Assembly (NCBI GenBank): GCA_934747775.1
Contig: CAKVHA010000005.1
Coordinates: 3,505-67,504 of the forward strand
Source of the DNA: an uncultured Clostridia bacterium
GTDB taxonomy: Bacteria; Bacillota; Clostridia; Christensenellales; UBA1242
Reading direction: 5' to 3'
Length of the DNA stretch: 64,000 bases
Below are positions 1 to 64,000 of the stretch, piece after piece (position 1 is the stretch's first letter; every line of letters begins with the position of its first letter). The position numbers and the translations under genes are program-made. Below the pieces are notes generated by a model. The model ran no database searches and was not told the DNA's origin. It worked only from the letters and a program-made list of their open reading frames with translations.

Positions 1-941
1 CGCACCCATTTATTGTCCGCGCTGTTTGTGGTGGAGTACTCGTAGTGTTCTACATATCCGTAAAAGTGGTCTAAGCGCAAAATGTCAAATTTTTCTAATA
101 GCATCTTTATTTTTTTTATTAAATATGTGTAGTTGTTTTTTTCTAAAACTTTCCAGTTGTAAACGCTAGAGCCCCAGTTTTGCTCGTTCTCGTCCGGACG
201 GCTTTTTGGAACTCCGCCGGTACATAACATATTGTATTTGTTGTCCAATTGATACATTTCCTTGTTGGCGAAAACATCAAACGACATAACGTTGGGGTAG
301 ATAGGTAAGTCGCCCAATATCGTTATGCCTTTTTTGTTTGCGTAAGTTTTTAGTTTTTGCCATTGCAAGTCTAAAATATATTGATAGAACCCATATTTTA
401 ATATCAGTTGCTCGTTGTCTTTTACAAACTGGGTATATTGTCTTGATTTTAAATTTAATAAGTTTTTATCTAATTTTCTCCAGTCATCTAGATTGTTTTT
501 TTCAAGTAATGCTTTGTAAACCGCGTAGTCATAAACATCTTCGTTTTTGCTTAAGTATGTTTTTAAATTTTCTAACATCTCTTTTGAAATGTTTGCGTAA
601 GCTTTTTCAAAAATGAAGGCTTTTTCTTTTTTTATAGGACCATACACAATTCTTTTAGTTTTTGGCAATTTTAATAGATTCAAAACATCTTTTTTTGTTA
701 TTAACTTTTTTTCGATAAGGTCGTCAATATCAAAAAACATTTCGTCGTAAGAAAAGTAGCAGTTACAGTAGTAGGGGCAATTAGTTTCGCCAGTTTGGTT
801 TAAAGGCAAAATTTGCCAAATTTTTATATTGTTTTTCGCTAAAAAATCTACAAATTTGTACGCTTCTTTTCCAAAATCGCCAACGCCATATTTGTTTGGT
901 AATGATGTTATGTGACAAAGTATTCCAATCTCTTTATTCAT
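1..941 (-). CDS. malQ: 4-alpha-glucanotransferase (amylomaltase), N-terminal ~313 codons; 3' end runs off the window
   Basis: Own minus-strand translation from ATG at 941 (GGAG RBS upstream): MNKEIGILCHITSLPNKYGVGDFGKEAYKFVDFL...ILGDLPIY...ILRLDHFYGY. Open to position 1. Absent from the ORF track because it is truncated. Confidence 0.85.
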   Translation of the reverse strand, partial: MNKEIGILCHITSLPNKYGVGDFGKEAYKFVDFLAKNNIKIWQILPLNQTGETNCPYYCNCYFSYDEMFFDIDDLIEKKLITKKDVLNLLKLPKTKRIVYGPIKKEKAFIFEKAYANISKEMLENLKTYLSKNEDVYDYAVYKALLEKNNLDDWRKLDKNLLNLKSRQYTQFVKDNEQLILKYGFYQYILDLQWQKLKTYANKKGITILGDLPIYPNVMSFDVFANKEMYQLDNKYNMLCTGGVPKSRPDENEQNWGSSVYNWKVLEKNNYTYLIKKIKMLLEKFDILRLDHFYGYVEHYEYSTTNSADNKWV

Positions 942-1273
942 TATTTTACTCCATAATGTAAAAGTATATAACATATTTAGTTTATCACAAAAAAAATCTT
1001 TCTACAAATCCATAACAAGATAATAACGAAAAGTTTTTAACAATATATATTTATATTTTATTGTAGCGTTTTAATTGCATAAGTTGAGTTTTACACAAAC
1101 TAAGAATTTTGTGTATTATTTAAAATGACTAAAATATTAAATGAAATAATTATGCCATAAGTTTATTCTACTTAAATTCTACTCAGCAATAAAAAAGAGA
1201 TAGCTTTTTGCTATCTCTTATATACAATAACTTGTAGTTTTTAGAAAGGATTACATACTAAATATTGTATTGA

Positions 1274-1313
1274 TGGTAGGGGTGAGTGGACTCGAACCAC
1301 CGACCCCCACCTT
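1274..1313 (-). repeat. Orphan copy of the 3' half of tRNA-Ile (anticodon-loop 3' side through CCA), no 5' half
   Basis: 40 nt match 1480-1519 of the intact tRNA-Ile with 1 mismatch (in the acceptor stem). No matching 5' acceptor strand AGGGGTG upstream. Confidence 0.8.
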
Positions 1314-1447
1314 GCGTCAAAGCAGGGCACAACATTCGCAAATATGCTAATCCGCATTTTGCTCATTCAACAGCCCGCTTTTCCTTTATCCCTAAAAGTA
1401 ATCCACTTTTTAGGGAGCCCTAAAACCACTGATAAGGTGTAAGAAAA

Positions 1448-1474
1448 CAAAAAAAGTAAGTACTAGTACTTACT
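1448..1474 (-). terminator. Rho-independent terminator downstream of tRNA-Ile
   Basis: Palindrome agtaagtac-tag-tacttact followed on the minus strand by a T-run. Confidence 0.7.
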
Positions 1475-1479
1475 TTATC

Positions 1480-1556
1480 TGGTAGGAGTGAGTGGACTCG
1501 AACCACCGACCCCCACCTTATCAGGGTGGTGCTCTAACCGGCTGAGCTACACTCCT
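1480..1556 (-). tRNA. tRNA-Ile (anticodon GAU), CCA encoded
   Basis: Manual cloverleaf: acceptor AGGAGTG/CACTCCT, anticodon stem CCACC/GGTGG with loop CTGATAA, T-loop TTCGAGT. Confidence 0.93.
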
Positions 1557-1615
1557 ATATAGCTTGTTTTAACGACTTTTACAACTGTCGTTTTAAATTT
1601 TGCAATTTAAAAAAA

Positions 1616-1692
1616 TGGTGGAGATAAAGAGATTCGAACTCTTGACCCCCTGCTTGCAAGGCAGGTGCTCTAGCCAGCTGAGCTATACCCCC
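1616..1692 (-). tRNA. tRNA-Ala (anticodon UGC), CCA encoded
   Basis: Manual cloverleaf: acceptor GGGGGTA with G3:U70, anticodon loop CTTGCAA, T-loop TTCGAAT. Confidence 0.93.
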
Positions 1693-1709
1693 AAAACATT
1701 TGCGATATA

Positions 1710-1738
1710 ATAATACCAAATAATAAAAAGTATGTCAA
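1710..1738 (-). promoter_or_regulatory. Sigma-A type promoter for the tRNA-Ala/tRNA-Ile transcription unit
   Basis: Minus strand reads TTGACA-17 nt-TATTAT with a TG extension, about 18 nt upstream of the tRNA-Ala 5' end. Confidence 0.65.
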
Positions 1739-1859
1739 TATTTTTAACTAAAAAAAATAAAAATTTTAAAAAACTTTTTTCTTCTATTTTTACAGGGGGA
1801 AAAACTAGTGTTGTCACTTTAACTGTTTGTTTTTCATAAAAAAATTTAGGAGAACAAAA

Positions 1860-2807
1860 ATGATAAATAAATTATATGGAATTAAAAAACTTTTGTGTAA
1901 TAGTCCAATGGTTAAAATAAATTATGAGTACAAGGGGATAAAACGAAATTGTTATGCCAAACTAGAATGGTATTCGCTTACGGGCAGTGTTAAAGATAGG
2001 GTTGCGTACAACATAATTTTTAATGCGTACAAATTAGGGCAGTTAAAATGTGGCGATAAAATTGTTGAAGTAAGCAGTGGCAATATGGGTATTAGCATTT
2101 GTGCAATTGCAAATATTACACAAAACCCCGTAACAATAATTATGCCAAAAGCTATGAGTGAAGAGCGAAAAAAACTAATAAAATTATATGGCGCAACACT
2201 TGTGGAAGTGGACGACTTTAAAGCGGCTTTTGACTTATGTGCTGAGTACGTAAAAAATGGGTACTTTTGCCCAAAACAATTTGAAAACAAGTTTAACTTA
2301 AATGTTCACGAACGCATCACAGGTGCGGAAATTGCAGCTAAAATTAAAAACCGCAGAGTATGGTACTTTGTAAGTGGCGTGGGAACGGCAGGAACACTAT
2401 GTGGTGCAGGAAGATATTTAAAAAAACACCTTGGACTAAAAGTTCTTGCTATTCAGCCTAAAAATGCACAAATTCTTACTGGCGAAAAATATCCAAAACA
2501 CCATAAATTACAGGGAATTAGTGACGAAATTGTGCCAAAACTGTTTAGTGAGCAATTGGTGGATAGGTATGTAGAAGTGGGTGATAATGACGCATTAAAA
2601 GTTGCTCAAAAACTGTGCAAGATGCTCGCCTTGCCGGTGGGGATATCTAGTGCTGCAAATTTTATAGGTTGTGTTATAAGCGAAAATAATGCGGTTACAA
2701 TTTTTCCAGATGACAATAAAAAATACTTATCAACCGACCTTAGCGACCTATCGGTTTCGTCTGAGCTGGCGGATAAAATAAAACTAATATCAGTAAAATA
2801 TATATAA
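1860..2807 (+). CDS. cysK: Cysteine synthase / O-acetylserine sulfhydrylase family PLP enzyme
   Basis: PLP-lysine motif GSVKDR and the SSGNMG loop. ATG at 1860 follows an AGGAGA RBS; the track start at 1827 is TTG with no RBS. Confidence 0.8.
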   Translation: MINKLYGIKKLLCNSPMVKINYEYKGIKRNCYAKLEWYSLTGSVKDRVAYNIIFNAYKLGQLKCGDKIVEVSSGNMGISICAIANITQNPVTIIMPKAMSEERKKLIKLYGATLVEVDDFKAAFDLCAEYVKNGYFCPKQFENKFNLNVHERITGAEIAAKIKNRRVWYFVSGVGTAGTLCGAGRYLKKHLGLKVLAIQPKNAQILTGEKYPKHHKLQGISDEIVPKLFSEQLVDRYVEVGDNDALKVAQKLCKMLALPVGISSAANFIGCVISENNAVTIFPDDNKKYLSTDLSDLSVSSELADKIKLISVKYI

Positions 2808-2862
2808 TTTTTTGTTTTAAAACTACGCCCACTTGTGTTATACTACCATAAAAAGGTGGCTT

Positions 2863-3744
2863 ATGAGTATTTCTAGTGGATTAGTAGATGCAATTATTGG
2901 AAAATTTAATAACCGCAAAATGTACGACTCGCGCGATGCTTTTGAAAAATGGTTACAAAAAAAAGAAAAAGACAACAAAAAGCCTTACAATCTTTTTTAT
3001 CCGTTTAGCAGCCTAATTACGGTTGAAAAAATGAAAATTGACGGAATGAGATACTATGTTTTAAACCGCAAATATTGCAAAAAAACAATATTTTATTATC
3101 ACGGCGGCGCATATATTTCGCGTCCAACAATAATGCACTGGCGTTTTGTTGAATCAATCCTTTTAAAACAAAAAGTATGTGTTGTTTTTCCAATATATCC
3201 GCGTATGCCAGAGTATACTTGCAACGAGTGTTTGAGCTCGTGTTTAAAACTATACAATAACTTTTTAAAAAATAATGATGTTAAAGAAGTAATCTTTATG
3301 GGCGATAGTGCTGGCGGTGGACTAGCCCTAACAATGTCGGAAAACGCGAAAAACAAGACCGAAAAACGCATAAAAACCATTATGCTTTCGCCTTGGATTG
3401 ATGTGGATACATCTAATCCTGAATCGGACGAAATTCAAAAAACCGACCGAATGCTATCTAAAGTGGGGCTTCACTGGTTGGGCGAAATTTGGGGTAATGG
3501 CGACCCTAAAAACGTGATTGCATCTCCAATATGGGGCAACCTAACAAAAACCGACCTAACAGTTATAGTTGGCACAAACGACTTGTTGTATCCCGACTGC
3601 AAAGTGCTGCTAAAACGTGCCGAGGAGCAAGGCGTTAAGGTTAATTTTAATGTGTATAAAGATATGTGTCACTGTTTTATTTTAATGCCAACACCCGAAG
3701 CTGTGGATGCGCTTAATGTAGTGCTAAAAGAAATAGAAAGATAA
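2863..3744 (+). CDS. Alpha/beta hydrolase, hormone-sensitive-lipase-type esterase (Aes-like)
   Basis: Oxyanion motif HGGAY, nucleophile elbow GDSAGG, C-terminal DxxH. ATG at 2863 follows an AAGGTGG RBS. Confidence 0.7.
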   Translation: MSISSGLVDAIIGKFNNRKMYDSRDAFEKWLQKKEKDNKKPYNLFYPFSSLITVEKMKIDGMRYYVLNRKYCKKTIFYYHGGAYISRPTIMHWRFVESILLKQKVCVVFPIYPRMPEYTCNECLSSCLKLYNNFLKNNDVKEVIFMGDSAGGGLALTMSENAKNKTEKRIKTIMLSPWIDVDTSNPESDEIQKTDRMLSKVGLHWLGEIWGNGDPKNVIASPIWGNLTKTDLTVIVGTNDLLYPDCKVLLKRAEEQGVKVNFNVYKDMCHCFILMPTPEAVDALNVVLKEIER

Positions 3745-3772
3745 AAAAATCAACCAAAAGGTTGATTTTTTG
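3745..3772. terminator. Bidirectional terminator between convergent hydrolase genes
   Basis: A-run, hairpin atcaacc-aaaa-ggttgat, T-run. Confidence 0.75.
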
Positions 3773-3798
3773 TTGTTAAATTGAATTTTAAAACATTA

Positions 3799-4680
3799 TT
3801 ATTTCTTGTCTAAAAACTGCAAAACATCGTTGAAAATTTCTTCTTTATTAAGCTCGTTGTGAAGTTCGTGACGGCAATCTTTATACAATTTTAGTTTTGC
3901 ATTTATCCCGTTTTTAACATAAACTTTTTCAAGTTTTGTTACGCCTTTGCCGTTTCTGCCAAGTGGGTCTTTGTCACCGGAGATTATTAAAATTTGAGTG
4001 TCTGGTGCAATGTTTTTAACATTTTTGTTAAGTTTTCTAAGGTTTTTAAATAGGTTTTTGTAAAAGCTTATTGGAAAAGACACGCCGCACAATGGGTCAG
4101 CATTGTATTTTTCTAAAACTTCCATATCCCTAGATAGCCAGTTTTTATCGTCAAATTGTTTTTCATAGCCGCCAAATGATATTTTTTCTATGATTTTGCC
4201 AGAGTGATGTTTGCCAAATAATGATATAAAGGAAGCAACAAATTTGCCTAGCCCAAACACTGCATCACCACCATTGGCAGTGCCCGACAAAACAACTTTT
4301 TTAGGCAAATGACAAAGTTGAATATATTTTTGTGTTACAAGGCTTCCAAAAGAATGACCATACACAATTAAAGGATATTTGTAGTTTTGCGTAATGTATT
4401 TTGATACTTCAATTGCGTCGTTAACACACTCCATATAAATGTCACCGTCGCTTTTGCCAGCCATATTGTTTTTAACAGCTTCTTCACCGTGACCGCGTTG
4501 GTTATAAGTAAAAACAATGTAGCCGTGTTCGTTAAAAAACTTTGCAAAATACTCATAACGCATACAATGTTCTTGCATTCCGTGAATTAATTGAATGCAA
4601 CCTTTTGGGTTTTCAACGCTATCGTACACATTAAGTTTAATAGGGTGGTTATTGTATCCCATAATTTCTTTAACTTTCAT
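3799..4680 (-). CDS. Alpha/beta hydrolase, lysophospholipase / monoacylglycerol-lipase-like
   Basis: HGMQEH...RY and nucleophile GHSFGS, late D and H. Its ATG lies 1 nt after the glpK stop. Confidence 0.7.
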   Translation of the reverse strand: MKVKEIMGYNNHPIKLNVYDSVENPKGCIQLIHGMQEHCMRYEYFAKFFNEHGYIVFTYNQRGHGEEAVKNNMAGKSDGDIYMECVNDAIEVSKYITQNYKYPLIVYGHSFGSLVTQKYIQLCHLPKKVVLSGTANGGDAVFGLGKFVASFISLFGKHHSGKIIEKISFGGYEKQFDDKNWLSRDMEVLEKYNADPLCGVSFPISFYKNLFKNLRKLNKNVKNIAPDTQILIISGDKDPLGRNGKGVTKLEKVYVKNGINAKLKLYKDCRHELHNELNKEEIFNDVLQFLDKK

Positions 4681-4681
4681 A

Positions 4682-6130
4682 CTAAATACCTCTCTCGCTA
4701 AGTTTTACGGCTTTTTTCCATTTTAAATAGTTTTGTTTTGCTTCTTTTTCGTTAATCTCAGGAGTAAACTCTTTTTCTATTTTATACATATTTTTAATGT
4801 CTGTAAGGGTAAATGTTTTTGTTGCAAGCCCTGCCATATATATTGCACCTAGGGCAGTGGCTTCACAGCTTAAACCTAGCATAACATTTTTGCGTGTAAT
4901 ATCCGCTAAATATTGTGTTAAAAACTTGTTTTTTGTTCCGCCGCCGTCCACTTTAAGGTCGTGGATTTTAATGTTTTTAATCTCATCCAAAATTGCTTTT
5001 GTGTTGTACGCCATACTTTCTAAAATAGAGCGAGCAATGTGTGCTTTTGTGCAGCCATATGTTAACCCAACAATTGTGGTTTTTGCGTCACTGTTCCAGT
5101 ATGGAGCGCCCAGCCCCGTAAACGCTGGCACAAAGTATACGCCGTCATTTCCGTTAAGCGATAGGGCAAGTTTGTCTAGTTCGTCGTAGCTTTCGTACAA
5201 CTTTAAGTCGTTTTTAAGCCATTCAATTGCACTGCACGCTGCGTACACGCTTCCTTCAATTGCGTAATATGTTTTTTTGCCAATTGTAAAGCCAACAGTG
5301 GAAAGTAGGCGGCTAGATTTTACTATTTTGCTGCCGGTATTAACAAGTGTAAAACTGCCAGTGCCATATGTTGTTTTACTTGTTCCTTCAGCAATACAGC
5401 CTTGTCCAAATAGGCTAGACTGCTGGTCGCCAATCATAGCACAAAGTGGAATGTCATAAAAATCCTTACATTTTCCTACAATGTGGTCGCAGCTTACAAT
5501 TTGTGGTAATGTTGATTTTGGAATTTTAAATAGTTTTAACAAAACATCGTCCCATTGCAAAGTGTTTATATTAAATAACATTGTTCTGCTTGCATTTGTG
5601 GTGTCGGTTACAAACTCGCCAGTAAGTAAGTAGGCAAGATAGGTGTTAATGTTTCCAAAACAAAGTTTGTCGTCTTTAGCGAGTTTTTTTGCTAGCGGAA
5701 CGTTGTCTAAAATCCATTCCATTTTGCTGGCGCTAAAGTAGGCGTCGGGTATTAGCCCTGTGCGGTGTTTAATTATTCGTTTTGCGTTTACTCCAAGCCT
5801 TTCTATTCGGCGGCTTGTACGCCTGCATTGCCACACAATGGCGTTGTATACTGGCTCACCAGTTTCTTTGTTCCACGCAACAACAGTTTCGCGTTGGTTG
5901 GTTATGCCTATGCCAATAACATCTTTAGGATTAACTCCTTCCATAACTTCTTTTAAACTTTCAAACTGAGCTTGGGCTATTTCACTAGGATTTTGTTCAA
6001 CCCAACCAGGCTTAGGAAAATACTGCGGAAATTTTTTGTTTGCAGTTTTCACAATTTTGCTAGTTTTTATGTCAAACAAAACAGTTCTGGCACTTGTTGT
6101 GCCTTCGTCTAGACCTATTATATATCTCAT
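4682..6130 (-). CDS. glpK: Glycerol kinase
   Basis: MRYIIGLDEGTTSARTVLFD and FGGY-family motifs across the full length. ATG at 6130 follows an AAGGAGA RBS. Confidence 0.93.
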   Translation of the reverse strand: MRYIIGLDEGTTSARTVLFDIKTSKIVKTANKKFPQYFPKPGWVEQNPSEIAQAQFESLKEVMEGVNPKDVIGIGITNQRETVVAWNKETGEPVYNAIVWQCRRTSRRIERLGVNAKRIIKHRTGLIPDAYFSASKMEWILDNVPLAKKLAKDDKLCFGNINTYLAYLLTGEFVTDTTNASRTMLFNINTLQWDDVLLKLFKIPKSTLPQIVSCDHIVGKCKDFYDIPLCAMIGDQQSSLFGQGCIAEGTSKTTYGTGSFTLVNTGSKIVKSSRLLSTVGFTIGKKTYYAIEGSVYAACSAIEWLKNDLKLYESYDELDKLALSLNGNDGVYFVPAFTGLGAPYWNSDAKTTIVGLTYGCTKAHIARSILESMAYNTKAILDEIKNIKIHDLKVDGGGTKNKFLTQYLADITRKNVMLGLSCEATALGAIYMAGLATKTFTLTDIKNMYKIEKEFTPEINEKEAKQNYLKWKKAVKLSERGI

Positions 6131-6259
6131 AACTTTTCTCCTTAACAATATAATATCACATAATGCGGTTTTTAAAAAACGATTTTTAATGTTAAACTAA
6201 CCCAACTAAAACAAATTGAGTGTTTGTTGTGTAAAATTTTGTACTATCACTTTTTATAT

Positions 6260-6288
6260 TTGACTAAAATTAAAATAACTTTTATAAT
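6260..6288 (+). promoter_or_regulatory. Sigma-A type promoter of the glpA-like operon
   Basis: TTGACT-17 nt-TATAAT. The -10 box is bracketed by a 15-bp perfect direct repeat. Confidence 0.6.
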
Positions 6289-6311
6289 TAAAATAACTTT
6301 AAGGAGAATGT

Positions 6312-7733
6312 ATGGAAAAAATATTTGATGTTGCTGTGTTTGGCGGCGGAGTAATTGGTGCAAGCGTGTTTAATGCGCTAGTAAAAAGCGGCTATAGTGC
6401 GGTGCTAATTGAAAAAGGGCTAGATGTTTCGGTGGGCACAAGCAAAGCAAACTCGGCAATTGTTCACGCTGGGTTTGATGCAAAACCAGGCACACTAAAA
6501 GCAAAATTTAATGTGGAAGGCAATAAAATGTTTCCTGAAATTTGTGCGCGACTTGGCGTTCCGCTAAAAAACATTGGCGCGTATGTGGTGGGAAACAACG
6601 AGCAAGCGGTTTTGGATTTAATAAACCGCGGCAAACAAAACGGCGTGACCAACCTAAAATATTTAGATAAAACTGCACTAAAAACACAAATTTCTAATAT
6701 TTCCGACGAAGTAACTTGTGGGCTTTTTGCTCCGTCGTCGTGTATTTGCAATCCGTATTTGCTAACAATCACATTGGCGGAAGAAGGGGTTGTTAATGGT
6801 GGCAAGGTGGAACTAAATTTCCACACACGCGCAATTGCTAAGCAAAATGGCGTTTTTGCAATAACAGGCGAAAAGCGTATTTTTACAAAACAAATTGTTA
6901 ATGCGTGCGGTGCTGGTTACAACGATATTGCAAAACTTTTGGGTGCCGAGCAGTATCCGCTAACATTTAAACGCGGCGAGTACTTTGTGCTAGATCATAG
7001 TGAAAAAGACATAGTAAAAAGTACAATTTTTCCATTGCCAGACGCACATAGTAAGGGTATTTTAATTACACCTACTGTGGACGGAAATATTTTAGTTGGT
7101 CCAACATCATATGAAAGCGACTCTAGCACGATAACAACCGATATGGGCTTAAATGAAATCCGCGAGAAATGCAAAAAACTAATATCTAATGTGGATTTAA
7201 GTAGGTGTATTAGAAACTTTGCCGGAACACGTACAATTGTTGGTGATGATTTTGTGGTGGAAAAAAGCAAGGTTGTAAGCGGAGTTGTAAACCTGGCTGG
7301 CATTTGCTCACCGGGTTTAAGTTCTGCGCCTGCAATTGCAAAATATGTGGTGGAGTTGTTGGGACTAAATTATAATCCTAATGTAAAAACCGAAAAAATA
7401 AAACCATATTTGGTGCTAAGCGCGCTATCCGATAAAGAAAAAACAAAATATATAAAACAAAATCCTAGCTATGGAAAAATTGTGTGCAAGTGTGAAAATG
7501 TAAGCGAAGGCGAAATTGTGGACGCAATTAATAGACCAATTCGCCCAATAACCACTGACGCTATAAAGCGCCGCGTGCGACCAGGAATGGGCAGATGTCA
7601 AGGCGGATTTTGTTTGGACAAGGTTATTGGTATATTATCACGCGAAAACAAAATGGACTTTAATAGCATTAAAAAAGACGGCGAAAACAGCACTTGGGTG
7701 GCAGACAATGTTAAAGGGGGTTTTGATAAATGA
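6312..7733 (+). CDS. FAD-dependent glycerol-3-phosphate dehydrogenase/oxidase-like protein with a C-terminal BFD-like [2Fe-2S] domain
   Basis: N-terminal GGGVIGAS dinucleotide fold; C-terminal CKCENVSEGEI...GMGRCQGGFC. Confidence 0.8.
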   Translation: MEKIFDVAVFGGGVIGASVFNALVKSGYSAVLIEKGLDVSVGTSKANSAIVHAGFDAKPGTLKAKFNVEGNKMFPEICARLGVPLKNIGAYVVGNNEQAVLDLINRGKQNGVTNLKYLDKTALKTQISNISDEVTCGLFAPSSCICNPYLLTITLAEEGVVNGGKVELNFHTRAIAKQNGVFAITGEKRIFTKQIVNACGAGYNDIAKLLGAEQYPLTFKRGEYFVLDHSEKDIVKSTIFPLPDAHSKGILITPTVDGNILVGPTSYESDSSTITTDMGLNEIREKCKKLISNVDLSRCIRNFAGTRTIVGDDFVVEKSKVVSGVVNLAGICSPGLSSAPAIAKYVVELLGLNYNPNVKTEKIKPYLVLSALSDKEKTKYIKQNPSYGKIVCKCENVSEGEIVDAINRPIRPITTDAIKRRVRPGMGRCQGGFCLDKVIGILSRENKMDFNSIKKDGENSTWVADNVKGGFDK

Positions 7734-8950
7734 AAACTGATGTTTTAATTATTGGCGGCGGACCCGCGGGAATGGCTGCGGCATTAAGTTGTGCCCAAAA
7801 CGGAACAAAATGTGTGATAGTAGAGCGAAATTCGTTTTTGGGCGGAATACTAAGACAATGTATTCACAACGGCTTTGGCTTGCATTATTTTAAAGAAGAA
7901 CTAACTGGACCAGAATATGCAAATAGGTTTATAACCCAAATTGAAAAAAACAAAAAAATTAAGGTGTTATTAAATACTTTTGTAACCGAAGTAAACGGAA
8001 AAATTGTAACCATTACAAATGAAAGCGGTGTGCAAAAAATAGAAGCAAAAGCAATTGTTTTGGCAATGGGTTGTAGAGAAAGAGTGCCAGCAAACATAGG
8101 GTTGGTTGGTTCGCGTCCGTCGGGCGTGCTTACTGCTGGTTGTGCTCAAAAACTTGTTAATATTTACGGCAAATTACCGGGGAAAAATATTGTTATTTTG
8201 GGTAGTGGTGACATAGGGCTTATTATGGCACGCCGCCTTACACTTGAAGGTGCGTCGGTTAAAGCTGTGTTGGAAATAAATTCCACACCAAGTGGACTTA
8301 GGCGAAACATTACACAGTGCCTAGACGATTTTAACATTCCATTGCTATTAAAAACAACAATATTTGAAGTGGTTGGAAACGACAAAATTGAAGGGGTGTA
8401 CTATGGTCAAGTGGACGAAAAATATAATAAAATTCAGTCCACAAAAAAGTTTTTGCCTTGTGATTGTTTAATACTTTCTGTTGGCTTAACTCCAGAGCGA
8501 GATTTGGTGGAAAACTTACCATTTAACCGCGCAACAAAAAGCACATTTGTAGATGATTTGTTGCAAACAAACAACGAAGGTGTGTTTGCGTGCGGAAACT
8601 TTTTACACGTTCACGACCTTGTGGATAATGTTACTGCCGAAGCAATTGCGGCAGGCAAAAGTGCAAGTGATTATGTTAAAAATGGCTGCCAAAAAGTAAA
8701 AACTCATACCGTGACAGCTGGAAATTTGGTGGGGTATGTTTTGCCTAATTTTATTCGTGCCGAACAAGGTGTGGTTACATTAAAATTTAGGCTAAAAAGC
8801 AAAGTTGTTAGGTCAAACATTGTGTTAAAATGCGGAAACAATGTTGTTGCTAAAAAGTTTATTTTAGCTGGTTTGCCAGGTGAAATGCTAACAATGGAAG
8901 TGGACAAAACACTTATAAAGGGTGATGTTGTTTTGGAGGTGGAACAATGA
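7730..8950 (+). CDS. NAD(P)/FAD-dependent pyridine nucleotide-disulfide-type oxidoreductase (partner of the glpA-like gene)
   Basis: GGGPAGMAAA and a second GSGDIGL Rossmann motif. ATGA overlap with the upstream gene. Confidence 0.75.
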   Translation: MKTDVLIIGGGPAGMAAALSCAQNGTKCVIVERNSFLGGILRQCIHNGFGLHYFKEELTGPEYANRFITQIEKNKKIKVLLNTFVTEVNGKIVTITNESGVQKIEAKAIVLAMGCRERVPANIGLVGSRPSGVLTAGCAQKLVNIYGKLPGKNIVILGSGDIGLIMARRLTLEGASVKAVLEINSTPSGLRRNITQCLDDFNIPLLLKTTIFEVVGNDKIEGVYYGQVDEKYNKIQSTKKFLPCDCLILSVGLTPERDLVENLPFNRATKSTFVDDLLQTNNEGVFACGNFLHVHDLVDNVTAEAIAAGKSASDYVKNGCQKVKTHTVTAGNLVGYVLPNFIRAEQGVVTLKFRLKSKVVRSNIVLKCGNNVVAKKFILAGLPGEMLTMEVDKTLIKGDVVLEVEQ

Positions 8951-9288
8951 AACTTACTTGTATAATGTGCCCAATGGGTTGCGAAATTGAAATCGCTAAA
9001 AAGGGAGACGGCTATTCGGTTAGTGGCAACAATTGCAAACGTGGCGAAACTTATGCAATTCAAGAAATGACCGAACCAAAACGCGTGGTTACTGCCATTT
9101 TAAAAACGCGCGATAGTGGTGTGTTGTCCGTAAAAACTAGCGTGCCCGTTCCTAAAAAAATGGTGATGATGGTTATGGACGAAATAAACAAACTAAAGGT
9201 AAAATCGGCAGCACTAGGCGATGTTGTTATAAAAAATGTGCTTAATGCTGGTGCTGATATTGTGGTTACTAGCAACAAGGTTGAATAG
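8947..9288 (+). CDS. DUF1667 domain protein (Cys-rich; third member of the glpA-like trio)
   Basis: CIMCPMGCEIEI...GNNCKRGETYA pattern; overlapping start. Confidence 0.7.
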   Translation: MKLTCIMCPMGCEIEIAKKGDGYSVSGNNCKRGETYAIQEMTEPKRVVTAILKTRDSGVLSVKTSVPVPKKMVMMVMDEINKLKVKSAALGDVVIKNVLNAGADIVVTSNKVE

Positions 9289-9376
9289 TACTATGCAAAC
9301 AACTAAATACTGGCTTAATATAGCCGAATATTATATGTTTAACTATACTTAAACTTATTAAAATAAAAACATAAGC

Positions 9377-9413
9377 GTATATTACAAGTTGTTGTAATAT
9401 GCACTTTTTTTTT
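9377..9413 (+). terminator. Rho-independent terminator
   Basis: 11-bp stem gtatattacaa/ttgtaatatgc followed by T9. Confidence 0.7.
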
Positions 9414-9477
9414 GTAAAAATATTTGTTTAAATTATAATATTATATGATATAATAAAATATACTTTTAGGAGCGGAT

Positions 9478-12400
9478 ATGAAAAAGAAACTTTTAATTTT
9501 AACCTTAATAATGTTTGGCGCATTTGCGTTTTTTGCGACACCTAAAAACTATGTAGGCGTTAGTGCTAGTGAAAGTAAAAATACTAGTGTTTTGGAAAAT
9601 AATAGCCAACTTTTAAGTGTTGACTATCTTGATTTTTATTCCGTTCCAACTGCTCAGTTTTCTTTTTCTGGCAATGGTGGAGCGGTTTTGGGCAATGAGT
9701 TAAGTAAAGCTTTTGACCGCAATTTTATCACCAGTTTTAAGTCTGCAATTGATAATAATGTTACGTATACTAACCCAGACACTGGCGAGCAGATTCCTAA
9801 TTTTAAAAACTACATAGAAGTTGATTTTAATAATTCTGTGACTATTAATAGGCTAATATATGGCTCCGAAAACGGAACGACAAGAGGTTTTGCCACCGAG
9901 CTAAATTTGTACTTCGACAATGGTAATGGTTTTGAGCTAATTAATTCATATATAACAACAGAAACCACGCAGTTTGTTGTTTTCGATTTTGGAAAAACCA
10001 TAACAACCACAAGGTTTAAATTTGAATTTGTTAAGGTTTCAACAAAACATAAATATGTTGCAACAGCACGTGAAATAATATTTTTACAGCCCGAGTGTGA
10101 TGAGTATAATGTTTATAAAAATATGTTCTTGGATTACACTCAAACAACTTTAAATGAGAGCATTAACACTTTTGATAAACTATGCGAGTTTGAAGAAAAA
10201 CTTAAGCAGAACATAAACTTTAGTGTTATCTCAACTAAAATTGAACGAGCAAAAATGCTTGCTGTAAACAAAATTGTTTTAAATAAGCGTCGCGAGTTTT
10301 CCACCGATGCGGCAGCAGAAAATAAAATTGCACAAAGTGGAAATATTGCCACATATTGCCGTAGCACATTGCAGCTAAATGCTTTTGGAACAAATAGACA
10401 AGTGCTTGGCATTTTAGCCAATGCTGGCGAAACAATTAATGTGTTTGTGGACGGAAAAACCACCGACCCATTGCCAAAAATCAGGTTTTCGCAACATATG
10501 GGTAGCTGGCGTAGTTGGCTTGGTGGCGAGTTGCAATTAAAACTCGGCAAAAATACTTTTACAGCTCCTAATTTTAAATATTCCGATTATACAATTGATG
10601 TTCCGCTTGGTGGTGCTATATATATCGTTAATCCGTATACAAGTGCGGAGCAAAGCAGCCAAGTTAAGGTGTATATAGAAGGCGGCACGTTTTACCCAGT
10701 TTTGACCAAAAATACGAACGAAAATATTTACAAAAACGAGCTTAAGGAATATGCAAAAAAGGTTGCCATAGATCCGCAAAATGTTGTTGATTTAACCGAG
10801 ATTGTGACCGATCACGCAATTGTGACAGTTATGGCAACAAAAGCAGACGAGCTTTACGAAAACAACAGTCCAGCAAAGGCGGTTGATAATTGGAATAAAT
10901 ATATGGACGCGCTTTTGGAGTTTGGCGGAATTCCACAAGATCCGTCTGATCCGCTTTTTGATAAGCGAAATTTAAGCGTTAATTTTAATGTTAGGCTGGT
11001 TCAACCTTGGCCGGGTGCTGGTGCATTTGCCCACACCGAACACGTTGGTGTGTATGAATCGTGGCAAAAAGCGCTAATCTTAGGCTCTGGGTTTGGTTGG
11101 GGATTATCACACGAAATTGGACATATGATGGATAATCCAAACCGCACCATTGGTGAAAGCACTAACAATATGTACGCAAAATATAACGAAACCGCATTAG
11201 AACAACTTAATGCACGCGGTGATTTTAGCAAAACAACAAACGCGTTGACTAGCGACCTTACATTTGACACTGAAGATTATTTTGGTAAAAATAGGTTAAA
11301 CTTTTTGGTTTGGTGGTACATAGAGAGCTGGCACAAAGGATATTGGGCGGGGCTAGAAAATTGTTATCGCGGCTTGTATCCTGCACTTAAAAACTTTTTA
11401 TCAACCGATAGCGGTTTGGCAGAGAAAATAAGTTCACTTACAAAAACCGAAAAACAAGTGATATATTCGTCAATCGTTACAGGTGTTGATATGTCGTATT
11501 ATTTTGACCGCTGGGGATATAGGGTGTCTAGCGAAGAAAGCGACAAGGTGTTTAAAACCGCTACTGTGAGCGATAGTTTTAACGCGGTTATGTCTAAGGC
11601 TGTGAGCAGTGGTTTTGTGAATAACACGTTTAAGCCAAAACTATGGTATCAAACAAATATGGCGTATCACAACACAAACATAGCACCCGAATACGGCAAT
11701 GAAACGGCTGTTAGTATCGCTTCGGTTTCAAAAACAAGTAGCGGATATAATATTTTTATAAACCACACCGAAAACGTAAATCATTTGGGTTATGAGATTT
11801 TAGAGGGCGACGAAACAAATGGATATAAAGTTGTTGGCTTTACATATGGCAGTGCCTTTTTAGATACAACCGAATATGCAAGCGGCTACACGCCAAGTTA
11901 CAAAATTATTGCGGTTGATAATACTTTTAACACTAGCAGTGTAAGCTCCGCAAAACAACCAAGCGAAAACACATTGGCAGTGTGCAAAATTGGCGAAACA
12001 AACTATACATCGCTTCAACAAGCACTAAATGCGGTTAGCGATAATGATACAATAGAATTACTAAAGTCTTTTGAAACGACCAACATTAATATGTCTAAAT
12101 CCGTAAACATAAAAGTTGCTGATAGTGTTGCTGCTGATATTGTGCTTAGTAAAATTGAAGCTGGCAATTTTATAACAATTGCACAAGGTGTTACAGTTTC
12201 AATTATGGGTGACGAAACAAGAAAAATTGTTTTAAATGGCGATGGTTTTTCACAAAGTGGAGCGTTGCTATTTGTTGGCGGAAAAGTTGAAATTAGTTAT
12301 GTAAATTTTACAAACAGCGTATCCGCTGGTGACGGTGCAGGCGTAGTTATGGGCGCAAATGTTAGTGGCTCGGTGTTTAACAACTGCGAGTTTACTAATA

Positions 12401-13887
12401 TCACAGCCAATACTGGTGCTGCGTACTATTGCAATGTGAACAATAGCGACGCAGTGTTTAACAACTGCAAATTTTCAAATAACACCGCATTGTCTGGTGG
12501 AGTGATAGCAAACAAAGGTGGCATTACGCTAAATGTGTGTGAAGTATTAAGCAATACGGCAAAAGATGGTGTAATTAAAAACTTTGCTGGCGGAATTTTA
12601 CGAGCCAACAATTGTGATGTGAAAAACAACACCGCAAGCGTGGGAGCAGGTTATCACTTGGACGGCAACACAGTAATTACTGGTGGCAGAGTGGTTAATA
12701 ATACGGCAACAACGCAGGCTGGCGGGCTTTATTACGGAACAAATGTTAATGTTAGAACAGTAACAATAAATGGCACAATATTTTCAAATAATTCAGCCCC
12801 GGTGGGTGCTGAAATGTTGGTTTTAAGTGGACAAACCACGCTAACAAACGCGGTGGTTGGTGGATTAGGAGAGATTAGGCTAAATGGCGGAACGATGACT
12901 GTGGATAGCCAAAGTGACTTGCAAGCAACATTTGCAATATCTAGTGCGGCGTCACTTATTGTTAGCGGTGGAATATTTGAAAATATTAATAACTGCAAAT
13001 TTTCTTTTGTAAATTATGTGGCGAATATGGTTGTTTTGAAGGCGACTGGCTTTAATTTAACTCAATCAGATTTAAGTAAAATAAATATAATCGAGCAAAA
13101 TGTAAAAGTAGTTTTAAGTGAAAACGCGGTTTTGGCTGCACCAAATAAAGTGGAGTTAACGCTAATAATAAGTGGTCAAACAAAAGTTTTTGAGTGTAAC
13201 TATGGTGATAAGGTGACCCTTAATTACGATATAGAACCAACAAAATATATTGAAAAATATGTGGCTTCAATTGGTGGCGAGTATGCGGCTGGTTATTCGT
13301 TTGCAATAACTCAAAATGTTACATTTACTGCAAGTGTTAAAAACAAGCTAACAGCTGTGTTTAATTATGGTAACAATGCCGATACAATATATTTTGTGCC
13401 ATATGAAATACTAATGCTTCCAGCGAAAAAAACAGGAAACATAAAGATTGCTGGTTGGATGCTCGACGGCAAATATTATAAGGCTGGTGACACATATTCA
13501 ACAAACGAAAGCTGTCAGTTTAATGCTGTTTATGAAACGTTGTTTAAATTAATAATCAACAATGGTCAAAACGATATTTATTCCGATTATTTTGAATATG
13601 GCGAAACTGTGGACTTGGCTACATTGGTGGACGCTTTTGACTCCGAGTTTTACAACGAAAATAATGTTAAAATAAATAGTGTGTTAGTAAATAAAAATAT
13701 AACCGTAAAAATGCTTCCAAAACAAACTCAAAACATTGATAATTTGCCAGACGACAACAACAGTAACACAAAAGGCACAAATGCAAATAAGATTATTTCA
13801 ATAGTTACAATAGTTTTTGTGTGTGCTGTTGTGATTGGTTTAACAATTTTCTATTTTATCTACAAAAAGAAAAATAAAAACAAGTAG
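9478..13887 (+). CDS. Secreted, C-terminally membrane-anchored M60-like (enhancin-type) zinc metalloprotease with an F5/8-type-C-like domain and a Pmp-repeat beta-helix
   Basis: Signal peptide MKKKLLILTLIMFGAFAFFA. GWGLSHEIGHMMD (HEIGH at nt 11110-11124). Repeated FNNCxFxNNTA...GG(V/A)I units. C-terminal TM segment IISIVTIVFVCAVVIGLTIFYFIY followed by KKKNKNK. Confidence 0.75.
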   Translation: MKKKLLILTLIMFGAFAFFATPKNYVGVSASESKNTSVLENNSQLLSVDYLDFYSVPTAQFSFSGNGGAVLGNELSKAFDRNFITSFKSAIDNNVTYTNPDTGEQIPNFKNYIEVDFNNSVTINRLIYGSENGTTRGFATELNLYFDNGNGFELINSYITTETTQFVVFDFGKTITTTRFKFEFVKVSTKHKYVATAREIIFLQPECDEYNVYKNMFLDYTQTTLNESINTFDKLCEFEEKLKQNINFSVISTKIERAKMLAVNKIVLNKRREFSTDAAAENKIAQSGNIATYCRSTLQLNAFGTNRQVLGILANAGETINVFVDGKTTDPLPKIRFSQHMGSWRSWLGGELQLKLGKNTFTAPNFKYSDYTIDVPLGGAIYIVNPYTSAEQSSQVKVYIEGGTFYPVLTKNTNENIYKNELKEYAKKVAIDPQNVVDLTEIVTDHAIVTVMATKADELYENNSPAKAVDNWNKYMDALLEFGGIPQDPSDPLFDKRNLSVNFNVRLVQPWPGAGAFAHTEHVGVYESWQKALILGSGFGWGLSHEIGHMMDNPNRTIGESTNNMYAKYNETALEQLNARGDFSKTTNALTSDLTFDTEDYFGKNRLNFLVWWYIESWHKGYWAGLENCYRGLYPALKNFLSTDSGLAEKISSLTKTEKQVIYSSIVTGVDMSYYFDRWGYRVSSEESDKVFKTATVSDSFNAVMSKAVSSGFVNNTFKPKLWYQTNMAYHNTNIAPEYGNETAVSIASVSKTSSGYNIFINHTENVNHLGYEILEGDETNGYKVVGFTYGSAFLDTTEYASGYTPSYKIIAVDNTFNTSSVSSAKQPSENTLAVCKIGETNYTSLQQALNAVSDNDTIELLKSFETTNINMSKSVNIKVADSVAADIVLSKIEAGNFITIAQGVTVSIMGDETRKIVLNGDGFSQSGALLFVGGKVEISYVNFTNSVSAGDGAGVVMGANVSGSVFNNCEFTNITANTGAAYYCNVNNSDAVFNNCKFSNNTALSGGVIANKGGITLNVCEVLSNTAKDGVIKNFAGGILRANNCDVKNNTASVGAGYHLDGNTVITGGRVVNNTATTQAGGLYYGTNVNVRTVTINGTIFSNNSAPVGAEMLVLSGQTTLTNAVVGGLGEIRLNGGTMTVDSQSDLQATFAISSAASLIVSGGIFENINNCKFSFVNYVANMVVLKATGFNLTQSDLSKINIIEQNVKVVLSENAVLAAPNKVELTLIISGQTKVFECNYGDKVTLNYDIEPTKYIEKYVASIGGEYAAGYSFAITQNVTFTASVKNKLTAVFNYGNNADTIYFVPYEILMLPAKKTGNIKIAGWMLDGKYYKAGDTYSTNESCQFNAVYETLFKLIINNGQNDIYSDYFEYGETVDLATLVDAFDSEFYNENNVKINSVLVNKNITVKMLPKQTQNIDNLPDDNNSNTKGTNANKIISIVTIVFVCAVVIGLTIFYFIYKKKNKNK

Positions 13888-13922
13888 CATTATTTACATA
13901 AATAAGGATATAAATAGATATG

Positions 13923-13957
13923 AAAAAACTGAAAGTTAAAATCACTTTCAGTTTTTT
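13923..13957 (+). terminator. Rho-independent terminator
   Basis: Hairpin ctgaaagt/actttcag followed by T6. Confidence 0.8.
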
Positions 13958-14156
13958 GTTGGCAAATGTATTTGTATTTGCAAATGTATTTGTTTAATGT
14001 TGGAAAGTTAAAATACTTTTTAAAATTATTTATTTTATAATCAATATTATATGCTAAAAAAAGCTTTTATTTGTTAATTATTATAAAAACCTTGTTAAAT
14101 TGCAATACAAACCAAAAAAATTATGATATACTTATATCGTTTTTTAAGGAATAATT

Positions 14157-14642
14157 ATGATAGAATATAGACAAGCCACCCTAAGTGATTTAGAAAAAAT
14201 ATGGGATAAAGATATTTTAGAAAACAACAATGAAGAATGCTGGATTAGGTGGAAACAACAATATATTGAGTACAACAAAACTGGCAAGGCAACAACTTTT
14301 GTTGTGTTTGATAACGACGCCCCAATTGGACAAATAACTGTTTTGTTTTCCCCAGAATGTTCGGCTGTAAAAAATAGACCAATGCTTTGCGATGGCAAAG
14401 CAATTGCAAATATGAACGCCTTTAGAGTGGACAAAAAGTACGAGGGGCAAGGTCATATTTCAAAACTTGTAAAAATGGCAGAGCAGTACGCAAAAAACAA
14501 GGGCATAACTTATCTTACAATTGGTAGTGAAGCAAAAGAAAGCAGAAATCTTGCAATATATTTGCATTTTGGATACACTCAGTTTATAACAAGTTTTGTT
14601 GAAGATGGTGATTTGGTTTTGTTTTACGGCAAAAATATTTAA
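14157..14642 (+). CDS. GNAT family N-acetyltransferase
   Basis: Motif A-like RVDKKYEGQGHISKLV; typical size. Confidence 0.7.
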   Translation: MIEYRQATLSDLEKIWDKDILENNNEECWIRWKQQYIEYNKTGKATTFVVFDNDAPIGQITVLFSPECSAVKNRPMLCDGKAIANMNAFRVDKKYEGQGHISKLVKMAEQYAKNKGITYLTIGSEAKESRNLAIYLHFGYTQFITSFVEDGDLVLFYGKNI

Positions 14643-14667
14643 TTTAAAAACTAAGGAAAAATATATA

Positions 14668-15330
14668 ATGAAAGCAGTAATATTTGATTTTGATGGAACG
14701 CTAACTCAAAAGAAAAATCACCTATGGAAACGAATTTGGAAAGAGTTGGGCTACGATGTTGGTGTGGAGTCATATTATATTAATTTATACAACAAGTTTC
14801 TAAACAACGAAATTTCACACAAGGAATGGTGTGACCTAACTTGCGACGCTTTTATGCAAAAAGGGTTTAGTAGAGAGCATTTTGATAAAATGATTAAAGA
14901 AATATCTCTAATAAATGGCGCGGCTGACCTTATAAAACAACTTAGCGAGCAAAATATTGATGTGAGAGTTGTTAGTGGTAATATTAGTTATGTAATAAAA
15001 AAAGTTTTGGGTGAAACCGCAAATTATGTAAATGAAATAAAGGCAAACGAATTTTTGTTTGACAAAAATGGAGTTATCCATAAAATTGTGGGCACAAAAT
15101 ATGATTATGAAGGCAAGGCGAAATACATAGAAGAGCTGTGTAAAAAAAATGGTTATCAACCGCAAGAAGTTTTGTTTGTTGGCAATAGTATGAACGACGA
15201 ATTTGCTTATAAGTCTGGCGTAAAAACCTTATGTGTTAATCCAGATAAAACAAATCCAGACAACCAAACAATTTGGCACAAGGTTTTGTATACGAACAAT
15301 CTTTTAGATTTGAAAAACGAGATATTATAA
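14668..15330 (+). CDS. HAD-superfamily hydrolase (HAD-IB / phosphoserine-phosphatase-like)
   Basis: Motif I FDFDGTLT, motif IV GNSMNDEF. ATG at 14668 follows an AAGGA RBS; the track start at 14596 overlaps the GNAT gene. Confidence 0.75.
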   Translation: MKAVIFDFDGTLTQKKNHLWKRIWKELGYDVGVESYYINLYNKFLNNEISHKEWCDLTCDAFMQKGFSREHFDKMIKEISLINGAADLIKQLSEQNIDVRVVSGNISYVIKKVLGETANYVNEIKANEFLFDKNGVIHKIVGTKYDYEGKAKYIEELCKKNGYQPQEVLFVGNSMNDEFAYKSGVKTLCVNPDKTNPDNQTIWHKVLYTNNLLDLKNEIL

Positions 15331-15451
15331 TATTTTAAAATACTAATGAAAAATATTTAAGTAAGTTAAAATGTGATATGAAAAAAATTGTAATATATAA
15401 GAACCACATTTTTGTATGTTGAATATGTGATTGTTTACTATGTGTTAAAAC

Positions 15452-15486
15452 AAAAAAAGAACTTCGATAAAGAAGTTCTTTTTTTG
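15452..15486. terminator. Bidirectional terminator adjoining the tRNA-Lys 3' fragment
   Basis: A7, hairpin agaacttc-gataaa-gaagttct, T7. Confidence 0.75.
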
Positions 15487-15490
15487 TTAT

Positions 15491-15505
15491 TGGTGGACGA
15501 TCAGG
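15491..15505 (-). repeat. Direct repeat: last 15 nt of tRNA-Lys(CUU) (att-like left boundary)
   Basis: tggtggacgatcagg is identical to 18061-18075, the 3' end of the intact tRNA-Lys. Confidence 0.7.
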
Positions 15506-15586
15506 TGTCTAATTTTAGACGAGTTTGAAATGACCGAGTTTTAAAGAATTGTATTAAAAAAATTCTCACTTTAAATATTCAGATAT

Positions 15587-15616
15587 TTGACAAAATTTGG
15601 CTTAAAGTTATATAAT
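15587..15616 (+). promoter_or_regulatory. Sigma-A type promoter of the ABC transporter genes
   Basis: TTGACA-18 nt-TATAAT. Confidence 0.6.
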
Positions 15617-15647
15617 TGAAAAGACTGTTATAAGGAATATATTTGTT

Positions 15648-16559
15648 ATGGAAAATGATATTATAGAAATTAAAAATCTTGATAAATCTTTTGGAGATAT
15701 CCATGCTGTTGATAATTTATCATTTAAAGTTAAGCGTGGTGAATTATTTGCGTTTCTTGGTGTAAATGGTGCTGGAAAAAGTACCACTATTTCAATCATG
15801 TGTGGGACTCTTAACAAAGATAATGGAAATGTCATAATAGATGGCAAAGATATTGACACTCAAATTTCAAGTATAACAAAAGAAATTGGTGTCGTTTTTC
15901 AAAACTCTGTTTTGGATAAAGTTCTAACTGTAAAAGATAATTTAATTTCCCGTGCTAGTCTTTATGAAATTTATGGACAAGAAGCCAATAAAAGAATTCT
16001 TGAACTTGCTGAACTTTTAGATTTTAAAAATTTACTCAATCGAATTGTTGGAAAACTTTCAGGTGGACAAAGGCGAAGAATTGATGTTGCTAGAGCTCTT
16101 TTACACAATCCCCAAATACTAATATTAGATGAACCAACTACTGGTCTTGACCCACAGACAAGAAAAACATTATGGTCTGTTATTGATAATTGTAGGAAAA
16201 AACAAAATATGACAGTATTTTTAACCACTCATTATATGGAAGAAGCATCTGATGCAGACTATGTTGTTATTCTTGATAATGGCAAAATATCTGCCGAAGG
16301 AACTCCCTTAGACTTAAAAAACAAATATTCGGGCGATTTTATAAATATTTATAATGAAACCGAAGAAAATGTTAAAAAATTAGGCGTCTCATATGAAAAA
16401 ATAAGAGATTTTTTCAGGCTTGAAGTTAAAGATACCGAAGAAGCAAAAAATCTTATTATAAAATATCCAAAGTTATTTAAAGATTTTGAAATAACAAAAG
16501 GTAAAATGGATGATGTGTTTTTGGCTGTAACTGGTAAAAAACTCGTAGGGGGTAATTAA
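15648..16559 (+). CDS. ABC transporter ATP-binding protein (DrrA/ABC-2 type)
   Basis: Walker A GVNGAGKST, signature LSGGQRRR, Walker B ILILDEPT. Confidence 0.9.
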   Translation: MENDIIEIKNLDKSFGDIHAVDNLSFKVKRGELFAFLGVNGAGKSTTISIMCGTLNKDNGNVIIDGKDIDTQISSITKEIGVVFQNSVLDKVLTVKDNLISRASLYEIYGQEANKRILELAELLDFKNLLNRIVGKLSGGQRRRIDVARALLHNPQILILDEPTTGLDPQTRKTLWSVIDNCRKKQNMTVFLTTHYMEEASDADYVVILDNGKISAEGTPLDLKNKYSGDFINIYNETEENVKKLGVSYEKIRDFFRLEVKDTEEAKNLIIKYPKLFKDFEITKGKMDDVFLAVTGKKLVGGN

Positions 16560-16560
16560 G

Positions 16561-17442
16561 ATGAAGACTTTATTTTACTTAACCAAACGAAACATGAAAA
16601 TGTTTTTTAAAGATAAAGGAATGTTCTTTACTTCTCTTATAACACCTATCATATTATTGGTGTTATTTGTAACTTTTTTAGCTAAAGTTTACAAACAAAG
16701 CTTACCAGCAGGGCTTCCTGAGGGAATACAATATGGGATTGTAAACGGACAATTATTTTCATCTTTATTTGCTGTAAGTTGTGTAACCGTTGCTTTTTGT
16801 GCAAATATGCTTATGGTTTCCGACAAGGTTAATGGCACAACAAAAGACATATATATTACTCCAACTAAAAAATCTACCATTGCAATGTCATATTATTTTG
16901 CATCTTTATTTGCCACTTTGCTAGTTGCGCTTGTTGGCACAGTTGCTTGTTTTATCTATATTGGAGCAACGGGTTGGTATATGTCATTTGGAGATGTGGT
17001 TTTAATTTTTATAGATTTATTTATGCTTAGTCTGTTTGGAACAGCATTATCTTCAATTATAAACTGTTTTCTATCATCTCAAGGACAAATATCTGCTGTT
17101 GGAACTATTGTTAGTGCTGGGTATGGCTTTATATGTGGAGCTTATATGCCTATATCTCAAATGGGCGCGGTTATACAAAATGTTTTAGCATTTTTGCCCG
17201 GGACATATGGAACATCTCTACTTAAATATAATGCTTTGAATGGCGTATTTAGAGAAATGTCTAAACAAGGAATTTCTGCAGATGTTATATCTGGCATAAA
17301 AGATAATATTGACTGCAATTTATACTTTTTTGGCAATCAAGTAAGCATTGGAACCATGTATGGAATTATGATAGGCTCAATAATTTTGCTCATTGGTGCT
17401 TACATACTTATAAGCGTGTTAAGAGCCAAAAAGAAAAAATAA
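16561..17442 (+). CDS. ABC-2 type transporter permease
   Basis: Six or more hydrophobic spans; starts 1 nt after the ATPase stop. Confidence 0.8.
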   Translation: MKTLFYLTKRNMKMFFKDKGMFFTSLITPIILLVLFVTFLAKVYKQSLPAGLPEGIQYGIVNGQLFSSLFAVSCVTVAFCANMLMVSDKVNGTTKDIYITPTKKSTIAMSYYFASLFATLLVALVGTVACFIYIGATGWYMSFGDVVLIFIDLFMLSLFGTALSSIINCFLSSQGQISAVGTIVSAGYGFICGAYMPISQMGAVIQNVLAFLPGTYGTSLLKYNALNGVFREMSKQGISADVISGIKDNIDCNLYFFGNQVSIGTMYGIMIGSIILLIGAYILISVLRAKKKK

Positions 17443-17451
17443 AAAATTTTA

Positions 17452-17494
17452 AAGCAAAAAAAAATACAACCTTGCTCGGTTGTATTTTTTTTTG
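17452..17494. terminator. Bidirectional terminator
   Basis: A-run, hairpin atacaacc-ttgctc-ggttgtat, T9. Confidence 0.8.
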
Positions 17495-17495
17495 C

Positions 17496-17915
17496 TTATT
17501 TAAAGAAAATATGCATTCCACCAAATGCAAAGAATAGCACTCCCGCAACCAGCACCAAAGTTGGCAAAGTATTTGCAAGAATTAAAGCAGGTCTACCTTT
17601 CCCATTAATCTTTCTTTGCTGTTTTGCCAAATTTATTGCCTTTATTTGAATTGATGGAACAAACATTAACACCAAAATCAATACAAATATACCCAATGCC
17701 ACATTAATTTGCCACGAGCAAGCAACCAAAACAAAGGCAAGCAAATAAACAACTATACTTAAAATAGTTAATGCGATGGACAACTTTCCCTTTTTGTTGT
17801 TTTTCAATTCTTCTTCTGTTGGATTTCTGTTTATTTCTGCGTCTCTTATTCTTTCTATTTTCCACAATTTACCAACGGCTTTACACGTTTCCTTTAAACC
17901 ACTAAAAAATTTCAT
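17496..17915 (-). CDS. Hypothetical small membrane protein (2-3 TM segments)
   Basis: ORF with hydrophobic spans LSIALTILSIVVYLLAFVLVA, ALGIFVLILVLMFV and LPTLVLVAGVLFFAF. I recognise no family. Confidence 0.5.
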   Translation of the reverse strand: MKFFSGLKETCKAVGKLWKIERIRDAEINRNPTEEELKNNKKGKLSIALTILSIVVYLLAFVLVACSWQINVALGIFVLILVLMFVPSIQIKAINLAKQQRKINGKGRPALILANTLPTLVLVAGVLFFAFGGMHIFFK

Positions 17916-18030
17916 AACTACTCCCTTATGTAATATTATGAATAAATTATATCATATTAAATAAAAAATCACAACAAAAAATATTTTAGTAAATACAAAT
18001 TCTATTAGACGCTTTTGAAATTTCGACATT

Positions 18031-18057
18031 AAAAAAACCCTTATAAATAAAGGGTTT
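18031..18057 (-). terminator. Terminator immediately downstream of tRNA-Lys
   Basis: Minus strand: hairpin aaaccctt-tatttat-aagggttt followed by T7. Confidence 0.7.
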
Positions 18058-18060
18058 CAG

Positions 18061-18136
18061 TGGTGGACGATCAGGGATTCGAACCCTGGACCCACTGATT
18101 AAGAGTCAGTTGCTCTACCAACTGAGCTAATCGTCC
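18061..18136 (-). tRNA. tRNA-Lys (anticodon CUU), CCA encoded
   Basis: Manual cloverleaf: acceptor GGACGAT/ATCGTCC, anticodon stem ACTGA/TCAGT with loop CTCTTAA, T-loop TTCGAAT. Confidence 0.93.
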
Positions 18137-18182
18137 ATAATCTCAATATGCTACTATGTAGTCAAATTATTAAAACGATTGT

Positions 18183-18211
18183 ATTATAAAACAAAATAGA
18201 TAATATGTCAA
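18183..18211 (-). promoter_or_regulatory. Consensus sigma-A promoter for tRNA-Lys
   Basis: Minus strand reads TTGACA-17 nt-TATAAT, about 46 nt upstream of the tRNA 5' end. Confidence 0.7.
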
Positions 18212-18770
18212 CAATATTTAAAAATGATTTTAACTTTTTTGTTTGTTTATTACATTACATATCATAAAGCAAGAAATGAGTTGTGGTGTTTATTGTGGCG
18301 TATAGTTTTTGTAATCTGTAAGTTATTTGAGTACGGAGAATCTTCACTTGGTGGTTAATATGGTCTGTTAAAATATTTCAAATAAATTTATTTAAGTTAG
18401 TTGATTGGTTTAAAATCTCCGATGTGCTTATTGTGTTTGTGTGGTTTTTTGTGTAACTAATAATCGTTAATATGTGCCAAAATTTTATCACAAAAAAATA
18501 TTTAATTTGAGTACTTGAATTGTGATGATAAACATAAAAAATAATATTTAATATTTTTTAAAAAAATAATTACTAATATGCTTATATATTGTATTGTAAA
18601 AATTTTTAATATTTCAATATTTTTTATAGATAAAATAAAAGTGTGACTTTGTGACATAAACCATATAATAATTGTCACAAACTTTGTATTAAATTATAAA
18701 TTTTAACGAGTAAATGGCAATAACATAAGTATATGTATGCTAAAAAAATTTTTAAAAAAAGGTAAATTTT

Positions 18771-19826
18771 CTATAAATTTTTAAAGTATTTTTCATTTTG
18801 TAAAATTAAGTCGTGATTTGAATTTGTACTTTTTGCCAAGTAAAAATATTTTTTTGCGGCACTATAATTTTTAGTGTAATAGTAGCATACGGATAGTTGA
18901 AGTAGGGGGATAAAGTAATAATAATCGTTGTTGTAAAAAATGCCATTATTTTCTTTTGTAATTGCTAATGCTGCTGTGTAATATGGTATGGCTGATTTGA
19001 AATTTTTATTATTGTAATATGTGTCGCCAAGCTCACATAGGTATTCACTTGTAGGGTATAATGAAGCTAAGTTTTTAGTTAGCATAGTTAAAGCTTTTGT
19101 GGTTTGGTTTTTATTTTTGTAACATCTTGCCAATGTGATTATTGCGTCTATTGTGTTGGGGTAATATCTGTTTTTAAATTTTAAAAACTTGTTTAAGGTT
19201 TTAATTGCAGAAGAAATGTAATTATTATAATAAAGTTCTTTTGCGTAATAATATGTTTCGCGTATGTTTAATTTTCTTCCGTTTTTTATTTGATAATTGT
19301 AAATTTTTAAATTTCTTTTTGGATTGGTTGGTTTTTCTTTTTTATGATATATGGAAATATCTAAATATTCAATGTTTCCAAATGGTGAGATTGCTTCGTG
19401 AATAAAGCCGTTCCATTTTGCATACTTGCAATTTTTTATTATTCGCTCTCTATAATATTCAAAACTAGGTTTTCCTTGTTTATCAAAACTAGCAGCGTAT
19501 TTTAGCATATATACATCTTTGTTTAGGTGTTTTTTTAGCTGTTTTAATTTTTCTATGTTTTCATCTGTAATTATGTCGTCTGCATCTATCCACATTATAT
19601 ATTCACAAGTGGCTTTTGAAAAACTAAAATTTCTTGCTGCGGAAAAATCATTGATCCAATCAAAATGAAATATTTTTGTGGTGTATTCTTTTATCAGATT
19701 AACAGTGTTGTCTTTGCTGCCAGTGTCTACAATAATTATTTCGTCTGCAAAATTTTTAACGCAGTCTAGACATCTTGCTATTGTTTCTTCTTCGTTTTTT
19801 ACAATCATACATACACTTAATTTCAT
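18771..19826 (-). CDS. Family 2 glycosyltransferase with C-terminal TPR repeats
   Basis: N-terminal SVCMIVKNEEETIARCLD and DADD motifs. C-terminal half has TPR-like A/Y-rich repeats. Very AT-rich. Confidence 0.75.
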   Translation of the reverse strand: MKLSVCMIVKNEEETIARCLDCVKNFADEIIIVDTGSKDNTVNLIKEYTTKIFHFDWINDFSAARNFSFSKATCEYIMWIDADDIITDENIEKLKQLKKHLNKDVYMLKYAASFDKQGKPSFEYYRERIIKNCKYAKWNGFIHEAISPFGNIEYLDISIYHKKEKPTNPKRNLKIYNYQIKNGRKLNIRETYYYAKELYYNNYISSAIKTLNKFLKFKNRYYPNTIDAIITLARCYKNKNQTTKALTMLTKNLASLYPTSEYLCELGDTYYNNKNFKSAIPYYTAALAITKENNGIFYNNDYYYFIPLLQLSVCYYYTKNYSAAKKYFYLAKSTNSNHDLILQNEKYFKNL

Positions 19827-19859
19827 AATTCACCTTCGCTCAATTTCATAATTCACCTT
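19819..19859 (-). repeat. Tandem duplication (18-bp perfect copies, period 23) of the RBS and start codon of the glycosyltransferase gene
   Basis: aatttcataattcacctt at 19819-19836 and 19842-19859. The upstream copy opens an 8-codon uORF (MKLSEGEL) whose TGA overlaps the main ATG (ATGA). Confidence 0.85.
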
Positions 19860-19902
19860 ATAAAAAATTATGTTATCTTAATTGTTTTTGTGACTGTTAT
19901 GA

Positions 19903-19931
19903 TTGCTAAAAAATTTTTAATTTGGTATACT
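19903..19931 (+). promoter_or_regulatory. Sigma-A type promoter of the dUTPase gene
   Basis: TTGCTA-17 nt-TATACT with a TG extension. Confidence 0.5.
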
Positions 19932-19951
19932 TTTCTAGCGAGGTGATAAGT

Positions 19952-20470
19952 ATGGAAAGAATTGCAGAATTTTATAAGGTGTCATATAACCAATTTAAAA
20001 AAGATTATGAAGTGATTAATGGGAAAAATAATATTTCGGAAGATGAATTAAAAAGTATGTATGATTTAATTAAACTTCCTAAACGTGCAACAACAGGTTC
20101 GGCAGGGTATGATTTCTATTTGCCATATCCAATTAAATTAAAAGCTGGTGAAGAAATTACAATTCCTACCGGTGTAAGGTTTGAATGCGAACAAGACTAT
20201 GCTTTGCTATTTATGAGTAAAAGTGGTTTAGGTTCTAAAAACAGATTACAACTTAACACTTGTATTTCCTTAATTGATAGTGACTATTTTTATTCAGATA
20301 ATGAAGGGCATATACTTGCTAGAGTAATACATGACGCACGCAATGTTGACGCTGTATTGGAACTTCCAGCTGGAAAAAGTTTTTTACAAGGTGTATTTAT
20401 TAAATTTGGTATCACAAAATCAGATAACGCCGACGGAAAACGCAATGGTGGTTTTGGTAGTACTAAATAA
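19952..20470 (+). CDS. dut: Trimeric dUTP diphosphatase with an N-terminal extension of about 45 aa
   Basis: Motifs GSAGYD, IDSDY and C-terminal RNGGFGSTK. ATG at 19952 follows a GAGGTGA RBS. Confidence 0.8.
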   Translation: MERIAEFYKVSYNQFKKDYEVINGKNNISEDELKSMYDLIKLPKRATTGSAGYDFYLPYPIKLKAGEEITIPTGVRFECEQDYALLFMSKSGLGSKNRLQLNTCISLIDSDYFYSDNEGHILARVIHDARNVDAVLELPAGKSFLQGVFIKFGITKSDNADGKRNGGFGSTK

Positions 20471-20535
20471 TGATAAATTCTCACTTTAATTCTAGTTGTA
20501 GTAATGATTTAAAAAGTAGAATATGTAAAATAAAA

Positions 20536-20576
20536 ACATTATAGATATTGTGTTTATCTATAGTGTTTTTATTTTT
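20536..20576 (+). terminator. Rho-independent terminator
   Basis: 12-bp stem acattatagata/tatctatagtgt followed by a T-rich run. Confidence 0.7.
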
Positions 20577-20652
20577 ATTCCAAACATTGCATAAATATAC
20601 GCACAAGAATATCTTATGTAACATTATTTTTTTGTGTGGCATAAGTAATAAT

Positions 20653-21732
20653 ATGTGTAATTTAAACGAATATATTATCAATAAAAACAATTTAAAAACT
20701 AATGTTCAAAAGGTAAGAAGAAGAGTAGGAAATAATGTTAAAATTTGTGCAGTTGTGAAAGCTGATGCTTATGGGCTGGGAGTGGAAAATGTTATTCCCA
20801 TTATAGATGATGAGGTTGATTTTTATGCTGTAGTTTCGGTTATGGAGGCACTGGAACTAAGAAAAATTTCACTAGAAAAACCAATTTTAATATTAGGTGC
20901 TGCAAACTTAAAATACGCAAACGAGTGTGCTAAAAGAAATATTAGACTTTCAATATCTACAGTTCAAGAGGTGGAATATTTAAACAAAAACTTAACCGAA
21001 AAAATAAAAGTTCATCTTAAAATCAACACCGGTATGAATAGATATGGAATAACCACATTAAAAGAACTTAAAGCGGTTGAAAGAGAAATAAATAAAAGTG
21101 ATAAAATCGTTGTGGAAGGTGTGTACACTCATTTTGCAACAAAATCATCAGATTTAGCTTTTATTGAAAAACAATATGAAAAATTTCAAAAAATGCTAAA
21201 AAATATATTATATAAAGATATAATTGTTCATTGTGCTAGCAGTTTTGTAATATTAAATGATAAGAAAAAATTGTGTAATATGTGCAGGCTTGGCTTTTCA
21301 CTTTATGGTGATTTGTATGACAGACTAAACATAAAAAATGTGGTTGGAGTTAGGGCTAAAGTGATGTTTATACATACAATATCAAGTGGTGAAACTGTGG
21401 GGTATGACCGAACATATACAGCCGACAAAAAAACAAAAATTGCGGTTTGCTCTATGGGCTATGCCGACGGATTTGCAAGAAATCTTAGTAATAAATTTAG
21501 GGTGCTAATAAACGGACAGTGGGCGAGTGTTGTGGGTAGAGTTTGTATGGATTGTTTTATGGTTGACGTTACAAAAATTAAAAATGTATATGTGGGTAGT
21601 ACAGTTACTATTTTGGGTGAAGATGGCAAAAACAAAATCACGCTTTCTGACATTGCAGATGTAATAAATTTTAGTCCATATGAAGTGTTGTTGAATTTTA
21701 GAAAACGTAGAATGAATATTGTTGTAAAGTAG
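20653..21732 (+). CDS. alr: Alanine racemase
   Basis: PLP-lysine motif AVVKADAYGLG and C-terminal GRVCMD. The start at 20653 (MCNLNEYII) is chosen because the upstream part of the track ORF looks non-coding. Confidence 0.88.
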   Translation: MCNLNEYIINKNNLKTNVQKVRRRVGNNVKICAVVKADAYGLGVENVIPIIDDEVDFYAVVSVMEALELRKISLEKPILILGAANLKYANECAKRNIRLSISTVQEVEYLNKNLTEKIKVHLKINTGMNRYGITTLKELKAVEREINKSDKIVVEGVYTHFATKSSDLAFIEKQYEKFQKMLKNILYKDIIVHCASSFVILNDKKKLCNMCRLGFSLYGDLYDRLNIKNVVGVRAKVMFIHTISSGETVGYDRTYTADKKTKIAVCSMGYADGFARNLSNKFRVLINGQWASVVGRVCMDCFMVDVTKIKNVYVGSTVTILGEDGKNKITLSDIADVINFSPYEVLLNFRKRRMNIVVK

Positions 21733-21776
21733 TGTTTTACAATTTGATAATTATGAATATTTATGCACAACTTAAA

Positions 21777-21802
21777 GGAGCGTCTTGGATGCTTCTTTTT
21801 TA
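21777..21802 (+). terminator. Probable terminator after alr
   Basis: 8-bp stem with two G-U pairs, followed by T6. Confidence 0.45.
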
Positions 21803-21805
21803 TTC

Positions 21806-21834
21806 TTGACTGTGTTGTTTATATGATATATAAT
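21806..21834 (+). promoter_or_regulatory. Sigma-A type promoter of the dual-HEPN gene
   Basis: TTGACT-17 nt-TATAAT, 20 nt upstream of the ATG. Confidence 0.6.
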
Positions 21835-21853
21835 AAATAATAACAATCCTTGT

Positions 21854-23920
21854 ATGGAGTATCTAAAATTTATGAGTACTGAAAAAATTAAAAATGCAAT
21901 TGAAAAAATTAAAGATAAAAAGAATCTTAAAAATAATAGTGGTTACGAAAATGAAAACACTGATAATGGAAAGAATCTGGTAAGTGAAAATAGGGGTGTT
22001 TTACAAGAAAAAGCGAACGATGAAGTTGATGATGTTGATGAGGATAGTCCGCTTTATGTTTACACATCAAAATATATGGAAAACAAATTTGACATTTTAA
22101 TGACCTTGTATAATGCTATAACCAACGACGATGTTGATGTTGATGTGGACTTATCTAAATTTAACAGCACAGATTTGGGCGGCATATATTACGATTTGGC
22201 TTTGTTTAGTATAATTGCAAACAACGACAGATTTGAAGATGTTTTTTCGGATGGGGTGTTGGAAAGCATTTCTTTAGGTGTGAAAAGCTCTAAAAACGAT
22301 GAACCTAAAGCAGAGTTTTTGTTGGAAGAGTTTACACCTAAAGAAGGTTATGAAAAAACAGGCGATAAATCATATTTAAAAATGACTTATAGTGAAAAAA
22401 TTAGAATTCAGGATGGTGAATACACTACATCTTGTCGTCCAAGTCGAGAAAAGCGTGGATATGTGTATAGGACATATTTAAGAACTGATGTTCCGCACCT
22501 TACTCGTGGTGAAATAAAAAAAGACGGGCTTTTAATGTTGGAAACGTTTAGAAATATTATTGCCCATTCCACTCAGTTTGAAATTAACAACAAAACAGGT
22601 AATTTGCATTTTGTAAATGGAAATAGAGAGTTTGTTTGTTCTAAAATGTGGCTTAGGGGGTTTTCAACTTTGTGGGCATCAAGGAATAAATCGTTAGACC
22701 ATAAAAAAATTAAGGATATTATTTTACAAGAATATGGTGAAGGTAAAAAGAGTATCACAACAACCGATGATGTTAAAAATATTTTACGACTTACTGCCGA
22801 CGAAACAGATTATCGAAAGTATTCTTCTAGTATGTTTAAATTTGTTATGGCTAGACTTAAATATTATGACAACTTTTATACGCTAACAGACGAAAATGGA
22901 AAAGAAGACTTGGATAAAAAGATAGATATTTTTACAAACATTATTGAAAATAGTCCAAATCATATTGCGGGCAATGCTGAAACGCTAAACTCTAAAATTA
23001 TATATAATCTTCAACAAATTATTGCTAAAGCTCAATTAGATCAGGCAAAAATTAGTGGAAATCAAATTTGCTCCAGTTCTTTTAATATAGCTACTGCTGC
23101 AATTAAAATGGAAGAAGGTGAAAAACTTTTAGAAGAAATAAAAGCAATTGAAAAAACAATTCAAGAAATGGTTGAAAAAGGAAAAAAACTGAAAGGCCCA
23201 GAACAAAAAAAGTATATTAAAACAAAAAAACCTATTTTCAATAAACTAAGTAAACAGAGAAGTGATATGTTGGGGCAGCTTAAAGCAAAAAAAGATAGTC
23301 TTGGAGATTCTCTTAAACACGAAGCAGACAAAATGAATTTGTTTAATAAAAATTCATTAAAAAATATCCCTATCGAAACAGCTGTAAACGTGGTTGCCGC
23401 AATGGGATACAATCGACTTATTTCTACCGGATTTTATCAAGACAAGCTAGACCATATAACACTCCCTCAAAAAGAATTTTTTGAATTTAAAAAGAAAATA
23501 ATGAACCTTGATATGTCGAATTTTGTGATGACGAAAGCGGTTGATCACGGAAAAACTGAACAAATCCCATTGGATTCATACGATAAAAGAATGCTAATGC
23601 TTAGAAGGCTTAGACACGCAACATCTCACGGATTAATTAACTATTCAATTCCGCAACAATCAACCATGGAATCAAGTTTTGATGATGTTGTTATGAATTA
23701 TTGTAGCGATGGGGAAAAAGAATTAAAAGTAAGTGGAACAATACCGGCATTTTGTGAGCTGTTTGCCAATGATATTTTTAGACCATCGTCGTCACGAATA
23801 GTATATAGAACTAGTGATGGCTTTAAAACAGATGAACAACCAATGGTTGAGAGTGCAACTAGTTTTAAAAATAACAACTTTGATAATCCGCCAGCGGATG
23901 ATAGTGGGAGAGTGAAATAA
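21854..23920 (+). CDS. Uncharacterised 688-aa protein with two R-x4-H HEPN-type motifs (putative dual-HEPN RNase)
   Basis: ETFRNIIAHS (aa 233-238, nt 22550-22567) and LRRLRHATSHG (aa 587-592, nt 23612-23629). Acidic N-terminus. K/E-rich central segment. An alternative start at 21872 is possible. Confidence 0.55.
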   Translation: MEYLKFMSTEKIKNAIEKIKDKKNLKNNSGYENENTDNGKNLVSENRGVLQEKANDEVDDVDEDSPLYVYTSKYMENKFDILMTLYNAITNDDVDVDVDLSKFNSTDLGGIYYDLALFSIIANNDRFEDVFSDGVLESISLGVKSSKNDEPKAEFLLEEFTPKEGYEKTGDKSYLKMTYSEKIRIQDGEYTTSCRPSREKRGYVYRTYLRTDVPHLTRGEIKKDGLLMLETFRNIIAHSTQFEINNKTGNLHFVNGNREFVCSKMWLRGFSTLWASRNKSLDHKKIKDIILQEYGEGKKSITTTDDVKNILRLTADETDYRKYSSSMFKFVMARLKYYDNFYTLTDENGKEDLDKKIDIFTNIIENSPNHIAGNAETLNSKIIYNLQQIIAKAQLDQAKISGNQICSSSFNIATAAIKMEEGEKLLEEIKAIEKTIQEMVEKGKKLKGPEQKKYIKTKKPIFNKLSKQRSDMLGQLKAKKDSLGDSLKHEADKMNLFNKNSLKNIPIETAVNVVAAMGYNRLISTGFYQDKLDHITLPQKEFFEFKKKIMNLDMSNFVMTKAVDHGKTEQIPLDSYDKRMLMLRRLRHATSHGLINYSIPQQSTMESSFDDVVMNYCSDGEKELKVSGTIPAFCELFANDIFRPSSSRIVYRTSDGFKTDEQPMVESATSFKNNNFDNPPADDSGRVK

Positions 23921-24468
23921 TGCGAATAGTAGCTGGAAAACTAAAGGGATTAAAACTAAAAGAGTTTGAAGCGGAAAACATTCGACCAACCATAGATCGT
24001 GTTAGAGAAGCGGTTTTTAATAAAATTCAGTTCCGTGTAAAAAATGCCCAAGTTTTAGACTTGTTTACGGGGACAGGTGCTGTAAGTTTGGAATTTTTAA
24101 GTAGGGGCGCTTCTGTTGTATCGGTGGACAACAATCCTAACAGCATAAAGCTTATTAAAGAAAACTTTGCCAAAGCAAAAACACCCCTAAATTTGTTGGA
24201 ATGCGACTACAATGCTGCGTTAAAAAAACTAAAAAATCAAAAGTTTGACATTGTGTTTTTAGACCCGCCTTTTGCATCTAACTACGCTGAAAAAGCGGTT
24301 GAAAACATAATGAAATTCGATATGTTAAATTCGGATGGTTTGATGATTTGGGAGCACGTTATTGGCTCGCAAATGAAGTTGCCGCCAGAATTAAATATTG
24401 TGGACGAAAAAAAATATGGCACAATTATGGTGACATATTTGGAGAGAAAAAATGACACGAGTTGTTAA
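23920..24468 (+). CDS. rsmD: 16S rRNA (guanine966-N2)-methyltransferase
   Basis: RPTxDRVREAVFN, LDLFTGTGAVSLE, FLDPPF. Its ATG overlaps the upstream stop (TAATG). Confidence 0.88.
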   Translation: MRIVAGKLKGLKLKEFEAENIRPTIDRVREAVFNKIQFRVKNAQVLDLFTGTGAVSLEFLSRGASVVSVDNNPNSIKLIKENFAKAKTPLNLLECDYNAALKKLKNQKFDIVFLDPPFASNYAEKAVENIMKFDMLNSDGLMIWEHVIGSQMKLPPELNIVDEKKYGTIMVTYLERKNDTSC

Positions 24469-24790
24469 TATCAAAAACGATTATCCGGCTGCCGATGTCG
24501 CGGTTTTTAACCTTAGTGTCGCGTTGTCTGACGCTAAAAAAATGGGTGAGAAAGCACTAATTGTTATACACGGTTACGGCTCTCACGGACAAGGTGGCGA
24601 AATAAAAAAGCGCGCTATTGAATACTTAAATAACGCGGTTAAAAACAAGTTGATTTCGTTTTTTGTGTGCGGTGAAAACTGGGGTGAATACACTGAAAAC
24701 AAAATAAGAGCGTGCGAGATTTGCCCCGACCTAATTTTGCACCCGCAATTGACTGGGCTTAATAGTGGAGTAACGGTTGTTATTTTGTGA
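24452..24790 (+). CDS. Small Smr-like domain protein
   Basis: VIHGYGSHGQGGEIKKRAIEYL and C-terminal SGVTVVIL fit the Smr core. The canonical N-terminal DLHG motif is absent. Confidence 0.55.
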   Translation: MTRVVNIKNDYPAADVAVFNLSVALSDAKKMGEKALIVIHGYGSHGQGGEIKKRAIEYLNNAVKNKLISFFVCGENWGEYTENKIRACEICPDLILHPQLTGLNSGVTVVIL

Positions 24791-25220
24791 GAAAAGTTTT
24801 TAGGCTGTCCACAAATTCTTCTTCGGCACATTGTAAATCGCGTGCCATTTTCAATACAACATCGCTGGCGTTTTTAAATTCGCCAGTTTTTTTTATTACA
24901 TCTATAATTCCCATATTTGTGCCTTGAATAAGCATTTCTGCTATATGGCTAACGCTGTTGTCAAAATATGTTTTCACATTTATGCTTGTGGTGCTCATCA
25001 TTTTAAGCATTCCGCTAATATCGTCCAGTTTTAATTCGTTTTCGCTGGCGTAACTCTTGCATTTGTGGGTCATCTCTTCATATTTGCGGTTTTGTTTTTT
25101 TAGTAGGGTTGTTAGTTTTTTATCTTCAAATTTATCGTGAATTTTATCTATTGCCAGTGTTGCCATACGCGTGTTTTTGTATACGGCATTTAATAATTCT
25201 TTGGTTTTGTCTTCTTTCAT
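24780..25220 (-). CDS. Hypothetical helical protein
   Basis: 146-aa ORF with a start context and coding-like composition. No family recognised. Confidence 0.5.
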   Translation of the reverse strand: MKEDKTKELLNAVYKNTRMATLAIDKIHDKFEDKKLTTLLKKQNRKYEEMTHKCKSYASENELKLDDISGMLKMMSTTSINVKTYFDNSVSHIAEMLIQGTNMGIIDVIKKTGEFKNASDVVLKMARDLQCAEEEFVDSLKTFLTK

Positions 25221-25287
25221 AGGTTTCTCCTTGTTATTATATTGCTTATTTTTTTATAAAATATTTATTAAATTAATAAATTAGTAA

Positions 25288-25316
25288 TTGACAAACCTTG
25301 CCTTATTTGGTATATT
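25288..25316 (+). promoter_or_regulatory. Sigma-A promoter of the rplU-prp-rpmA operon
   Basis: TTGACA-17 nt-TATATT with a TG extension. Confidence 0.7.
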
Positions 25317-25322
25317 ATTATC

Positions 25323-25409
25323 AGTTCCACGTGTATTGGGCATTTTTCAAGTGTTGTGACTTCACAACCGCCTTAAATAACAGTGAGTTTGGTTAGAGGA
25401 GGTAAATTT
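25323..25409 (+). promoter_or_regulatory. Structured 5' leader, candidate L21 ribosomal-protein leader
   Basis: About 85-nt UTR with the hairpin gttgtga-ct-tcacaac. L21 leaders are known upstream of rplU in Firmicutes. No covariance model was run. Confidence 0.35.
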
Positions 25410-25715
25410 ATGTACGCTATAGTTGAAACTGGTGGCAAACAATATAAAGTTAGCCAGGGCGAAATTATTAATGTAGAAAAACTTGACAAAAAAGTTGGCG
25501 AACAAGTTAAATTAAATGTTATGATGCTTGTTGACGGCGAAAAAGTTGTTAATGGAAATCCTTACATTAAAAATGCCGAAGTAGTTGCAGAAGTAGTAGA
25601 ACAAGGTAAGGCTGATAAGGTTTTAGTTTTTAAATACAAAGCTAAAAAGAATGTTAGAAAAAAACAAGGTCACAGACAACCTTACACTGCAATCAAAATT
25701 GTTTCGGTTAAATAA
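25410..25715 (+). CDS. rplU: 50S ribosomal protein L21
   Basis: MYAIVETGGKQYKV. GGAGG RBS. Confidence 0.95.
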   Translation: MYAIVETGGKQYKVSQGEIINVEKLDKKVGEQVKLNVMMLVDGEKVVNGNPYIKNAEVVAEVVEQGKADKVLVFKYKAKKNVRKKQGHRQPYTAIKIVSVK

Positions 25716-25717
25716 TT

Positions 25718-26053
25718 ATGATTAAAATTGAATTTATTGTGCAAAACGAAAATTATGTTGGGTTAAGGTGTAACGGTCACTCAGGTTATGCCGAAAGTGG
25801 GCACGACATTGTGTGTGCTAGTATTTCAACATTGGCGCAAAGTTTGTATATAGGGCTTAGCCAAGTTGTGAAAACAAAAATTACTTACAACCTTAACGAA
25901 AAAAATGCACATCTAGAATTGAGGCTGTCTGACAACATATCTAGCAAGGAAAAAGAACTTAGCCAAGTGCTATTTAAAACAACTTTTTTATCTATGCAAG
26001 ATATAGCAAGCGGATACCCCAAAAACATTAAGATGGAGGTAAAAAACTTATGA
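25718..26053 (+). CDS. prp: Ribosomal-processing cysteine protease Prp
   Basis: Lies between rplU and rpm[19 protein letters not shown] motif. Confidence 0.85.
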
Positions 26054-26334
26054 TTATTAAGATTCAGTTATTTGCTCACCACAAAGGACAAGGTTCTACC
26101 AAAAACGGTCGTGATAGTAAATCAAAACGCCTTGGTGTTAAAAGAGCCGATGGTCAAGTTGTTAGCGCTGGCAGTATTTTAATCCGCCAAAAAGGCACTA
26201 AAGTAAATGCTGGCAAAAATGTGGGCTGTGGTAAAGATTACACATTGTTTGCTAAATGTGACGGTGTTGTTAAATTCGAACAAACCGCTAAAGATAAAAA
26301 ATGCGTTAGCGTTTATCCTAACGAGGAAAAATAA
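26050..26334 (+). CDS. rpmA: 50S ribosomal protein L27 with a cleavable N-terminal extension
   Basis: [23 protein letters not shown]. Confidence 0.95.
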
Positions 26335-26342
26335 TAATGGTT

Positions 26343-26369
26343 GCCAACTAAAAATGTTGGCTTCTTTTT
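26343..26369 (+). terminator. Rho-independent terminator after rpmA
   Basis: Hairpin gccaac-taaaaat-gttggc followed by a T-rich run. Confidence 0.6.
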
Positions 26370-26385
26370 GTTTTTAGGTAAAATT

Positions 26386-27201
26386 ATGGATTACGAGATT
26401 TTTGATGACTATATTTTAATAAAAAACGAGCAAGATTTTAACGCAAAACACACCTTGGAATGCGGACAGGTTTTTAGGTTTAAAGTGCAAGATTTTGGCT
26501 ACACCATATATAGTTTGGGGCATAAGGCGGATATTTATTGTCAAAAAGGTGCTATAAAAATTTTTACAAAAAACAAAAAATATTTTATAAAATACTTTGA
26601 TTTAGATACTAATTATGCTATAATGAAATTGATGCTAAATAAGCAGTTGTCGGAAGAAATTAAGTTTGGTTATGGTATCCATATTCTAAACCAAGACCCA
26701 CTAGAAACAATCATTAGTTTTATAATATCGGCAAACAATAATATTCCGCGTATTAAAAAGACTATTGAAACATTGTGTTCTAGATTTGGCAGTGATTGTG
26801 GTGACTACTATGCTTTTCCAACACTAAAACAGCTTAGCAGTATAAGTGAAGCAGACTTTTATAGTATGGGTTGCGGATATAGGTCTAATTATTTGGTGGA
26901 AACAATTAAGACACTAAACAATTTCGATTTAAATTCGCTATATAATATGGAAAGCTCTGAAGCAAGAAAAAAACTTATGGTGCTAAAGGGTGTGGGCAGA
27001 AAAGTAGCAGATTGTATTCTACTTTTTGCCTATCACAAAATGGACGTGTTTCCAGCAGATGTTTGGATTGTACACGCGTATGAAAGTGAGTTTGGAAAAA
27101 CAAACTTAAGTCCTATTAAAATAAGCGAGTTTTACGCGAAAAAATATGGAAACTTATCTGGCATTGCTCAACAGTATATTTATTATGCTAAAAGAAGATA
27201 A
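26386..27201 (+). CDS. ogg: 8-oxoguanine DNA glycosylase / HhH-GPD base-excision repair protein
   Basis: HhH-GPD region LMVLKGVGRKVADCILLFAYHKMDVFPADVWI. ATG at 26386 lies downstream of the rpmA terminator. Confidence 0.8.
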   Translation: MDYEIFDDYILIKNEQDFNAKHTLECGQVFRFKVQDFGYTIYSLGHKADIYCQKGAIKIFTKNKKYFIKYFDLDTNYAIMKLMLNKQLSEEIKFGYGIHILNQDPLETIISFIISANNNIPRIKKTIETLCSRFGSDCGDYYAFPTLKQLSSISEADFYSMGCGYRSNYLVETIKTLNNFDLNSLYNMESSEARKKLMVLKGVGRKVADCILLFAYHKMDVFPADVWIVHAYESEFGKTNLSPIKISEFYAKKYGNLSGIAQQYIYYAKRR

Positions 27202-27213
27202 AGGAGTAAATTT

Positions 27214-28125
27214 ATGGAGAACAACAAAAAAATTGCATTGTTGGTGGATGTGGACAATGTAAAAATTAGTAGTGAAGCCTTTAACGAACTTTACAAAAAA
27301 CTAAACAATTATGGTGAATTAGTTTATTGCAAATTCTATGGCTACAACGACAGAAAACACATTTATCTTAGTGACATTATTACAAAGTTTGGCTACGAAA
27401 CCGCACCTTTTATGAGATTTAAAAAGAGATTTAGTCAGCTAGACTCTCGTATTATTGTAGACGCGGTTACACTAAACTACACAAAACCAGAAATTAATAC
27501 TTTCTGTATTGTTGCTGGTGATGGTGACCTAATTCCTTTGCTAGTAGAACTAAAGAGTTCTGGCAAAACTTTAATTGATATTAATACACCATATCAAGAA
27601 CAAAACACACATATGTTTGATATGCATATGTACATTTCTGCAATGGACGAAGGCGATGTTGAAACATACAAACCAAAAACAACAAAAGCAGCAAAACCTA
27701 AAACTGTAAAAGTTGCAAAACCTAAAAAGGTTGTTCCTGTTGTGGAAGAAGACGAAGATGATTTTGATGATGACGATTATGATGATGAGCCAATCTTCAA
27801 AACTCCAGTTAAACCAGAACCAGAAAACCCTGTAACTCAAACAGTAACAAAAACCGAAACAATTGAAGAAGTTGCTCCAAAAACAGCTGGCGACGACAAT
27901 TCGGAATTAAGTGAAAAACTTAACGACATTACTGTTAGATATGGCGAACTAGACTTTAGTAACAACAGCGATATGGATAAAAAATTGAAATTGATTAACG
28001 ATATTGAAAACCTAATCAATGAAGAAACTGCTAAGGGCGAAGGCTTGCATAGCAATGATGCAGATATCCGTCAAGTATTTGTAGAACTACAAAGCATTGT
28101 AGAAGATATGAAATCTGCTTTATAA
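27214..28125 (+). CDS. NYN (LabA-like) domain protein with a long K/P-rich then acidic low-complexity C-terminal half
   Basis: IALLVDVDNV...FCIVAGDGDLIPLLVELKSSGK, followed by KPKTTKAAKPKTVKVAKPKKV and EEDEDDFDDDDYDDE. Confidence 0.7.
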   Translation: MENNKKIALLVDVDNVKISSEAFNELYKKLNNYGELVYCKFYGYNDRKHIYLSDIITKFGYETAPFMRFKKRFSQLDSRIIVDAVTLNYTKPEINTFCIVAGDGDLIPLLVELKSSGKTLIDINTPYQEQNTHMFDMHMYISAMDEGDVETYKPKTTKAAKPKTVKVAKPKKVVPVVEEDEDDFDDDDYDDEPIFKTPVKPEPENPVTQTVTKTETIEEVAPKTAGDDNSELSEKLNDITVRYGELDFSNNSDMDKKLKLINDIENLINEETAKGEGLHSNDADIRQVFVELQSIVEDMKSAL

Positions 28126-28132
28126 TAAAATT

Positions 28133-28160
28133 AAGACCGCTAAAGAATGCGGTCTTTTTT
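28133..28160 (+). terminator. Rho-independent terminator
   Basis: Hairpin aagaccgc/gcggtctt followed by T-run. Confidence 0.8.
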
Positions 28161-28385
28161 ATTCTTTTGCTTATCTACAACATAAAATTAAAAATTGTGC
28201 AAAATAGTATTTATTTTATTGTTGTGTTATGGTATAATATAAGCGTGAGAAATATAATTTTTATTGAGAGACTGTTTTTTAATTTATAACATTGTTTGTT
28301 ATTTGAATTTTCACATTTAATTAAGTCAATGTGTTAAGATTATTTACAGTATCTATGTAAAATAAAGGTGGAGGCAGGTTTTAAA

Positions 28386-28901
28386 ATGTGGCAAGAATTT
28401 TTAAATTTGTTTAATGGCTATGGATTAATAGCTATGATAATTATGCTTTTTGGGCTGTTGCTTTGTATGGTGGAAATAATCGTTCCGGGTTTTGGTGTGT
28501 TTGGAATTTTGGGCACAATATTTACCCTTGGTGGAATGGTTGTGAGAATTGTGCTAGGTGCAAGCTGGGTGCAAATTGCGTGTATGGTTTTGCTAGAAAT
28601 TGCAGTTATGATTGTTACAATCTTGCTAGTTGTTTTGTTTGCTAAAATTGGTGTGTTGGGCAAAACACAGGTTGTGCAAAACAAAACCGCTGTTCCTGTT
28701 AATTACGAAATGCCTACTAGAGAACAGAAAAAACTAATTGGCAAGGTTGGTTTTGCTGAAACCGTATTCAAAACTAGTGGTAAATTTAAACTTAACGATG
28801 TTGTGTATGATGCTGTGTCAAATGGCGAGTATATAGAAAAAGGTAGCAAGGTTAAGGTTATTGAAATTAAAAACAACACAATAATTGTTAAAAAGATATA
28901 A
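28386..28901 (+). CDS. nfeD: NfeD-family membrane protein (YqeZ-like)
   Basis: Several N-terminal TM spans and a C-terminal OB-like segment. Lies upstream of floA. The ATG at 28386 has a GGTGGAGG RBS. Confidence 0.75.
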   Translation: MWQEFLNLFNGYGLIAMIIMLFGLLLCMVEIIVPGFGVFGILGTIFTLGGMVVRIVLGASWVQIACMVLLEIAVMIVTILLVVLFAKIGVLGKTQVVQNKTAVPVNYEMPTREQKKLIGKVGFAETVFKTSGKFKLNDVVYDAVSNGEYIEKGSKVKVIEIKNNTIIVKKI

Positions 28902-28917
28902 CGGAGGTTAGGGGCTT

Positions 28918-29964
28918 ATGTTTGGATTTTTATTGATTTCATCTGTATATATTTGGGTCACTGTGGCTGTGTTGGTAGCAATACTCTTGGCGGTGATTAT
29001 TGGGATTGTTCCTATTGGGATGTGGGTTAGAGCATTGGTTTCAAATTCGTACATTCCTGCGTTTAAACTTGTAGGTATGAAACTTAGGCGAGTTGAAGTT
29101 GGTACACTTGTGGATTGCTACATAAATGCGCGTAAAGCTGGCGTGAAACTTACAATAGATGACCTTGAAACGCACTATCTTGCTGGCGGAAATGTAAAAA
29201 AGGTTGTGGAAGCCCTTATTATTGCAAAGGGTGCGAAAATTGATTTGTCTGTAGAAACAGCAAAGGCAATAGACCTTACAAACCGTGACATTGTGTTGGC
29301 TGTGAAAACTTGTGTAAAACCAATGGTTATTACAACCGACAAAATTTCCGCAATGGCTAAAAACGGAATTGAAGTTATTGTAACAGCAAGAATTACTGTA
29401 AAAACAAATATCAACAAACTAATAGGTTCGGCTGGTGAAGAAACAATTTTGGCTAAAGTTGGTGAAGGAATTGTGTCGGCAGTTGGTAGTGCAAAAAGTC
29501 ACGAAGAGGTTTTGGCAGACCCAGACAAAATTAGTAAAGCAATATTGGCAAAAGGTCTAGACCAAGGCACTGCATATGATATTTTAAGTATAGATATTGC
29601 AGACATAGATGTTGGTGCAAATATTGGTGCGAAAATTCAGGCAGAACGTGCTGCTGCAGATATGAAAATTGCAAACGCAAGAGCCGAAGAAAGACGTGCA
29701 TTGGCAATTGCAAGTGAACACGAAATGAGAGCGATGACGCAAGAAAAACGTGCACAGTTGCTTGATGCTGAAGCCGCTGTTCCAAAAGCAATAAGCCAAG
29801 CGTTTTTAAATGGAAACATTGGCGTTATGGATTACTACAAAATGCAAAACGTTGTTGCTGATACTGCTATGCGTAAATCAATTGGCGGCCCAGCAGCTAG
29901 TGGTGAACCACCTAAAATGATAGAAGGCAAACGTTCTAAAAAAGGCGATGGTGAAGATAAATAA
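28918..29964 (+). CDS. floA: Flotillin-like protein FloA (SPFH domain, YqfA/UPF0365)
   Basis: GMKLRRV...HYLAGGNVKKVVEALIIAKGAKIDL...AIDLTNRDI. Confidence 0.88.
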   Translation: MFGFLLISSVYIWVTVAVLVAILLAVIIGIVPIGMWVRALVSNSYIPAFKLVGMKLRRVEVGTLVDCYINARKAGVKLTIDDLETHYLAGGNVKKVVEALIIAKGAKIDLSVETAKAIDLTNRDIVLAVKTCVKPMVITTDKISAMAKNGIEVIVTARITVKTNINKLIGSAGEETILAKVGEGIVSAVGSAKSHEEVLADPDKISKAILAKGLDQGTAYDILSIDIADIDVGANIGAKIQAERAAADMKIANARAEERRALAIASEHEMRAMTQEKRAQLLDAEAAVPKAISQAFLNGNIGVMDYYKMQNVVADTAMRKSIGGPAASGEPPKMIEGKRSKKGDGEDK

Positions 29965-30467
29965 TGGAAATTATTATAGCCATTGTTTTAGTAGGGTTGT
30001 TTGTTTTTATGCTAACTTTTTTAATACATATATTTGTTAAAAAAGATAAACCAAAAACAGAATCAAAAAATGAAGCGAAACCGCAAGAAAAACCCAAAAC
30101 CACAGAAACAAAACCGCAAGAAAAGAAAGATGATATTCCTGAAATATTAAAAGAAGTTACACAAGGCAACTATATGTATGACATTGCCCACGAAGAAAAA
30201 GATGATGTAACAGTAGACGATATGGACGAAAATCAAAACATATCACAAGATGATATTACAGAAGAAAGCGTTGATGAAGCATATCATAAAATAGAAGCCA
30301 TAGAAGATGATTATGATGATGATAAACTGCTTGATACAAGTTCTATTATTGACGATATAGATGGTAAAAACGATCAACCAAACGAAGATGTTGAAGAGTT
30401 TAAAAGAGTGTCAAGGAAAACAAAAGCACTTTTAATAAGCGATATATTAAAGAGAAAAGGTAAATAA
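29964..30467 (+). CDS. Hypothetical N-terminally anchored, K/E/D-rich protein (in the yqfB position)
   Basis: One TM segment followed by KPKTESKNEAKPQEKPKTTETKPQEKK repeats and an acidic tail. TAATG overlap with floA. Confidence 0.55.
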   Translation: MEIIIAIVLVGLFVFMLTFLIHIFVKKDKPKTESKNEAKPQEKPKTTETKPQEKKDDIPEILKEVTQGNYMYDIAHEEKDDVTVDDMDENQNISQDDITEESVDEAYHKIEAIEDDYDDDKLLDTSSIIDDIDGKNDQPNEDVEEFKRVSRKTKALLISDILKRKGK

Positions 30468-30495
30468 AATAATATAGATTTTGTGCTATATATGC

Positions 30496-30543
30496 ATCAC
30501 ACAATAATTGCTATTATAAGGCAATTGTTGTGTGATTTTTTTG
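30496..30543 (+). terminator. Rho-independent terminator
   Basis: 16-bp stem atcacacaataattgc/gcaattgttgtgtgat followed by T7. Confidence 0.85.
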
Positions 30544-30682
30544 TGTAAAAAATACACTAAAAAAACTGAAAGTAGCGTTTTAAAAGTGTAGGAATTTACT
30601 TACAACATATATGGGCATAATTGTTTTTTAAAGTTTTATTTTGTAAGCCCATATCATATTATAAATATATATGGGGGTGAAA

Positions 30683-30934
30683 ATGGATTTTTTATATGAA
30701 ATGGTGGGCGGAGATTTAAAGGAATTAAATAGTGTTGTTGTTATGTGGTGTGGCGATTATGTAAAAATTACAAACCATATAAAAATAATTACATTTTCAT
30801 CGGAAAAAGTTGTACTAAAAACTAAAAACAATTTGCTAAATGTAGAAGGTGAAAATATAACAATAGCTAATATGGAACCTAAGGAATTGCTATTAAAAGG
30901 CAAAATAAGAACAATCTATTATGAAAAGTTATAA
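30683..30934 (+). CDS. yqfC: YabP/YqfC family sporulation protein
   Basis: Size, the pattern VKITNHIKIITFSSEKVVLKT...LNVEGENITI...LLLKGKI, and position before yqfD. Confidence 0.7.
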   Translation: MDFLYEMVGGDLKELNSVVVMWCGDYVKITNHIKIITFSSEKVVLKTKNNLLNVEGENITIANMEPKELLLKGKIRTIYYEKL

Positions 30935-30942
30935 GGTGAAAT

Positions 30943-32049
30943 ATGAATTATATATTAGAGTATAATGGGACAAACCTGACAAGTTTTTTTAATTATTTAG
31001 AACGGAACAAAATTTCAATAAGTAAATTAAACAAAGATAAAAATAATGTCTATCGCTTTCAAATGTCGCCCAAAGATTACAAAATACTAAGAAAAACGAA
31101 CAAGGTTTTTAAAGTAAATGTAGTTAAATATGGTGGGCTAAAACGAATTGTTGAACTTATGTTAAAGCGTGTTGGATTGCTAGCTGGAATAGTAGCAATT
31201 GTGATTATGGTTGTTGTTAGTAGTAAGTTTACATTGTCTTTAAAAGTGGTTGGAAATAAAAATATAGACCAATCAGAAATAAAAGAAGCTCTGCAAAATT
31301 ATGGTTATAAATTTGGTGGAATTAATAGTTGTAATCTTAAAGACATTGAAAAATATTTATTGGAAAATGTTGAAGGATTAAGCCTTGTAAGTGTTGCAAA
31401 ACGCGGAAATGTTTTGGTTGTTAATGTGGTGGAAAAAGAAAAAAACAAACTTTCCACCGAACCGTTTATTGCCCCATATAATATGGTTGTTAAAAGCATA
31501 AAGTTGATAAGTGGAACACTAAATTGTGGAGTAAATGATGTTGTTAAAAAAGGCGATGTTATTGTAGAAAATTATGTTATAAATAGTTTGGGTGAACGAA
31601 TTAAAATAGCTGCCCAAGCGGAAGTAATAGCAGATGTTTATTTTTGTGGAAATGTTAATGTTGATAAAAATACAGAAAAAACAATAAAAACTGGCAATAA
31701 ATTAGTATTTTCTAATATTTCATTTTTTAAGCAAAATACACCACTTTATGACAATAAATATAATCTTTTTGACATAAACATAACACATAATGCTTTATTT
31801 AATAATATGTTTTTGCCAATATATAAAAATACTGTAGAAATTTACGAATTAGAAAAACAAATTGAAACAATATATATTGATGATAATTTAAAGGAAAAAT
31901 ATTTTAATGAATCAAAACAAAAAGCCTTTTCAATTGTGCCAAATAATGTTACAATAAATAACGAAATAAATAAGTTTGTTGAAACTGATGATAAGTATAT
32001 TTTTCAAACGTATTTAGAAGGGGAGTTAAAGTTTACAAATGAAAATTAA
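30943..32049 (+). CDS. yqfD: Sporulation protein YqfD-like
   Basis: N-terminal domain, a single TM segment (LLAGIVAIVIMVVVS) and a long C-terminal domain. Conserved position. Confidence 0.7.
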   Translation: MNYILEYNGTNLTSFFNYLERNKISISKLNKDKNNVYRFQMSPKDYKILRKTNKVFKVNVVKYGGLKRIVELMLKRVGLLAGIVAIVIMVVVSSKFTLSLKVVGNKNIDQSEIKEALQNYGYKFGGINSCNLKDIEKYLLENVEGLSLVSVAKRGNVLVVNVVEKEKNKLSTEPFIAPYNMVVKSIKLISGTLNCGVNDVVKKGDVIVENYVINSLGERIKIAAQAEVIADVYFCGNVNVDKNTEKTIKTGNKLVFSNISFFKQNTPLYDNKYNLFDINITHNALFNNMFLPIYKNTVEIYELEKQIETIYIDDNLKEKYFNESKQKAFSIVPNNVTINNEINKFVETDDKYIFQTYLEGELKFTNEN

Positions 32050-32533
32050 TTTTAGTAAAAACAAAATTGATGACAGTCTTATTACAAAAGTTGAAAGATG
32101 TTTTGATGTTGCTGTTGATTATTTAAAAATTCCTTGCAAACAACTTGAAGTGAATATTCAAATTGTGGGAAAGCAAAAAATAAAAACGATGAACAGTAAG
32201 TTTAGGGGTGTTGATAAAGTGACCGATATTTTGTCGTTTCCTTTTTTGCTGGAAGAAGGCAGAACTGGCGACCAGCAGATTATAAAAAAGCTTTCTAAAA
32301 AAAATTATCCCAACGACATTAATTTTGAAACTGGAAATATTGTGCTTGGTGATTTGTATATCTGTTTTGATAAGGTTAAAAGTCAAGCAAAAGAATATGG
32401 AACAGGAATAGAGCGAGAGTTTACGTATTTGTCACTTCACGGTCTTTTACATTTGTTGGGTTTTGACCATATTGAAGATGCTGACAAAAAAATTATGCGA
32501 AAAAAAGAAGAAGAAATATTAAAATTGTTATGA
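32039..32533 (+). CDS. ybeY: rRNA maturation endoribonuclease YbeY
   Basis: HGLLHLLGFDH zinc motif. Confidence 0.92.
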   Translation: MKINFSKNKIDDSLITKVERCFDVAVDYLKIPCKQLEVNIQIVGKQKIKTMNSKFRGVDKVTDILSFPFLLEEGRTGDQQIIKKLSKKNYPNDINFETGNIVLGDLYICFDKVKSQAKEYGTGIEREFTYLSLHGLLHLLGFDHIEDADKKIMRKKEEEILKLL

Positions 32534-32606
32534 AACTAATTTATATTTGTGTTATAATGAGATTGTAAGAAATACTACATTCTCATTTTTTTATTTTGGA
32601 GATATT

Positions 32607-33494
32607 ATGTTTAAATCAGGATTTGTAACAATTATTGGCGAGCCTAATGTTGGCAAGAGTACACTGTTAAATTCTATATTAAAAGAAAAGGTTGCAATTG
32701 TGTCGCCTAAGCCACAAACAACGCGTAATAAAATTATTGGCATTTTAAACGAAGATGACTGCCAAGTTGTTTTTATTGATACCCCCGGCATTCACAAAAG
32801 CAAAAACAAACTAGACGACTATATGCAAGAAAGTGTTAACAATGCTGTTCAGGGCGTAGATTTGGTTTTGGTTGTGTTAGATGCAACTAGACCTTTTAAG
32901 AAAAGCGAACTTGATAGAGTTAAGGAATATGATAAAGATAGCACTATTTTAGTAATTAATAAGGTTGATGAATGTTCTAAAGATAAATTGCTACAAAAAC
33001 TTGATGTGTTTAATGAGTTAAAAAATATTAAAGATATTATTCCCCTTTCAGCTAAAAAAGGAATTAATGTTGATGTTTTGGTTGAAATCATTAAAAAGCA
33101 TTTACAACCAGGTGTTAAATACTTTTTAAACGATGAATTTACTGATAAGTCTGAACGCTTTTTAGTTTCGGAAGCTATTAGGGAAAAAATTTTGCTATTA
33201 ATGCAAGATGAAATTCCGCACGGTGTTGCAGTGGACATTATTGAATATAAGGAAAACAAAAAACTTTACACAATTACAGCTGACTTAATTTGTGAAAGAG
33301 CATCTCACAAAAAGATGTTGATTGGTAAAAATGGTGAAATGCTTAAAAAAATTGGTCAACTAAGCCGCGAAGAAATAGAAAAAATTGTTGGGACAAAGGT
33401 TATGCTAAAACTTTTTGTTAAGGTGCGCGAAAACTGGAGAAACAACAAAACATATGTAAGCGATTTTGGCTACGACAACAACGACTTAAAATAA
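32607..33494 (+). CDS. era: GTPase Era
   Basis: GEPNVGKST, DTPG, NKVD and a C-terminal KH domain. ATG at 32607 follows a GGAGA RBS. Confidence 0.93.
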   Translation: MFKSGFVTIIGEPNVGKSTLLNSILKEKVAIVSPKPQTTRNKIIGILNEDDCQVVFIDTPGIHKSKNKLDDYMQESVNNAVQGVDLVLVVLDATRPFKKSELDRVKEYDKDSTILVINKVDECSKDKLLQKLDVFNELKNIKDIIPLSAKKGINVDVLVEIIKKHLQPGVKYFLNDEFTDKSERFLVSEAIREKILLLMQDEIPHGVAVDIIEYKENKKLYTITADLICERASHKKMLIGKNGEMLKKIGQLSREEIEKIVGTKVMLKLFVKVRENWRNNKTYVSDFGYDNNDLK

Positions 33495-33550
33495 TCATTC
33501 TGCGCATAATTTTGCTTTAATTTCATAACCTAAGTTAAAGGGGGTTTGCT

Positions 33551-33631
33551 ATGGATTTAAAACAGATTTGTTTGAGTTTATTTAAAGCCACGGGGCAAAT
33601 TAATTACTACATTTTGTATAAAATATTATAA
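33551..33631 (+). CDS. yqzL: YqzL-family small protein (26 aa)
   Basis: Not in the ORF track. A GGGGG RBS precedes MDLKQICLSLFKATGQINYYILYKIL. Lies between era and recO, as in B. subtilis. Confidence 0.55.
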   Translation: MDLKQICLSLFKATGQINYYILYKIL

Positions 33632-33642
33632 GGACAAAACTT

Positions 33643-34362
33643 GTGGATGAATATATAGTTAATGGCATAGTTTTAAGTGCCGCCGACTACAAAGAAAACG
33701 ACATTTTAATAACACTATTTACCGCAGAGCTTGGCAAAATAAAAGCTATTTTAAAGGGGGCAAAACAGCCAAAAGCAAAACTAAAATACGCTGGTCAGCA
33801 GTTCTGTTTTGCCGAATGGGTGCTTGTTAAACGTGGCGAGTTTTTTACGGTGACTTCCGTAAGCGTAACAGACGCGTTTTTTGATATAACAACCGACTAT
33901 GATAAGTTTTTAAATGCATCCACATTGTTGGAGATTTGCGGACATATTTTAAAACCCGCTATGATAAGCGAAACGCTTTTTGTGGCATTATTAAAGGCTT
34001 TAAAATATATAGTTTATGAAAACATAGACGCTAATTTAGTATTGTCTAAATTTATGCTAGAAACCCTAACTATTTCAGGCTATGGACTTAATTTTAAAGC
34101 GTGTGGCGTATGTGATATGCCAATAGCTGGCGATGTTATTTTAAGCGCCAGTACAAACGAATTTTGCTGTGTAAGTTGCAGTGGTGGGTTTGGAAAAAAC
34201 ATAACAAAAAAATGTTATGGACTATTAAAAATAATAGATTCTACACCTTTTGAAAGACTATCAACCATAAAAGTAAAAACCGAAGATATAAAAGAGTGTG
34301 TGGCAGTACTAAAATTTGATGTTAGCAATGTTTTTTCTATAAAATTAAAGGATATACAATAG
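33643..34362 (+). CDS. recO: DNA repair protein RecO
   Basis: N-terminal OB region GIVLSAADYKENDILITLFT and a Cys-x2-Cys zinc motif pair. GTG start is uncertain. Confidence 0.85.
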   Translation: MDEYIVNGIVLSAADYKENDILITLFTAELGKIKAILKGAKQPKAKLKYAGQQFCFAEWVLVKRGEFFTVTSVSVTDAFFDITTDYDKFLNASTLLEICGHILKPAMISETLFVALLKALKYIVYENIDANLVLSKFMLETLTISGYGLNFKACGVCDMPIAGDVILSASTNEFCCVSCSGGFGKNITKKCYGLLKIIDSTPFERLSTIKVKTEDIKECVAVLKFDVSNVFSIKLKDIQ

Positions 34363-34524
34363 AATACATAATATTAAAACCATACAAAATTAAATAATCA
34401 TATAGTTAATAAAACCTTATTAATCCTAGCGATTTTAAGGTTTTTATTTTATTTCGCTCTTGAAATATGAGTTTGTGTGTGATATAATTGAGTCAAATTA
34501 ATTTTTAAAGAGGGAATTAAGATT

Positions 34525-36381
34525 ATGATTAAAAAGAATAATAGCGATTACAAGCCAGCATCAAGCGAAAGCAAAAAGAAATTTCTAAAAACAGTAAAAC
34601 AGGTAGCTTTGGTCACTTGTGTTGGAGCGGCGTTTTTAAATGTTGGATTTATGACTGGTCAACAAATGGCCCGCCAAACATACATTAATTCTGTAACAAG
34701 CCTTAAAGATAGAGAAAAGGCTGTTAATGCTATGCATCTAGATGAAAGGGTTGCGGGATTGGATGATCCAATAACAGTTTTCCCACGTAGTGGAAAACTT
34801 ACTATAAATGTAAGGTTGTCAGAAGATAAACAAACTCCAGAAATTAAATGGCTTTTAAGAAAGAATGTCGAAGAAATTAATAGGGTTTTTAGTTATGTAA
34901 ACCCTAAATATAGCGTAAAACTAGAATACAACCCTAAAGAATTTAAAAAGATGTATTCCATAGATTTATTGGACTCTGATATTGCTCAAAGCAATGTTCT
35001 TGGTATGCAAATTGATGGCGATTGTTATAAAATTGCTTGTAAAGGTGTGGGGATGTATAATTCTGGCGTTGTTTTGGACATAGACAAAATAAAAAGCCTT
35101 AGCAAAAACGATGTCGAATTTAAAAATCAGTTTAGTTACAGCTTTTTGCACGAAGTTTTGGGGCACTCAATTGGTGGAATGAAAGACGCATACGAAATAA
35201 AAAATTTTCCAACCCAAACATTAATGGATGGTGTTGGTAATTATGATGGACCAAATGTTCAACCAGACGATATTAAGGTGTTAATTGCAAAATTTGGAAA
35301 AGGTTCTAATTATGACCAGTGGGTTGAAAGTGCAAACGAGTACTTTAACACCACCGATTGGTATATTTCAAAACTAAAAGAAACTAGGTTCTTAAAAGAG
35401 AATGTTTTGAATGCAATAAAAAAAGAATATAGTTATTTAAGTATGGATTTTTCAGAAGAAAACTTACAAACAACAGATTTGGGCGAAATTTATTATGGTT
35501 TTAATGGGCAAATGATGTATCCTATAGCTAAAACCGATGAAGAACAAGTTGATGTGTATGGTTGTGTTTACAATTCTAAAGATGGTTTTGAAAAAGGTTG
35601 GGCTACATCTTATGACTATTATCCTTTTACAAATAAAATTGATTATTCTGAATGGAGTAGACGAAATTACACAATTGATGGTGTTAGATATATTCCTTCT
35701 GTAGATGAATATATTGTAAAATTAGGCGATAAATACTTTGGTGTTGATGTAGAAATTAACACAAAAGGCGATTATGTGTTTGACAAAGTATATAAGTATG
35801 ATGAAATAGCAAAAGAAGATGTTGATACATATTTAAATATTGCTAAAGAATTAAATGAAAATGCAAAATATACTCCCGATTTGTTCACTAATAAAACAAT
35901 GGCTGTAACTGAGCAATTCTGTAAAAATACTGGCATTACAAAAACGAGTTTGCCAGAATTAAAAGGTAAAACTTTTACAACAGATAGTGAAGATACATAT
36001 ATATTTGATGAAGCAAAGAATACAATTAAGTTTGATGGCAGATTGGCTGGAAGAAGCTGGGCAGAAAAAAGCAACTTGCAATACAAAATTGTAAATGACT
36101 GTGTTTTGTGTTCTAATGGCGATGTGATTGTAAATGATGCAAAAAATGGACTTAGCGCATTAAAAATAAAATTCAATTTAAAAACTGGCAATTTTGATGT
36201 TTTGGGTAGCTCTGCTATGCAAATTACAAAACAACCAGCAGTTGTTTCGAGTTTTAATGCAAAACAAGATAATGAAAACAACGCCGCTGCTAACTTAGAG
36301 AAAAATACGGTTAAAGAATTGTATGACCACGCTAGAAAGGTGGCTCAAAAGGAAAAGAAATTATTTGGTATGATTAAATAA
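34525..36381 (+). CDS. Membrane-anchored protein, paralog A, zincin-like region with atypical HEVLGH spacing
   Basis: N-terminal K-rich tail and TM segment (VALVTCVGAAFLNVGF). FLHEVLGHSIGGMKDAY at nt 35149-35166. Colinear similarity to 37543-39246. Confidence 0.6.
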   Translation: MIKKNNSDYKPASSESKKKFLKTVKQVALVTCVGAAFLNVGFMTGQQMARQTYINSVTSLKDREKAVNAMHLDERVAGLDDPITVFPRSGKLTINVRLSEDKQTPEIKWLLRKNVEEINRVFSYVNPKYSVKLEYNPKEFKKMYSIDLLDSDIAQSNVLGMQIDGDCYKIACKGVGMYNSGVVLDIDKIKSLSKNDVEFKNQFSYSFLHEVLGHSIGGMKDAYEIKNFPTQTLMDGVGNYDGPNVQPDDIKVLIAKFGKGSNYDQWVESANEYFNTTDWYISKLKETRFLKENVLNAIKKEYSYLSMDFSEENLQTTDLGEIYYGFNGQMMYPIAKTDEEQVDVYGCVYNSKDGFEKGWATSYDYYPFTNKIDYSEWSRRNYTIDGVRYIPSVDEYIVKLGDKYFGVDVEINTKGDYVFDKVYKYDEIAKEDVDTYLNIAKELNENAKYTPDLFTNKTMAVTEQFCKNTGITKTSLPELKGKTFTTDSEDTYIFDEAKNTIKFDGRLAGRSWAEKSNLQYKIVNDCVLCSNGDVIVNDAKNGLSALKIKFNLKTGNFDVLGSSAMQITKQPAVVSSFNAKQDNENNAAANLEKNTVKELYDHARKVAQKEKKLFGMIK

Positions 36382-36505
36382 TTTTAAAAAGGTTAGATTT
36401 TTTAAGGTCTAATCTTTTTTTGTTAAAACCTTTTAAATTGGCTATAATTGTTGATTTATAACGCAAAAAATGGTATAATAATTTTATAGATACAAAGGGG
36501 AAAAT

Positions 36506-37528
36506 ATGGGATTATTTTTTAACAGAAACAAACAAAAACAATTTAGTGAAGATGAAATTAGAAGAATGTCACCAGCGGAAATAAGCGACAATGTGTTTAA
36601 ATATGGTGCTACAGAGCCTTTTTTAAACGAAGTAAGATATAGACTTAAAAATGGATATTGCAAACCAACCGATTTTAACGAATATTACAGAGATTTTGCA
36701 TTTGATAAAGAAACAGTAATTAGTGCTTGCTATGCCGGTTGTGATGTTTCATATCGTGCTTTGCCAGAAAATTTAAAAGAAGACTATGATGTTGCTCTTG
36801 CGGCTATGCACGCTCGCGGCACTGGATATAACGAACTTTTGCCGCAGTTTAAAGGTGATAGAAAGATTGCTCTTGCTGCCATAAATAGGGATCCCGAACA
36901 ACTAAGAGATATGCCCATAGGTTTAAGAAAAGATAAACTTGTTGTTAGTGAAGCAATTTCTAAAAATCCGTCGACCTTTGCCTATGCTGCCAATGAGCTT
37001 AAAGAAAACAAAGGTTTTGTTATGGAAGCTATGTCAAAAGTTAATCCTGTTGTTTTAACATATGCAGCTGACGATATTAAAAACAGCAAAGACTGTGCGA
37101 TTTTTGCAGTGTCTAGATTGGGCGAGCGTGGTTTAGCTTGCATTGGCGATAATTTTAAAGAAGACCTTAATATGCACTTGCTTGCAAAATTTAGTGAAGT
37201 TGCAACAGACGGTGGCGATATTAGAGAAGCCTTTTTGCATATGTGCGACTTGTATGATATGCGCGGCGACTTGGAGTATGGTGCTATGACCGATTTGATT
37301 AAATACAATGCCCAGTTGCGTACTAAAAGCGTTTTGGAAAACAAAAATGAAGGACTAAACGAAATTCCACGATTTATGGTTTTAAATATTGCAAAAGAGT
37401 TTGCTGGCGACAACTTAAACATTCTTGCCGATGCAAGACAAAATCAAATAGAAAACCCTAATTATGTAAACGAAAGACGCGAAGTTTATATCCAAGAAAA
37501 ACAACAACAGCGTGACTACAAGCATTAA
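36506..37528 (+). CDS. DUF4116-repeat protein
   Basis: Tandem repeats of about 30 aa: LPENLKEDYDVALAAM, FKGDRKIALAAINRDPEQL, LRKDKLVVSEAISKNPSTFAYA, LKENKGFVMEAMSKVNPVVLTYA, IKNSKDCAIFAV. Confidence 0.6.
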   Translation: MGLFFNRNKQKQFSEDEIRRMSPAEISDNVFKYGATEPFLNEVRYRLKNGYCKPTDFNEYYRDFAFDKETVISACYAGCDVSYRALPENLKEDYDVALAAMHARGTGYNELLPQFKGDRKIALAAINRDPEQLRDMPIGLRKDKLVVSEAISKNPSTFAYAANELKENKGFVMEAMSKVNPVVLTYAADDIKNSKDCAIFAVSRLGERGLACIGDNFKEDLNMHLLAKFSEVATDGGDIREAFLHMCDLYDMRGDLEYGAMTDLIKYNAQLRTKSVLENKNEGLNEIPRFMVLNIAKEFAGDNLNILADARQNQIENPNYVNERREVYIQEKQQQRDYKH

Positions 37529-37542
37529 TTTGGAGATATAAA

Positions 37543-39246
37543 ATGATTAAAAACAAAGATAAAACTGTAAAAATAGCAAGTAGAGAATCTAAACATAAGT
37601 TTTTAAAAGGTCTAGGCATTGGGCTAGCTTCTCTTGCTGCGGTTACGGCAACTGCTGGAACAATTGGTGCATTAAAGTTTCGTAGTTTTTCCAACGACCT
37701 TGCACCGATAAGGGGTGTAAACGAACGCATAAATGAAAACGGCTTGGATAATGAAGTCACTTGGATAAATGCCCAGGCTCGCGTGGTTTTTCCTAAAAAC
37801 GGACAATTTCAAATTAATGTTAAAATTGATGAAAAATATCTAAACGACCAAACAAAAAGGGCATTGGAAGATACTATTCACGATTACAATGTGGCGTTAA
37901 AGAGTATAAAAAACAATGCTAAAAATGACTATAGTTTAAAATTGGAATATGATTCAAAAAAGTTTACAAGCTTGTACAGTTTTGATTTGAAAGATGACAA
38001 TCTTGACAACAATATTTTAGGTTTGTATTGCCCAAAACTAATTCTTCCAACGGTTAATGGTTTTGGAACATATAAGTCGGAAATATCAGTAGATATGAAT
38101 AAAATTACATCTGTCGACACTTATTATAGTACGCTTAAAGATGTCGTGATGCACGAGTTATCACACGGCATACTTGGTATGGGTGACGCCTACAATATAG
38201 TTGATTTTCCGTTTGAAACAATTATGTTGTCTAATGATGTTGAACCGATTTTGTCTGACCTTGATATGAAAAACTTGGCAATAAAATATGGTGATGGCAC
38301 TTATAATTCGGACTGGTATAAAGGCACTACTTGGTATCAAAGTATGATTGACGACTCGCAGTATATTAAAGAAAATGCTTTCGATAAAATATCCGAAGTA
38401 TATTCATATGGCGAAACATTAGATAAGTCCGATTTTTCACACGAGTACGAAAATTTTGGTTTTTTTGGAAAAAACTACAATAGGTTGAAAGATATAGGTG
38501 GAATAAACACATGCGCATATGGGGTTGAGTATAGAAATATAAAAAAAAATAAACTTAATGCATATTCCGCAACAGCAACTCCTTTTGAAAACACTGCAAC
38601 AGAGCACGCTTCGTCATCTGATGCATATGAAATAGGCGATATGATGTTTTCAGCAAAAGATAGTGGATTTTACGTGAAACAGGGAAACACTGTGTATTCC
38701 GCAAAAGTTTCATATGATAATGGCAAAAAGGGTGTTTTTGTAAAACCTATTGGCGATATACTTTCAAAACAAGATTGTGCAAAAGTGGTAAGTAAATGGC
38801 ATAATATGGTTAATGATGTCAAGAATAATCCAAATTATTTTGGTGATATGTACTCAAATGAAGTAAATAAGCAGTTTGTTACAAAAGATTTTGGAATGCG
38901 TGAAAATTTGCCAACTATTCAACATAATGTTATTAAAACAAGATATTTGGGAATGTATGAATTTGATGGCAATAATTGTTTTTGGAAAGCCGAGGATGGT
39001 GTATTAAATAGTGAAATGAAATACAAAGAGTACAACGATTTGGTGTTTTTATCAAATGGTGATGTTCTTGCAAACTCGTCTAATGGAATGGTTGCGTTTA
39101 AGTTTGGTTTTGATAATAAAAACTGTAATGCAGTTGTTAACGATTATTCTGTAAGTGAAAATTTCAACACAAAAACCACACAAACAAGTATCAACTATAG
39201 CGGTAGTTATAGTGGCTATCAAAATATGGGTGGCAGAAGTAAATAA
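37543..39246 (+). CDS. Membrane-anchored putative zinc metalloprotease, paralog B (HExxH)
   Basis: N-terminal tail and TM segment (LGIGLASLAAVTATAGTIGAL). VMHELSHGILGMGDAY (HELSH at nt 38152-38166), snapalysin-like apart from one extra residue. Confidence 0.6.
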   Translation: MIKNKDKTVKIASRESKHKFLKGLGIGLASLAAVTATAGTIGALKFRSFSNDLAPIRGVNERINENGLDNEVTWINAQARVVFPKNGQFQINVKIDEKYLNDQTKRALEDTIHDYNVALKSIKNNAKNDYSLKLEYDSKKFTSLYSFDLKDDNLDNNILGLYCPKLILPTVNGFGTYKSEISVDMNKITSVDTYYSTLKDVVMHELSHGILGMGDAYNIVDFPFETIMLSNDVEPILSDLDMKNLAIKYGDGTYNSDWYKGTTWYQSMIDDSQYIKENAFDKISEVYSYGETLDKSDFSHEYENFGFFGKNYNRLKDIGGINTCAYGVEYRNIKKNKLNAYSATATPFENTATEHASSSDAYEIGDMMFSAKDSGFYVKQGNTVYSAKVSYDNGKKGVFVKPIGDILSKQDCAKVVSKWHNMVNDVKNNPNYFGDMYSNEVNKQFVTKDFGMRENLPTIQHNVIKTRYLGMYEFDGNNCFWKAEDGVLNSEMKYKEYNDLVFLSNGDVLANSSNGMVAFKFGFDNKNCNAVVNDYSVSENFNTKTTQTSINYSGSYSGYQNMGGRSK

Positions 39247-39251
39247 TAAAC

Positions 39252-39290
39252 AAAAAAGACTGGTTTTACAATCGGTCTTTTTTGTTTTTG
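39252..39290 (+). terminator. Rho-independent terminator
   Basis: Hairpin aagactg/cggtctt followed by a T-run. Confidence 0.65.
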
Positions 39291-39412
39291 CGATAGGTTG
39301 AGTGGTAGATTTAAAACCTAAAACATATGTTTGAAAATGATGTAAAACCACTCTAAAACGCACTATTTTAGCCATAAAATTAAGGTTTTTATAAAATAGT
39401 GGTTAAAAATAA

Positions 39413-39441
39413 TTGCAAAATTTAAACAAAATCATTATAAT
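39413..39441 (+). promoter_or_regulatory. Sigma-A promoter of ppdK
   Basis: TTGCAA-17 nt-TATAAT. Confidence 0.6.
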
Positions 39442-39474
39442 ATGTAAGATTTCAAAAACAAAAGAGGTGTTTTA

Positions 39475-42099
39475 ATGGCAAAAAAATATGTTTACTTATT
39501 TAAAGAAGGCAACGCTTCAATGAGAAATTTGCTAGGTGGCAAAGGTGCTAACTTAGCTGAAATGACATCATTGGGTATGCCTGTTCCACAAGGCTTCACA
39601 ATCACAACCGAAGCTTGTAATAAATACTATGAAGATGGAGAAAAAATTAGCCAAGAAATTCTTGATCAAGTGGCAAAAGCTCTTGAAAAAACAGAAAAAA
39701 TCACTGGCAAAAAACTAGGCGACGCCGAAAACCCACTACTTGTTTCAGTTAGATCGGGTGCAAGAGCTAGTATGCCTGGTATGATGGATACTATTCTTAA
39801 CCTTGGTATCAACGATACAGTAGTAGAAACATTGGCAAAACTTACTGGCAACAAAAGATTTGCATACGACAGTTACCGCAGATTTATTATGATGTTTAGT
39901 GATGTTGCTATGGGTGTAGACCGTTTGCTTTTCGAAGATGAAATGGACAAACTTAAAAAAGCAAAAGGCGTAACTAAAGATACAGACCTAGACGCAGAAG
40001 ATATGGTAAAACTTGTAGGCGAGTTTAAAAAGGTTTACAAAAAAGAAATGAAAGCCGACTTCCCACAAGAACCTAAAGTTCAACTTCAGGAAGCTATTAA
40101 AGCTGTATTTAGAAGTTGGAACAACGAAAGAGCTATTTTCTACCGCAAGATGAACGATATTCCAGCAAGTTGGGGTACAGCTGTTAACGTTCAATCAATG
40201 GTATTTGGTAATATGGGTGAAACTAGTGGTACTGGTGTTGCTTTTACTCGTAACCCAGCAACTGGCGAAAACCAAGTATTTGGTGAGTACCTTATGAATG
40301 CACAAGGTGAAGACGTTGTTGCAGGTATTCGTACTCCTAATCCTATTAGCCACCTAAAAGAACAAAATCCAGCAGTTTATGAGCAATTTATTAACATTTG
40401 CCACAAACTAGAAAGAAGTTATAAAGATATGCAAGATATGGAATTTACCATTGAAAATGGCAAACTTTATATGCTTCAAACCCGTAACGGCAAGCGTACA
40501 GCTACAGCTGCTTTGAGAATTGCTATTGATATGGTTAATGAAAAATTAATCACTAAAAAAGAAGCACTATTAAAAATTGAACCAAAAACTTTGGATGCAC
40601 TTCTACACCCAATGTTTGTACCTGCCGAACTTAAAAAGGCAAAAAGCATTTCAAGTGGTCTACCAGCAAGCCCAGGCGCTGCAAGTGGTATGGTTGTATT
40701 AGACAAACAAACTGCTATGAAATATGCTGAAAAGAAAATCAAATGCGTTCTTGTTAGAAACGAAACCAGCCCAGAAGACATTGAGGGTATGGCTGTTGCA
40801 GAAGGCGTTCTTACTGCTACTGGCGGTATGACATCTCACGCTGCGGTTGTTGCTCGTGGTATGGGTACAACTTGTGTTGCTGGTTGTCAAGGTCTTTCGG
40901 TTAACATCGAAAAACGTACAATCACTATTAACGGCAAAACAATTAAGGAAGGCGAACCAATTAGCGTAGATGGTTCTACTGGTTTGGTTTACGATGTATT
41001 AGTTCCTACCGAAGAAGCAAAAATTACTGGCGACTTTGCTACAATTATGCAATGGAGCGAAGAATTTGCTAACCTTAAAGTTAAAGCAAATGCTGATACC
41101 GAACGCGATACAAAACGCGCAGTTGAGCTAGGTGCTGTTGGTATTGGTCTAACTAGAACAGAGCATATGTTCTTTGAAAAAGACCGTATTAAAGCAGTTA
41201 GAGAAATGATTTTGGCTACAAATGATAAAGATAGAGCAAAAGCACTAGCAAAAATGCTTCCTTATCAAAAAGAAGACTTTATTGCTATCTTTAAAGCACT
41301 AAACGGCAGAAGTTGTACCATTAGATATATGGATCCACCTCTACACGAATTCTTGCCTAAAAAGGAAGAAGATATTAAAGAATTAGCTAAAGAAACTGGC
41401 AGAACTTACGAAGAAGTTATGCAAGTCATCGAATCACTTCACGAGTTTAACCCTATGATGGGCTTCCGTGGTTGCCGTCTTGGTATCGTTATGGAAGACC
41501 TTACCGAAATGCAAACTAAAGCTATCATCGAAGCTGCTATTGAAGTTATGACAAAAGCAAAAATCGATGTTCACCCAGAACTTATGGTTCCACTTGTTGG
41601 CGATGTTAAAGAACTTGTTTATGTTAAAAACATTATTAACCGTGTTGCTAAAGAAGTTATGGATAAAGCAAATGTTACAGTTCCATACAAAATTGGTACT
41701 ATGATCGAAGTTCCACGTGCCGCTATTATGGCAGAAGAAATTGCTAAAGAAGCAGACTTCTTCTCATTTGGTACAAACGACCTTACTCAAATGACATTCG
41801 GCTTCAGCCGTGATGATGCTGGTAAGTTCTTGAATCCTTACTACGAAAAACATATTTTGGAACGTGACCCATTCGTTACAATCGACGAAGATGGCGTTGG
41901 TTTCTTAATGGAAAGAAGCGTAAAACTTGGCCGTAAAGTTAAAAAGAATATGATGTGCGGTATCTGTGGTGAGCAGGGTGGTGACCCTACAAGCGTTAAG
42001 TTTGCCGATAAAATTGGTATGACTTACGTAAGCTGCAGCCCATACAGAGTTCCTATTGCAAAACTTGCAGCAGCTCAAGCAGCTATTACAAGAAAATAA
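39475..42099 (+). CDS. ppdK: Pyruvate, phosphate dikinase
   Basis: 874 aa. Phosphohistidine motif GGMTSHAAVVARG and the PEP-utilising C-terminal domain. Confidence 0.95.
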   Translation: MAKKYVYLFKEGNASMRNLLGGKGANLAEMTSLGMPVPQGFTITTEACNKYYEDGEKISQEILDQVAKALEKTEKITGKKLGDAENPLLVSVRSGARASMPGMMDTILNLGINDTVVETLAKLTGNKRFAYDSYRRFIMMFSDVAMGVDRLLFEDEMDKLKKAKGVTKDTDLDAEDMVKLVGEFKKVYKKEMKADFPQEPKVQLQEAIKAVFRSWNNERAIFYRKMNDIPASWGTAVNVQSMVFGNMGETSGTGVAFTRNPATGENQVFGEYLMNAQGEDVVAGIRTPNPISHLKEQNPAVYEQFINICHKLERSYKDMQDMEFTIENGKLYMLQTRNGKRTATAALRIAIDMVNEKLITKKEALLKIEPKTLDALLHPMFVPAELKKAKSISSGLPASPGAASGMVVLDKQTAMKYAEKKIKCVLVRNETSPEDIEGMAVAEGVLTATGGMTSHAAVVARGMGTTCVAGCQGLSVNIEKRTITINGKTIKEGEPISVDGSTGLVYDVLVPTEEAKITGDFATIMQWSEEFANLKVKANADTERDTKRAVELGAVGIGLTRTEHMFFEKDRIKAVREMILATNDKDRAKALAKMLPYQKEDFIAIFKALNGRSCTIRYMDPPLHEFLPKKEEDIKELAKETGRTYEEVMQVIESLHEFNPMMGFRGCRLGIVMEDLTEMQTKAIIEAAIEVMTKAKIDVHPELMVPLVGDVKELVYVKNIINRVAKEVMDKANVTVPYKIGTMIEVPRAAIMAEEIAKEADFFSFGTNDLTQMTFGFSRDDAGKFLNPYYEKHILERDPFVTIDEDGVGFLMERSVKLGRKVKKNMMCGICGEQGGDPTSVKFADKIGMTYVSCSPYRVPIAKLAAAQAAITRK

Positions 42100-42111
42100 T
42101 AATAAAAAATT

Positions 42112-42138
42112 GAAGTCCACTTTTCTGGACTTCTTTTT
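42112..42138 (+). terminator. Rho-independent terminator
   Basis: Hairpin gaagtcca/tggacttc followed by T5. Confidence 0.8.
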
Positions 42139-42200
42139 ATAGATATAAATGCAAAAGAAATAATCATAGTTTCATTTGGATTAATGTAAAGGATAAAAAA

Positions 42201-42722
42201 ATGAATTATAGTTTTAGTTATAAATATTTAAAAATAAAAAATGGTAAAGAAAATTTTATTATTGAGTGTAGCTATGATACAATGCTTGGTAAAAAAGTAT
42301 ATGCTGCAAAAACAAATTTGTTGTTTAAAGATGAGTTTGGAGATTGGGGGCATGCTTGTGGCGTTGGTAAAAGTGAAGAAGAAGCAGTTAATGGTTGCTG
42401 TAATGAAATTAATGAATACATTAACACTAATTTTACATACGAACAAATTAAAAACTGCCAAGATGATGATTTGTTGAAGAAAATAGTCATAGAAAAACAC
42501 AATAAGCCTATTGAGATTTTCTACAAACAAGAGAACAACAATGTTGATTGTTTTTGTAAAGATAAAACTGATCTTAAAACAGTGTTATATGCTTGTAAAA
42601 TGGTTGGAATTGAAGATAACACGAAGACTACTTTAACACATATAACAGAAGATGAGAAAAAAGATGTTATTTTTGATACGCTTACACGGAAATATAACAA
42701 CGATAATGTTAGCATAAAGTGA
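42201..42722 (+). CDS. Hypothetical protein (173 aa, AT-rich, no recognised family)
   Basis: AAGGA RBS and ATG. Several antisense or shadow ORFs overlap it. Confidence 0.5.
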   Translation: MNYSFSYKYLKIKNGKENFIIECSYDTMLGKKVYAAKTNLLFKDEFGDWGHACGVGKSEEEAVNGCCNEINEYINTNFTYEQIKNCQDDDLLKKIVIEKHNKPIEIFYKQENNNVDCFCKDKTDLKTVLYACKMVGIEDNTKTTLTHITEDEKKDVIFDTLTRKYNNDNVSIK

Positions 42723-42751
42723 ACCCTATAATAGAAGAATCTACAAAATAA

Positions 42752-42853
42752 AAATGGACAGTTGAAGGGTCTACAGAAACAACAAATGGTGTATGGGAAC
42801 TTGTTGTTGATCCTGTAAAAAAGGTTATTGTTCATTTCTTGTTTAGAACATAA
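42752..42853 (+). pseudogene. Start-less 3' remnant of a gene (33 codons and a stop)
   Basis: Stop-free stretch KWTVEGSTETTNGVWELVVDPVKKVIVHFLFRT* with no RBS or in-frame start. A TAA lies immediately upstream in frame. Confidence 0.4.
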
Positions 42854-42867
42854 ACTTGGAGAGTACT

Positions 42868-43371
42868 ATGAGCGAGCAATTTCATGATTATAAGTTTAAA
42901 GTTAAAGAGTTGTCCAAAACAGATTCGCTTCTTGAGTATCATAAAATAAAGGTATGTTGTAGAAAATACGACAATAATGAAGCTTGTATTTATTCAAACA
43001 ACGGCGGTGGAGACTATTCTTTATATTTGCAAGATAGATTTTTTAATTTTACTATAGATAATGAAACAAAAAGAGTATCAGCATTTGATGGAGATATAGT
43101 TTGTAGTCAACTAAAGCCAGTAAAGTTGCAATTGCCTACAACAGTAAAAGATGTTATTCTTAGTGTAGATACACAAGATAATTTGGAAAAAGGTTGTGGC
43201 GGATATATAAAGTTTAATACATCTAAAATTTTTTATGATAAAAAGAATAAGATTTTACAAATTGGCGATATTAATCCTAAAGATATAACATATAAATTTT
43301 TCGATAACGGATATACACAAATAAAAAATGATTCTTTGAGCGGGTTAATGTTTACGGAAATGGATATGTAG
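42868..43371 (+). CDS. Hypothetical protein (167 aa)
   Basis: GGAGAG RBS and ATG at 42868, 14 nt after the remnant's stop. Confidence 0.55.
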   Translation: MSEQFHDYKFKVKELSKTDSLLEYHKIKVCCRKYDNNEACIYSNNGGGDYSLYLQDRFFNFTIDNETKRVSAFDGDIVCSQLKPVKLQLPTTVKDVILSVDTQDNLEKGCGGYIKFNTSKIFYDKKNKILQIGDINPKDITYKFFDNGYTQIKNDSLSGLMFTEMDM

Positions 43372-43407
43372 AAAAAAATCACGAATTTAATTTCGTGATT
43401 TTTTTTG
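43372..43407. terminator. Bidirectional terminator between convergent genes
   Basis: A7, hairpin atcacgaa-tttaat-ttcgtgat, T8. Confidence 0.85.
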
Positions 43408-43429
43408 TTATAAAATATTTTTATATTAC

Positions 43430-43876
43430 CTATTTGCATGGTGCCATATCGTTAGGATCTGGAACATGTTCGCGTGATATTTGTTTGTAATAACCTTTGC
43501 TGATTGCTTCAATGCCGTTTTTGCCTAGGTTAAATTCAACACCATAGCCTGAATCACCATTTGCAGTGTAGTTTAGAGTAAGTGGTTTTTCGTGATTGAT
43601 ATATTTAATGTTTTTTATACTGCTATAGCATTCTAAAATTCTATCTGGTGCGATATTAATAACAATACCTTCTTCAAACAAATTAACAGCTGTAGGTGCT
43701 TTCATAAAGTGTTTTTGTGGGCTGTACACAACTGGTAAAGCATAAGTAAAGTTAGGGTCGTCTGGCATAACCAAAACAGCATAATCATCGTCCAAAATAT
43801 TTCTTAGGTTTTTATTGTAGTTTTTGCCATATTCTACAATTTTTTCAATTTTATCTATTTTTTTATCTTTTTTCAT
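43430..43876 (-). CDS. Hypothetical protein (148 aa)
   Basis: ORF starting 4 nt downstream of the TSCPD gene stop. No family recognised. Confidence 0.55.
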   Translation of the reverse strand: MKKDKKIDKIEKIVEYGKNYNKNLRNILDDDYAVLVMPDDPNFTYALPVVYSPQKHFMKAPTAVNLFEEGIVINIAPDRILECYSSIKNIKYINHEKPLTLNYTANGDSGYGVEFNLGKNGIEAISKGYYKQISREHVPDPNDMAPCK

Positions 43877-43880
43877 ATTT

Positions 43881-44138
43881 TTAGTCCTTATTGTTTATAT
43901 TTTGTTTGTACCAAATTAGTGCGTTTGCAAGTTGGTCGGGGCAAGATGTGGTAGGGCGGCACTTAATGCCTTTTAGGCGAGTAATAACTTCGTCTATATC
44001 CATTCCTTCCACAAGTTTTGCAATTCCAGCGGTGTTACCAGGGCAACCACCCACAAATTGCACATTGGTTAGTTTTCCGTTTTTCACGTCAAATAGTATT
44101 TGTGACGAACACACGCCACTTGTGCGATAACAATACAT
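43881..44138 (-). CDS. TIGR03905-type TSCPD-domain 4-Cys protein
   Basis: MYCYRTSGVCSSQILFDVKNGKLTNVQFVGGCPGNTAGIAKLVEGM...CRPTTSCPDQLA. The ATG at 44138 has a GGAGGGA RBS. Confidence 0.75.
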   Translation of the reverse strand: MYCYRTSGVCSSQILFDVKNGKLTNVQFVGGCPGNTAGIAKLVEGMDIDEVITRLKGIKCRPTTSCPDQLANALIWYKQNINNKD

Positions 44139-44149
44139 ATTTCCCTCCA

Positions 44150-44683
44150 TTAGCTATCTATAACTGTGTCATACAAATATTCAAACACATTGGGGGCATT
44201 GTCCTTCCACTTTTTGCAAGTTAGTATTGCCGAGTGTCTTGTAGGAACTTTTAGCTTAATTTCAAGTAGTGAGTTGGGAATCATAGGTTCCTTAATTTTA
44301 AGATTAACAATGTAGGAGCCGTCTTCGTTTTTAATATATTCCGAAACATACTCTTGAGTGCGCTTAAAGCTCATACGGTTGTCTTTAGCAAAAGTTGTAA
44401 TTTCTTCGCGTAGCGACTGTGGAATTCTTTGGAAAAACAAACTTAAACAGCTGCGACCTTCGTAGGTTATGCCATATCGCTCTTCGTCGTTGCCTTCGGT
44501 TTTAAAAATAAAGCCCGCTTCTAAAAGCTGATACAAAACTTCTTTGCAGTCCATATAATTTAGCCAATTGTTGCGACTGGTGCAAATGTCTATAATACTG
44601 TTTTCCGTAAGTGGAATTTCCATTTTGTCTAGCAAAAACAACATTTTTAGTTTGTTGGATGTACTGTCTACCATAAAATCCAT
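44150..44683 (-). CDS. DUF4364-like protein (probable PadR-like winged-helix N-terminus)
   Basis: Recalled family resemblance only (LKMLFLLDKMEIPLTENSI...YQLLEAGFI). Confidence 0.35.
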   Translation of the reverse strand: MDFMVDSTSNKLKMLFLLDKMEIPLTENSIIDICTSRNNWLNYMDCKEVLYQLLEAGFIFKTEGNDEERYGITYEGRSCLSLFFQRIPQSLREEITTFAKDNRMSFKRTQEYVSEYIKNEDGSYIVNLKIKEPMIPNSLLEIKLKVPTRHSAILTCKKWKDNAPNVFEYLYDTVIDS

Positions 44684-44832
44684 ATTTTTCCCGCCAATAA
44701 TGTGATATTTTTAAAACTATAATAGTATAGCACAATTAGCACAGGTTTTACAATATTTTTTGCATTTTGTTTGCTAAAAAATAAAAAAACATCTATACTA
44801 CTAATTAGATATACTAATTTGGAGAAAAAACT

Positions 44833-45645
44833 ATGGCAAAATATAGTGATGTAGAACAAAAGAATTTAAAAAACTTTTTTACAGCTTGCAACGAGATGAT
44901 AAATGGCAGGTTTATTTTATCGGACATTAAAATTCAAAAAATCCTTAACGCTATTGCAAATAGCGCAGTATTGTACGAACTTGTTGCAAAATGTATGGTT
45001 GATTTTAATTTTAAAAACGAGTTTAGAAACGCAAAAGTTTCAAACAAAGTAAACGGCGGATATTTTGTTTTGCCAAACGACGAACAAAAAATTGTTGCGC
45101 TTGTTTTCTGCTTTTTAATTGATGTGGATAACAAGAGAATTGATCTTCAAAATTTTATAAACGAAAACTTTTTTAGTTCTGACGGTTATAATATTAGCTA
45201 CTCAAATTTTGCAATCAATGTGTTGGTTCCATTTAAAACAAGTGTTGCAAACTTGCTTGGCGTAAACGAACTTGGCGAAGATGTTGGCTCGTATGGCATA
45301 GATGTAAATAGCGAGCAAATTGCAATGGACGGCTTTGAACAAGTTGAAGAAACCGATTCAGAACCAGATTTAAGTAAAGAAAACACAACAAAATTAAAAT
45401 ATGCCGACTTGCTTATGAGCTTAAATAGTCTTTACGCTGCGGTTAAAAAAGAACGCAAACTAAAAGACGAAACACGTCAAGAGTTGATTATAATTATTAA
45501 AGCAATTAAGGAAGCTATTACAATGGAAAAACTAATTTTTATAAATGCATTAGTTATTCCGCTTGAACACGAACTTACTAAAAACCGCCAATTAAAGCCA
45601 TATTATGCGGAATTTAAAAATTCATTAATGGCTTTTTATGACTAA
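44833..45645 (+). CDS. Hypothetical protein (270 aa)
   Basis: GGAGA RBS. Coding-like composition. No family recognised. Confidence 0.55.
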   Translation: MAKYSDVEQKNLKNFFTACNEMINGRFILSDIKIQKILNAIANSAVLYELVAKCMVDFNFKNEFRNAKVSNKVNGGYFVLPNDEQKIVALVFCFLIDVDNKRIDLQNFINENFFSSDGYNISYSNFAINVLVPFKTSVANLLGVNELGEDVGSYGIDVNSEQIAMDGFEQVEETDSEPDLSKENTTKLKYADLLMSLNSLYAAVKKERKLKDETRQELIIIIKAIKEAITMEKLIFINALVIPLEHELTKNRQLKPYYAEFKNSLMAFYD

Positions 45646-46601
45646 ACAAAAACTGTAAAAAGCAGCGCAATTAAAACTGAAATTATGGTTTGAGTTATTT
45701 TAGATTTAATAAAAAACCAAGTAGAAATATTAAAGCGTTTTAAAAAAGTTAACGCTTGCATTATTATTGATATTCCACCAAAACTTATTAGCCCAGTGCA
45801 AAACACTAGGGCTTTTTTGCGGCTTAACCCCAACACGCTAAGGTCAAGACACCCGCGAGTAACTTCTATAATTCCATTTGTGATAGCTCGCGTAGTGCTT
45901 ATGTTGGAGTGGGTGATAAGTGCTAAAAAACTATTTAGTGGATATAACAAGTTGTATCTATTTATCATATTAATTATCATAAAAAAAACAACAATATACC
46001 CGCCCACAATTAACACGCTTTTTATTGCACCATACATTGTGTCTTCTAACACATTCTTGCGTTTTATTGAAGTAATTAAAATTTCAGGCTGCTTTTCTAA
46101 AAAAGTGTTGCGATATAATATTCCGTTTATAAACGCACCTAAAATATGGCACAATAAAATAAGATATCCTAATTTTGAGCTGTCAAACATATTTGCCCCA
46201 ACTGTGCCAACAATAAATAAAGGTCCGCTTGTGGAAGTAAATGTTGTTGTTTTGCTGGCTTGTCCTTTGCTTAAAACACCTTTTTCGTATAGCTCCGCTG
46301 TTATTTTTGCGCCAACAGGGTAGCCAGATATTATGCTCATAGCAAATATATAGCCAGAAATTCCGCTTGTTTTGTATAACTTTTTTGTTAGTGGCGAAAA
46401 GGCGTTTCCAAGTTTTAAAATTAACCCCAGTTCGCTAAGTAGGCTTGTTAGAAAGAAAAATGGGAATAGTGCAGGCATAATAGACTTTGCCCACAACATA
46501 GTTCCGTCCAAACACGACGCAATATTTTGTTTTGGGTTTACAATAATAAGTGCAATAACGGATAATATAAATAAGGATAAAAATATTTTTTTCTTGCTCA
46601 T
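45642..46601 (-). CDS. ylbJ: YlbJ-like sporulation integral membrane protein (nucleoside-recognition/Gate domain)
   Basis: Polytopic membrane protein next to ylbK and ylbM homologues, as in B. subtilis. Confidence 0.55.
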   Translation of the reverse strand: MSKKKIFLSLFILSVIALIIVNPKQNIASCLDGTMLWAKSIMPALFPFFFLTSLLSELGLILKLGNAFSPLTKKLYKTSGISGYIFAMSIISGYPVGAKITAELYEKGVLSKGQASKTTTFTSTSGPLFIVGTVGANMFDSSKLGYLILLCHILGAFINGILYRNTFLEKQPEILITSIKRKNVLEDTMYGAIKSVLIVGGYIVVFFMIINMINRYNLLYPLNSFLALITHSNISTTRAITNGIIEVTRGCLDLSVLGLSRKKALVFCTGLISFGGISIIMQALTFLKRFNISTWFFIKSKITQTIISVLIALLFTVFV

Positions 46602-46660
46602 TTGTTTCCTTTGACTTTGCTTTTTTAATGTTATATTATATTACATATAAGGAGTAGATT

Positions 46661-47449
46661 ATGAAAAAACGACCTAAAATAGCTTTGGTTTTGGGGGGCG
46701 GTGGCGCATTAGGTTTTGCGCACATTGGAGTCGTGGAACAGCTTCAAAAAAACCATATTCCAATAGATATGATTGTTGGCACAAGTATGGGTGCAATTGT
46801 TGGTGGTGCGGTTGCAAGCGGAGTGAGTGTGAAAACCCTAAAAGAGTTTTCAAAAAGCCTAAAAACTCGTCACCTGTACGATGTTAACCTTAATTTTAAA
46901 GGTCTTTTTTCTGGTAGAGCCGCAGTTAGAACTTTAAAAAAAGTTATTCCAGACATAGATTGTAGCGAAACAAAAATTCCGTTTTACTGCAATGCTGTGG
47001 ACTTGTATAGCTGTCAAGAAGTTGTTTTAAATAAAGGCTCGCTTATTAAAAACATTAGGGCATCAATGAGTTGTCCGGGAGTTTTCACGCCAGTAAAATA
47101 CGGCAAAATGTTGTTGGTTGACGGTGGAGTGGTTAACAACCTTGCTCACGATATTGCCCGCAAAAATGGCGCGGATATAATAATTGCAGTAGACGTGGTT
47201 ACAAAAACAAACTTGAGTACAAAAATTAAAGGTATTGTGGGCTATGTGGTTCAGTCGTGGCTAATATCGCAAAAAGAACTTCAAGCAAACAAACGCAAGT
47301 TTTATAATGTTATAATTCAGCCCGAACTTGGCGAAAACACTCAGTACAATTTTAATGGCGACATTACAGAAAAAATCATAGAGCTTGGTGCAAAAGCGTG
47401 CAAAGAAAAAATCCCTAAAATCAAGGAATTGATTTCTGATTTTAGATAA
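46661..47449 (+). CDS. Patatin-like phospholipase (YlbK-like)
   Basis: GGGGALGFAHIGV, nucleophile GTSMGA, and DGG. Confidence 0.85.
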   Translation: MKKRPKIALVLGGGGALGFAHIGVVEQLQKNHIPIDMIVGTSMGAIVGGAVASGVSVKTLKEFSKSLKTRHLYDVNLNFKGLFSGRAAVRTLKKVIPDIDCSETKIPFYCNAVDLYSCQEVVLNKGSLIKNIRASMSCPGVFTPVKYGKMLLVDGGVVNNLAHDIARKNGADIIIAVDVVTKTNLSTKIKGIVGYVVQSWLISQKELQANKRKFYNVIIQPELGENTQYNFNGDITEKIIELGAKACKEKIPKIKELISDFR

Positions 47450-47469
47450 AAAGTAGGCGTATATTGAAA

Positions 47470-47501
47470 CAAAAAAAGTGCTTTAATTTAAGCACTTTTT
47501 T
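47470..47501. terminator. Bidirectional terminator
   Basis: A7, hairpin aagtgctt-taattt-aagcactt, T-run. Confidence 0.85.
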
Positions 47502-47535
47502 GTTTTTTTATATTTAACTAATATGTTTTATTTAA

Positions 47536-48789
47536 TTAATATTTTATTGTTTTTGTTAAAAGGTCTGGTGCATATTTTGGCACAATTTTAGACTTTTTAA
47601 GAAGTAGGTTGTATACAGCATTTGCGCGGTCTTCAATGTCGGCAAGTTCTTTGTAGAATGCCGATGGATTTTTAACAACATTGCTGTTTCTAATAATAAG
47701 GTCAGTGTTTGCACTAACTTCCGCAAGCAAATCTTGATTTTCGCCGTTAAAGCCAAGCACTTTAATATAAGGAAGTTTGTCTATTTTGTAAATCTTTTCA
47801 ATTGAATCCTTATTAATATTTAATAGCAGCCTTAACACAATTCGTTTAAGACGAGTGTAGGTATAGCGTTTTGATTTAACTTCTAGCAAAACTTCGTTTA
47901 ACACCTTTTTGTCTTTTACACAATCAATAAATCTGTTTTCTAGCCCCTCGCTAACATCATAAATATTTTTAATTTGTTCTGCGCTTGCGGTTTTTAAAAC
48001 GAACATACATAGGTCGTTAAAAAGTTCGTGGTCGGGTAGACCAAAGTCGTCTACGCACGATTTTAGTAGTTTGTAACTCGATTTTGGCATTAAGCGTTTT
48101 ACTCTGCGTGGTTTTCCGGTTTTTAGCAAACGCATTCTAATTGCTGTGGCAGAAGTGTCTTTTCCGTTTATGTCTTCGCTGTGATATTCGCTGCATTCGC
48201 GTTGAACAAACACAGGTTCAATGCTGCTGCCAGTTTTTATAAGCGCTTTTAAGTACTCAATTGCTAAAATGTTGTTTGGTTTTTGCAGAGCATCAATTGT
48301 ATCGGTTATGTTGGAAAAATTAACTTTTTCTTCCTTAACTAATTGCTCAATTGTTTTTTGACGGCTTACAACAAGCGAGTAGCCTTCGTCCAAATACGAT
48401 TTTAATGTTTGTTTGTATTCTTCTGGTTCATTTGCTAAATAGCTTGCAATTTCCTTTAAAAGTTCAAAGTTTTTGCTTTCGCAACCAAAAGCCAAGTGTG
48501 TTACGTTTATAAACGAGTTTGCAATTTTAACACCAGCAGTTGCATAAATCTCGGCAGAAGAGCAGGCGTATGCGGTTGGCATTTGCACAACAATATCCGC
48601 ACCACCGCTAAGTGCCATACTAGCACGCACATATTTGTCTACAATGCTAGGCTCGCCACGTTGAGTAAAATTTCCACTTAAAATACATAATACAGCATCA
48701 CAGCCCGATAGTTCTTTTGCTTTTTGAATGTGATATAAATGTCCAAAATGGAAAGGGTTATATTCACAGATTATTGCACAAATTTTCAT
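47536..48789 (-). CDS. tmcAL: tRNA(Met) cytidine acetate ligase (YlbM family nucleotidyltransferase)
   Basis: MKICAIICEYNPFHFGHLYHIQKAKE. Confidence 0.85.
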   Translation of the reverse strand: MKICAIICEYNPFHFGHLYHIQKAKELSGCDAVLCILSGNFTQRGEPSIVDKYVRASMALSGGADIVVQMPTAYACSSAEIYATAGVKIANSFINVTHLAFGCESKNFELLKEIASYLANEPEEYKQTLKSYLDEGYSLVVSRQKTIEQLVKEEKVNFSNITDTIDALQKPNNILAIEYLKALIKTGSSIEPVFVQRECSEYHSEDINGKDTSATAIRMRLLKTGKPRRVKRLMPKSSYKLLKSCVDDFGLPDHELFNDLCMFVLKTASAEQIKNIYDVSEGLENRFIDCVKDKKVLNEVLLEVKSKRYTYTRLKRIVLRLLLNINKDSIEKIYKIDKLPYIKVLGFNGENQDLLAEVSANTDLIIRNSNVVKNPSAFYKELADIEDRANAVYNLLLKKSKIVPKYAPDLLTKTIKY

Positions 48790-48916
48790 AATTACACCTA
48801 TTGTTTTCTTTACTTTTTATTTCAAATATTATATTATAAAATTGAATTTTGCATAACTATTATATAATAAAAATGATTGTGATGCAATCAAAATTTTATA
48901 AAATGGAGTTAAGTTG

Positions 48917-49888
48917 ATGAATTTTGAAAAAAATTGGATAAAAAAAGCCACTACACTTAACAAAACTATTGTTTTGCCCGAAGCGGAAATTAGCCCAAGA
49001 GTGCTAGAAGCAGGCTTAAAAGCTGCCAAAACTAAACTATGCAATGTTGTGTTTTTAACAACAAAACCTAATAGTTTAAAACAATATGACGGTTTAAATG
49101 GAATTAAAGTTGTGAATATTAAAAATCACGAATTAACACCAATCGTTATAAACGCGTATTTTTTAAAACGCCAACACAAAGGGATGACCCCCGAACAAGC
49201 CAAAATTGATATGACTACCGACCCATATTTGTACGGCGCAATGATGGTTGACTTAGGCTTAGTTGACGGAATGGTGGGCGGAGCAGAAGCGCCAAGTGCA
49301 AAAATGTTTAGTTCCGCATTCAAAACTGTTAAGGCAAAAGACGGCAAAAAGGCAAGCAGCTTTTTTATTTTTGTTCCAACCAAAAAAGACCAAAAACTTT
49401 ATGTAATTGCCGACGGTGGAGTTATTTTAAATCCAACAGCCGACGAACTTGCCGACATTACTTGTGATACAGTAAATAGTTTTAAGACCCTTATTGGTGA
49501 CAACCCAAAAGTTGCACTTTTAAGCTATTCCACAAAGGGCAGTGCAGGCGGCGAGAGTGCCGAAAAGGTTGTGGCAGCATACGAAATATTAAGGCAGAAA
49601 AAAGTCAAGTTTGTGTTTGACGGCGAACTTCAATTAGACGCCGCAATCGTGCCAGAAGTTGCAGCAAAAAAGTGTCCTAAGTCGCCTGTTAAGGGCGAAG
49701 CTAACGTGCTAATTTTTCCAGACCTTCAAAGTGGAAACATTGGCTACAAACTTATCCAACGTTTTGGCGGATACAAAGCAATAGGACCATTAATTCAAGG
49801 GCTTAATAAACCAATTAACGACCTTAGTCGTGGTGCAACTGTGGACGAAATAATTGTTGCAATTGCCATAACAATATTGCAAAATTAA
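48917..49888 (+). CDS. pta: Phosphate acetyltransferase
   Basis: Full-length Pta-like sequence (KTIVLPEAE...SRGATVDEIIVAIAIT). ATG at 48917, 8 nt after GGAG. Confidence 0.92.
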   Translation: MNFEKNWIKKATTLNKTIVLPEAEISPRVLEAGLKAAKTKLCNVVFLTTKPNSLKQYDGLNGIKVVNIKNHELTPIVINAYFLKRQHKGMTPEQAKIDMTTDPYLYGAMMVDLGLVDGMVGGAEAPSAKMFSSAFKTVKAKDGKKASSFFIFVPTKKDQKLYVIADGGVILNPTADELADITCDTVNSFKTLIGDNPKVALLSYSTKGSAGGESAEKVVAAYEILRQKKVKFVFDGELQLDAAIVPEVAAKKCPKSPVKGEANVLIFPDLQSGNIGYKLIQRFGGYKAIGPLIQGLNKPINDLSRGATVDEIIVAIAITILQN

Positions 49889-49950
49889 TTGCAATTTAGG
49901 GCGATTTAAAGTATAATATGGTTAATTTTATTATTAATTAAGGAGTTTAT

Positions 49951-51147
49951 ATGAAAATTTTAGTTTTAAACGCTGGTAGCAGCACGCTAAAGTTCCAACT
50001 TATTAATATGTCAAATAAAAAAGTTTTGGCAAAAGGTAATGTTGAAAGAATAGGCGAAGCTACTCCATTTTTAAAGTACAAAGCTAATGGAAAAGAGTAT
50101 TCTTGGAATGGTGATATTCCTAATCACACTGTTGCAATGAAAATGGTGTTAGACAAACTTACAGATAAAGAAGTTGGCGTTGTAACAAATCTTAGTGAAA
50201 TAGACGGGTTTGGTCACCGCGTTGTTAATGTTGGCGACAAGTATTTTGACCCTTGCCTAATCACCCCAGAAGTTTTGCAATATTTTAAGGATCATTCCGA
50301 TTTTTCACCACTTCACGTTCCAGCATCAATTTGTGGAATTGAAGGCGCTATGAATGCTAGCCCAAGCACACCTAATGTTGCTGTGTTTGACGTTGGCTTC
50401 CACAAAACAATGCCTAAATACGCATATATGTATGCAATTCCTAAAAAATACTACGAAAAATATCAAATTCGTAGATATGGCGGTCACGGAACTAGCCACT
50501 ATTATGTTGCAAACGAATGCGCTAAAATGCTAGGCGTAAACATTAAAAATACAAAAATTATTACTTGTCACCTAGGCGGTGGCGCAAGCATTACAGCTGT
50601 TAAAGGCGGCAAATGTATTGATACATCTATGGGCTTTACACCACTTGAAGGTGTTATTATGAACACTCGTAGTGGCGACTTAGACCCAGCAGTTGTAGAG
50701 TATCTATGTAATAAAGAAGGCAAAACACCAAGTGAAATTATTAAAATGCTTAACAAAGAAAGTGGCTTACTTGGTCTAACAAACGGCAGAATGGCAGATA
50801 TGCGTGACATTACTGCAAACTTAGACGACGAAGAAATTAAGCTAGCATTTGAAACATATTGCTACCGCATTAAAAAATACATTGGCGCTTATGCTGCAGC
50901 ATTAGACGGTGTAGATGCAATTGTATTTACAGCTGGTTGTGGCGAACACACTCCAGAACTAAGAGAACTTGTTTGTTCGGGTTTAAACTACTTGGGTGTT
51001 AAGGTTGATAAAAAACGCAACTGGAATATTCCTAGGGGAGAAGCTAGTGAGATTAGTGCAAAAAGCAGCAAGGTTAAAGTTTTTGTAATTCCTACAGATG
51101 AAGAAATGGTTATTGCAAAAGAAACACAAAAATTGTTGAAAAAATAA
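49951..51147 (+). CDS. ackA: Acetate kinase
   Basis: MKILVLNAGSSTLKFQL...GFGHRVV...IPTDEEMVIA. Confidence 0.95.
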   Translation: MKILVLNAGSSTLKFQLINMSNKKVLAKGNVERIGEATPFLKYKANGKEYSWNGDIPNHTVAMKMVLDKLTDKEVGVVTNLSEIDGFGHRVVNVGDKYFDPCLITPEVLQYFKDHSDFSPLHVPASICGIEGAMNASPSTPNVAVFDVGFHKTMPKYAYMYAIPKKYYEKYQIRRYGGHGTSHYYVANECAKMLGVNIKNTKIITCHLGGGASITAVKGGKCIDTSMGFTPLEGVIMNTRSGDLDPAVVEYLCNKEGKTPSEIIKMLNKESGLLGLTNGRMADMRDITANLDDEEIKLAFETYCYRIKKYIGAYAAALDGVDAIVFTAGCGEHTPELRELVCSGLNYLGVKVDKKRNWNIPRGEASEISAKSSKVKVFVIPTDEEMVIAKETQKLLKK

Positions 51148-51221
51148 AAATAGTGATTGACAAACACTAAATATTACTATATAATTGTAAAGCAAAAATA
51201 AAATTAGGAGGTGCGTAAACG

Positions 51222-51425
51222 ATGATAGCACCAAAGGGCAAAATTTCAAAAGCAAGAAGAAATTCAAGAAAAGCAAACTGGAAGATTTCTACACCTTCTA
51301 TTTCTGAATGTCCTCATTGCCACGAGCTTAAAGCAAACCACAGAGTTTGTAAAAACTGTGGTTACTATGATGGCGAACAAAAAGTTGTTGTTGAAAAAGA
51401 CAAAGCTAAAAACGAAACCAAATAG
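51222..51425 (+). CDS. rpmF: 50S ribosomal protein L32
   Basis: KGKISKARRNSRKANWK and CPHCHELKANHRVCKNCGYY zinc ribbon. AGGAGG RBS. Confidence 0.9.
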   Translation: MIAPKGKISKARRNSRKANWKISTPSISECPHCHELKANHRVCKNCGYYDGEQKVVVEKDKAKNETK

Positions 51426-51445
51426 TAATAAAGGTTTTTTAAATA

Positions 51446-51478
51446 AAATCCGCTTAAATTTTTATGGCGGATTTTTTT
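51446..51478 (+). terminator. Rho-independent terminator
   Basis: Hairpin aatccgc/gcggatt followed by T7. Confidence 0.6.
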
Positions 51479-51576
51479 ATTGTATTTGTTTTGTGTTTTT
51501 AAGGTTTTATGATAGTATATAATTAAATAATGTGTGCTAAATGCACATAAATTAGACAATTTTTAAGGATGAAAAA

Positions 51577-52602
51577 ATGTATAAATTAATTTTAGATTGT
51601 ATGGGTGGCGACCATTCACCTTTTGCTCAGGTTGAAGGTGCAGTTGTTGCTGTTAATAACGATAAAAACTTGCATATTGTTTTGGTGGGCGATAAGGAAC
51701 AAATTATGCAGGCGTTGGCTGATAAAAAATATCACGCGGAACAAATTTCTATTATGCACGCTAGTGAGATTATTTCAAACGACGATGTTCCTACGGTTGC
51801 AATAAAACAAAAAACCGATAGTTCGCTTGTTGTGGCACTAAATGAACTTAGAACCAACGACGAGATTGTGGGCATTGTTAGTACAGGTTCAACTGGTGCA
51901 GTGCTTACTGGCGGATTTTTAAAAATTGGCAGATTAAAGGGTGTTAGCCGTCCTGCGCTTTGCCCAATTTTGCCTACAATTAAAGGCGGAATTGTTGCGC
52001 TTTGCGATAGCGGAGCAAATGTGGATTGCAAACCTATTAACTTGGTACATTTCGCTGTTATGGCAAGTGCATATATGCAAAAAGTGTATGGGGTAGAAAA
52101 TCCACGCGTTGGGTTACTTAGTGTTGGAGTGGAAGACCATAAAGGCAACGAACTTACAAAACAAGTTTTTCAAATGTTGAAGGAGCAAAAAGACATTAAT
52201 TTTGTTGGCAATATGGAAGCGCGCGATATGTTAAGTGGCGATTATGACGTTATTGTTGCCGACGGCTTTAATGGAAACATTGCTCTAAAGAGTGCAGAAG
52301 GCGCTATTATGAGCGTGCTTAAATTATTAAAACAGGGTATTAAAAGTTCGTTTTTTAGCAAAATTGGCTATTTGTTTATGAAAAAAACATTTAAAAACTT
52401 AAAATCTACAATGGATTACAACAACAATGGAGGAGCAGTACTTTTAGGTTGTAAAAAGATTGTTGTTAAGGGGCACGGCGCAAGCAAGCCTACTAGTGTG
52501 CGCATTTGTATTGAACAAGCAGTTAGAATGTACAAATCCGATTTGTGCAGTTGCATAGAAACCGAAATTGGAAATGTAAAAGTGGACGAAAACAATGATT
52601 AA
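51577..52602 (+). CDS. plsX: Phosphate acyltransferase PlsX
   Basis: LDCMGGDHSP and full-length similarity. Confidence 0.93.
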   Translation: MYKLILDCMGGDHSPFAQVEGAVVAVNNDKNLHIVLVGDKEQIMQALADKKYHAEQISIMHASEIISNDDVPTVAIKQKTDSSLVVALNELRTNDEIVGIVSTGSTGAVLTGGFLKIGRLKGVSRPALCPILPTIKGGIVALCDSGANVDCKPINLVHFAVMASAYMQKVYGVENPRVGLLSVGVEDHKGNELTKQVFQMLKEQKDINFVGNMEARDMLSGDYDVIVADGFNGNIALKSAEGAIMSVLKLLKQGIKSSFFSKIGYLFMKKTFKNLKSTMDYNNNGGAVLLGCKKIVVKGHGASKPTSVRICIEQAVRMYKSDLCSCIETEIGNVKVDENND

Positions 52603-53257
52603 TCTTGGTTATGAATTTAAGGATAAGTCACTACTTGATGCCGCACTAACTCACCTTAGTTATGCCAACGAAACAGACACGGAAAGCTATGAAAGGCTAG
52701 AGTTTTTGGGTGATAGCGTTTTGCAAATAGTAGTAAGTGAGTACTTATACAATAATTTTAAAGACAAGTCTAGTGGCGAACTTAGCAAATTTAGGTCGCA
52801 TCTTGTTTCCACAAAAAACTTGTGTGCAATATCTAAAAAATTAAAACTAGATACCGCTTGTAAATTTGGCAGGGCGGTTAAAAGCGTTAGCGATGGCGTA
52901 GAAGCCGATTTGTTTGAAAGTGTGCTAGGTGCTATTTATCTTGACGGCGGAATTGTTCCCGCTAAGGCGTTTGTTGATAATAATGTTATTATTTCATTTG
53001 AAAATGTTGTAAAAGTTATTGAAAATGACTACGATTACAAAACCGCATTACAAGAAAAATTGCAAGCACTTGCAGACAAACCAAGTATAGAGTATAGGTT
53101 AATTAGTTCGGAACAAAAAAACAACGAAACTCATTTTACAATTACTCTTTTTATAAATGGCAAGGAAGTTAGCACTTGCACCGATTTTTCTAAAAGAATG
53201 TGTGAAAAAAAACTTTCGAAATATGCTATAGACAACTTTAATACCCTTAAAATTTAA
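52595..53257 (+). CDS. rnc: Ribonuclease III
   Basis: ERLEFLGDSVL signature and a C-terminal dsRBD. Confidence 0.93.
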   Translation: MINLGYEFKDKSLLDAALTHLSYANETDTESYERLEFLGDSVLQIVVSEYLYNNFKDKSSGELSKFRSHLVSTKNLCAISKKLKLDTACKFGRAVKSVSDGVEADLFESVLGAIYLDGGIVPAKAFVDNNVIISFENVVKVIENDYDYKTALQEKLQALADKPSIEYRLISSEQKNNETHFTITLFINGKEVSTCTDFSKRMCEKKLSKYAIDNFNTLKI

Positions 53258-53266
53258 AGTAACTTT

Positions 53267-53292
53267 AACCCTATTAAAATAGGGTTTTTTAT
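53267..53292 (+). terminator. Rho-independent terminator
   Basis: Hairpin aacccta/tagggtt followed by a T-run. Confidence 0.75.
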
Positions 53293-53362
53293 TTTTTTGT
53301 TTGTTAATTTTTTTATAATATGATATACTTAGTTTGAAAAAATATTTTAAGGATTATTTACT

Positions 53363-56300
53363 ATGAATTTTAAGCAATTAGAGATGGTTGGATTTAAATC
53401 TTTTGCCGACCCAATTAAGCTAACTTTTAGCGACGGAATTACAGCAATTGTAGGCCCAAATGGCTGCGGCAAAAGTAATGTTGCCGATGCTATTCGTTGG
53501 GTTTTGGGTGAACAGAGCAGCAAAATGTTGCGTGGCAGCGTTATGCAAGACGTTATTTTTAAAGGAACAGAAAAACGTAAAAGCCTAAGCTTTTGCGAAG
53601 TTTCTTTGTGCTTTGACAACACAAACCGCATTTTTAAAGTAGATTACGATGAAATTGTTATCACTCGTAAACTTTATCGTAGTGGCGACAGTGAATATCT
53701 TATAAACCGCACACCTTGTAGATTAAAGGATATTATTGACTTGCTGCACGATAGCGGAATTGGCAAAAGTGGTTATTCTATAATTGGGCAAGGTAAAGTA
53801 GAAGAGATTATAAATTCAAAACCAGAAGATAGGCGTGCCATCTTTGAAGAAGCAGCGGGGATTTCTAAGTTTAAATTTAAAAAGGTTGAAGCCGAAAGAA
53901 AACTAGCTCGTACACAAGAAAACCTTACAAGAATAAACGACATTATCCAAGAAATAGACAAACAACTTGCACCGCTTAAAAGGCAATCGGAAACGGCAAA
54001 AATATATTTGGATCTAAAAGAAAAACTTAAAGTTTTGGAAATTAATGCCTACATATATCAATACGATTTCGCTAGCGAAAATAAGGCGGCAATTCAGCAA
54101 AAAATAGACGCAATTGTGGAAGAAATGAATTTGCGTCAAACCGACCTAGACGCTACAATAAACGACTACAACGAAACCTTTGATGAGATTAATGGCTTAG
54201 ACGAAAACATTGCAAAAACTCGCGATAAAATTCTAGAACTAACTGTTGGACTAGAAAAACAGACGGGTGAAACCAATTTGATTTTAGAGCGTGCTAAAAA
54301 TATAGAAGCCGAAGTAGATAGGCTTAACGATGAGCTTACAAAACGCGAATCCAAAAAACAAGAACTAACTGAAGCACTTTACAACAACCGTGTATCCACA
54401 GACAACAAAAAAGAAAGACTATACACCCTAAAACATAACGCTAGTGACCTAGAAGATAAGTATAGCAGTGTGTTTAGCGAATTGGAAAGTGGTGAAATGG
54501 CAACCAAAGAAGCGCAAAAACGCTTGTTTGCATCTATTGATAAAATTGGCGATGTTAAGGCGCAAATTTCAGCTTTGCAAGTAGAAAAAACAACATACTT
54601 GAAAGAAATTGACGAACTTAACGATAGTATTAACGAAGCAAAAATTTTGCAAGCATCAAAAGTAAAAGAATACGACGAACACGAAAAGCAAATGAATAGT
54701 TTATACAACGAAAAGGGCAGTATTAAACTAGACCTAGATAATTTGATAGATCGCCAAACAGCAAAATTTAACGAAATTAAATTTACAGAAAATCAAATTA
54801 ATGAGCTTACATCCAACATTTTAAGCCTTACAAACCGCAAAAAACTTTTGCTTGATATGCAAAGGGAATACGAAGGTTTTAATGGTAGTGTTAAAAGATT
54901 ATTGACCGATGCCGAGCAAAATAGAGATTTAAAAAACAAAATTGTGGGCGTGCTTGCAAATCTTATAAAAGTTCCGCAAACCTATCAAACAGCCATTGAA
55001 ATGGCGCTTGGCAATGCGGTTCAAAACATTGTAACTCGCACCGACGAAGAAGCAAAACAACTTATTGCGTACTTAAAGCAAATGGAGTATGGCAGAGTTA
55101 CGTTTTTGCCTATAAACTCAGTAAAACCGCGCTATTTTGACCGCAACTTCACAAGATATTTAAGCAGTAATGGCTGTTTTGGTCTTGCAAGCGACCTAAT
55201 TGAGTACGATAAAAATATCTCAAACATTATTTCAAGTTTGCTAGGCACAACTGCGGTTGTAAACAACATAAACAACGCTGTAAGCCTTGCAAAACAAACG
55301 GGATACGCATTTAGAATTGTAACACTTGAGGGCGAAATTATAAGCCCACAAGGAAGTATTACTGGCGGCAGCAAAAAGTCGCAATTTACTACACTTTTGG
55401 CTCGTGATAACAACATAAAACTTGCCGAAGAGCAGATTTTAAAATTACAATCCGAAAAACAAACAAAACTAAATCAGTACAATGCTTTTAATGAAGAACA
55501 TAAAGAAATATCAAACAAAATTAATGACCTTACAACAAGGTTGCGTGAAACAGAAATAAATTATGCGGCTATTAGTGAAGTTGTTAAAAACGAAAGCGCT
55601 GCAGCTGCAGAAATTGAAGGACGAGTTAATAAGTTTGCCAGCGATTTGGCTAAGGCAAAACAAATGGTTGTTTCAATTGACGGAGAACTAAATAAGCTTT
55701 CTGCTGATCCAGATAACATCAACTTTAGCGAAGTTGTAAGCAGTGATAATAGTCAGTTTGACGACCTTAAAAACAAAAAAGAGAAATTTGCAACCGAACT
55801 TACTTCAATTAAGGTTGAAATTGCAAGTATTGAAAGCGAACTTGTGTCGTTATCGCAAGAAAAAGAAAGATTGGATGCCGAACTTGTGGCTGTAAATAAT
55901 GAAATATCTACTATTGCCCCTGCATTAGAGAAAAACAAACAACAATTGTCCATAATGAAAATTAGCATAAACCATTCGCAAGCTAGCATTCAAACAAACG
56001 AAATTAGTGAAGAACTAACCAAAGAAAAACAAGCGCTTGAAACCTTAAACACAAGCAAAACCGAGTTGCAATCTAAATTGCGCTTGCTAGAAGAGCAACG
56101 TATGAATTTATCGGCAGAAGTTAATAGATTGCAAGATAAAAAGTATCAACAAGACCTAAATCTTACAAAAGTAGACACCGATATTGAAACAATGCAAGAA
56201 CGCGTTTGGACAGAGTATGAAGTAACATATGCTACTGCCGTAGACTACAAACAAGAAATGTTTAACATTAAAGAAGCATTGCCAGAAATTAGTAGATTAA

Positions 56301-56938
56301 AGAAAGAAATTAACAAATTAGGTCACGTAAATGTAAACGCAATAGAAGACTACAAACTTTTGTTGGAACGCCACGGCAGTATGTACGACCAAGCACAAGA
56401 CTTAATTAAAGCCGAAGATGATCTAAAGCAGATTATTAAAGAATTGTCTGCCGAAATGAAAGAGCGTTTTGAAACCGAGTTTACTAAGATTAATGATAAC
56501 TTTGGACGAGTATTCCAAACATTGTTTGGTGGCGGAAAAGCGCGCCTAGAACTAGTAGAAAGCAACGACGTTTTGGAAGCGGGCGTAGATATTATTGCTG
56601 AGCCACCAGGAAAAAAACTAAGCAACATTACATTGCTTAGCGGTGGTGAAAAAGCGCTTACAGCTATTGCAATTTTGTTTGCAATTTTGCAATTAAAACC
56701 AATGCCTTTCTGTTTGCTAGACGAAATTGAAGCGGCTTTGGACGAAGCAAACGTAGAAAGATTTGCAAAATACTTAAAAAATTACTCAAATGAAACACAA
56801 TTTATTGTTATCACCCACAAAAAACCTACTATGGAACACGCCGATGTGTTGTATGGTGTTACCATGGAAGAAAAAGGTGTAAGTAAAATTGTGTCGGTTA
56901 AACTTAGCGAAGCAATTAAAAATGTGGAGAGTAGATAA
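53363..56938 (+). CDS. smc: Chromosome partition protein Smc
   Basis: 1191 aa. Walker A GPNGCGKSN, hinge, LSGGEK signature and Walker B LLDEIEAALD. Confidence 0.95.
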   Translation: MNFKQLEMVGFKSFADPIKLTFSDGITAIVGPNGCGKSNVADAIRWVLGEQSSKMLRGSVMQDVIFKGTEKRKSLSFCEVSLCFDNTNRIFKVDYDEIVITRKLYRSGDSEYLINRTPCRLKDIIDLLHDSGIGKSGYSIIGQGKVEEIINSKPEDRRAIFEEAAGISKFKFKKVEAERKLARTQENLTRINDIIQEIDKQLAPLKRQSETAKIYLDLKEKLKVLEINAYIYQYDFASENKAAIQQKIDAIVEEMNLRQTDLDATINDYNETFDEINGLDENIAKTRDKILELTVGLEKQTGETNLILERAKNIEAEVDRLNDELTKRESKKQELTEALYNNRVSTDNKKERLYTLKHNASDLEDKYSSVFSELESGEMATKEAQKRLFASIDKIGDVKAQISALQVEKTTYLKEIDELNDSINEAKILQASKVKEYDEHEKQMNSLYNEKGSIKLDLDNLIDRQTAKFNEIKFTENQINELTSNILSLTNRKKLLLDMQREYEGFNGSVKRLLTDAEQNRDLKNKIVGVLANLIKVPQTYQTAIEMALGNAVQNIVTRTDEEAKQLIAYLKQMEYGRVTFLPINSVKPRYFDRNFTRYLSSNGCFGLASDLIEYDKNISNIISSLLGTTAVVNNINNAVSLAKQTGYAFRIVTLEGEIISPQGSITGGSKKSQFTTLLARDNNIKLAEEQILKLQSEKQTKLNQYNAFNEEHKEISNKINDLTTRLRETEINYAAISEVVKNESAAAAEIEGRVNKFASDLAKAKQMVVSIDGELNKLSADPDNINFSEVVSSDNSQFDDLKNKKEKFATELTSIKVEIASIESELVSLSQEKERLDAELVAVNNEISTIAPALEKNKQQLSIMKISINHSQASIQTNEISEELTKEKQALETLNTSKTELQSKLRLLEEQRMNLSAEVNRLQDKKYQQDLNLTKVDTDIETMQERVWTEYEVTYATAVDYKQEMFNIKEALPEISRLKKEINKLGHVNVNAIEDYKLLLERHGSMYDQAQDLIKAEDDLKQIIKELSAEMKERFETEFTKINDNFGRVFQTLFGGGKARLELVESNDVLEAGVDIIAEPPGKKLSNITLLSGGEKALTAIAILFAILQLKPMPFCLLDEIEAALDEANVERFAKYLKNYSNETQFIVITHKKPTMEHADVLYGVTMEEKGVSKIVSVKLSEAIKNVESR

Positions 56939-57843
56939 TGGGATTTTTCAAAAAGATTTTTAGCGGTCTTAAAAAAACTAAGGACGCTATTGCTAGTAAG
57001 CTTAGTGCCATATTTGTGGGCGAACTTAATGACGAGTTTTATGAAGAGCTAGAGTATGTTTTAATTAGTAGCGACATTGGAACGGAAGCAACCGAAGAGA
57101 TTATAGAAAGCGTAAAAAAGCAAGCAAAAAAACAAAAGGTGAAAACCGAAAAAGATTTTTACGAACTTTTAAAAAATGCTATGTGTGAAATTCTTACAGC
57201 CAACGATTATGATGACGAATATCCAAAACTTATTACTTTTGTTGGCGTCAATGGTGTGGGAAAAACCACAACAATTGGAAGGCTTGCAAACTACTACAAA
57301 ACGCAAGGGCATTCGGTTTTGCTTGTTGCTGGCGACACATTTAGAGCCGCAGCAACCGAGCAGCTTACCGAATGGAGCAAGCGAGCAAAAGTGCGTATTG
57401 TAAAATATGGCGAAGGTGTAGACCCAGGCAGTGTGGTGTTTGACGGCGTAAAAAGTGCTGTTGCTAAAAAAGAAGATGTTGTGCTAGTTGATACAGCGGG
57501 CAGGCTTCACACAAAGTCCAACCTTATGGAAGAACTTAAAAAAATAAATAAAATTATAGAAAAAGAGTGGACTAGCTTGGGTTATGTTCACGAAAACTAC
57601 TTGGTTATTGATGCTACAACGGGTCAAAACGCACTTACACAGGTGGAAGAGTTTAACAAAGCTGTTGGCTTGGACGGCATTGTGCTTACTAAATTAGACG
57701 GAACAGCAAAAGGCGGAGTTGTGTTTGCAATTGCAAAAGAGTACGGGCTTCCTATAAAATTTGTGGGCGTTGGCGAAGGCTTGGACGATATTATTCCATT
57801 TAATGCACGCGATTTTGTAGACGGACTTTTTGCTAATGATTAA
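56938..57843 (+). CDS. ftsY: Signal recognition particle receptor FtsY
   Basis: GVNGVGKTTT, DTAGR, TKLDGTAKGG. Confidence 0.95.
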   Translation: MGFFKKIFSGLKKTKDAIASKLSAIFVGELNDEFYEELEYVLISSDIGTEATEEIIESVKKQAKKQKVKTEKDFYELLKNAMCEILTANDYDDEYPKLITFVGVNGVGKTTTIGRLANYYKTQGHSVLLVAGDTFRAAATEQLTEWSKRAKVRIVKYGEGVDPGSVVFDGVKSAVAKKEDVVLVDTAGRLHTKSNLMEELKKINKIIEKEWTSLGYVHENYLVIDATTGQNALTQVEEFNKAVGLDGIVLTKLDGTAKGGVVFAIAKEYGLPIKFVGVGEGLDDIIPFNARDFVDGLFAND

Positions 57844-57939
57844 TACTATTTTAAGTTGTTTAAATACTAAAATTTAATTATATTTGTCAATATTATTTGT
57901 TTTGCAATATAAAAAAACTAAAATACTTAAAAATAACTG

Positions 57940-57968
57940 TTGACAAGTTAGTGTTAATAAGATATAAT
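57940..57968 (+). promoter_or_regulatory. Consensus sigma-A promoter of ylxM-ffh
   Basis: TTGACA-17 nt-TATAAT. Confidence 0.7.
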
Positions 57969-58003
57969 GGTGTAAAGTAAAAATACTTTACACCTTATTT
58001 TTT
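57969..58003 (+). terminator. Terminator hairpin abutting the ylxM promoter (probably terminates smc-ftsY read-through)
   Basis: 11-bp perfect stem ggtgtaaagta-aaaa-tactttacacc followed by TTATTTTTT. Confidence 0.6.
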
Positions 58004-58013
58004 AGGAGTTATG

Positions 58014-58307
58014 ATGAGTTTAAGTAACATTGTTGTTATAAACAACTTGCTTGATATTTATGGCAAGTTTTTAACACAAAAACAACTAAAAATTATGGAT
58101 TATTATTACAAACAAAACTTGTCACTATCCGAAATTTCCGAACAACTTGGCATTACAAGACAAGCGGTTAATTTTAGTTTAAAGCATTCGCTAGACACAT
58201 TAAATGAGTTTGAAGAAAAGTTGCATTTGGTGGAAATTAAGGAAAAGTTAATAAAAAGTGACAATGCCGAACTAAAAAATTTTATATTATCTAAGTGGGA
58301 GGATTAA
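58014..58307 (+). CDS. ylxM: UPF0122 / YlxM helix-turn-helix protein
   Basis: LLDIYGKFLTQKQLKIMDYYYKQNLSLSEISEQLGITRQAV. The start may be 58011 or 58014. Confidence 0.85.
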   Translation: MSLSNIVVINNLLDIYGKFLTQKQLKIMDYYYKQNLSLSEISEQLGITRQAVNFSLKHSLDTLNEFEEKLHLVEIKEKLIKSDNAELKNFILSKWED

Positions 58308-59632
58308 TGGCTTTATTTGGAAGTTTAAGCGAAAAACTATCGCACGTGTTTTCTAAGATTACAAAGCGCGGAACACTAACCGAACTTGAAATAAAAAATG
58401 CAATGCGTGAAATAAGAATTGCGCTACTTGAAGCCGATGTTAACTTTTTAGTTGTTAAAGATTTAGTTGCAAAAATGACCGAAAAGTGCTCGGGCGAACG
58501 CGTTATGAAAAGCCTTACACCAGGGCAGCAAGTTGTTAAAATTGTAAACGAAGAACTTACAGCTCTTATGGGTAGCACAAATAGCAAACTTGCAGTTGCT
58601 AGCAATCCGCCAACAGTTATTTTGATGTGTGGTCTTCAAGGTGCGGGTAAAACCACAATGTGTGGTAAACTTGCAAAATATCTTAAAAAGCAAGGCAAAA
58701 AACCGCTTTTGGTTGCGTGCGATATTTATCGTCCAGCTGCAATTAACCAGCTTAAAGTTGTTGCAAAATCGGTTGATGTTGAAGTGTATGACGAAGGCAC
58801 AAACAAACCAGCAAAAACTTCGGCAAACGCAATTAAATATGCACTTAAAAAAGGTTATGACACTGTAATTATTGATACAGCAGGTAGGCTTCATATAAAC
58901 GAAGAGTTAATGGACGAACTTAATGAAATTAAAAAAGCCGTTAACCCAACCGAAATTTTGCTTACTGTGGATAGTATGACAGGTCAAGATGCGGTTAATG
59001 TTGCAACAACATTTAACGAAAAACTTGACATTACTGGCGTAATTCTTACAAAACTAGACGGCGATACTCGCGGTGGTGCAGCACTTAGTATTAAGGCTGT
59101 TACAAATAAGCCAATTAAGTTTTGCGGAACTGGCGAAAAAATGGACGATATTGAGCCATTCTATCCCGACCGTATGGCTAGCCGTATTCTTAATATGGGC
59201 GATGTGCTTACTCTTATTGAACGCGCGCAAGAAAGCATTAACGAAGAAGAAGCTAAGAAAATGGAAAAAAAACTAAGGGAAAATAGTTTCACCTTAGACG
59301 ATTATTTGGTTCAGTTTTCACAGCTTAAAAAAATGGGAAACATTTCCGAACTTCTTAATATGATTCCGGGCGCTGCAAAGTTAAAATTAGACGAAAATAG
59401 TGTAGACGAAAAAACATTAGAGCGAAACAAAAGCATTATTTTAAGTATGACAAAAGCCGAACGCGAAAATCCAGACATAGTGAAGGGTAGTCGAAAAAAA
59501 CGTATCGCAAACGGCAGCGGAACAACCATTCAAGATGTTAACATTTTGTTGAAACAATTTTATCAAGCTAAAGATATGATAAAAATGCTTAATGGCAACA
59601 AAAAGTTTGGAGGAATGAAGTTTCCATTTTAA
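58307..59632 (+). CDS. ffh: Signal recognition particle protein Ffh (SRP54)
   Basis: GLQGAGKTT, DTAGR, TKLDGDTRGG and an M domain. ATG at 58307 follows a GGGAGG RBS. Confidence 0.95.
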   Translation: MALFGSLSEKLSHVFSKITKRGTLTELEIKNAMREIRIALLEADVNFLVVKDLVAKMTEKCSGERVMKSLTPGQQVVKIVNEELTALMGSTNSKLAVASNPPTVILMCGLQGAGKTTMCGKLAKYLKKQGKKPLLVACDIYRPAAINQLKVVAKSVDVEVYDEGTNKPAKTSANAIKYALKKGYDTVIIDTAGRLHINEELMDELNEIKKAVNPTEILLTVDSMTGQDAVNVATTFNEKLDITGVILTKLDGDTRGGAALSIKAVTNKPIKFCGTGEKMDDIEPFYPDRMASRILNMGDVLTLIERAQESINEEEAKKMEKKLRENSFTLDDYLVQFSQLKKMGNISELLNMIPGAAKLKLDENSVDEKTLERNKSIILSMTKAERENPDIVKGSRKKRIANGSGTTIQDVNILLKQFYQAKDMIKMLNGNKKFGGMKFPF

Positions 59633-59746
59633 TAGCGTAGTTTAATACTATGCAAAAATACAAATTAATTAGTTTTTTAGCCTTTTTTGATAGCGAAGAG
59701 CTATATAAAAAAAGTTTATATATTAAAACAAAAGGAGAAAATAAAA

Positions 59747-60043
59747 ATGGCAGTAAAAATTAGACTTACTAGACTTGGTGACAAACATTCACCTTTTTAT
59801 AGAATTGTAGTAACTGATTCTAGAAAATCAAGAGATGGTGAATACCTAGAAAAACTTGGTACTTTTAACCCTCTTACAGACCCTGTTCAAGTAGTTTTAG
59901 ACGAAGAACGCACTAAATACTGGCTTGGCACTGGCGCTCAACCAACCGAAACTGCACGTACAATTTTGGTTAACAAGGGTTTATTAAAACCTATGGCTAA
60001 AAGAGCACCTAAAACTGACAAAAAGAAAAAAGAAAACAAGTAA
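59747..60043 (+). CDS. rpsP: 30S ribosomal protein S16
   Basis: MAVKIRLTRLGDKHSPFYRIVV. GGAGA RBS. Confidence 0.95.
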   Translation: MAVKIRLTRLGDKHSPFYRIVVTDSRKSRDGEYLEKLGTFNPLTDPVQVVLDEERTKYWLGTGAQPTETARTILVNKGLLKPMAKRAPKTDKKKKENK

Positions 60044-60055
60044 TGTAGGTGAACT

Positions 60056-60298
60056 ATGGAAGAATTAGTAAAGTACATTGCGTGTGCGCTTGTTGGAAAC
60101 GATAATGTTACCGTTACAACAACTAAGGAAAGCGACAAGGTGAGTATTATTACTGTTAGCGCAACTAAAGAAGATATGGGCAAAATTATTGGCCGTAACG
60201 GAAAAGTTGCTAATAGCATTCGTACACTTGTTAAATCCGCATCTTTAAAATCGGGCATTAGATATATCGTTAAAATAAACGAACTAAGCCAAAACTAA
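60056..60298 (+). CDS. KH-domain RNA-binding protein (YlqC/UPF0109)
   Basis: GKIIGRNGKVANSIRTLVK. Confidence 0.85.
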   Translation: MEELVKYIACALVGNDNVTVTTTKESDKVSIITVSATKEDMGKIIGRNGKVANSIRTLVKSASLKSGIRYIVKINELSQN

Positions 60299-60327
60299 AA
60301 GAGCAACATATTTGCTCTTTTTTTATT
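60297..60327 (+). terminator. Rho-independent terminator or attenuator
   Basis: Hairpin aagagcaa/ttgctctt followed by T8. Confidence 0.7.
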
Positions 60328-60374
60328 GAGAAACCGCTTTAATTGTGTTATACTAATTTTGTTAGGAGAAAATT

Positions 60375-60869
60375 ATGGAACAATTAGGAGTTATTACAAA
60401 ACCACAAGGATTAAAAGGGGAGTTTAGAGTAAACACAGGCTTTTACGACTTTACACCGCTTAAAAAACTAAAAAGCGTGGTTGTAAATAATGTTGAATAT
60501 AATGTTGAAAAGGTCGTTTTGCGCGATAGTTTTGTTGTGTTAAAACTAAACGGCATAAACACTTGCGAGCAAGCAGAAGAATTACGCAATGTTGCAATTT
60601 ACGCCGATTTAAAGCCATTTTTGGGTAAAGACGAAGTGTTTGTAAAAGACATTATTGGTTTTGACCTTATAGGAAAACAATCAAAACTTAAAATAGGTAC
60701 ATTGTTGTCGGTTGACGATTATGGAAAATCGGAAGTGTATAATGCCGAATTTAACGGCAAAACTTTTTCGTTTCCAAACGCTAGGAATGTGCTTGTGAAA
60801 TTTGATATGGATAAAAAACAAATTATTGTAGATGAATTTGTTTTGCAAGAAATTAGGGTGGACGACTAA
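60375..60869 (+). CDS. rimM: 16S rRNA processing protein RimM
   Basis: GVITKPQGLKGEFRV and a PRC barrel. Confidence 0.9.
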   Translation: MEQLGVITKPQGLKGEFRVNTGFYDFTPLKKLKSVVVNNVEYNVEKVVLRDSFVVLKLNGINTCEQAEELRNVAIYADLKPFLGKDEVFVKDIIGFDLIGKQSKLKIGTLLSVDDYGKSEVYNAEFNGKTFSFPNARNVLVKFDMDKKQIIVDEFVLQEIRVDD

Positions 60870-61540
60870 TGAAAATAGATATTCTAACAATTTTTCCAGA
60901 AATGTTTGCGCCGCTAAAAACCAGCCTTATTGGCAAGGCTGTGGAAAAAAATGCGGTTGAAATAAACATTATTGATATTCGTCCATTTTCAGCCGAAAAA
61001 CACAAAAAAACTGACGACTATCCCTTTGGCGGTGGCGACGGAATGGTTATGACTCCACAACCGCTTTACGATGCAATTATGAGTGTAAAAGCACCTAATT
61101 CGCACGTAATATATATGTCGCCAAAGGGCAGAGTGCTAACCCAAAACATTGTTAAAGAGTTTGCCGAAAACTACGAACACCTTGTGCTTGTTTGCGGTCA
61201 TTATGAAGGAATAGACGAGCGAGTAATAGAACTTTGTGTGGACGAACAAGTTAGCATAGGCGACTATGTTCTAACTGGTGGCGAAATTCCAGCAATGGCA
61301 CTTACTGACGCAATTTTGCGCTATATTCCTAATGTTTTGCATAATTTGCATAGCACTGCCGACGAGAGTTTTAGCGATAATTTATTAGAATATCCGCAGT
61401 ATACGCGTCCACGCGAGTTTATGGGACTTAGTGTTCCTGATGTGCTAGTTAATGGCAACCATAAGGAAATAGATAAGTGGCGTGCAGAACAAAAAATAAT
61501 TCAAACCAAAAAATATAGACCAGATTTACTAAATAAATAG
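60869..61540 (+). CDS. trmD: tRNA (guanine37-N1)-methyltransferase
   Basis: ILTIFPEMF...GHYEGIDERV...GDYVLTGGE. Confidence 0.95.
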   Translation: MKIDILTIFPEMFAPLKTSLIGKAVEKNAVEINIIDIRPFSAEKHKKTDDYPFGGGDGMVMTPQPLYDAIMSVKAPNSHVIYMSPKGRVLTQNIVKEFAENYEHLVLVCGHYEGIDERVIELCVDEQVSIGDYVLTGGEIPAMALTDAILRYIPNVLHNLHSTADESFSDNLLEYPQYTRPREFMGLSVPDVLVNGNHKEIDKWRAEQKIIQTKKYRPDLLNK

Positions 61541-61559
61541 TTTAAGTTAAGGATAATTT

Positions 61560-62447
61560 ATGATAATTCAGTGGTTCCCAGGGCATATGAATAAAGCCCT
61601 AAAAATGATGCAAGAAGAAGTTAAAAAAGTAGACGCGATAATTTATGTGTTGGACGCGCGTGCGCCTTTTTCGTGCGTTAATCCTAAGTTTACAAGCATA
61701 ATTGCCGATAAACCTATCATTTATGTTTTCAATAAATCCGACATAGCCGATATGGAAAAAGTTAAGGTTTGGGCGGACTATTTTTCAAAACCAAACACTC
61801 GTTGCATTATTTTAAACAGCACCGCAAGTGGCAGCTCATCTAAAATCACAGTTGCAATGAAAAGCCTTTTAAAAGACAAAATTGAAAAATACGCCAAGAA
61901 AAATGTGTCGTTAATATTGCGAGCTATGATAGTTGGAGTTCCAAACTCTGGCAAAAGCACGCTTGCAAACAACTTATGCGGCAAAAGCAAAGCAAAGGCT
62001 GAAAATAGGGCAGGCGTAACTCGTAGCAAACAATGGATCAAAATTGATAACAACATCGAAGTTTTGGACACTCCAGGCACATTGTGGCCAGCGTTTAACA
62101 ACAATCAGGTTGCACATCATCTTGCATACATTGGCAGCATTAAAGAAGATGTTTTGGATATCCCAGAACTTAGCCTAGATTTTATTGCCGATATTGTAAA
62201 ATTAGACAAAACAATATTGGAAAACAGATATTCTGTTTCAATTAGCGAAGAAGATACTCCGCTTGAAATTTTAGATAAAATTTGTGTTGCACGCAAATAT
62301 GTAATGCGTGGTGGAGATATTGATTATGATCGCGGCAGTGCGGCACTTATTAGTGATTTTAAACAAGGAAGGCTAGGAAATATCACGCTGGAAACCGTAA
62401 AAGATATAAGGCGCTTATCCAAGAAAGATAAAAAGGAAGAAGACTAA
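61560..62447 (+). CDS. rbgA: Ribosome biogenesis GTPase A (YlqF)
   Basis: IQWFPGHM, circularly permuted NKSD...GVPNSGKST...DTPG. Confidence 0.92.
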   Translation: MIIQWFPGHMNKALKMMQEEVKKVDAIIYVLDARAPFSCVNPKFTSIIADKPIIYVFNKSDIADMEKVKVWADYFSKPNTRCIILNSTASGSSSKITVAMKSLLKDKIEKYAKKNVSLILRAMIVGVPNSGKSTLANNLCGKSKAKAENRAGVTRSKQWIKIDNNIEVLDTPGTLWPAFNNNQVAHHLAYIGSIKEDVLDIPELSLDFIADIVKLDKTILENRYSVSISEEDTPLEILDKICVARKYVMRGGDIDYDRGSAALISDFKQGRLGNITLETVKDIRRLSKKDKKEED

Positions 62448-63043
62448 TGCTAGATTTTGAGCAAAAGTACTACGATAGTGGCTATACTCTTGTTGCTGGC
62501 ATAGACGAAGCAGGGCGCGGCCCGCTTGCTGGTCCAGTTTGCGTGGCAATAGTTATAATGCCGCAAGAAAACATAATAGATGAAATAAACGACAGCAAAA
62601 AGCTTAGCGAGAAAAAGCGTGAAATGCTGTATGAAAAGATTATAAACACCGCAATTAGCTACGATATTGAATTAATAGATGAAAAAATGATAGATAAGGT
62701 TAATATTTTAAATGCCACAAAGCTAGGAATGTTAAAGTGTATTCAAAATATTCCTGTTATGCCCGAATTGGTGCTAATAGACGCGGTTAAAATAGACACC
62801 GATGTTCCTACAGTTAGTGTAATTCACGGCGACGCACTTAGCTACAACATTGCCGCAGCAAGCATTCTTGCAAAGGTTACACGTGATAGGCTTATGGTGG
62901 AACTGGACAAAAAATATCCAGAATATAACTTTAAAAAACACAAAGGCTATGGTACAAAAGAGCATATAGAAGCGCTAAAAAAGTATGGCAAATGCGAAAT
63001 CCACCGCGATAGCTTTATTGGTCATTTTGTGGGTGAAAAATGA
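62447..63043 (+). CDS. rnhB: Ribonuclease HII
   Basis: GIDEAGRGPLAGPV and DSKKLS. Confidence 0.93.
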   Translation: MLDFEQKYYDSGYTLVAGIDEAGRGPLAGPVCVAIVIMPQENIIDEINDSKKLSEKKREMLYEKIINTAISYDIELIDEKMIDKVNILNATKLGMLKCIQNIPVMPELVLIDAVKIDTDVPTVSVIHGDALSYNIAAASILAKVTRDRLMVELDKKYPEYNFKKHKGYGTKEHIEALKKYGKCEIHRDSFIGHFVGEK

Positions 63044-63378
63044 ATAAAATAGTAGGGTTAAAAGGCGAAGTTGAAGCTAAAGAGTATTTAGAAAGCATAG
63101 GATATGTGGTGGTTGAAACCAACTACAAAAATAAAATTGGCGAAATAGACATTATTTGTAAAGATGGCGATGTGTTAGTGTTTGTGGAAGTAAAGCGCCG
63201 CGAAAGCCTAAAATTTGGCTATCCGCGTGAAGCTGTAAACTACCACAAACAACAAAAAATCCGCAATGTTGCGGCTGGATATTTAAAATATAAAAATCTG
63301 TATGAAAAATGTGCAGTCCGTTTTGATGTGATAGATATAATAGGGGACAACCTTACGCATATAAAAAATGCATTTTAG
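63040..63378 (+). CDS. yraN: YraN family (UPF0102) endonuclease-like protein
   Basis: GEIDIICKDGDVLVFVEVKRR. Confidence 0.85.
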   Translation: MNKIVGLKGEVEAKEYLESIGYVVVETNYKNKIGEIDIICKDGDVLVFVEVKRRESLKFGYPREAVNYHKQQKIRNVAAGYLKYKNLYEKCAVRFDVIDIIGDNLTHIKNAF

Positions 63379-63430
63379 TTAATAAATACGCACTTTTTGA
63401 CATAAAATATAATAAATTTTAAAAAAACAC

Positions 63431-63459
63431 TTGCTATTTATCTGCTGTTGTGATAATAT
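63431..63459 (+). promoter_or_regulatory. Sigma-A type promoter of rplS
   Basis: TTGCTA-17 nt-TAATAT. Confidence 0.55.
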
Positions 63460-63465
63460 ATCGTA

Positions 63466-63534
63466 GTGACTTCGGATGGTCCTCTGTGATTTTATGGTTG
63501 CACGAACATCAAGTAAATATAGGAGGTAAAGTCA
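63466..63534 (+). promoter_or_regulatory. Candidate L19 ribosomal-protein leader
   Basis: About 70-nt UTR between the promoter and the GGAGG RBS, with pairing potential (gtgacttcgg...ctctgtgat). L19 leaders are known in Firmicutes. No covariance model was run. Confidence 0.3.
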
Positions 63535-63879
63535 GTGACACTTATTCAAGCTTTAGAAAGAGAAAATTTAAAACCAGAAATTCCTGAATTTAACGTTGGT
63601 GATACCGTTAAGGTTTATTGCAAAATCGTAGAAGGTACCAGAGAAAGAATTCAAGTTTTCGAGGGTGTTGTTATTGCTAGAAAAAACTCTAGTGTAAGAG
63701 AAACTTTTACTGTAAGAAGAATGTCTTTTGGCGTTGGCGTTGAAAAAACTTTCCCTATCCATTCCCCAAGAGTAGATAAGATTGAAGTTGTTAAACGCGG
63801 TAAAGTAAAACGCGCTAAATTGTACTATTTAAGAAATCTTACAGGTAAAGCAGCTAATATTAAAGAAAAACAAAACTAA
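63535..63879 (+). CDS. rplS: 50S ribosomal protein L19
   Basis: [36 protein letters not shown] start after a GGAGG RBS. Confidence 0.93.
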
Positions 63880-63916
63880 TTATTTACCTGAATTAAATTT
63901 TAATAAGGAAATAAAA

Positions 63917-63945
63917 AGGAATGTAGTTTTTACATTCTTTTTTTG
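63917..63945 (+). terminator. Rho-independent terminator after rplS
   Basis: Hairpin ggaatgta/tacattct followed by T7. Confidence 0.75.
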
Positions 63946-64000
63946 CCCCTTATTTACAAACTAAGTCAAATTTCGACATTGTATTTATGCACATTTTAAA

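Follow-up and report, generated by a model that had tools for sequence, protein, structure and literature searches.

Genes and predicted transcription signals between recO and ppdK

The DNA analysed here is a 64,000-nt stretch of contig CAKVHA010000005.1 from an uncultured Clostridia bacterium (the window). Three genes on its forward strand, two encoding the paralogs A and B and one a DUF4116-repeat protein, sit between recO and ppdK together with the following predicted signals.

34411..34444, + strand: AT-rich hairpin and U-tract 3′ of recO (dG −9.3 kcal/mol, z −2.6), likely terminator; the weakest among the locus's three hairpins
34460..34488, + strand: sigma-70-like promoter 5′ of A, TTGAAA-17-TATAAT with extended −10 TG, 11/12 matches; the best score in the region, as a consensus match only
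34525..36381, + strand: paralog A, 618 aa
36386..36419, + strand: hairpin and U-tract directly 3′ of the A stop codon (dG −12.4, z −4.8), likely intrinsic terminator
36420..36479, + strand: two overlapping promoter-like sites 5′ of the DUF4116 gene, consensus matches only
36506..37528, + strand: DUF4116-repeat protein, 340 aa
37543..39246, + strand: paralog B, 567 aa
39248..39287, + strand: strong hairpin and U-tract 3′ of B, an inverted repeat (dG −19.1, z −6.5), putative terminator of a DUF4116-B operon

The hairpin downstream of recO likely separates paralog A from the upstream operon. The hairpin behind A was missed by the consensus terminator scan because its stem is AT-rich, and none of 200 shuffled sequences (0/200) folded equally well. 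The two sites before the DUF4116 gene read TTGTTA-17-TATAAT and TTGATT-17-TATAAT with a TG, each with 10/12 matches, and the 14-nt gap between this gene and B has a GGAG and is free of hairpins. Judged by these signals, A would be a separate transcription unit with its own promoter and terminator, and the DUF4116 gene and B would form an operon. A search of the intergenic regions against Rfam gave no leader or riboswitch, the sole match being a sub-threshold Thr_leader over the terminator. Further upstream, at 2.5 kb, lie a yabP-like gene and yqfD, which are sporulation genes, with ybeY, era and recO in between.

Two paralogs with a conserved N-terminal tail

The preliminary description had reported A and B as co-linear paralogs with a basic N-terminal tail, one transmembrane (TM) segment and an extracytoplasmic body. 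Both ORFs are present, and they align co-linearly over nearly their full length with 28% identity (E=1e-44), an alignment that contains all four segment pairs originally matched by eye. Their predicted architectures are as follows.

A, residues 1-23: cytoplasmic tail
A, residues ~24-45: TM anchor
A, residues ~83-255: metzincin-like catalytic domain, followed by C-terminal parts (helical linker, beta-rich region and an extra basic C-terminal helix)
B, residues 1-22: tail
B, residues ~23-45: TM helix
B, residues ~79-250: metzincin catalytic domain
B, residues 263-287: long helix
B, residues ~307-538: beta-rich C-terminal region without a confident structural match

Both tails are Lys-rich (8 K+R versus 2 D+E each), and each is followed by a single hydrophobic stretch (in A, KD19 1.77 at residue 27; in B, KD19 1.65 at residue 26). 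Topology was read from simple hydropathy and charge, and bodies that face outward (N-in/C-out) are consistent with the positive-inside tail and with the N-terminal signals of short-form relatives, which have a lipoprotein-type (as in P0015) or other N-terminal hydrophobic signal. Alternatively, B could be released instead of anchored, as a possible signal-peptidase site, ATA↓G, suggests.

The 23-residue tail is the best-conserved segment between the two proteins, with 57% identity versus 32% for the catalytic domain. Gene conversion was considered as the source of this conservation and was ruled out by synonymous differences that include switches of Ser codon family, since the tail DNA of A and that of B use different Ser codon families. 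An exact public copy of A is P0002 and its nearest relative, P0003, shares 39% identity; A belongs to a different and old branch of the family than B.

A family seen by exhaustive profile search

A and B have no Pfam or NCBIfam match, and for M10 none was obtained at E≤1. Word-indexed protein searches returned near-identical copies and P0003 only, and pattern scans of GTDB representative genomes, JGI metagenomes and IMG/VR gave zero relatives. The family became visible only by exhaustive profile search: HMMER, run against 1.84 billion representatives, brought up 38 relatives. Thirteen are full-length or long-form, and the distant ones carry HExxHxxGxxDxY, a Met-turn and an MMP-like C-helix. 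This family is new to Pfam and NCBIfam, neither of which has a model for it, and its host is a gut Firmicute lineage that is uncultured, low in GC and spore-forming, with sporulation genes present.

Insertions in the zinc-site motif

An HExxH motif had been claimed for both paralogs, and this holds for B only.

35149..35226, + strand: variant motif of A, HEVLGHSIGGMKDAY ... TLM, residues 209-234
38152..38226, + strand: motif of B, HELSHGILGMGDAY ... TIM, residues 204-228

B has an intact HExxH (HELSH at residue 204) in an active-site helix that spans residues 194-210 of the AF2 model, whereas A has HEVLGH at residue 209, which is HExxxH, or more precisely HExxGH. Neither protein follows HExxHxxGxxH/D, the strict spacing of metzincins (clan MA(M)): the two His are 5 positions apart in A (HEVLGHSIGGMKD) and 4 in B (HELSHGILGMGD), and in both the Asp is at +7 from the second His, not +6. 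The Met-turn T-[ILVM]-M is present in both (M234 in A, M228 in B), with Met exactly 13 residues past the Asp. This Met is kept in all aligned members but P0013 (TLL), and a D[IV]xxLxxxY helix comes after it.

The canonical HExxHxxGxxDxY occurs in 21/36 aligned members, including one long-form protein, P0007, and HExxGH together with an additional residue ahead of the Asp ligand in 11/13 long-form proteins including A; B has the second insertion only. Among the 13 long-form proteins, which share 20-42% identity, the motif residues H, E, H, D and Y are five of 18 invariant columns, and near-invariance extends to the Gly of HExxGH and to the Met. The catalytic Glu has been lost in P0033 (HVMGH). 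Because the catalytic residues are invariant, we infer that A and B are active, outward-facing, N-terminally anchored metallopeptidases.

Link to matrixins by profile and predicted fold

Sequence profiles and the predicted fold both support the zincin reading of the preliminary description. The Pfam model Peptidase_M10 (PF00413) matched 8/36 members, of which P0029 alone passed the gathering threshold (25.8 bits against a 24-bit cut-off), P0022 scored 22.4 bits, and A and B did not reach it. The top match of the family profile against the PDB was matrilysin (E=0.027), with an alignment covering HExxH through the C-helix, and hhalign with a profile of the catalytic domain gave MMP-7 at 94.7% and MMP-12 at 91.9% probability. 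An AF2 model of B from the 36-sequence alignment had pLDDT 86.4 and pTM 0.79; an earlier model from a 4-sequence alignment, with pLDDT 44 in the catalytic domain, was not used. The strands and helices of the B model follow the metzincin order, for which a twisted five-stranded sheet with helices A, B (active site) and C is expected, and Foldseek placed the region in the metzincin fold, with the catalytic domain of MMP-2 (prob 0.99, TM 0.57 on target) and the astacin HCE-1 (prob 0.98) as matches. In a viral library, the same search matched a Zn-protease from a phage (E=8e-6) and MMPs from granuloviruses (E~1e-5), the E-values of the viral MMPs ranging from 8e-6 to 6e-5. The link of A and B to M10 is transitive, and its sequence part consists of marginal E-values; the combination of profile and predicted fold supports the family as a matrixin-like metzincin.

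With matrixins (MEROPS M10), which provide the best fold match and the best profile matches, A and B have in common the active-site helix, the Gly turn and the Met-turn, and their C-helix ‘D-I/V-x-x-L-x-x-x-Y’ aligns with ‘DDIxGIQxLY’ of MMPs. However, the third-ligand position holds Asp instead of His, the motif has insertions, and by inspection no PRCGxPD-like segment (the cysteine-switch propeptide) is present. Moreover, matrixins are secreted or C-terminally anchored whereas A and B have an N-terminal TM anchor, and the C-terminal region of A and B is unrelated and not a hemopexin.

The motif HExxHxxGxxD is that of ‘Asp-zincins’, in which snapalysin keeps a Met about ten residues past the Asp (PMC3890501). 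Canonical relatives of A and B resemble snapalysin (M7) in having HExxHxxGxxD, then x-Y, and a Met ~13 residues on, but A and B have no Pfam M7 match, deviate in spacing, and are membrane-anchored multi-domain proteins of 4-5 times the size.

In DPP III and TldD, both His of HExxxH bind the catalytic metal via a distorted helical turn (PMC3268031, PMC5810440). A and 11 relatives have the comparable HExxGH, in which a conserved Gly precedes the second His, like the one in HELLGH of DPP III (M49). This hexapeptide is all that is common with M49, the second EExx(A)E motif and the two-lobe fold being absent, and the PDB profile match to DPP III was not significant (E=0.39 over 25 residues, helix only). 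Furthermore, DPP III is gluzincin-like and two-lobed and TldD (M103) is a beta-funnel, with Glu or Cys as third ligand, in contrast to the metzincin here. The likeness is at most convergent.

Eukaryotic MT-MMPs and ADAMs also place a metzincin domain at the outer membrane face and have a short cytoplasmic tail, and their tails bind cytoplasmic regulators. They are type I proteins with a C-terminal TM segment and a cleaved signal, unlike the predicted type II arrangement of A and B, and no homology was detected beyond the catalytic core.

The DUF4116 protein and its pairing with metzincins

DUF4116 is widespread in bacteria, protists and giant viruses, and to our knowledge no function has been assigned to it. 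The middle ORF, described earlier as a cytoplasmic-looking protein of DUF4116 repeats, proved to be a bona fide member of PF13475 (E=1.2e-17, 63.7 bits versus a cut-off of 24.9, in three stretches), without a signal or TM segment (maximum KD19 0.89). It also matches phrog_31839 (E=1e-13), a PHROG without assigned function. Its repeats follow an ~80-aa N-terminal domain that is conserved in the counterparts of lineages L011 and L012, and these three copies differ from other DUF4116 proteins in this domain and in a C-terminal extension. Published modelling gives the family an alpha-solenoid structure (PMC8078820).

A DUF4116 gene adjoins a metzincin gene at the recO-ppdK locus of three more lineages, with DUF4116 scores of 38.6 (L011), 26.0 (L012) and 154.7 bits (L007). 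It is directly upstream in two of them, with gaps of 16 nt in L011 and 23 nt in L012/13, and this recurring order, like the hairpin-free gap in the window, is consistent with the co-transcription of the DUF4116 gene and B proposed earlier. In L007 the metzincin and the DUF4116 gene are neighbours on opposite strands, and the DUF4116 protein is without the N-terminal domain found in the window. The DUF4116 and metzincin proteins of the paired lineages share 26-31% identity, and YqfD of L011, L012/13 and L007 is only 45-53% identical to that of the window. Metzincins without an adjacent DUF4116 gene were found in L005, at the same recO-ppdK locus, in L015, and in L001 and L008, both on short contigs; the homologues of L001, L008 and L015 have unrelated gene contexts.

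The proposal that all three genes form one unit was not supported, as the three-gene arrangement was seen in the window's species only (the window and L002-L004), and A appears to be its own transcription unit from a different branch. What recurs is the pair of DUF4116 and metzincin genes, and the trio is species-specific, because metzincins are also found alone elsewhere. The whole block from yabP through yqfD, ybeY, era and recO to ppdK is syntenic in these genomes, so the DUF4116 link could be inherited synteny.

A hypervariable island between near-identical flanks was also considered for this locus, prompted by PPDK at 94-96% identity beside metzincins at 25-30%. It was rejected because divergence is much greater in the remaining flanks, with RecO at 64-70%, YqfD at 45-53% and YabP at 42-46%; these loci belong to separate species, and the similarity of PPDK reflects nothing more than its strong conservation.

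Discussion

We consider it rather probable that A and B, having diverged from each other anciently, belong to a small and unannotated family of N-terminally membrane-anchored zinc metallopeptidases with a metzincin fold in an uncultured gut Firmicute lineage. Charge and hydropathy suggest that the Lys-rich tail of 23 residues would be cytoplasmic and a single TM helix would anchor the protein N-in/C-out, and fold prediction and fold search would place an MMP-like catalytic domain on the outer face of the membrane. By alignment with MMPs, the zinc ligands would be both His of HExx(x)H together with the Asp in a conserved GDAY, with Glu as general base and the Met-turn underneath, and the extra residue of HExxGH may be absorbed by a local helix distortion, by analogy with DPP III and TldD. 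The fast-evolving beta-rich C-terminal region may pick the substrate. A would be transcribed alone and B together with the cytoplasmic DUF4116 alpha-solenoid protein. The conserved cytoplasmic tail may be a docking site for this protein, which, as a hypothesis, might thereby control insertion, localisation or activity.

It is a real possibility, which we are nonetheless inclined to doubt, that there is no functional module and the DUF4116 and metzincin genes are unrelated neighbours in a syntenic region. Every flanking gene is syntenic too, the metzincin of L005 sits between recO and ppdK without DUF4116, those of L015, L001 and L008 (the last two on short contigs) also lack an adjacent one, and the gene of L007 is inverted and without the N-terminal domain. 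However, a tight same-strand spacing of 14, 16 and 23 nt has been kept in three lineages despite 26-31% identity, and the sole strongly constrained segment outside the catalytic domain is the cytoplasmic tail, which a cytoplasmic protein could reach.

Unlikely, in our judgement, is that the motif insertions ended catalysis and that A and B are pseudo-proteases, serving as membrane-anchored binding or adhesion proteins on a metzincin scaffold. The indels do hit the very part of the metzincin motif whose spacing is strictest, A and B score below every Pfam and NCBIfam protease model, and P0033, without its catalytic Glu, indicates that inactive members exist. Yet a functionless motif would be expected to decay, and no decay is seen in the 12 HExxGH-type sequences, all of which (12/12) keep H, E, H, D, Y and Met at about 20-40% identity. 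HExxxH is moreover catalytically competent in DPP III and TldD, and the Gly before the second His is kept, as in HEXXGH of DPP III.

A role as sporulation or germination protease, grouped with the yabP/yqfC-yqfD genes and processing spore-envelope proteins, would agree with the proximity of yabP-like and yqfD and with a spore-forming host, but is very improbable: housekeeping genes (ybeY, era, recO) lie in between, the yqfC/D-ybeY-era-recO order is widely conserved, sigma-70-like promoter matches and terminators are present separately for A and for the putative DUF4116-B operon, and homologues in L001, L008 and L015 have unrelated contexts. We give the least credence, and hardly any, to mobile or phage-derived cargo, such as a prophage protease or a cassette for defence or a toxin, having entered between recO and ppdK. 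In its favour, metalloproteases of phages and granuloviruses give the best fold matches in the viral library, a PHROG matches the DUF4116 protein, and locus content differs between relatives. Against it, there are no IMG/VR relatives, no PADLOC match for any of the three proteins, and no flanking repeats or integrase at the locus, GC of the locus genes (0.305-0.342) is within the window's range (0.26-0.39), and family members are at the locus in every relative examined, which argues for vertical descent.

For the anchored metallopeptidases that we favour, the zinc motif matters because protease annotation makes wide use of that of metzincins, which is regarded as a signature of fixed spacing. 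A clade with all catalytic residues and with insertions both in HExxH and before the third ligand would mean a more plastic metzincin site, and motif-based searches would overlook such proteins. The recurring DUF4116 operon is a concrete, testable lead on a widespread domain of unknown function. Because A and B are predicted to be surface-exposed and are fast-evolving in a human-gut lineage, interactions with host or phage are plausible. A bolder reading, which we think improbable as a whole, is that this is the first metzincin-fold lineage with HExxGH in place of HExxH that is still catalytic and, at the same time, that its tail is a docking peptide for DUF4116. If true, this would be a surface protease under inside-out control, and would give DUF4116 its first functional assignment.

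Genes and transcription units

Three open reading frames were confirmed at the positions given in the preliminary description:

34525-36381, + strand, paralog A, ORF of 618 aa
36506-37528, + strand, D, the DUF4116 gene, ORF of 340 aa (Pfam DUF4116)
37543-39246, + strand, paralog B, ORF of 567 aa

A and B are paralogs as had been described, since they align over nearly their whole length (28% identity, E=1e-44), and all four segment pairs quoted as matching are present in this alignment. The assignment of D to DUF4116 also held (Pfam E=1.2e-17, three stretches), and no hydrophobic segment was found in D by hydropathy. Charge and hydropathy agreed moreover with the basic N-terminal tail and single TM-like stretch reported for A and B, each of which has a Lys-rich tail (K+R 8 versus D+E 2) followed by one hydrophobic stretch near residues 24-45.

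AT-rich hairpins with U-tracts were observed 3′ of recO, of A (dG -12.4, z -4.8) and of B (dG -19.1, z -6.5), and were overlooked by a consensus terminator scan because that scan demands three G-C pairs. Consensus scanning placed the best promoter-like site of the region (11/12 matches, extended -10) upstream of A and two further promoter-like sites upstream of D, and the D-B gap is only 14 nt long, contains GGAG and has no hairpin. Judging from these hairpins, promoter-like sites and the short hairpin-free gap, A appears to be transcribed alone, whereas D and B appear to form an operon of two genes. No Rfam elements were found in the intergenic regions. A Thr_leader match at 39164-39286 stayed below threshold (27.5 bits, gathering score 55). 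It overlaps the terminator hairpin 3′ of B and is almost certainly fortuitous, a product of that hairpin and its U-tract.

A rare family with a predicted matrixin-like fold

Direct sequence searches of Pfam, NCBIfam and PDB gave no match for A or B, and a word-indexed search of 5.8 billion clusters returned only near-identical copies and P0003, a relative 39% identical to A. The family is new and very rare, with 38 proteins recovered from 1.84 billion representatives by exhaustive HMMER profile search and no curated model; 13 of them, A included, are full length (long forms), and the remaining 25 are shorter proteins whose match is limited to the surroundings of the motif. A pattern scan of GTDB representative genomes detected no members. 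In the tree the partner of A is P0003 (bootstrap 100), not B, and the A/B duplication is therefore old.

The preliminary guess of a zincin was right, and both sequence and structural links to matrix metalloproteinases (MMPs) sharpen it to a matrixin-like metzincin fold. The canonical metzincin signature was read in 21 proteins of a 36-sequence alignment, and comprises HExxHxxGxxD-x-Y, a T-I-M Met-turn whose Met lies precisely 13 residues beyond the Asp, and a helix reading D[IV]xxLxxxY. Pfam Peptidase_M10 was matched by eight members, of which P0029 alone exceeded the gathering threshold. When the family profile was searched against PDB, the top sequence was matrilysin (E=0.027), with an alignment that starts at the zinc motif and ends at the C-terminal helix. 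The catalytic-domain profile gave hhalign probabilities of 94.7% against MMP-7 and 91.9% against MMP-12; the C-terminal part of the MMP-7 sequence used agrees with the matrilysin sequence from the PDB search.

An AlphaFold2 model of B from the 36-sequence alignment reached pLDDT 86.4 and pTM 0.79, compared with a pLDDT of only 44 in an earlier run on a 4-sequence alignment. Residues 79-250 of this model show the strand/helix order of metzincins, and 194-210 form the active-site helix. When the model was searched against PDB, Foldseek hit the catalytic domain of MMP-2 (prob 0.99, TM 0.57 on target) and HCE-1, an astacin (prob 0.98); in BFVD it hit a Zn-protease from a Lactobacillus phage (E=8e-6) and MMPs of granuloviruses (E about 1e-5). 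Together, the sequence and structure results support a matrixin-like metzincin fold in which Asp is the predicted third ligand. The proteins read as extracytoplasmic and metallopeptidase-like, and any function more specific than this is inferred.

A variant zinc-site motif

HExxH had been claimed for both paralogs; B does carry it (HELSH), whereas A reads HEVLGH, that is HExxxH. The form HE[IV]xGHG....DAY was read in 11/13 long forms and in P0015. This HExxGH type is longer than the canonical motif by two residues, one ahead of the second His (after the Glu) and one ahead of the Asp (after the second His); B carries only the one ahead of the Asp, and the relative P0007 is fully canonical. Because the Asp-Met spacing stays constant at 13, the indels are restricted to the motif. 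Only 18 columns are invariant when the long forms are aligned, and five of these are the motif residues H, E, H, D and Y; the Met and the Gly preceding the second His are close to invariant. With pairwise identity at only 20-42%, such conservation favours a working metal site over a decayed one. In DPP III (HELLGH) and TldD, HExxxH has been proven to bind metal, and the extra residue is taken up by a distorted helical turn (PMC3268031, PMC5810440). Our literature search found no paper mentioning HEXXGH together with metzincins.

P0015 is a short form of 430 aa (L015 5001-6293; NCBI GCA_045598895.1, JAZRUZ010000003.1) with a lipoprotein-type signal (…ITASAAC) and the HExxGH variant HEWLGH, so the insertion is not confined to TM-anchored long forms. 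Two tRNAs lie immediately upstream of its gene.

Conservation of the N-terminal tail

A and B are most alike in the 23-residue, predicted cytoplasmic tail (consensus MIKxxxxxxKxASxESKxKFLK), with 57% identity versus 32% in the catalytic domain. Gene conversion was ruled out as the cause: the two genes use different Ser codon families, hence constraint acts on the tail peptide. B was also compared with P0010, its positional counterpart in locus L007. By eye, 37543-37590 and L007 292-339, about the first 50 nt of each ORF, are nearly identical in DNA, and the proteins overall are only about 25-35% identical, a pattern in which a conserved 5′ end, or presumably cytoplasmic tail, is coupled to an ectodomain that evolves fast.

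Gene content at the recO-ppdK locus

All three genes recur at 96-100% identity in the same context (nfeD-floA-yabP-yqfD-ybeY-era-recO, trio, ppdK) in human-gut metagenome contigs, including one from a Hadza sample. More distant relatives of the lineage (flank identity: Era 84-90%, RecO 64-70%, YqfD 45-53%) keep a family member at this locus with differing neighbours.

Genes following recO in related loci
L005: lone metzincin, then ppdK
L011: D-like (408 aa), 16-nt gap, metzincin
L012 and L013: D-like (405 aa), 23-nt gap, metzincin, ppdK
L007: metzincin, DUF4116 on opposite strand, ppdK
L010: 667-aa lipoprotein-like ORF, then metzincin

D shares 26-30% identity (E about 1e-30) with the D-like proteins of L011 and L012, which have the N-terminal domain of D and score above the DUF4116 threshold. 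The 667-aa ORF of L010 (3779-5782) sits where A does in the window, has a lipoprotein-type signal (…LFASCGKKE) and gave no match in a Pfam search. Family members also occur in unrelated contexts without an adjoining DUF4116 gene, at L001 (beside hrcA), L008 and L015 (beside recR). The trio proposed as one module was hence not borne out as a unit: given the neighbours at other loci and the old separate branch of A, the recurrent unit is D plus one metzincin, A is an independent old paralog, and the full trio belongs to this species alone.

A strain-level hypervariable island was first suspected, and was rejected after all flanks had been compared. PADLOC gave no defence-system match, no relatives were found in IMG/VR, a search for flanking repeats at the locus found none, and its GC content is inside the range of the window.

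Other features were observed in the window. Directly after nfeD-floA, 29964-30467 encodes a protein of 167 aa that begins with a TM segment near its N-terminus and has a long tail, acidic and of low complexity; its Pfam matches are weak and non-specific, and counterparts in L005 and L012 are 46-54% identical. Downstream of ppdK, 42201-43876 holds three small ORFs (173 aa and 171 aa, + strand; 148 aa, - strand) with no significant Pfam match, conserved in the near-identical contig L002. Adjacent tRNA-Ile(GAT) and tRNA-Ala(TGC) genes lie at 1480-1692 (-), a pair typical of rRNA spacers, but an Rfam scan of the window gave no rRNA. At about 18.1 kb (18061-18136, -) there is an isolated tRNA-Lys(CTT) gene.

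The linkage of D with a metzincin is suggestive of a shared function, with the general synteny of the region as a confound. What sets this family apart is a distinctive variant of the metzincin zinc site, a conserved tail predicted to be cytoplasmic, and a putative DUF4116 operon partner.
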